Origin: a virus
Taxonomy: Duplodnaviria; Caudoviricetes
Length of the DNA: 24,562 bases
Strand: one strand, 5' to 3'
Virus record (IMG/VR): IMGVR_UViG_3300020045_001154
Location: 1 to 24,562 of that record
The notes beneath the pieces were generated by a model. The model worked only from the letters and a program-made list of their open reading frames with translations. It had not been told where the DNA came from and did no database searches. Positions 1-24,562 of this stretch are shown piece after piece. The stretch's first letter is position 1. Each line of letters starts with the position of its first letter. Position numbers and translations under genes: made by a program.

Positions 1-88
1 CTATTTTCATACCCACCCCCAAAATTGCAGGCACTATTATTTTTACGAAAAATTGCGTGTACTCATTGTTTATGAATCTTTCTGGCAT
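1..88 (-). CDS. 5' part of a holin-like membrane protein (runs off the window)
   Basis: Not in the ORF track. ATG at 86-88 reads MPERFINNEYTQFFVKIIVPAILGVGMKI with no stop to the window edge. It has a hydrophobic segment, overlaps the 3' end of 63..374 and lies in a cluster of membrane proteins. Confidence 0.55.
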   Translation of the reverse strand, partial: MPERFINNEYTQFFVKIIVPAILGVGMKI

Positions 89-374
89 TTTTATTATATT
101 TAAAAAACCCAATTAGAATAACTGTATAAGCGGTTAAAAGCTCATTTATACCCAATTCGGTTGGATTGAAAATTAGTTCGTCTAATAAATTATTTAATGA
201 CAAACTGAATAACACAAATTTAATAAAACTTTGTTTATCTTGGGCAAAAAGATACATACACAATCCAAAAATAAATAAGGCGTTACCCAAATAAAAACTT
301 CCTTTTGGGAGAAAGTTCCAAAACATATAAGTAACTATGCTTATAAAAGCGGATATGTACAACAAATATTTCAC
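63..374 (-). CDS. Small multi-pass membrane protein, probable lysis-cassette component
   Basis: 103 aa with 3-4 hydrophobic stretches and a basic C-tail (KYNKNARKIHKQ). Translationally coupled to 374..688. Confidence 0.55.
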   Translation of the reverse strand: MKYLLYISAFISIVTYMFWNFLPKGSFYLGNALFIFGLCMYLFAQDKQSFIKFVLFSLSLNNLLDELIFNPTELGINELLTAYTVILIGFFKYNKNARKIHKQ

Positions 375-688
375 TATCTATCTTTTGGTCTTGTTCCTAC
401 TAGTTCTAAATCAACACTATCTAAAATGTTCACGCATTCAGCAACCGCTAAATTTTGTTCATTAGTATATTCAACTTCTTTTAATTGCGGAATAGTTTCA
501 GAAGTAAAAAAGTTTTTCATTAGATAGGCTACAACTCCAGAAATTGAAGCTATAAGAATTGTTTTCCAATTTAGTACTAAAGTACCACTATCTAAACTTT
601 GTTGAATAATAGTAACTGCTGGTACTAAAATTGCCATTACTAAACCTTTTAAAAAGTCTTTCGTGTTTAATGTAAATAATTTACTCAT
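374..688 (-). CDS. Putative holin (2 TM segments)
   Basis: Two hydrophobic helices (FLKGLVMAILVPAVTII; TILIASISGVVAYLM) and a hydrophilic C-terminal half. Located downstream of the fibre genes. Confidence 0.6.
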   Translation of the reverse strand: MSKLFTLNTKDFLKGLVMAILVPAVTIIQQSLDSGTLVLNWKTILIASISGVVAYLMKNFFTSETIPQLKEVEYTNEQNLAVAECVNILDSVDLELVGTRPKDR

Positions 689-1100
689 ATTTATTGTATT
701 TAGGTTTTAATAATTTGCAGTAAGGTACAAAAAAAATACCCGCCAAACATAATCCAGCGAATCGTAATAATTGATTTCCTTTACCGTTTTTACGCATATT
801 CTCGTAATAATTCCACGCTGAAATATACCATAGTTTATAATCTCTATTTGATCCCGTAAGACTTTCGTAATCGTGAACCATTGCATCTAAATCTAAATTA
901 GGTATATCGTGTAAGTCTTTTACAATTGTAGCACCGTCAAAAGCATTATCGAATTTACAAAAGAAATCATAAGCATCACAATAATGTTTAATCTCTTTAG
1001 GCGTTCTGTTTTTGATATGCAAAAGTTTAACCATTGCATCGCGATATATTTCTAAAATGTAGTTATCGCTTTTAAAAAAGTTTGATTTACTTCCTAACAT
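681..1100 (-). CDS. DUF1353-like protein with C-terminal hydrophobic segment
   Basis: FDGAT...AMVHDY resembles the DUF1353 TDGASIP...HDxLY motifs. C-terminal TM segment FAGLCLAGIFFVPY. Confidence 0.5.
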   Translation of the reverse strand: MLGSKSNFFKSDNYILEIYRDAMVKLLHIKNRTPKEIKHYCDAYDFFCKFDNAFDGATIVKDLHDIPNLDLDAMVHDYESLTGSNRDYKLWYISAWNYYENMRKNGKGNQLLRFAGLCLAGIFFVPYCKLLKPKYNKYE

Positions 1101-1531
1101 TATTCAATCAAATTTCCGTTAATAAAAATACTATCTAATTGCTCCGAAGTAATACCCATCATACTCGCAATTGTAAGCAAGTCGCTAGAGTTTCTATCAA
1201 AATGCGTTGCACTTCTTAAACGTGTTAAAATTACATATTTTTGCGCTTCATCAAAAGTTAAGTTTTGAATAAACAAAACTATATCTTCGTATCTTATGCC
1301 CGTTGTTATAAATACTTGTATAATGAATTTCATACGAGATAATTGTTGTGGAACTTCGATAACTTCTACATAAGCATCTACAAAAACCTCATCAATTCGT
1401 TTAGGAAGTTTACAAGACTCAATAAATAACTTTTCTTCTTCAGTAATTTCAATAGCTGTGCAATTAGGAAATAAAGAATCATTTTCACCAATTGAAATCA
1501 CCACGTTATTTTCGTTTACATATGCTTTCAT
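1100..1531 (-). CDS. Putative tail-fibre assembly/chaperone protein
   Basis: VPQQLSRMKF...ATHFDRNSSDLLTIASMMGITSEQLDSIF matches the pattern of small proteins that follow phage fibre genes. Directly downstream of the 332-aa fibre. Confidence 0.6.
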   Translation of the reverse strand: MKAYVNENNVVISIGENDSLFPNCTAIEITEEEKLFIESCKLPKRIDEVFVDAYVEVIEVPQQLSRMKFIIQVFITTGIRYEDIVLFIQNLTFDEAQKYVILTRLRSATHFDRNSSDLLTIASMMGITSEQLDSIFINGNLIE

Positions 1532-1533
1532 AA

Positions 1534-2532
1534 TTATATTTTTTTGTATATGATATTAAAACACAAAGAGTTATATATATCAGTTGATAGCGTTTCTCTA
1601 ACTGCTATTTGCAAAAAACTTTTTGCTAAAGTTGGGGCTGAATGACTTGCGACAGTCAAAGATTTCATGAATTTCAAAGCAATAGAACCTGAACCAACAG
1701 AAATGGTTTGATTAACTAAGTCTACTGTGTTAGAAACTCCGTTACCTATCGATTCAGAATTAACTTCTGAGCGCGCTATATAAACTTGCAATGCACTTGG
1801 TTTTATACCGTCATTAAAACTTAATTCTAATTCTATGCTATCGACTAAATAACCAGTAGGTATGAAATCAGTAGCGGTTGTCAAGAAAAAAGTAGAGTTA
1901 GGAGTTGTGCCGGTTCCTAATGAAGAAAAAACATTGTTGTCGAAATCATCATAAGTAGGAGCTGGAGCTCTCCAAGTATTAATGCTGTTTAACCTTATAT
2001 TTCTCCATTTTCTTTTGTAAAGTAAATAATCCGAACCGCCACCACCACTTACAACTAAATCCCCGCTTCCTAAAATAGAAGTTCCGTTAATAGTTTTTAT
2101 ATTCGTACCACTTACTAAAATAGCTTGGTAAACCGCATCGAAATAAGTCTTTAACTGCGCTTTGATATTATTCCAAGTAATCTTAACCCAATTCGTGCCG
2201 TCGTTTAATACCGCAACTTCAGTACCAGTTAATGGTAATGTGGCTGGCGTGTATGTTGTTTCGTCGTTGGATAGGAAATCTCCAGTTATTCCTAAACTAT
2301 CTCTTGTAAAAATAACTGGTAATAAAGCAGTTTGCAACAAGATAACACTCGCATAAGTTACTGCATCTACTTCGAAATCTTGAAATTCAGTTAACGGAAC
2401 AATAACTATCCTACTATCATAAGTATTTACAATAGTAATTCTATTTCCTACAACAATAGGTGTGAAGTTTTTAAAGTACTCCACACCATTTAAAGAGAAT
2501 TTTTGTGTATTTACATTATTAATTTGTACCAT
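1534..2532 (-). CDS. Putative fibre / receptor-binding virion protein
   Basis: Contains LVSGTNIKTINGTSILGSGDL (a recurrent Bacteroidetes-phage fibre motif), a GGGGS hinge and a beta-rich C-terminal domain. Confidence 0.65.
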   Translation of the reverse strand: MVQINNVNTQKFSLNGVEYFKNFTPIVVGNRITIVNTYDSRIVIVPLTEFQDFEVDAVTYASVILLQTALLPVIFTRDSLGITGDFLSNDETTYTPATLPLTGTEVAVLNDGTNWVKITWNNIKAQLKTYFDAVYQAILVSGTNIKTINGTSILGSGDLVVSGGGGSDYLLYKRKWRNIRLNSINTWRAPAPTYDDFDNNVFSSLGTGTTPNSTFFLTTATDFIPTGYLVDSIELELSFNDGIKPSALQVYIARSEVNSESIGNGVSNTVDLVNQTISVGSGSIALKFMKSLTVASHSAPTLAKSFLQIAVRETLSTDIYNSLCFNIIYKKI

Positions 2533-3038
2533 TATCCTATTCTTGACATTTTAAAATTCTTAGGTTTAATTGAACCGCTACATTTATAAAACTCGTTGTT
2601 AGTTCTAATTAAATAATTCTCAACATTTAACCATAAGTTAAAAGCATAATTACAATTGTTTTCATACAACGTTTTTTTAAAACCTGTATCGATTCTCTCG
2701 CTTACTTCATTGTTTAGTTTTGCTTTTAATCCGAATGCCGTATCTATAATGTCACCAAACATAGCGTATCTTGCGTAAAGGTAATGGGCTAAAACCGCTT
2801 TTAAACCTACGTTAGTATAAGTTACACCATTATAATCGTAAGTTAATCCATCTAATAAATCCCCGTAATCGCCTAAATTATTAAGCATATCGTAATATAG
2901 TCTTTCACCCATTAAAGGAAGCAAATCAACCATTTGAGCTTGTAATATTAATTCATTTAACTTGTCGTTGTTGATTGTATTACTAAGTTGTTTGTATTGC
3001 TGAATTTCAGCTCGTGTAATTATTGGTGTTGTTATCAT
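2532..3038 (-). CDS. Head-tail adaptor (DUF6712-like)
   Basis: 168 aa, helical, with LILQAQMVDLLPLMGERLYYDML and LKAVLAHYLYARY patterns. Coupled to the portal gene. Confidence 0.6.
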   Translation of the reverse strand: MITTPIITRAEIQQYKQLSNTINNDKLNELILQAQMVDLLPLMGERLYYDMLNNLGDYGDLLDGLTYDYNGVTYTNVGLKAVLAHYLYARYAMFGDIIDTAFGLKAKLNNEVSERIDTGFKKTLYENNCNYAFNLWLNVENYLIRTNNEFYKCSGSIKPKNFKMSRIG

Positions 3039-4210
3039 AAAGCTTCTTGTTTAGTTTCTTCAACAATCAAAGGCATAACACTTAAATACCCGCCATTGTA
3101 AGTTTCTTGGTTTGCAACAATATCATTTACTAAAGTTTCTAAAATATTACGCTCTTTACTCGTGTTTTCCCAATACATTTTTTTTGCTTCTTTTAAAGCC
3201 TCTCCACTATTCCCTAACATCGCACTATCTGGCGATTTTACCAAAGCAATCGGTAAATTATTAAACGACATTAAAATATTTTTACTAACTGAATTTTCAG
3301 TATATTCAAACATCTTGTCGTTAATCTCTGAATTTATGGTAATTACCTTAAAAACATCATCAATAGTTCCTGTAAAATCTGGTAATTGAATTAACATTGC
3401 TCCACCAGCATTTTCAGCACCGATAAAACTTTCAATAGTTTCCTTTACTTCGTTTGCTTCCGTTTGTTTTTTTCTAAACTCTGGATTTATAATTGTGCCA
3501 CGGTCTGCATCGTAAATAGTTTCAGGTAAATTATTTTCAATAAGCGGTGGTGTTACAATAATTTGTTTGCCGAAAAATCCTTTTCTTAATAACGCATTCT
3601 TATAAGTACCAGCCTGAGCCTCACTATCGCAATCATTTAAAACTGCATCAACTCTACTTAATGGATAGTAAAATTTTCTATCCATATTATAATAGAAAAC
3701 TTGACCTTTGTATTTTTCAATTGAACCAGCTTTTTTTATTTGCGACTCAACTATCACATCATTACTATTATAAACATCGTAAACAATTTCCTTTTCTTCA
3801 GTATCGTTCCAATCGTTTTTAAATATAATTTTACCGTTGTATTCCTTACTGTCTTTTTTACCTAAACGACATTTGCTAAAAGGTAAAACTTTAGGATTAA
3901 TAGGTTCAAACGCTAAGTTATAATCATAGTGAATAAATACACCTCTATTTAAAACAATATCATCAGCAATATCAGTGGCAAAATCAATAAGTTTTTGTGT
4001 TTCGTTTACTTTGTAGTTGTCCGCCTCTCCAAATCCTTTACCGATAAGGTATTGAATCATTAAACCGTGCGACATTTTGGCAGTAATAGAGTTGTTTACA
4101 AGCAATTCCACACGTTCCGGGTAAGAATTATCTACTCCATTGGTGTATATTTCAAGTTTTTTATCCCATTTTACAAGCCTTTTAACGATGTCAAGTACTT
4201 GCACTTTCAT
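3035..4210 (-). CDS. Portal protein
   Basis: 391 aa with NGVDNSYPERVELLVNNS, YYPLS, FIGAENAGG and ILMSFNNLP motifs typical of Bacteroidetes-phage portals. Confidence 0.75.
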   Translation of the reverse strand: MKVQVLDIVKRLVKWDKKLEIYTNGVDNSYPERVELLVNNSITAKMSHGLMIQYLIGKGFGEADNYKVNETQKLIDFATDIADDIVLNRGVFIHYDYNLAFEPINPKVLPFSKCRLGKKDSKEYNGKIIFKNDWNDTEEKEIVYDVYNSNDVIVESQIKKAGSIEKYKGQVFYYNMDRKFYYPLSRVDAVLNDCDSEAQAGTYKNALLRKGFFGKQIIVTPPLIENNLPETIYDADRGTIINPEFRKKQTEANEVKETIESFIGAENAGGAMLIQLPDFTGTIDDVFKVITINSEINDKMFEYTENSVSKNILMSFNNLPIALVKSPDSAMLGNSGEALKEAKKMYWENTSKERNILETLVNDIVANQETYNGGYLSVMPLIVEETKQEAL

Positions 4211-4659
4211 TATTTACGTCTTTTTTGTTTCTTTGCAGGTATTACAGGAACATCTAAAATAGCTTCTTCTGTAATAATTTCTTTTTTAACCGTAGTTTCT
4301 GGATAAATTTCAAATAAATCAGACATTTTAAAATCCTTTTTAACCTCTTTAAAACGAGCTGTTAAAGTTTCTGCGTATTCGTCTGTCAAGTTTCTATTTG
4401 ATACAAAAATAGAGCTTCCAAATTCTAATTGTAAACCCTCTCTTTTTGGTAATAACTTATATTTTGATACATTTTCCATCTTTGAATATTTTTTTATGAA
4501 CTCAGTATGATATGAACTGATGCACTTTTGACAAGATGCGTTTACATTCTCTACGTGAAATTCGTTTTTGTAGTCTATTAAGAATAATTTTAAATAAGAA
4601 ATATTATCGGCAGTTTTCCCACCGATAATAGTTTCTATTTTCATTGTATGCCATTGCAT
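4210..4659 (-). CDS. Hypothetical protein (CxxC motif, basic C-tail) in the head operon
   Basis: 149 aa with ASCQKC and terminal KKQKRRK. Tightly packed between the tail tube and portal genes. Confidence 0.5.
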   Translation of the reverse strand: MQWHTMKIETIIGGKTADNISYLKLFLIDYKNEFHVENVNASCQKCISSYHTEFIKKYSKMENVSKYKLLPKREGLQLEFGSSIFVSNRNLTDEYAETLTARFKEVKKDFKMSDLFEIYPETTVKKEIITEEAILDVPVIPAKKQKRRK

Positions 4660-4662
4660 AAT

Positions 4663-5250
4663 TTACACTCCTAAGAATTTAGCATCAAATGCCGTTTTAG
4701 TTGTAGCGTAATCTGTTTCCAATAAAGTTAATGGTAACGTTGGCTCTTCGTATTGCTCAGTGCTTTCTAAAGTAAATGATATTGTACCATCATTTTCTTT
4801 AGTGTTCCAAGTCATTGTTTGTAATTCTAAACCAGACTTTAAACCTAATACTACGAACGCATCTTCGTTATCTGCACCCTTCCATTTTTGCTCAATAACA
4901 ACCACATATTTACTACCTTCAGATAAGTAAGTGGCTTGTAATTTGTTAGCAGCACTTGGATTTAAAATTACACCACTAAAAACGTGTTTAAATTTATCTG
5001 GTCCAAATTCTTTTTTAACTAACTCACTATTAGCTCCGTTAATCTGCTTAACACCTTGTAATAAGAATCCTACTTTAGCAGCTTTTAAAGCTAAATTAGT
5101 AAGTAACACTTTATTAGTAGGGTCAAATGTAGTAGTTGTAATATTAATGTCATCTGCGTTAATCAATAACACATCAGTTTCTATCCCTCCGATTGGTGGG
5201 TTCTCGCAATCAAATAATATGTTTGCGGTAATTAATCCTTCACACGGCAT
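4663..5250 (-). CDS. Putative major tail (tube) protein
   Basis: 195 aa, beta-rich, with an N-terminal C...DC...GGI motif, FKHVFSG and LGLKSGL. Follows the capsid gene, as in Bacteroidetes siphoviruses. Confidence 0.6.
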   Translation of the reverse strand: MPCEGLITANILFDCENPPIGGIETDVLLINADDINITTTTFDPTNKVLLTNLALKAAKVGFLLQGVKQINGANSELVKKEFGPDKFKHVFSGVILNPSAANKLQATYLSEGSKYVVVIEQKWKGADNEDAFVVLGLKSGLELQTMTWNTKENDGTISFTLESTEQYEEPTLPLTLLETDYATTKTAFDAKFLGV

Positions 5251-5285
5251 ATCGTATATATTTTAAGGTTAAAACAAGTAACGGC

Positions 5286-6359
5286 TTAGTAAGCCGCTAC
5301 TGTCATATAATTTTCTAAATACTTTGCATCGATTGTGTAAACACCATCGATAACATTTACTTTGTGATATTGATCGTAGAACGCTTCAACTTTTCCAAAA
5401 TCGTCAGACGCTAAAGTTCCGATTCTTAAATTAGAAGGAGTTGATAAAACCGCTCTATGTGGCAAGTTCCATTTAACACCAGTGTTTTCATACGCTGCAA
5501 TAACTCTATCGAAGATGTCCATTTTTACAACAGGCAAACCTCTGTAAGTTAATGTCATTTGTCCGTTTTCGTTAATCATTGTATTGCCCGCACCAGAATT
5601 TTGTAAACTTTCTAAGTCGTTCAAATAACCATCCCAAAGAGTACGAGTTACGTAGAACTTAGCTTGACCGCTCGCAATCAATCTAGGGTCTGCTTTGTTA
5701 TACATTGCTTTTAATGTAGCGATTGCATCGCCAGAAGCTAATGCTTGTAACGCATAAGTTGCACCAGCATTTTTAGTAATAGATACAAAGTTTGCATCAC
5801 CAGAACCAATATCTCCAAAGATTTGTTTAAACAAACCATTGAACGTATTGAAATAAGCTTTATCTGTTCCATTTGTTAATACACCAGCGTTAGCAATTGT
5901 ATCAGCGGCAGTGTCAGAAAACCATACTTTACGTAATAAATTCTCATTAAAACCTTCGATAATCTTAGCTACTAAAAAACCACCTACCGCACTTTGTGAA
6001 CCATCAATTACATTGTAAAAGTCTGGATTCATTCTTGCCATCTGGCGAACTAATTTATCTTGAGCATCAACATCAGCAGAACAATGTTCTAATCTGAAAT
6101 CTTCATCAACAGGAGTCCATGATTTTTCAGTAAAAGTAACACCAGATACTGCATTTGGTGTACATCCTGTTACTGCCTTACCCATTAATCCCATTCGACC
6201 AGCGAAAACGATTTGTTGGTTATATTTAATTCCTTGTTCTACTTCGTGTAATTCGTTTAAAGTAGGGTCTGCAAAAGTAAGTTCATTAATTACTTTTGAC
6301 CAGTCTTTCAACTCTTCTTGGTTGAAAGTGAAAGTACCGTTGTTTATTGCACTTGCCAT
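5286..6359 (-). CDS. Major capsid protein
   Basis: 357 aa immediately downstream of the protease/scaffold gene. Size, composition and the LTYRGLPVV segment fit an HK97-fold capsid. Confidence 0.8.
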   Translation of the reverse strand: MASAINNGTFTFNQEELKDWSKVINELTFADPTLNELHEVEQGIKYNQQIVFAGRMGLMGKAVTGCTPNAVSGVTFTEKSWTPVDEDFRLEHCSADVDAQDKLVRQMARMNPDFYNVIDGSQSAVGGFLVAKIIEGFNENLLRKVWFSDTAADTIANAGVLTNGTDKAYFNTFNGLFKQIFGDIGSGDANFVSITKNAGATYALQALASGDAIATLKAMYNKADPRLIASGQAKFYVTRTLWDGYLNDLESLQNSGAGNTMINENGQMTLTYRGLPVVKMDIFDRVIAAYENTGVKWNLPHRAVLSTPSNLRIGTLASDDFGKVEAFYDQYHKVNVIDGVYTIDAKYLENYMTVAAY

Positions 6360-6361
6360 AG

Positions 6362-7429
6362 TTATTTGCGTTTAGATTTTAATAAATTGTTTAATGCTTT
6401 TTGACCTTCTCTTAAAGTATCAGCATCTTCGTCTTTTTTACCATCGCTTTTCGCATCGATAGTAGCTTTTGAAGTAATAGTTTTTTTCAATGCTAAAACT
6501 TCTTTTTTAACCGAATTAACAAGTTCTGTTTGTTCAGCTAATGCAGTTGTCATTTCCGCCTTTTCTTTTCTTAAAGCGTCTAGCTCTAATTTCATAGCGT
6601 CAACATCTTCCGCTTCTTCTTCCATTGGTTTAATTTCTTCTAATAAACCATCAACACAAACATAAGTACTACCATCAGGCATAATGTATTCTCCGTTTGC
6701 TTTTTCTCCAGCCACTAAAACTGTACTTTTTATTGCTGGTTCTTCACCATCTGCAACCTCTGGGAACTCAAGTTCCACTCCTGTCGAGTCTTGAAGTACA
6801 ATATTCTGTACTTTCTTCGCTCCAAACTTGTTTAGGATAGCATCGAACTTTTGCTCAATCCAAGACTTATCCTCATTTGTTAAATTAGTCATATTTGTAT
6901 TTGTGTTTAAATTATACACTGCTTTGGCTACCATTGGAAAATCTATTTCCATTTCAGTAACAAATTTGAAATCAAAGGCATCATCAATAGTTAGCCATGT
7001 TTCATTTTTTAAGAATGGCTCTATCGCTTCTTTTTGAAGCCCTGTAACATCTACGTAAAAATCAATTAGTTTCTTATCATATTTTTTGATAAGTTCAGAA
7101 TACGCTTCAATATCGCTAGAAGTTCCTGACACACTCCCACTTGGTAAGTGAATCATAAACTCTGTATTTTTTCTTAACTTTCTTTCACTACCAGCCATAA
7201 AAATAACCGTAGCAATAGAAGCAACAACACCCGTACCAATTGTAGTAATTGGAACAGGTAAAGATTTTAAGTAATTGTAAATATCAAACCCGACATCTAC
7301 AACACCGCCAACAGAATTAATATGTACGTTAAAAGAAGTCGCAAAGCGTTGCCCTTGAACTTGCTTAACAACATCTACTAAATGAACACTAACTCCAATC
7401 TCTCCGTTTATAAAAATATTTCCTTCCAT
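6362..7429 (-). CDS. ClpP-like (S14) head maturation protease with C-terminal coiled-coil scaffold region
   Basis: INSVGG, VASIATVIFMAG (Ser), FMIHLP (His) and ETWLT motifs, plus an acidic coiled-coil C-terminus. Start reassigned from 7474 to ATG 7429 (MEGNIFING) because a TAnnTTTG element lies at 7436-7443. Confidence 0.85.
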   Translation of the reverse strand: MEGNIFINGEIGVSVHLVDVVKQVQGQRFATSFNVHINSVGGVVDVGFDIYNYLKSLPVPITTIGTGVVASIATVIFMAGSERKLRKNTEFMIHLPSGSVSGTSSDIEAYSELIKKYDKKLIDFYVDVTGLQKEAIEPFLKNETWLTIDDAFDFKFVTEMEIDFPMVAKAVYNLNTNTNMTNLTNEDKSWIEQKFDAILNKFGAKKVQNIVLQDSTGVELEFPEVADGEEPAIKSTVLVAGEKANGEYIMPDGSTYVCVDGLLEEIKPMEEEAEDVDAMKLELDALRKEKAEMTTALAEQTELVNSVKKEVLALKKTITSKATIDAKSDGKKDEDADTLREGQKALNNLLKSKRK

Positions 7430-7435
7430 ATTTAA

Positions 7436-7469
7436 CAAAGTTACAATGTAGGCGGGTTTATTTTTACAA
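7436..7469 (-). promoter_or_regulatory. Bacteroidetes-type promoter for the head operon
   Basis: TAACTTTG (-7 consensus TAnnTTTG) at 7443-7436, 6 nt before the protease ATG. TTG at 7469-7467 with an atypical 23-nt spacer. Confidence 0.6.
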
Positions 7470-7484
7470 CGCATTTTGTAAAAA
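7461..7484. promoter_or_regulatory. Palindromic operator TTTTTACAA-N6-TTGTAAAAA
   Basis: Perfect 9-bp inverted repeat centred 33 nt from the centre of each of two divergent -7 elements. Confidence 0.55.
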
Positions 7485-7509
7485 AAGTAATGTTATGACG
7501 TTAATTTTG
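7476..7509 (+). promoter_or_regulatory. Divergent plus-strand promoter
   Basis: TAATTTTG at 7502-7509 and TTG at 7476-7478 (23-nt spacer). An ATG follows 4 nt downstream. Confidence 0.5.
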
Positions 7510-7513
7510 TATT

Positions 7514-7666
7514 ATGGTTTTAATCTTTATTTCTTCACTTGCGCTTATTTATTCTTTAACGGTTCAGTTATTTAGACTAATTAAAAATAAGCTAACTCCA
7601 GCGCATAAAAAAACGCCCCAATATAAGGCGTTTGAAAAAGAATTATATTCTCTTATAAATTCATAA
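7514..7666 (+). CDS. Putative 50-aa single-pass membrane peptide
   Basis: Not in the ORF track: MVLIFISSLALIYSLTVQLFRLIKNKLTPAHKKTPQYKAFEKELYSLINS*. Hydrophobic N-terminus followed by basic residues, directly behind a -7 element. Confidence 0.4.
   Translation: MVLIFISSLALIYSLTVQLFRLIKNKLTPAHKKTPQYKAFEKELYSLINS
7567..7591. promoter_or_regulatory. Fur-box-like imperfect palindrome
   Basis: GTT-ATTTAGACTAATTAAAAAT-AAG, a 15/18 match to ATTTAGAATnATTCTAAAT. Same GTT/AAG flanks as the site at 19536-19560. Confidence 0.35.
7607..7633 (-). terminator. Intrinsic terminator after the 8388-7653 mini-operon
   Basis: Minus strand reads AAACGCC-ttatattgg-GGCGTTT-TTTT: a stem-loop followed by a U-tract, about 20 nt after the 7653 stop. 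Confidence 0.75.
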
Positions 7667-7877
7667 ATTTAATAATGTTTCTTATTGTGTTTTCTGAGCA
7701 GTTATATTTTTCACTGCAAAAAGTAATAGCGATCGATTTTTTATTATTCTGCATCTCGTATAAAAAGCATTCGTAAATGGTTAAGTAATCCATTATGTGA
7801 ATCGGAATAATCCCACGCTTTATAAATTGCAAATATAATTTAGCATCAATCTTTTTTAAAAATTCGTAGTTATTCAT
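7653..7877 (-). CDS. Small HTH DNA-binding protein (candidate late regulator)
   Basis: C-terminal AITFCSEKYNCSENTIRNIIKFM has a helix-turn-helix pattern, similar to the C-terminus of Mor/C-type activators. Confidence 0.55.
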   Translation of the reverse strand: MNNYEFLKKIDAKLYLQFIKRGIIPIHIMDYLTIYECFLYEMQNNKKSIAITFCSEKYNCSENTIRNIIKFMNL

Positions 7878-8141
7878 TTACCATTCGTTATTTGGACATT
7901 TAACATCTTTTGACCTTACTTTAGCGGATAGTGGGCATTTGATAATTCCTTCACACTTCATACAAACATATCCTTCCACTTCAATAATATCATCTTTAAC
8001 AAAAGCTTTTAAAGTTTTTGAAAATGATTTATAAGGACAAGTAGAGCATTTTTTAGCTCTTTTTATAGCTAACTCCTCAGAAACTTCCGATTTGCCTATA
8101 AAGTTTTGCCATCCGTTTAATATATCTTTTGCACTATCCAT
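7878..8141 (-). CDS. Cys-rich Zn-binding protein (DUF6171-like)
   Basis: R..KCSTCP...CMKC...CPL..K......CP...W pattern. Confidence 0.55.
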   Translation of the reverse strand: MDSAKDILNGWQNFIGKSEVSEELAIKRAKKCSTCPYKSFSKTLKAFVKDDIIEVEGYVCMKCEGIIKCPLSAKVRSKDVKCPNNEW

Positions 8142-8160
8142 TATTTTTTAATTTACTCAT

Positions 8161-8388
8161 TTAAAATAATCCTAAAAACTTTTTTTTATTCAATCTTTCG
8201 TTTTCTTCTCTTATTTCTTTATTTTCATTTACTAACATATCTACAATCACATCGCTTTTTACGTATGAAATATGTGTATTGCAATAATTCCAACTTACTG
8301 AATAAGTACAATAGTTTTCTTCTAAATTTTTTAACCTATCCTTTAATTCGTTATACTCTTTTAAAGGCATTGTAATAGTTGCTTCCAT
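8161..8388 (-). CDS. Hypothetical small coiled-coil protein
   Basis: 75 aa ORF with heptad-like segments, preceded by a -7 element and an A-rich leader. Confidence 0.55.
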   Translation of the reverse strand: MEATITMPLKEYNELKDRLKNLEENYCTYSVSWNYCNTHISYVKSDVIVDMLVNENKEIREENERLNKKKFLGLF

Positions 8389-8408
8389 AATATATTTTTT
8401 TAGTTTAT

Positions 8409-8416
8409 CAAATATA
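8409..8416 (-). promoter_or_regulatory. Bacteroidetes -7 element TATATTTG
   Basis: Matches TAnnTTTG in the intergenic gap, 20 nt upstream of ATG 8388. No clear -33 element. Confidence 0.45.
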
Positions 8417-8424
8417 CAAAAAAA

Positions 8425-11076
8425 TTATAAATCCGCACCATTTTTTACACTAACATATCTATTACCTACACTTTGTATTTCTTCAACAGCCACAATAGGT
8501 GGCGGAATGTTACTAATTGCATCTACTATAAAGTCTAAATTTTGAGTATCTGGTCGCACTCCTTGCGTAATAATTCCGCCACCAGCCATAAAGCCACTGC
8601 TTGAGCTACCTCCGTTAAATCTATTGTTAAAATCCATAAACGAACTAAATGCACTTCGGTTTAAAACACCTATTCCTTCGCCACGTTCCGCTTCGAAAGT
8701 TGTACCATCTTCTCCATAAAATTTAGTTCCGCCAGCACTATGTCTTTTCCCCCCGATTTCTTGAATACCACCTTTTTCGAATTTTACTCCAGCAATTCCA
8801 TCAATGTTTTTAGCAGCAAAAGCACCCGCAAAAGCACCAGCCCCAATTGCACGAGGTAAACTCGTTGGGTCTCCTGGTATAAATTGAGAATTAAATGCTT
8901 TCATAACAGATTGATAACCGTCAATACCCGCTTGGTATAATGCAAATGTCTTACCGACTTGGCTTTGTTTTCCAAATAACTCAGAAACTTTACCAAAAGT
9001 ATTAGATAGATTTTGAACTTTGAAATCATCGACAGACTGAGTTAATCTTTTATCTAATAAAGCGTACTTGTCTTTTATTAGTTGAGTATCGGCACCAGAT
9101 TTTTCAGCTTGTAAAAGTTCTTCTTCTAACTTTAAAGCGTTTTGCTCTCTTTGAATTTCAACATCTTGTTCAAATGTTAATTGTTTTGCAAGTCTTTCGT
9201 TTTCTAAATTAATAGTTTGACGTTCGCGTTCCTTTTGTTCGTCTGCTAGCTTCTTATCTTGACGCTGTTTATCGTAATCCGTTTGGATTGCTGAGATAGC
9301 GTCTTGGTATTGTTGTTCGTTTATTTCTCCTTGCGCCAATCTTAACGCTTGATAATCCATTTCTGCTTTTAACTTCTCATCAATAGACTTGTTGGCGTTA
9401 TTGATAATAATGTTTAATTCGCGTTCTCCTTGTTGAATTAATAATTCTGTATTACTTTGTAGTAATTGATTTTTTGCTTCGTTATTAGCTGTTAGGAAAT
9501 TTAACTTATCAACTTCTGTTTTCTTAGTGGCATCAAATTCCTTTTTGTTTATTACTAGCTGCTTTTGATAAACTTGTTCATTAAGCAAAAGCTGATCCTG
9601 TAAACTTTTCGCTTTAATTCCTTGACTAGATAAAAATAAATCTAATTCTGCTTTACTTTGTGCTATTCTATCATCTAATAATTTTTGATTTGCAGCTTGT
9701 CTTTTTTCTTCCGATGCTTTGGCTGCTTCGTTTGCTTTTTCTCTTTTTGCTTGTGCGTCTTCGTTTAGTTTGTCTTCTTGGTTTTGAGATTTTTCCAGCC
9801 TTTTTGTTGATTCGGATTGAATTTCTATTTTTCCTAATTCAGCTTTTTTAAGTGCGTCAAATTCTTCTTGCGATATTCTACCAGCATTTAATAAATAGTT
9901 ACCATAAGCAACCGTATTCCTTTTTAAACTTTCTAATTCTTTATTTGATAAATCGCCTTTTATTCTTGCGGCTTCGATTGCGTTTTTAATTTCCGCATTT
10001 GATAAAGCCATTCTTTGCTTGAAATTATTTTCTTCAATTGCTTGTGCTTGTTGAATAAATGCGATCCTTTCTTTTTCACTTAACGTTCTGTTTTTAGATT
10101 TTAGAATAAGCTCGTCATATTGTTGTGAAGCTCTGGCATTTGTAACCTCTTGAGAACTTAAAGCATCGTTTAAATCTTGTTGAGCTTCTTTTAAATTAGC
10201 AGCGTCTTTGGCAGCGGAAGCCATTGACCCACCTAAACCGCTAAATGCATCTGTTAAACTTTTAGCACCCGTTACAAAAGCCATTACTGCTTGTTTTGCA
10301 GTATCAAAAGCCGCTCCAACAGCAGCAGTGGCTTGCTCTATTTTATCCATTACTGGGTCTAATTTAGCAAACACGCTATATAATATTCCAGCCGCTAATG
10401 CAACCGCTGCTATAACCGCCCCAATAGGTGTGGCGATAAAGGCTAAACTTGCTTTAATCATTCCCCACACACCAGATACAACACCGCCTAAAGAATTTTT
10501 TAATAAGTTACCAGCACCGCCAGCCTCTTGCGCACGTTCAGTAAAGCCAGCCATTCCACCGTTTAAAGGATTTAAGTTTGCGACTGCTTCTCTAATACTA
10601 TCTGAGTAGTTACCTATGTTTATTTTTTGCTTTAAATAAGCGTCGGCATTTTCTTTTATAAACTCGTTGTTTTGGTCAAGTTTATTATTCAAGTCCGCAA
10701 GCTGTTTTTTACCTTCTTCAGTACTAACGTTTGTATCGTTACGTAATTTATTCAGTAACTTATTTTGTTCCCTCGCTTCTGTAATTGAGGTAACTTCTGT
10801 ATTTAAAGCCAACGCAACTAATTTACTCGCATTAGCTTGGTCGGCTTGTGCTTGAGTATTTTCGCTAATTGCTTTTATATTTTGATTATAAGCACTTTGC
10901 AAAGTTTTTAAATCAGCAGCATTTTGAACAAAGGCTTTGCTTGAAGTATCTCCCTCTTTCGTTAATGATTTTTGACTTTCTTTAAGCCTGTCTATTTCTG
11001 CTTTTAATTGACCTGTCGATTTTAACAATGCGTTAATATCTATATCCAATTCAGCTATTACAATTTTGTTTGCCAT
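8425..11076 (-). CDS. Tail tape measure protein
   Basis: 883 aa of long Ala/Gln/Lys/Glu-rich coiled coil with a central hydrophobic segment (FIATPIGAVIAAVALAAGIL) and a C-terminal FEKGG...GKRHSAGG...EAERGE motif. Confidence 0.85.
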   Translation of the reverse strand: MANKIVIAELDIDINALLKSTGQLKAEIDRLKESQKSLTKEGDTSSKAFVQNAADLKTLQSAYNQNIKAISENTQAQADQANASKLVALALNTEVTSITEAREQNKLLNKLRNDTNVSTEEGKKQLADLNNKLDQNNEFIKENADAYLKQKINIGNYSDSIREAVANLNPLNGGMAGFTERAQEAGGAGNLLKNSLGGVVSGVWGMIKASLAFIATPIGAVIAAVALAAGILYSVFAKLDPVMDKIEQATAAVGAAFDTAKQAVMAFVTGAKSLTDAFSGLGGSMASAAKDAANLKEAQQDLNDALSSQEVTNARASQQYDELILKSKNRTLSEKERIAFIQQAQAIEENNFKQRMALSNAEIKNAIEAARIKGDLSNKELESLKRNTVAYGNYLLNAGRISQEEFDALKKAELGKIEIQSESTKRLEKSQNQEDKLNEDAQAKREKANEAAKASEEKRQAANQKLLDDRIAQSKAELDLFLSSQGIKAKSLQDQLLLNEQVYQKQLVINKKEFDATKKTEVDKLNFLTANNEAKNQLLQSNTELLIQQGERELNIIINNANKSIDEKLKAEMDYQALRLAQGEINEQQYQDAISAIQTDYDKQRQDKKLADEQKERERQTINLENERLAKQLTFEQDVEIQREQNALKLEEELLQAEKSGADTQLIKDKYALLDKRLTQSVDDFKVQNLSNTFGKVSELFGKQSQVGKTFALYQAGIDGYQSVMKAFNSQFIPGDPTSLPRAIGAGAFAGAFAAKNIDGIAGVKFEKGGIQEIGGKRHSAGGTKFYGEDGTTFEAERGEGIGVLNRSAFSSFMDFNNRFNGGSSSSGFMAGGGIITQGVRPDTQNLDFIVDAISNIPPPIVAVEEIQSVGNRYVSVKNGADL

Positions 11077-11077
11077 G

Positions 11078-12352
11078 TTATTTAATTTCAGTTATTATAA
11101 AATTCATAGACGTAACTGTGATATTCGTTGCACTTGAATTATTAGCACAATGAACCTCTATAAAATCTAATTGTTTATGTGAAATAATAGAAGTAAAAGA
11201 AACGTTTTCGGATAAACCACTACCATTTGTAGTAACCATTGTTCTACTCGCTATTCTGATACCGGCTAACTCACTATCGTAAAAACCAAATTCGCAAGTT
11301 TGATTATTTCCAGAAGTAAAAGATAACTGACAAATAACCGTATATTTTCTTTCAATAGCTGCATCACAAGTTAATCTATTGTTTGAATGTAGATATTTAG
11401 AATTCTCAGCTCCAGCAGTTGTTGTTCCTGCTACCTTTACAAAAGTACTAGAAGAAGCTATTGTTGTAGCGGTTGCATTACCTATCATGTAAGCCTGTCC
11501 AATAACAGAAGTATTAGTAACCCCTCTGCAATTTAAAAATAAAGCCTTATTGCTTGTTTGTGTAACTCCCCCAATATAAGCAGGAGATACTCCGCTAAAA
11601 CTTACGGTATCTAAAATATAACTCTCGTCTGGAATGGTAGCTAAGGGAGATACAGAAATTCCAACAGAAGTGCTATTACAAATAAATGACGAGTAGATTA
11701 TTCTAAACCTCCTTGTTATTGCGCAAGTTGATAATAGAGATAATAAAACAATAGATGAAGCCGCAGGTATAAATAAGCAATTATCAAATGCTAAAGTACC
11801 TATTGTAGAATCAAATTCTAATTCGGCACTATTCGAAATAGTACAATTATTAAATATTATACTTGCATAATTACCTAATCCACCTAATAAATTAAAATTC
11901 TTAATTGTACAACTTGTAAAAAAAACATTATCAGTACCAGGATTACCGTTAGCCGATATAAAAACACCAACGCAATTTGTGCCATCAAATCCTAAATTAG
12001 CAACGTCAACATTGCTAGGGCTATTTATGAAATTACCTATTGATACAGAACTATATAAAGCTGAATTTAAACTAGAACTCCCCCTCAATGCTGTATTAAC
12101 TCCGAGTTGTAAAGTATTACCTAACAAATCTAAAGAAGTAACAAAATAATAAGTAGTGTTATCTGCTAGAGTAATAACGTTTGATATTGGTGTAGGTAAA
12201 TCGGCTAAACTACCTATTACTTGAAAAGTTCCTGTGAGTATTTTATCTTCAATCTCTTGAAAGTTGTCGTTTATCTTATCGCCTCCGATTCGTAGCTTAT
12301 CACCTAAACCATTGTTAGCACTTGCGCCTAAATCAATTAATTGTATTGCCAT
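11078..12352 (-). CDS. Receptor-binding protein / tailspike
   Basis: N-terminal IDLGASANNGLGDKLRIGGDKINDNF anchor (T4 gp9/gp10-like motif), beta-helix-like middle (FTSCTI, FNNCTI, FDNCLF) and a C1q/TNF-like beta-sandwich C-terminus. Confidence 0.7.
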   Translation of the reverse strand: MAIQLIDLGASANNGLGDKLRIGGDKINDNFQEIEDKILTGTFQVIGSLADLPTPISNVITLADNTTYYFVTSLDLLGNTLQLGVNTALRGSSSLNSALYSSVSIGNFINSPSNVDVANLGFDGTNCVGVFISANGNPGTDNVFFTSCTIKNFNLLGGLGNYASIIFNNCTISNSAELEFDSTIGTLAFDNCLFIPAASSIVLLSLLSTCAITRRFRIIYSSFICNSTSVGISVSPLATIPDESYILDTVSFSGVSPAYIGGVTQTSNKALFLNCRGVTNTSVIGQAYMIGNATATTIASSSTFVKVAGTTTAGAENSKYLHSNNRLTCDAAIERKYTVICQLSFTSGNNQTCEFGFYDSELAGIRIASRTMVTTNGSGLSENVSFTSIISHKQLDFIEVHCANNSSATNITVTSMNFIITEIK

Positions 12353-12354
12353 AT

Positions 12355-12708
12355 TTATAAATTATCAAATGTTATTATTGTGTTATCAAAACTTATCTCA
12401 TCATTATCAAAAGAGTAAATCATTTGTTCCGTTGTTATTTCGTTGCTTAAAGTTACCTCTCCTGTTTGCGTGTTAGTCGTTTCTAATTGTATGGATTGAA
12501 CCCCAACCGAAGCAAACTCAACTTCGTAAATTCTAGGTGTAACTTGAGTAACGGTTCCAGTGGTAATAAAATCAAAAGTAAAAATATTCTTGTTGAAGTT
12601 TCCATCAACATAAACTTTCACTTTCTTACCAAATTCACTTTGTCTAAATTCCAATCGATTAAATCCAAAGTGAATAAACGGTTTTATATTTCTAATTTCT
12701 TTTATCAT
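12355..12708 (-). CDS. Small virion protein with C-terminal FDN triplet
   Basis: Beta-rich 117 aa ending YSFDNDEISFDNTIITFDNL. Lies between the tail-tip and RBP genes. Confidence 0.55.
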   Translation of the reverse strand: MIKEIRNIKPFIHFGFNRLEFRQSEFGKKVKVYVDGNFNKNIFTFDFITTGTVTQVTPRIYEVEFASVGVQSIQLETTNTQTGEVTLSNEITTEQMIYSFDNDEISFDNTIITFDNL

Positions 12709-14945
12709 GGTAGCACTTCTATTGTTTCGCTTATTGGTTCACCTATCGAATTTACTAATCTAAATAATTTAGGTGTTAATGTAGCGTATCCACACGTTGG
12801 ACTTTCAGTTATTGGGACGGCGCCTATTTCAAAAGTCAAGCCACCATCTGAACTAAAACTGAAATAAATCGGACTCAATGCGTCAAATACAAAAGGTGTT
12901 ATTGTAAAACATCCTAAACTATAACTTAATGTATAATCATAAGCTGGAGTCACAAACGTTGGTGTCTGAACATAATCTACTTTAATCATTTCGCATTTAG
13001 TAATTCCTTTAGTATCAAAGTTACTGATTTTATTCAAGATAAAGTAATTGTTTAGTTCTTTTATCCAATATAATTTACTGAAATCAATATCAACAATGTC
13101 TTTTTCTATTAAGTATATTTCAACATCTAAAATCCTACTATTATTTAATATCTTACTTATTGGTAAATAGTAGTCTTGTATAACATCATTAAAAGGCAAC
13201 TTGTAAAAACTATCGTAAGGAGCTGAATTTATAATTGTTTCTTCATCTAAAACCTCGCTCCCTATAATTTTTGTATCCTCGAAAAAATATTCGTCATAAC
13301 GCATAAAATAAAAGCGTTTATCTAAACTTTTATAAGTAGTTGTTCCGTCGTCTTTAGGCTCTTTATTCCATAACTTGTAAACATTTGTGTCTTTGTATAA
13401 CTGAGTTGTTTTCTCTTTCTCAGGCGAATACACAAACGAACTAACTACGTTCTTATTATCTTCTAAATTCACATTCGAAATTGAAATCAATCCGTTATTA
13501 TAAGTGCTTTCATTATCGTTATATTTATAAACGAAATTGTTTACTTGCGCATAACTTCCGTATGTGTAACGCTCGTTAGTTTGTCTTATAAATTTAGATT
13601 TATCAGCACTCCAATCGACAACCTCATTATCTTGTAGTAATTCGTAAAGAGTTAAGAACTTGTAGTGATTTGAATACTTGTCTTTAAATGGAGTCAATCC
13701 AAAACGATTGCAAATTTCCTGAATAAAATCTCTTGTTTTGAAATCTATAAATGCACCACTAAAGTCAATAATAGAATTTTCTACTTTTGAAATCTTTAAA
13801 AGATTAGGAGTTATATAGTCAACAGAACTTATGTAATTATCGCCATTCTTTGCTTTTAAAACAAAACATACACTTTCGTTTTCCGCTATTTCAATAATGG
13901 TATTTACATTTATAGTATTAACACCACCAACAATAGAAGTTCCGAACCCCATCTCATCTAGTTTCTGCAACAACACAATATCATCACTGTCAGTAATTGA
14001 CTCGCTATTTTTAGCAAGCCATAGCTCTGTTGCGATAAACCTAGACTCATAAAACAAACCACCAGATAAAATGCCAGGTCCGTATTGTTTAGCAAAAACT
14101 TGCCCAGATATTTCAATTCTATAATTTCCCCCTTCGTTTGGTTTGAAATGTTTGTCTAAATAAACACTGTCTAAGTCATTTAAAACGTTGCTTTCTTGGA
14201 ATAATAGAGATGTCTTTTTATTTTCTAAAACTGGATTTAAAGCTGGAGAATTAAAATCATAACTCACAAAATCTAACTCATTACTTTCGTAAATAGGAAC
14301 ATCTGGAGTTGTACTCAACACACCCTTCGGATAACTTAACCAAAGGTTTTGAAAATTAAACGTATCGAATACCGATCCTTCATAAGTAAAACTATAAAAC
14401 TCAAAAACTTTATCCCATAAATATTTTACGTTTACACTTGGGACCAGATAATCAATATTAATCTTGGTGCCAGAATATAAACTTTTTCCATTGTAATCAG
14501 CGATAATATATTTGTACATACTCGCTGGATCAAAACTCGCTATTACATTCGCTAAAGTTTTTGTGTGATTTATTTCTTCAAGTGGTAATTCCGATAAAGT
14601 TTTATTTTCAATCGCTTTATATAAATCGATATTACCATCGTATGTATTTAGTTTGAAATCCTTATCAGTTGAATTAATAACCGCCCACCCATTATAAACC
14701 AATGCTTCGCCACTATCAGCATAAAGATAGCAGTTGTTCCTTTGGTAAGGCACTTGGCTATTAACACCTATAATACCTAACTTTTGCATTGCTACAATAT
14801 TATTTGGTGTTCTAGGTACTGAGAAACTATTAGTATAATTGCTCTGTCTTGTCGATAAACTTACAATATCATTTACTTGAAGTGTACGAGTGATTTTTGT
14901 TTTATCCGATAATTCTATTTCAAAATTATTTATAATCAATCTCAT
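12705..14945 (-). CDS. Tail tip / baseplate hub protein
   Basis: 746 aa with an N-terminal LQVNDI...QSNYTNSFSVPRTPNN motif typical of Bacteroidetes siphovirus tail-tip proteins. Confidence 0.65.
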   Translation of the reverse strand: MRLIINNFEIELSDKTKITRTLQVNDIVSLSTRQSNYTNSFSVPRTPNNIVAMQKLGIIGVNSQVPYQRNNCYLYADSGEALVYNGWAVINSTDKDFKLNTYDGNIDLYKAIENKTLSELPLEEINHTKTLANVIASFDPASMYKYIIADYNGKSLYSGTKINIDYLVPSVNVKYLWDKVFEFYSFTYEGSVFDTFNFQNLWLSYPKGVLSTTPDVPIYESNELDFVSYDFNSPALNPVLENKKTSLLFQESNVLNDLDSVYLDKHFKPNEGGNYRIEISGQVFAKQYGPGILSGGLFYESRFIATELWLAKNSESITDSDDIVLLQKLDEMGFGTSIVGGVNTINVNTIIEIAENESVCFVLKAKNGDNYISSVDYITPNLLKISKVENSIIDFSGAFIDFKTRDFIQEICNRFGLTPFKDKYSNHYKFLTLYELLQDNEVVDWSADKSKFIRQTNERYTYGSYAQVNNFVYKYNDNESTYNNGLISISNVNLEDNKNVVSSFVYSPEKEKTTQLYKDTNVYKLWNKEPKDDGTTTYKSLDKRFYFMRYDEYFFEDTKIIGSEVLDEETIINSAPYDSFYKLPFNDVIQDYYLPISKILNNSRILDVEIYLIEKDIVDIDFSKLYWIKELNNYFILNKISNFDTKGITKCEMIKVDYVQTPTFVTPAYDYTLSYSLGCFTITPFVFDALSPIYFSFSSDGGLTFEIGAVPITESPTCGYATLTPKLFRLVNSIGEPISETIEVLP

Positions 14946-16075
14946 AGCGTGCGTGTTACATTTAAAGGTAATTCAATTGTAAAATTTAAATTGTATTGGT
15001 CGCCTCTTGAGTTTGAAGTTCTAAAGTTACCAGCCTTTAAATTTACCTCTACCCAATCGTTAAAATTATTTTGACTAAAAGGCGTTCCAGTAAACAAATA
15101 AACCTTTGCGCTATCTAACAAATCTTTCAATATTGTATAATCAAATTCTGTTATACCATCTTGACTTAATTGTATTGAAGTTTCTGAAGTTTTACCCATA
15201 CTTACGTAAGGCGAAATTGTTTCTTCAAGGTTCAAATAATCATTAAATAAAAAACCTACTTCTTTAGTTGCTAAATTTTCGTTCCCTTTGTAAAATAACC
15301 AATAAGACCACCCACCAAAAGAATTAATCCATTTTATATAATGCCCGTCAGTGCAAGTTGGCACTATCTTTTGAAGTAATATATTGAATTGTTCATTAAC
15401 TGCTAAATCATTATATCCTGTAATTAAAGGTAAAGCGTCCTCAATAGTTACATCAGTTCTACCATCTGAAAATACAAGTCTTTCAACATCTGTATTAATG
15501 TCATCAAACACATAATTAACAGCATTTGTGTTATTGGTTATGTCAATATCTTCATCTACAATTTTTAAAAATGTAGCATCAAAAGGATAGCCAGCCCAAT
15601 ATTTAGAAAAGAAATTGTAGTAACTATCGTTTAAAGGTCGTTGTAATAGTGTCGATTTATCAATTAGTAAATCTAAACTAGGATATAATCTTTTATAGTT
15701 AGTCAATTGAACATAGCCACTTAACCAATAAACAGATTTAGAAGCAGTTTCAACACTTTCATCTTGAAGAACTAAATTAAAATCTATATCTTCAAATAAT
15801 AAAACAGGTAAACTCCAATCGTAAACATAAGAACTAGGTAAGCTAGGGTTTAAATAATCTTTGAAATTACTCGTATTTAAAATTGTTGTTATTAATTCTT
15901 TGAAATTATAACTAAAAAAACCACTCGGACCAGGATAAAGTCTAATCGTATCAGTCCCAATATTTATATCGCAATATGCAGCGGGTCCAGAATCAGTAAA
16001 AAACTCAACTATATTATTATTGTAAGCTAAGTTTACCCTATCTTCTCTTAAATCTTTATTGAATACTATTGCCAT
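14942..16075 (-). CDS. Distal tail-like structural protein
   Basis: 377 aa with YIKWINSFGGWSYWLF and LLDSAKVY motifs typical of the gene preceding the tail-tip protein. Confidence 0.6.
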   Translation of the reverse strand: MAIVFNKDLREDRVNLAYNNNIVEFFTDSGPAAYCDINIGTDTIRLYPGPSGFFSYNFKELITTILNTSNFKDYLNPSLPSSYVYDWSLPVLLFEDIDFNLVLQDESVETASKSVYWLSGYVQLTNYKRLYPSLDLLIDKSTLLQRPLNDSYYNFFSKYWAGYPFDATFLKIVDEDIDITNNTNAVNYVFDDINTDVERLVFSDGRTDVTIEDALPLITGYNDLAVNEQFNILLQKIVPTCTDGHYIKWINSFGGWSYWLFYKGNENLATKEVGFLFNDYLNLEETISPYVSMGKTSETSIQLSQDGITEFDYTILKDLLDSAKVYLFTGTPFSQNNFNDWVEVNLKAGNFRTSNSRGDQYNLNFTIELPLNVTRTL

Positions 16076-16076
16076 A

Positions 16077-16538
16077 TTAAAAAGCCATTTCTTTAATTAA
16101 TCTTTCTATATCTGAGGTAAATACTAAAGTTTGTTCAGCTCCAACCTCGTCAATTATCTTTTGTATGCGTTCATCTGTTATTACTTCGCTTATCAATTCA
16201 ACACCTCCGAACTGCTCACGCTTCCATCCATTTCTAGCTATCTTACGAGCTATCAAAAAAGCCAACGCACTCACGGTTATTTCTCCTTGTATTCTGTTTG
16301 CAATGCCTTTATCAACAATCCATTTCTTAATAGCATCAATAGGCGGAAATCTACCAGCCTTACGACCTGTTTCTAATTGCTGAGCGTAATCCTCGCCCCA
16401 TAGCTGAGCGTTCAATCCTTCAACTCTAACCTCTAAACTTTCAGCAAACTTGCCACTTGCTCGCATACCTTTAGCATCGTAAGCAGTGATTAAGTCTTTT
16501 TTTAGTGCTTCGAATTGAGTTGATAGAATCTTACTCAT
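16077..16538 (-). CDS. Neck / tail completion protein (HK97 gp10-like)
   Basis: ASGKFAESL...LETGRKAGRFPPIDAIKKW...LAFLIARKIARNG pattern. Confidence 0.6.
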   Translation of the reverse strand: MSKILSTQFEALKKDLITAYDAKGMRASGKFAESLEVRVEGLNAQLWGEDYAQQLETGRKAGRFPPIDAIKKWIVDKGIANRIQGEITVSALAFLIARKIARNGWKREQFGGVELISEVITDERIQKIIDEVGAEQTLVFTSDIERLIKEMAF

Positions 16539-16968
16539 ATACTCTAAATTGAAACGTTACCCATAAACCAGACAAATTCGCATCGATAACATCAACTGCA
16601 TCGACACTCTCAAAACTAATAACATCAATTTCACCGCAATAAGTTAAACCCGCTTCAAAAGCATTTAAATCAGTAACCAAAGGCTCGATTCTATTTTCGT
16701 ATTTACTTTCGCTTTCTGGCGCATCTGTTTCATTGTAGTAAGCTTGTGAAAAGTTATCAGGCATCACAAAAAAGAAATTACCATTATAAATCCTACTGTT
16801 TGTATTACGTTCATAAATCCCTCTTCTAACAGGAAACAATAACAAATGCACTTTATCTGGCTCTAAATCAGAATTCGCATCAATTAGATTTAAATGTGAT
16901 TTATTACCATAGTGGAATTTAAATCCTTTAGCCGTACAAACACCCTCGATTACTCTTACTATATCCAT
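16531..16968 (-). CDS. Putative tail terminator-like protein
   Basis: 145 aa, acidic alpha/beta, ending GLWVTFQF. Adjacent to the tail completion gene. Confidence 0.45.
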   Translation of the reverse strand: MDIVRVIEGVCTAKGFKFHYGNKSHLNLIDANSDLEPDKVHLLLFPVRRGIYERNTNSRIYNGNFFFVMPDNFSQAYYNETDAPESESKYENRIEPLVTDLNAFEAGLTYCGEIDVISFESVDAVDVIDANLSGLWVTFQFRVYE

Positions 16969-16969
16969 A

Positions 16970-17125
16970 TTAACAAACTATTCTAAAACCACGATAAAAA
17001 CCTTTTACAATTAAGTGTTTGATACTATTGTAAATTTCAAAACTAACCAATATATCCACCTCTCCAATTAAATGTAAAGGCACTTGATTAATCATTTCAT
17101 CTAATATTGCTTTGTTACTATTCAT
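16970..17125 (-). CDS. Hypothetical 51-aa protein
   Basis: Not in the ORF track: MNSNKAILDEMINQVPLHLIGEVDILVSFEIYNSIKHLIVKGFYRGFRIVC*. Fills the gap with 1-2 nt spacing on both sides. Confidence 0.6.
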   Translation of the reverse strand: MNSNKAILDEMINQVPLHLIGEVDILVSFEIYNSIKHLIVKGFYRGFRIVC

Positions 17126-17127
17126 AA

Positions 17128-17664
17128 TTATTTATGTTTTAATCTACTAAATTCGTTATCTACTCTCGACTGCATATTATTCATTCTTAACAGATAAATT
17201 ATTTCAATATATTTCTTTTCCCCCAAATCGAATGGGTAGCCTCCGTAAATTTTAGCGAGTTGTGAAAGTGGTAATACATCACTGAACTCGTCTAAACTTT
17301 TCCCTCCAGCCATCTCCCATAAAACACTATCCGCTCCAACGGATTGCAATAATTCAGACTCCCTCTTATGCAAAAATACAAAATAATCTGATAAATATTT
17401 CTTTATTTGAAAAAACTTTTGTATGGTAAGCGATAAAAATTCAACTTCCGTTATTTTAAACGCACTCATAAAGATAGATTTAATATCTAATTCTTCTTTT
17501 GCAGTACGTAATTTATTAAACAATCCTTTCACTTCATTATAACTTAAGTCGTCAAGATTTACTTTGTAATGTTCTTTAGGCTTTAAATGTTGCATTAAAG
17601 CTAAATACGGTAGTTTCTTTTCTTCTGATAAATCTAAGTATTCTTTTATAGTTATTTGCTTCAT
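17128..17664 (-). CDS. Hypothetical protein, possible tail assembly chaperone
   Basis: 178 aa, helical, coupled to terL. The C-terminal AGG.SL..F.....LSQLA....G.P...KY pattern is reminiscent of chaperone GT-type tails (weak). Confidence 0.4.
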   Translation of the reverse strand: MKQITIKEYLDLSEEKKLPYLALMQHLKPKEHYKVNLDDLSYNEVKGLFNKLRTAKEELDIKSIFMSAFKITEVEFLSLTIQKFFQIKKYLSDYFVFLHKRESELLQSVGADSVLWEMAGGKSLDEFSDVLPLSQLAKIYGGYPFDLGEKKYIEIIYLLRMNNMQSRVDNEFSRLKHK

Positions 17665-19049
17665 AATCGTATGTTTAATGCTTTAGATTTACTTATTAAT
17701 TCATCTTCAATAGCGTATGCAGTTAAATCAACGTGCTCATCATGTTTGGCATTAGGGAACATTGCAATCTGCTGAAGATAACTTTCGTTCCAACTGCCTT
17801 GAATTAATTTAACACGTCCACTTTCAATGTAAGGAGATACACTCCTTGCTCTTTCAATCTTAGACATCTGTACTAAATCGTTTTTAATTTCCGCAACGTT
17901 TAATTTAGTTTGACTTTTTAATAGTTGCACTATTGATTTACCACTTGCTTTTGGTTCTGCTCTAATGATTGAAATATTAACTCCTAGACTTTGAATGTAA
18001 GTAGGTATGAATTTTATTAGTTCAGGAATTTCTAAATACTTATCGATTGAACTTAGAATATACATTTCATTATTGTATTTACCGTACACCATTAAGCCAG
18101 TCGGGTCGTTTGCTGTGTCTTTTGTATAAGCTCCATCAATAACCATCTTCCAATTAATCGGAGGCAATGATTTAAGATTAACAATTTCAAACCAATCTTT
18201 ACGCCACTCTCCGCCTTCGTCTGGAGAGGGTTGTTGCATGTATTGTCCAGCGAATGTATATTTACTCGCTTGCCTAATTTGTTCTAACTCTGCAAACGTA
18301 TGCTTTTCAGGATATAAAGGTTCGTTAAATTCATTTAAAGCAGGCAAACATAAATGTTCCCATTGTTCACCGCTTCCGCCATTCAATAAATAACCGCTTA
18401 AATCCTCTTCGTGCAACCTTTGCATAATAACTACAATAGGTGTGTTTCTATCGTTTACACGCGATCGAATTGTATTATTAAACCTTTCATTAACTGCTTT
18501 TCTTTTAACCTCACTCAATGCATCGTCTGGCTTTAAAGGATCATCAATTAAAATAGCCCCGCTAAACATTTCACTTTCAGCAACTCCAGCACCAAACCCC
18601 GTAATCGCTCCACCACTTGCAGTAGCATAAACACCTCCACCATCTTCGTTAAACCATTTCTTTTTACCTTGAGCGTCTTTTTTTAGTTTCATTTGCCAAA
18701 ACTTTTGGAACGCATCACTTTCAATATATTCCTTTGCTTGACTTGAATTATCTAAAGCTAAATCATCTGAATAAGATAAGTGTATGAATTTAGATTGCGA
18801 GTTACGAACTAAACACCAGCTTATAAAAAGCTTAATTACAATTTCTGTTTTACCATAACGTGGCGGAATATTTATAATTCCTCTTTTTACTTCGCCATTA
18901 AAAACACGCATTAAGAACTCTACTATCAAAACGAAGTGAGGCGCAACAATGAAGTTACGCCTGTGAATTTCTTTATACATGTAACGGCAAAAGAATAAAA
19001 AATTATTCTCACACATTACCTTTAAAACTTTCTCTTCGTTTGTTAGCAT
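17661..19049 (-). CDS. terL: Terminase large subunit
   Basis: Walker A PPRYGKT, LIDDP, MQRLHEEDL, YMQQP, nuclease IDGA and FPNAKHDEHVD. Confidence 0.95.
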   Translation of the reverse strand: MLTNEEKVLKVMCENNFLFFCRYMYKEIHRRNFIVAPHFVLIVEFLMRVFNGEVKRGIINIPPRYGKTEIVIKLFISWCLVRNSQSKFIHLSYSDDLALDNSSQAKEYIESDAFQKFWQMKLKKDAQGKKKWFNEDGGGVYATASGGAITGFGAGVAESEMFSGAILIDDPLKPDDALSEVKRKAVNERFNNTIRSRVNDRNTPIVVIMQRLHEEDLSGYLLNGGSGEQWEHLCLPALNEFNEPLYPEKHTFAELEQIRQASKYTFAGQYMQQPSPDEGGEWRKDWFEIVNLKSLPPINWKMVIDGAYTKDTANDPTGLMVYGKYNNEMYILSSIDKYLEIPELIKFIPTYIQSLGVNISIIRAEPKASGKSIVQLLKSQTKLNVAEIKNDLVQMSKIERARSVSPYIESGRVKLIQGSWNESYLQQIAMFPNAKHDEHVDLTAYAIEDELISKSKALNIRL

Positions 19050-19370
19050 TTAATAATTATCTTCTAATGCATTTTGAATACGTTTAATTTCTTCTTCAGT
19101 TAATTCTTTTGCATCGATGTTTAAATTCGTTTGCTTAATTTCTTGTGGTGCTTTGCCAAATATATGTTCCGCAATAAACAACTGACCTCTTTGGCTTTCC
19201 ATTAAAGTCTTTTTAATAAAATGTATCTTAGCTTCGTCATCAGTTTCTTTATCGTACATTTCTTTTAAAGCTGATATAAAAAGACTATTTACTTTTTCTT
19301 CATCTGCTTTAGGTTTACGACCAGCGCTTTTATGACCTCCGTTGTTCTTTCGTTTATCCTCTTTTTCCAT
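19050..19370 (-). CDS. terS: Terminase small subunit
   Basis: KNNGGHKSAGRKPK N-terminal motif and EHIFGKAPQ. Abuts terL. ATG 19370 is preferred over TTG 19376. Confidence 0.7.
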   Translation of the reverse strand: MEKEDKRKNNGGHKSAGRKPKADEEKVNSLFISALKEMYDKETDDEAKIHFIKKTLMESQRGQLFIAEHIFGKAPQEIKQTNLNIDAKELTEEEIKRIQNALEDNY

Positions 19371-19372
19371 AA

Positions 19373-19525
19373 TCAATTAATTGAAATTTTTATATCTTCA
19401 AAATCATATCCTCTTACATCTAACAAAATAATATAATTTTTATATTTTTGAACTAATTGAGTTTTAAAATCACAATTATAATTTTTATAAATAGATATTC
19501 TTGTTTTAAAAAATGTATTTTCCAT
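19373..19525 (-). CDS. Hypothetical 50-aa protein, first gene after the terminase-operon promoter
   Basis: Not in the ORF track: MENTFFKTRISIYKNYNCDFKTQLVQKYKNYIILLDVRGYDFEDIKISIN*. Ends 2 nt before the terS ATG. Confidence 0.5.
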   Translation of the reverse strand: MENTFFKTRISIYKNYNCDFKTQLVQKYKNYIILLDVRGYDFEDIKISIN

Positions 19526-19535
19526 AATTAAAAAA

Positions 19536-19560
19536 GTTATTAATAATAATTCTAAATAAG
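19536..19560. promoter_or_regulatory. Fur-box-like imperfect palindrome just downstream of a promoter
   Basis: Minus strand CTT-ATTTAGAATTATTATTAAT-AAC, a 17/19 match to ATTTAGAATTATTCTAAAT. Confidence 0.45.
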
Positions 19561-19568
19561 AATAGAAA

Positions 19569-19599
19569 CAAATTTACGTATTATTTTTTAATTAATCAA
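19569..19599 (-). promoter_or_regulatory. Bacteroidetes-type promoter for the terminase/tail operon
   Basis: TTG (19599-19597)-N20-TAAATTTG (19576-19569). Confidence 0.6.
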
Positions 19600-19931
19600 T
19601 AATTTATTTTAGAATCTACTAAAATACACTTATCGTTGTCTATCCATTCTTTAATTATTTTACCAACCTTTTGCTTACACATTCCTAATCTTTCGGAAAT
19701 ATTCCTATATGAATTATCTTTAGTGATTAGATACATTTGTATAACGCTTATTTTTATTTTGTCGTTTACTACTTGTTTTTTTTTCTTCTCGAAGTTTTTA
19801 ATTAGTTCGATATTTTTATCTGTGTATCTTTTTCCGAATATACCTAACTTCTTTTCTCTATCGTAAACGGTAAAATAATTTATTCCTGTTATTTCCGATA
19901 CTTCCATTCTCGATAAAAACTCACTACTCAT
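19596..19931 (-). CDS. Putative DNA-binding protein with two HTH-like segments
   Basis: LSRMEVSEITGINYFTVY and SYRNISERLGMCKQKVGKII. Confidence 0.6.
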   Translation of the reverse strand: MSSEFLSRMEVSEITGINYFTVYDREKKLGIFGKRYTDKNIELIKNFEKKKKQVVNDKIKISVIQMYLITKDNSYRNISERLGMCKQKVGKIIKEWIDNDKCILVDSKINY

Positions 19932-20362
19932 AACTTATAAACCACAAAATTAAAATCAAAGTTTGGCACACTTGCTGGATTACTATCGATAATCACGTCG
20001 AAACTATTTAGAGTCGCGTTCGTGTATGATAAGTGTCTTAACTTCCCACATAGTAAAATCACGTAGTTATTGTCGATTTGCGGAACTATAAACGTAACTC
20101 GGTATGTTGTGTTATTAATCTTTGTTGTAGTTGCTCCAAAGCTTTTTAAAAGCGTTCCAGTGTTATCGACTACACCCATGCAAATACTTTGGTATGGTGC
20201 CGTTGCTAATACTCCGTTTATATTGCTTTCAACTGTTCCTAATGTAAGGCTTCTTACACGAGTTGTTCCATTTACATCCAAAGTATTACTTGGTGTTGTA
20301 GTCCCGATTCCAACTTGGCTCATTGCGAAGATAGGGAATAGTAATATAATTAGTTTTTTCAT
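19928..20362 (-). CDS. Secreted protein with VGIGTTTP motif and fibre-tip-like C-terminal domain
   Basis: Signal peptide MKKLIILLFPIFAMS followed by Q, then VGIGTTTPSNTLDVNG and a beta-rich C-terminus (YRVTF...DNNYVILL...FNFVVY). Confidence 0.65.
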   Translation of the reverse strand: MKKLIILLFPIFAMSQVGIGTTTPSNTLDVNGTTRVRSLTLGTVESNINGVLATAPYQSICMGVVDNTGTLLKSFGATTTKINNTTYRVTFIVPQIDNNYVILLCGKLRHLSYTNATLNSFDVIIDSNPASVPNFDFNFVVYKL

Positions 20363-20364
20363 AG

Positions 20365-20577
20365 TTAATAAATTGGTGGTTCTGGTTTTTGTATTGGTTG
20401 GTAATGAGAATAAACCATTAAATATCCTGATATTTTGTGCTTAAATCTACTGCTCCAATTGTTAGTGGTTATTAATCCGTTTTTTGTCATAAACCATAAT
20501 TGAATGGTTTTATCTGTTTTAGGCAAATCTGCTTCGCTTTCAATTTTTATCCACCCGTTGTTATCTTGTTTTTTCAT
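20365..20577 (-). CDS. DUF551-like small protein
   Basis: GWIKIESEADLP...SHYQPIQKPEPP pattern. Confidence 0.6.
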   Translation of the reverse strand: MKKQDNNGWIKIESEADLPKTDKTIQLWFMTKNGLITTNNWSSRFKHKISGYLMVYSHYQPIQKPEPPIY

Positions 20578-20588
20578 TTGATTAGTTT

Positions 20589-20756
20589 TTATCTTAATTT
20601 TTTCATTGTTTCTTCGCTAAAAATAACGCATCTTTTTAAAAAGCCTTTAGTTTCTGTGCCGTTAATGATATGTATTATATACCCTTGTTCTTCTTCGCAT
20701 TCACCACAAGGACAATTCATATTAAAGGCAACCTCTGTTCCTATTTTAAATTTCAT
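20589..20756 (-). CDS. Hypothetical 55-aa protein with CPCGEC motif
   Basis: Start reassigned to ATG 20756 (MKFKIGTEV), 4 nt after the upstream stop, which removes a 77-nt overlap. Confidence 0.55.
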   Translation of the reverse strand: MKFKIGTEVAFNMNCPCGECEEEQGYIIHIINGTETKGFLKRCVIFSEETMKKLR

Positions 20757-20760
20757 TTGA

Positions 20761-20961
20761 TTAGTTTTTAAAGGTTTCGTTGTAATAATCCTCAGAATAT
20801 GAATAAGGATGAATGGAGTCATCATAATGCGCATCAATAATCTGTTGCTTTTCTAATTCTTTGGCTTTGTTGATAATTAATTTACCATAACTACTATCTA
20901 CATAACATAGTAATTCGTTTACCAACCATTCAACTGCCGTTAATTTCTTTTCTGTACTCAT
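20761..20961 (-). CDS. Small phage hypothetical protein (TAVEWL...AKELEKQQIIDA...YYNETF type)
   Basis: Motif pattern recurrent in Bacteroidetes phage accessory regions. Confidence 0.6.
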   Translation of the reverse strand: MSTEKKLTAVEWLVNELLCYVDSSYGKLIINKAKELEKQQIIDAHYDDSIHPYSYSEDYYNETFKN

Positions 20962-20973
20962 AATTTTAGTTGT

Positions 20974-21063
20974 TTAAATTGAAACTGTAATAAATAACAA
21001 TGTTAATAATAAAAATATTGTAATTAATAATATAAATGCAAATTTTATTTCTTGTTTTCTCAT
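20974..21063 (-). CDS. 29-aa hydrophobic membrane peptide
   Basis: Not in the ORF track: MRKQEIKFAFILLITIFLLLTLLFITVSI*. ATG lies 4 nt after the upstream stop. Confidence 0.45.
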   Translation of the reverse strand: MRKQEIKFAFILLITIFLLLTLLFITVSI

Positions 21064-21067
21064 ATCT

Positions 21068-21679
21068 CTAATTTTTAAACAATTCCATTATTTCTTTTAC
21101 TTTTTCGTCACTACCTAAAATTGCGGTTAGTTGTTCTTCTTTGGTGGGTTCTAGTGGTTTGCAATAAGTCCAAGATACAAGTTGTTCATCATACCAAGCA
21201 ATAGTTTTAATTCCTCTTTTACCTATTACTTTTCTTTTGTGCCATCTTTCTTCGTTATCACTCACCAACATCATCACTCCATCGCTTAAAGTTGGTATTT
21301 CATCTTCTACAAATAAAGTAAATGCTTTTGGGTTCCAATCGTCTGAAAAATAACCTAACCCCCACATGTTTTTAGGGTCTAAAACAACTGTACCACTTGT
21401 TTCCGATTGACCTGCTAAAATAACAACCCCATCTTGTTGAATGTATTTATTTCCTTTTATTAATTTATCTTCATCTTCTACTAAATGAGCTTCTATTTGG
21501 TTAGCTGGGTACGCAAAACCATCTTCATCAAACTCAACTATACACCAATCTTCATTTTTATCATATTGCTTTATAGTTCCAATCTTACCAATATAATTAT
21601 CCATTTTTTGTAAGTACCATAATTTTTCAAACTTAAAGCCTTTTACTTTTTTTCCTATTAATCTCTCTGGGTTTCCCAT
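21068..21679 (-). CDS. Hypothetical protein
   Basis: 203 aa that appears to be several small beta-barrel-like modules. First gene behind leader element A. Confidence 0.6.
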   Translation of the reverse strand: MGNPERLIGKKVKGFKFEKLWYLQKMDNYIGKIGTIKQYDKNEDWCIVEFDEDGFAYPANQIEAHLVEDEDKLIKGNKYIQQDGVVILAGQSETSGTVVLDPKNMWGLGYFSDDWNPKAFTLFVEDEIPTLSDGVMMLVSDNEERWHKRKVIGKRGIKTIAWYDEQLVSWTYCKPLEPTKEEQLTAILGSDEKVKEIMELFKN

Positions 21680-21700
21680 AATGTTATTTTTTTTTAAATT

Positions 21701-21801
21701 AAAAAAGCCTTTTAATACTCACACATCTTGTACTTGTGCTTTCCTAAAAGGCTAATCGTTTATTTTTTCGTCCGATAGTACAAGTATCGTTTAATTGACA
21801 T
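21701..21801 (-). ncRNA. Structured leader / attenuator element A (kissing-loop terminator)
   Basis: Hairpin CGAUA-CUUGUAC-UAUCG (21789-21773). Terminator AGCCUUUUA...UAAAAGGCU+UUUUU (21753-21701) whose apical loop AGUACAAGA contains GUACAAG. Confidence 0.65.
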
Positions 21802-21805
21802 GAGG

Positions 21806-21835
21806 CAAACTTACAAATTAAAATTGAATTAACAA
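21806..21835 (-). promoter_or_regulatory. Bacteroidetes-type promoter for leader A
   Basis: TTG (21835-21833)-N19-TAAGTTTG (21813-21806). Confidence 0.7.
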
Positions 21836-22015
21836 CTGTTTTTGTGAATTATTTTCAAGATTATTAATATCACATATTACCACATCGTTAAATTTATTAT
21901 GCGATATGACTTTACTCAAAATAGGAATCAATAGTGTACAAGTAGCAATATTACCGTGCATCTTTTCAATTGTCATTAATTGACTCGTTATTTTATGTTT
22001 GTATATTTTGTTCAT
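21818..22015 (-). CDS. Hypothetical protein
   Basis: 65 aa ORF overlapping the 3' end of the HNH gene. Confidence 0.5.
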   Translation of the reverse strand: MNKIYKHKITSQLMTIEKMHGNIATCTLLIPILSKVISHNKFNDVVICDINNLENNSQKQLLIQF

Positions 22016-22535
22016 TTAAAATAATTTCTTTTAATCTTTTTTGATATGCTAAATGAGCATTATATTCAATATTAAAATCACCTAAATATTCTATTTTTTT
22101 ATTGTTTCTTATAGCTGCTCTCCATTTTTTTGTATTTTTATACCAAAATACACCGACGTAATTAGAACTATATTTTTTGCTTTTAAGGCTTGAATTTTGT
22201 CTGTTTGTTACTATTTCTAAATTTTTTAAATTATTATTTAGCTTATTTAAATCTACGTGATTAACAACTAATTTGTGACCGCAAGTAATATGATTTAAAA
22301 AACAAATAGAAACTAATTGATGCACATATCTTTTTTTTAATTTATTATCTTTATAAAGATTTACTGCAAAATATCCCTTACCAACTAAATGTTGTTTTAA
22401 AATTCTTTCTCTTATTGGTAAATTAGTTTTGTTAATTCTTAATTTAATTCTTTGTAAACTTTTTACCCTACCTAAATTACTTACTTGGTAATCTTCAAAA
22501 CCTATAATTGTTTTCCAAATTTCTATTTGTTCCAT
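21993..22535 (-). CDS. NUMOD4-HNH-AP2 homing endonuclease
   Basis: NUMOD4 (EIWKTIIGFEDYQVSNLGRVKS), HNH (VHQLV...VVNHVDLNKLNNNLKNLE...N) and AP2 (SNYVGVFW...KKWRAAI...YLGDF...AHLAY). Start set to ATG 22535. Confidence 0.9.
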   Translation of the reverse strand: MEQIEIWKTIIGFEDYQVSNLGRVKSLQRIKLRINKTNLPIRERILKQHLVGKGYFAVNLYKDNKLKKRYVHQLVSICFLNHITCGHKLVVNHVDLNKLNNNLKNLEIVTNRQNSSLKSKKYSSNYVGVFWYKNTKKWRAAIRNNKKIEYLGDFNIEYNAHLAYQKRLKEIILNEQNIQT

Positions 22536-22541
22536 AAACGT

Positions 22542-22621
22542 AAAAACCAGCAAATCAAAAGGTGGTCGTCTTTATCATTGCTGGAATTTTATAATGTTGT
22601 TAATTAGGCGACCACTCCTAT
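22542..22621 (-). ncRNA. Structured leader / attenuator element B (kissing-loop terminator)
   Basis: Hairpin UAGG-AGUGGUCG-CCUA (22620-22605). Terminator CCAGCAA...UUGCUGG+UUUUU (22584-22542) with apical loop ACGACCAC. Confidence 0.65.
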
Positions 22622-22625
22622 AAAA

Positions 22626-22656
22626 CAAAAGTATGAAATATTATTTAAATACGCAA
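22626..22656 (-). promoter_or_regulatory. Bacteroidetes-type promoter for leader B / HNH
   Basis: TTG (22656-22654)-N20-TACTTTTG (22633-22626). Confidence 0.7.
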
Positions 22657-22887
22657 CTATTTTTTATTTATTTTTTCGTAACAGTAAAGTATTGTTTTAT
22701 GAACCGCTAAATTAATTTCGTTTTGTGCTATTGCTTTATCAAATCTTTGTAATTTTCCGTTGTTGTCTATTTCAATATACCACTTGTTACGGTGGCTTAT
22801 CGGATAAACTTTCACCCCAGCTTTTATAATTTCGTAATTCTGATTAGAAACGTCTGGTAGGTTTGTTATTTTAGCTCTCTTACTCAT
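22657..22887 (-). CDS. Hypothetical protein
   Basis: 76 aa, coupled (ATGA overlap) to the methyltransferase gene. Confidence 0.55.
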   Translation of the reverse strand: MSKRAKITNLPDVSNQNYEIIKAGVKVYPISHRNKWYIEIDNNGKLQRFDKAIAQNEINLAVHKTILYCYEKINKK

Positions 22888-23540
22888 TCAAACATTGATA
22901 TTTGATTAGTATTATTATCTTGTATTATTCCGCGCATAGTATTATAAATAGTTTTTCCTGCTTCAAAATCAACTAAATTTCGAGCTACTTTTATCATGCT
23001 TTGTTCGCCTTTATAACTTGAAATATCAATTTTATGAAACTCGCATAGCTTTTTTAATTCGTCTTTTCCTGCTCCTATTTGTATTCTTCTATCTCCTAAA
23101 TCAGTTGGTAAATTAAAATTTGTCCAATACAAATGACGACCTCTTTTTTTAGCAGGAATTAAAGGTTCATAATACGGAATTACATTTTCAACTACAAACT
23201 TACCAGTTCTATAATAATGCTGCAAAAATAATATTTCTTCATATAATTTCATATCAGGATAAATAGCTTCTGTTGTTGTGTCATAATTTGAACTACTCCA
23301 ATACCTGGCGCGTGAATGGCTTGGGCAAGGTGGCGAACTCCATATAAAATCAAACTCTTTGTAATTGTCTAATAAGTATTGGTGTGCATCTGCAACTACA
23401 ACAGTGTCATTCGGAAAACGCTCTTTATACATTCTTGCAAGTTCGCTATCTAATTCAACTGCGGTTACTTCGCAATCTTCCCAAAGTAATCTATTACCAC
23501 CCATGCAAGCATATAAATTTAATACTTTTAATTTTTTCAT
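22884..23540 (-). CDS. Short C5 cytosine DNA methyltransferase
   Basis: Motif I-like LYACMGG, catalytic SPPC, ENV, RGRH. Only 218 aa. Confidence 0.85.
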   Translation of the reverse strand: MKKLKVLNLYACMGGNRLLWEDCEVTAVELDSELARMYKERFPNDTVVVADAHQYLLDNYKEFDFIWSSPPCPSHSRARYWSSSNYDTTTEAIYPDMKLYEEILFLQHYYRTGKFVVENVIPYYEPLIPAKKRGRHLYWTNFNLPTDLGDRRIQIGAGKDELKKLCEFHKIDISSYKGEQSMIKVARNLVDFEAGKTIYNTMRGIIQDNNTNQISMFE

Positions 23541-23583
23541 AATATTTTATTTTAGTTTGTTATTTCTTTACGCTTTGCCATAA

Positions 23584-24562
23584 TTAAAAAGGACAATCCA
23601 TTTCTATATTTTCATTTGAAGCAAAGGCTTCGTTTGGTGTTGGTTTAGGTAGTTCTATTTGTTCTAATTTAATTTCTGGATTAGTTTTTTGATTTTTATA
23701 ATGAATCCAGTTAAACATATTTCTATTATCTTCTTCAACGTATCTACCAGAATCTAAATCATAATTAAAATTTACATTTCCAACTTCTCCCCAATGTGAA
23801 AACTTTACTTTCTGAACATAAATTTCTGTTCTGTTTTCTGCAAAGTTTCTATAAACAGTTATTCCGTTATCAGTTTTATTGTAAAAATTAGCTGAACCAG
23901 AAATATTATAAAGGTTTGGAATCTCATACATTTGTGTGTCTTTATTTTTCAAAATCTTTGTAGGGTGTGCAACTAAAAAACAATGTACATTATTTTCTTC
24001 ACAAAAATTACTTAATTTATCTAAACTTTCACCAATGTATTTTGTTTCACTTTGCCCATATTTATGTTCTAATTTATTCCAGGCGTCAATAACAAAAGCA
24101 TCTACTCCGTTTGTGGCTTTTAATTGCTTAACGTGGTTTAAAATAGAATCTAAAGTAAAATCCTTTTCTGGCTTTATAAACCAAAACTTTTTATTTAAAA
24201 ATTCTTTTACTTCATTTAGTTCGTTTAGTTCTATTCTACCAGGACCAAACCATTTTTTACCTACTAACTTCCTTGCAAGTTTTGATATATGCAATCTTGT
24301 TGGTTTATTTTCTGGACTGTAAAAAGCAAATTTCCAATCGTTTTGAATATTCAACATTAAAGCAAGTTGGTCAACAAAATCAGATTTACCATGTCCAGGT
24401 ACACCCGTAACAGTTGTTATGTAACCTTTTGCAAATCTTAATTTTTTATCAAATTCATTCATACCAGTAGCAACTCCATTATCTAAACCATTTACATACA
24501 TATCGTTTATTTCTAAATCAATATCTTCAATAGTAAAAACACCCTCTAAAGGAAATGACTTT
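23584..24562 (-). CDS. Twinkle / T7 gp4-like SF4 helicase (C-terminal part, probably primase-helicase)
   Basis: Walker A GVPGHGKS, Walker B VIDAWN, LVAHP, ISGSANFYNKTDN and QKVKF. The frame stays open from 24501 to the window end (KSFPLEGVFTIEDID...), so the gene is 5'-truncated. Confidence 0.9.
   Translation of the reverse strand, partial: KSFPLEGVFTIEDIDLEINDMYVNGLDNGVATGMNEFDKKLRFAKGYITTVTGVPGHGKSDFVDQLALMLNIQNDWKFAFYSPENKPTRLHISKLARKLVGKKWFGPGRIELNELNEVKEFLNKKFWFIKPEKDFTLDSILNHVKQLKATNGVDAFVIDAWNKLEHKYGQSETKYIGESLDKLSNFCEENNVHCFLVAHPTKILKNKDTQMYEIPNLYNISGSANFYNKTDNGITVYRNFAENRTEIYVQKVKFSHWGEVGNVNFNYDLDSGRYVEEDNRNMFNWIHYKNQKTNPEIKLEQIELPKPTPNEAFASNENIEMDCPF

What the first reader, a model, noticed from the sequence alone, without database searches (positions are those of the whole stretch)
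21701..22656. Two orthogonal promoter + kissing-loop + terminator leaders: candidate undescribed RNA switch family
Seen: leaders A (21701-21835) and B (22542-22656) have no obvious primary-sequence similarity but the same architecture. Each has a consensus TTG-N19/20-TAnnTTTG promoter, a small 5' hairpin, a 19-20 nt A-rich linker, and a long interrupted terminator with a U-tract just before the next ATG. In each, the 5' hairpin loop is the exact 7-nt complement of the terminator's apical loop (A: CUUGUAC/GUACAAG; B: GUGGUCG/CGACCAC). Different sequence with preserved pairing is natural covariation and makes the two switches mutually orthogonal. Known analogy: P4 CI, P1 C4 and N15 CA RNAs, where a short leader-derived RNA pairs with nascent leaders to control termination. 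Inference: cis loop-loop pairing governs read-through, and the accumulated terminated RNA of about 80-100 nt competes in trans. This could give a burst of expression on entry into a naive cell, or a self/non-self barcode.
Basis: partly seen in the sequence, partly recalled or inferred. Interest (0 to 1): 0.85.

Follow-up and report, generated by a model that had tools for sequence, protein, structure and literature searches.

The report
Kissing-loop terminator leaders of Flavobacterium phages
Two short untranslated stretches in this Flavobacterium-type phage are copies of a widespread folded leader, absent from Rfam, in which the start of the message is complementary to the tip of a stop-signal-like hairpin, a match kept through many paired mutations, and this contact likely decides whether DNA-cutting and DNA-replication genes downstream are transcribed.

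Summary
Both leaders are as described, and a finder sees 2 in the window against 0.01 in shuffles. Leader B belongs to a family of 95 promoter-bearing copies found without using the loops: 95 of 95 keep a perfect 7-bp loop-loop complement, in 11 codes. A shows compensatory changes in 5 sequences. The same design, in unrelated sequences, recurs 84 times in 43 genomes, including cultured Flavobacterium, Polaribacter and Cellulophaga phages. It precedes homing endonucleases (66 of 95 B copies), replication initiators, primases and helicases. Promoter, leader and nuclease move as one cassette. No Rfam match; one anonymous 2023 catalogue entry probably overlaps B; this scan noted the family before on other genomes. 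Best reading: a self-contained attenuator whose cis kiss likely holds the terminator open until the accumulated short RNA competes in trans. Sign and trans step are untested. Not supported: selected orthogonality (P=0.25), a diversifying barcode, lysogenic immunity, and a P4-type third site.

The parts
22626..22656 (-). Leader B promoter: TTG (22656-22654), N20, TAnnTTTG box (22633-22626); predicted start 22621
   Evidence: Sequence; box position -12 to -5 from PMC9723704 (passages); P1 core lies 4-6 nt after the box in 94 of 95 homologs
22605..22620 (-). B 5' hairpin P1 (4 bp, 8-nt loop; pairing word GUGGUCG 22615-22609), starting at predicted +2
   Evidence: 4 of 4 pairs with two-sided changes, 98.1% of cells paired
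22585..22604 (-). B A/U-rich linker, 20 nt
   Evidence: 19-22 nt in 92 of 92 distinct homologs
22547..22584 (-). B long hairpin: 7-bp lower stem, UGAU/UGAU internal loop (tandem G-A type; label recalled), 4-bp upper stem, loop with CGACCAC (22568-22562)
   Evidence: Lower stem 6 of 7 pairs, upper stem 2 of 4 and kiss 5 of 7 with two-sided changes; -11.3 kcal/mol
22542..22546 (-). B U-tract
   Evidence: Sequence; 5-8 U in the first 8 nt in 95 of 95 homologs, but U4 was part of the search patterns
21993..22535 (-). NUMOD4-HNH-AP2 homing-type endonuclease, 180 aa from the ATG at 22535
   Evidence: Pfam NUMOD4 1.4e-12, HNH_3 5e-5, AP2 6.8e-5; PHROG HNH 1.7e-30
21806..21835 (-). Leader A promoter: TTG (21835-21833), N19, TAnnTTTG box (21813-21806); predicted start 21801
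   Evidence: Sequence; near-identical promoter region in L002 and L009
21770..21799 (-). A 5' hairpin P1 (21789-21773; loop CUUGUAC 21784-21778), with a possible 3-bp GUC/GAC extension below an A-rich bulge
   Evidence: P1 100% and extension 93% of cells paired in 5 sequences
21754..21772 (-). A A-rich linker, 19 nt
   Evidence: Sequence; similar length in 5 homologs
21706..21753 (-). A long hairpin: 10-bp lower stem, GAAA/GAGUA internal loop (loop-E or sarcin-ricin-like; label recalled), 5-bp upper stem, 9-nt loop with GUACAAG (21733-21727)
   Evidence: -15.4 kcal/mol; 3 of 7 kiss pairs changed on both sides among 5 sequences, two codes
21701..21705 (-). A U-tract
   Evidence: Sequence; invariant in 5 homologs
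21068..21679 (-). 203-aa protein of unknown family, first gene after leader A
   Evidence: No Pfam or PHROG hit; one relative at 47% identity in L002

Best explanation
Each leader is a self-contained structured RNA at a host sigma-A-type phage promoter in which the 5' loop is complementary to the tip of its own long terminator-like hairpin, and it likely works as a transcription attenuator: the predicted cis kiss would hold the terminator open so that a newly entered genome reads through, and the accumulating short terminated RNA would later compete in trans and shut it. SHOWN: sequence, four mutually compatible covarying helices, conserved linker length, U-tract, position at the predicted 5' end and just before the first gene, association with endonucleases and replication genes, and movement of promoter, leader and endonuclease as one insertion. 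INFERRED: that it is transcribed from this promoter and terminates at the U-tract (likely); that the kiss forms in cis while the RNA is made and influences termination, because the 15-20-bp stem puts the loop outside RNA polymerase at the moment of decision (likely; polymerase footprint recalled); that the kiss opposes closure by strain or topology rather than through an alternative helix (about even odds against the opposite sign); that the released 80-100-nt RNA binds nascent P1 in trans, giving negative feedback or copy-number sensing (least certain). I put the general claim 'kiss-dependent attenuator' at about 0.7 and this full version at 0.38.
For: 95 of 95 promoter-bearing B copies keep a 7/7 Watson-Crick complement in 11 codes, though neither loop, P1 nor promoter was in the patterns. 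644 of 644 kiss cells are paired, with 82 two-sided changes and no one-sided change. The design recurs in unrelated sequences: 70 promoter-anchored hits against a shuffled mean of 1.3 (includes duplicates), curated to 84 elements in 43 genomes. U-tracts (at least 5 U of 8) follow the stem in 25 of 29 elements found without a U requirement, against 9% of linker 8-mers. G-U pairs in P1 and the lower stem point to RNA on this strand. The 19-22-nt linker is near the length needed to span the folded helices; a crude chain model gives 2-5 kcal/mol strain, more if flanking pairs form. Some variants have near-perfect 14-17-bp stems that need no help to fold (L102:440; G186:3350 and G189:11527), so there the kiss is not needed to build the terminator. 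Cassettes sit upstream of genes the phage needs (ssb, helicase, terminase), so read-through must occur. FCL-2 and V181 carry different replication-initiator modules at the same place, each with its own leader and code, as plasmid replication controls do. The only regulator that automatically matches every code is the leader's own RNA (inference); IsrK and P4 CI are precedents (PMC4825925, passages).
Against: No expression, RNA-end or mutant data were obtained. No alternative covarying helix exists and the extended-duplex alternative fails (75 of 92 unpaired at one position), so there is no classical antiterminator; all helices can coexist, which fits a stable fold or a kiss-built terminator equally well. 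B's upper hairpin does not fold alone (0.0 kcal/mol), which favours the opposite sign. A terminated RNA could kiss itself and have no free loop. Codes are not detectably selected to differ within a genome and loops vary less than stems. A few variants lack a U-tract directly after the stem (4 of 29 have fewer than 5 U, one of these by mis-assigned stem end). Homologs are related, so counts are not independent events.
Confidence: 0.38

Rival explanations
1. The kiss builds the terminator: it stabilises the weak upper hairpin so that the stem zips in time, keeping endonucleases and replication genes low; read-through rises when the kiss is blocked (by a phage or host protein, slow folding, temperature, or the short RNA in trans as positive feedback).
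For: B's upper hairpin is unfolded alone and the kiss adds about -10 kcal/mol; all four helices are compatible; 66 of 95 B copies head endonucleases; in corrinoid riboswitches the L5-L13 kiss stabilises P13 and promotes the RBS hairpin or terminator (PMC10327014, passages); T4 endonucleases are kept low by hairpins and terminators (PMC2988022, passages).
Against: Near-perfect long stems in several variants do not need nucleation help; a simple short terminator would dampen expression without a second hairpin (inference); replication initiators and primases are needed early.
Confidence: 0.3
2. Control is at translation: the hairpin ends so close to the start codon that it occludes the Shine-Dalgarno-free initiation region, and the kiss sets how open it is.
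For: The first ATG lies 9-12 nt after the stem in 72 of 95 B copies; T4 endonuclease precedent, including the seg43(25) hairpin just upstream of the RBS.
Against: In A and many non-B variants the ATG is about 20-30 nt from the stem; the U-tract is kept in most variants. Not exclusive with termination.
Confidence: 0.12
3. The product matters, not the switch: the promoter makes a compact, nuclease-resistant small RNA (or a stabilising 5' cap on the mRNA) with its own target, such as a host protein or RNA polymerase, and endonucleases merely use the strong promoter.
For: P1 begins at the predicted +1/+2; structured internal loops are conserved within families; all helices coexist.
Against: No sequence is shared among families in one genome; nearly every copy lies directly before a start codon; no free-standing family was seen.
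Confidence: 0.12
4. Lysogenic immunity or self/non-self barcode of the P4 CI or P1 C4 type.
For: Self-complementary leader with a short terminated product; codes differ in 53 of 55 within-genome pairs.
Against: No third site (1 of 95 against 6 of 950 control); integrase in 1 of 22 near-complete records; the B model hit 1 of 151 genomes of the seed's genus, the seed itself (only 29 candidates scored per genome); orthogonality at chance level; loops not hypervariable.
Confidence: 0.05

Closest known systems
P4 CI RNA (seqA/seqB/seqC) and Gifsy-1 IsrK
   Same: A short RNA made from a phage leader pairs with transcripts of its own locus; IsrK is a terminated leader acting in trans on its own read-through mRNA (PMC4825925, passages).
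   Different: Two complementary sites here, not three; the pairing is a 7-9-bp loop-loop contact with the terminator tip; carriers mostly lack integrase; no Rfam C4-type match; IsrK activates translation.
Plasmid antisense controls of replication initiators: pT181 attenuator; ColIb-P9 Inc RNA versus repZ pseudoknot
   Same: A kissing contact governs expression of a replication initiator (pT181: PMC3753616, passages); for ColIb-P9, competition of a cis pseudoknot with a trans RNA at one site (titles in the reference list of PMC10724649 only).
   Different: No conserved antisense promoter here (8 of 94), no alternative antiterminator helix; both partners lie in one sense RNA under 110 nt.
Corrinoid riboswitch L5-L13 kissing loop
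   Same: A cis loop-loop contact decides the fate of a terminator or RBS hairpin, with either sign (PMC10327014, passages).
   Different: No aptamer and no Rfam match; the kissed loop is the tip of the terminator itself; no competing helix.
Regulatory hairpins and terminators of T4-family homing endonuclease genes
   Same: RNA structure just upstream of an endonuclease gene limits its expression (PMC2988022, passages).
   Different: Those are simple hairpins relieved by a late promoter; here the cassette has its own sigma-A-type promoter and a kiss, and the design also heads non-nuclease genes.
Anonymous candidate DNAVirus_8377 of Fremin et al. 2023 (PMC10690425)
   Same: 105 nt, 88 sequences, predicted terminator, mostly freshwater, 8 Bacteroidetes hosts, upstream of HNH_3, NUMOD4, AP2 and GIY-YIG genes (supplementary tables): probably family B or a sister.
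   Different: Its alignment could not be read, so identity is unproven; the main text has no occurrence of 'kissing', 'HNH' or 'Bacteroid'.

Membership tests
Any Rfam 15 family | Covariance-model match at gathering score | tested here: not met
   0 in the window, 0 in 16 homolog loci; best E about 10 in 21600-22720
P4 CI / P1 C4 immunity RNAs | Antisense word flanked by two targets (three sites) | tested here: not met
   Third copy within 300 nt in 1 of 95 against 6 of 950 control
P4 CI / P1 C4 immunity RNAs | Temperate element whose prophage makes the RNA | tested here: not met
   Tyrosine integrase in 1 of 22 near-complete records, 3 of 28 in all; other recombinases not searched
P4 CI / IsrK | Short leader RNA acts in trans on its own transcript | not testable with these tools
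   Needs reporter or in vitro assays
pT181 / Inc antisense controls | Counter-transcribed antisense RNA from the opposite strand | tested here: not met
   Opposite-strand TAnnTTTG within 150 nt downstream in 8 of 94
pT181-type attenuators and riboswitch platforms | Mutually exclusive terminator and antiterminator helices | tested here: not met
   Only the four compatible helices carry repeated two-sided changes; extended duplex fails
Corrinoid riboswitch | Cobalamin aptamer and B12-related genes | tested here: not met
   No Rfam hit; downstream genes are nucleases and replication genes
Intrinsic terminator (leader attenuator) | GC-closed hairpin followed by a U-tract | tested here: met
   25 of 29 pattern-independent elements have at least 5 U of 8; A and B have U5. 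The simple scanner misses them because of the long interrupted stem
Intrinsic terminator (leader attenuator) | RNA 3' ends map to the U-tract | not testable with these tools
   No run on record as RNA with reads was available
Kissing-loop (loop-loop pseudoknot) RNA | Two hairpin loops with covarying Watson-Crick complement | tested here: met
   B: 5 of 7 pairs, 82 two-sided changes, 100% paired; A: 3 of 7 pairs
Free-standing homing endonuclease cassette | Present/absent insertion between conserved genes | tested here: met
   hattifnatt9-1 has promoter, leader and HNH between gp040 and the ssb-like gene; filifjonk9-1 joins the two genes with 10 nt. Cleavage and homing not tested
Fremin 2023 DNAVirus_8377 | Same alignment | tested here: inconclusive
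   Metadata match; alignment archives not readable

The most novel reading that the evidence does not exclude
A phage-wide class of one-piece RNA feedback switches: one leader under 110 nt is at once target, antiterminator and inhibitor. Its cis kiss jams its own terminator mechanically, with no alternative helix, and the terminated product senses genome copy number in trans, so that every mobile nuclease or replication module carries its own protein-free, code-addressed pulse generator.
Probability: 0.3. Interest if true: 0.88.

Novelty: new variant of a known kind. Interest (0 to 1): 0.72.

Why it matters
How phages of Flavobacteriaceae time their early and replication genes with host polymerase, and how their homing endonucleases are restrained, is little studied (own knowledge; searches listed no paper on it). 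This design occurs about twice per sampled genome, in many unrelated sequences, and in cultured phages with culturable hosts (hattifnatt9-1 among 34 identical records; P12002L/S; phi19:3), so it is directly testable. Whichever sign holds, a terminator gated by a kiss on its own tip without an alternative helix would be a new way to control intrinsic termination, and the natural codes would be a ready library of compact RNA parts for Bacteroidota, where few exist.

Tried and rejected
Rfam at gathering and E-value thresholds: nothing. blastn of leader B against isolate phages: only short AT-rich chance hits; the hattifnatt B copy against plasmids: no match. Sequencing runs: no RNA holder listed; four wastewater runs held as contigs with 13-15% of words gave no information on expression. 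Metagenome scan for family A: 4 of 4 hits were unrelated sequence; 2 of the 5 viral hits were also unrelated, so A rests on 5 sequences and 2 codes. Genome collection: 9 pattern hits, 4 real, all in MAG contigs. Relative L001 lacks the B cassette after the shared gene. No element in Parabacteroides PM708P3, crAss cr112_1, Enterococcus Paulomi or Lactococcus phiQ1 (0 hits in 74, 169, 93 and 116 ORF starts; a small sample, three genomes slightly incomplete); two promoter-less hits in Riemerella RAP44 were treated as uncertain. Rejected: extended-duplex switch, other alternative helices, conserved antisense promoter and third site, selected orthogonality, DNA-level or opposite-strand structure (G-U pairs in P1 and lower stem on the coding strand; inference), a nuclease-specific guide or antitoxin RNA (downstream proteins belong to unrelated folds; inference), ribozyme (no nucleotides shared across families; inference). 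Rows dropped before the count: two hits (G164:13796, an antisense reading; G178:30406, unclear), duplicates, and G156:1478, where no pure Watson-Crick word of 6 or more was found in the slice examined (its pairing includes a G-U). The terminase search gave no close named relative.

Full report
Setting. The window is part of a tailed phage with all main genes on the - strand: helicase/primase, methylase, HNH endonuclease, terminase, portal, Clp-type protease and capsid-like genes. The gene before leader B has its only isolate relatives in Flavobacterium phages (79 of 79 records). The record is a 24,562-base virus contig.

Observation. Both leaders are as described (coordinates under parts). A finder for promoter, hairpin, complementary hairpin and U-tract returns exactly these two sites in the window, against a mean of 0.01 in 100 block shuffles (written after the finding). 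With the TAnnTTTG box at -12 to -5 (PMC9723704, passages), B's hairpin starts at +2 and A's at +13. Rfam has no match.

Of 102 distinct hit contexts, 95 have a -7 box at the expected place, and 95 of these 95 carry the perfect 7-nt complement in an upstream hairpin, in 11 codes. Of the 7 others, 6 are unrelated sequence with 3-4 mismatches and 1 is cut by the locus edge. On the alignment (95 rows, 92 distinct) the four helices are 99.2% paired. The kiss is paired in 644 of 644 cells, 5 of 7 pairs change on both sides, and no pair changes on one side only; slid controls give 31-49%. The rows are related, so these are not independent events. The linker is 19-22 nt in all 92. No other helix carries repeated two-sided changes, and an extended duplex between the two hairpins fails.

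Family A. Five sequences (window, L002, L006, L009, L097) share promoter, P1, the GAAA/GAGUA internal loop and the U-tract; two codes differ at 3 of 7 positions on both sides. This is real but thin. The B model does not detect A. A heads different small genes in different phages (YopX, a solenoid-repeat protein, unknowns), and contigs of a public run join 21693 to 22022, so a variant without A exists.

A class, not two leaders. A promoter-anchored search of 43 genomes (39 unnamed contigs, chosen mostly because they carry B, plus the window, P12002L, V181 and part of FCL-2) found 70 hits among 585 promoter-like sites with a long hairpin, against a shuffled mean of 1.3 (maximum 5). After removing duplicates and two doubtful hits and adding model hits there are 84 elements. 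They differ in sequence, internal loop and stem, and some pair a single-stranded 5' end instead of a hairpin loop. At least 5 U of 8 follow the stem in 25 of 29 non-B elements, against 9% of linker 8-mers (one element skipped). An ATG-anchored search without a promoter requirement found promoter-bearing elements in hattifnatt9-1, P12002L, P12002S, phi19:3 (2), V181 (2) and FCL-2, and none in PM708P3, cr112_1, Paulomi or phiQ1.

Genes. After the 95 B copies come 66 endonucleases (NUMOD4-HNH, GIY-YIG, endonuclease VII-like), 14 copies of a 79-aa unknown, 3 helicases, 3 primases, 1 methylase and 8 others or none. Other families head replication initiators, primases, helicases, RNase H and small unknown genes. 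Promoter, leader and HNH gene form one insertion before an ssb-like gene in hattifnatt9-1, absent from filifjonk9-1, and the 121-nt stretch is identical in 34 isolate records. FCL-2 and V181 have different replication modules at the same position, each with its own leader and code.

A and B cannot cross-pair. But 2 of 55 within-genome pairs share a code against 3.8 expected (P=0.25), and the loops vary less than P1 and the lower stem, so neither selected orthogonality nor a diversifying barcode is shown; the sample is small and biased to B. A third site occurs in 1 of 95 and an antisense promoter in 8 of 94. One of 22 near-complete carriers has a tyrosine integrase, and the B model hit 1 of 151 genomes of the seed's genus (a weak negative). 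The P4 CI layout and lysogenic immunity therefore do not apply.

Mechanism. The kiss is real as a conserved pairing. A long stem places the loop outside RNA polymerase when the U-tract is reached (footprint recalled), so the kiss is placed to affect termination; I put that at about 0.7. With no alternative helix the effect must be kinetic or mechanical. For 'kiss = ON': near-perfect stems in some variants need no help, essential genes lie downstream, and the linker is close to the span of the folded helices (crude model). Strain in the fully zipped product could also free its loops for trans pairing. For 'kiss = OFF': B's upper hairpin is unstable alone, all helices are compatible, and corrinoid riboswitches use a kiss to promote a terminator (PMC10327014, passages). 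The leader's own RNA is the only regulator that matches every code without a protein, and IsrK and CI show that such feedback exists (PMC4825925, passages). I commit to ON with negative feedback at 0.38, OFF at 0.30, translation-level control at 0.12, a stand-alone RNA at 0.12 and immunity at 0.05. None of this was tested; no usable RNA data were found.

Novelty. Ten full-text searches listed no description of this design; the library lacks most subscription papers. Papers seen as passages: PMC2864571, PMC10690425 (supplementary tables; alignments and diagrams not readable), PMC9723704, PMC4152353, PMC4825925, PMC3753616, PMC2988022, PMC10327014, and PMC10724649 (reference titles only). DNAVirus_8377 in the 2023 catalogue probably overlaps family B, as an unnamed entry. 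This scan's earlier notes describe the same class on six other windows; they are not independent support, but they pointed me to the corrinoid and T4 comparisons. The labels loop E and tandem G-A are recalled. Verdict: a real, widespread, apparently uncharacterised leader RNA class; a new variant of leader attenuation with an unusual, testable design; interest 0.72.

Noticed in passing
window 21936-21942 (-): A second copy of A's 5' loop word lies in the 3' part of the B transcript, about 100 nt upstream of A's promoter, and could pair with A's terminator loop on read-through RNA. L002 and L009 have different upstream sequence, so it is probably chance.
   Followed up: partly
L240 (G168:20197 -), L170 (G158:30577 +), L245 (G194:4064 +): Variants without a 5' hairpin: the 8-9-nt pairing word starts at the predicted +1/+2 and would need a free 5' end to thread the loop. 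Such leaders could tell own-promoter transcripts from upstream read-through.
   Followed up: no
L012:2551-2787 and 13 other loci: A conserved 78-79-aa protein with no Pfam or PHROG hit, followed by an 80-aa unknown, is the commonest non-nuclease gene after leader B.
   Followed up: no
L003:17697 (FCL-2), L167:40354 (V181), window 21716-21743: A loop-E-like internal loop (label recalled) recurs in unrelated leaders, in opposite orientation in A and in FCL-2/V181.
   Followed up: partly
L002:5500-5570: An A-type leader with about 46 extra nt between promoter and P1, so P1 need not be at the 5' end.
   Followed up: no
L102:5289-5374: A B copy with a broken P1 pair and no downstream ORF found within the window examined, but with the 7-bp complement intact.
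   Followed up: no
window 21795-21824 (+) and 21970-22001 (+): An 11-of-12 sigma-70-type consensus and a TTG..TAnnTTTG match on the + strand, antisense to the end of the B transcript; significance unknown.
   Followed up: no
window 19570-19599 (-): A third full TTG-N-TAnnTTTG promoter before the small genes that lead to the terminase has no kissing leader.
   Followed up: partly
window 19928-20362 (-): A 144-aa protein with a signal-peptide-like start and a 'VGIGT' motif (phrog_13535; weak tail-protein hit) among the early genes.
   Followed up: no
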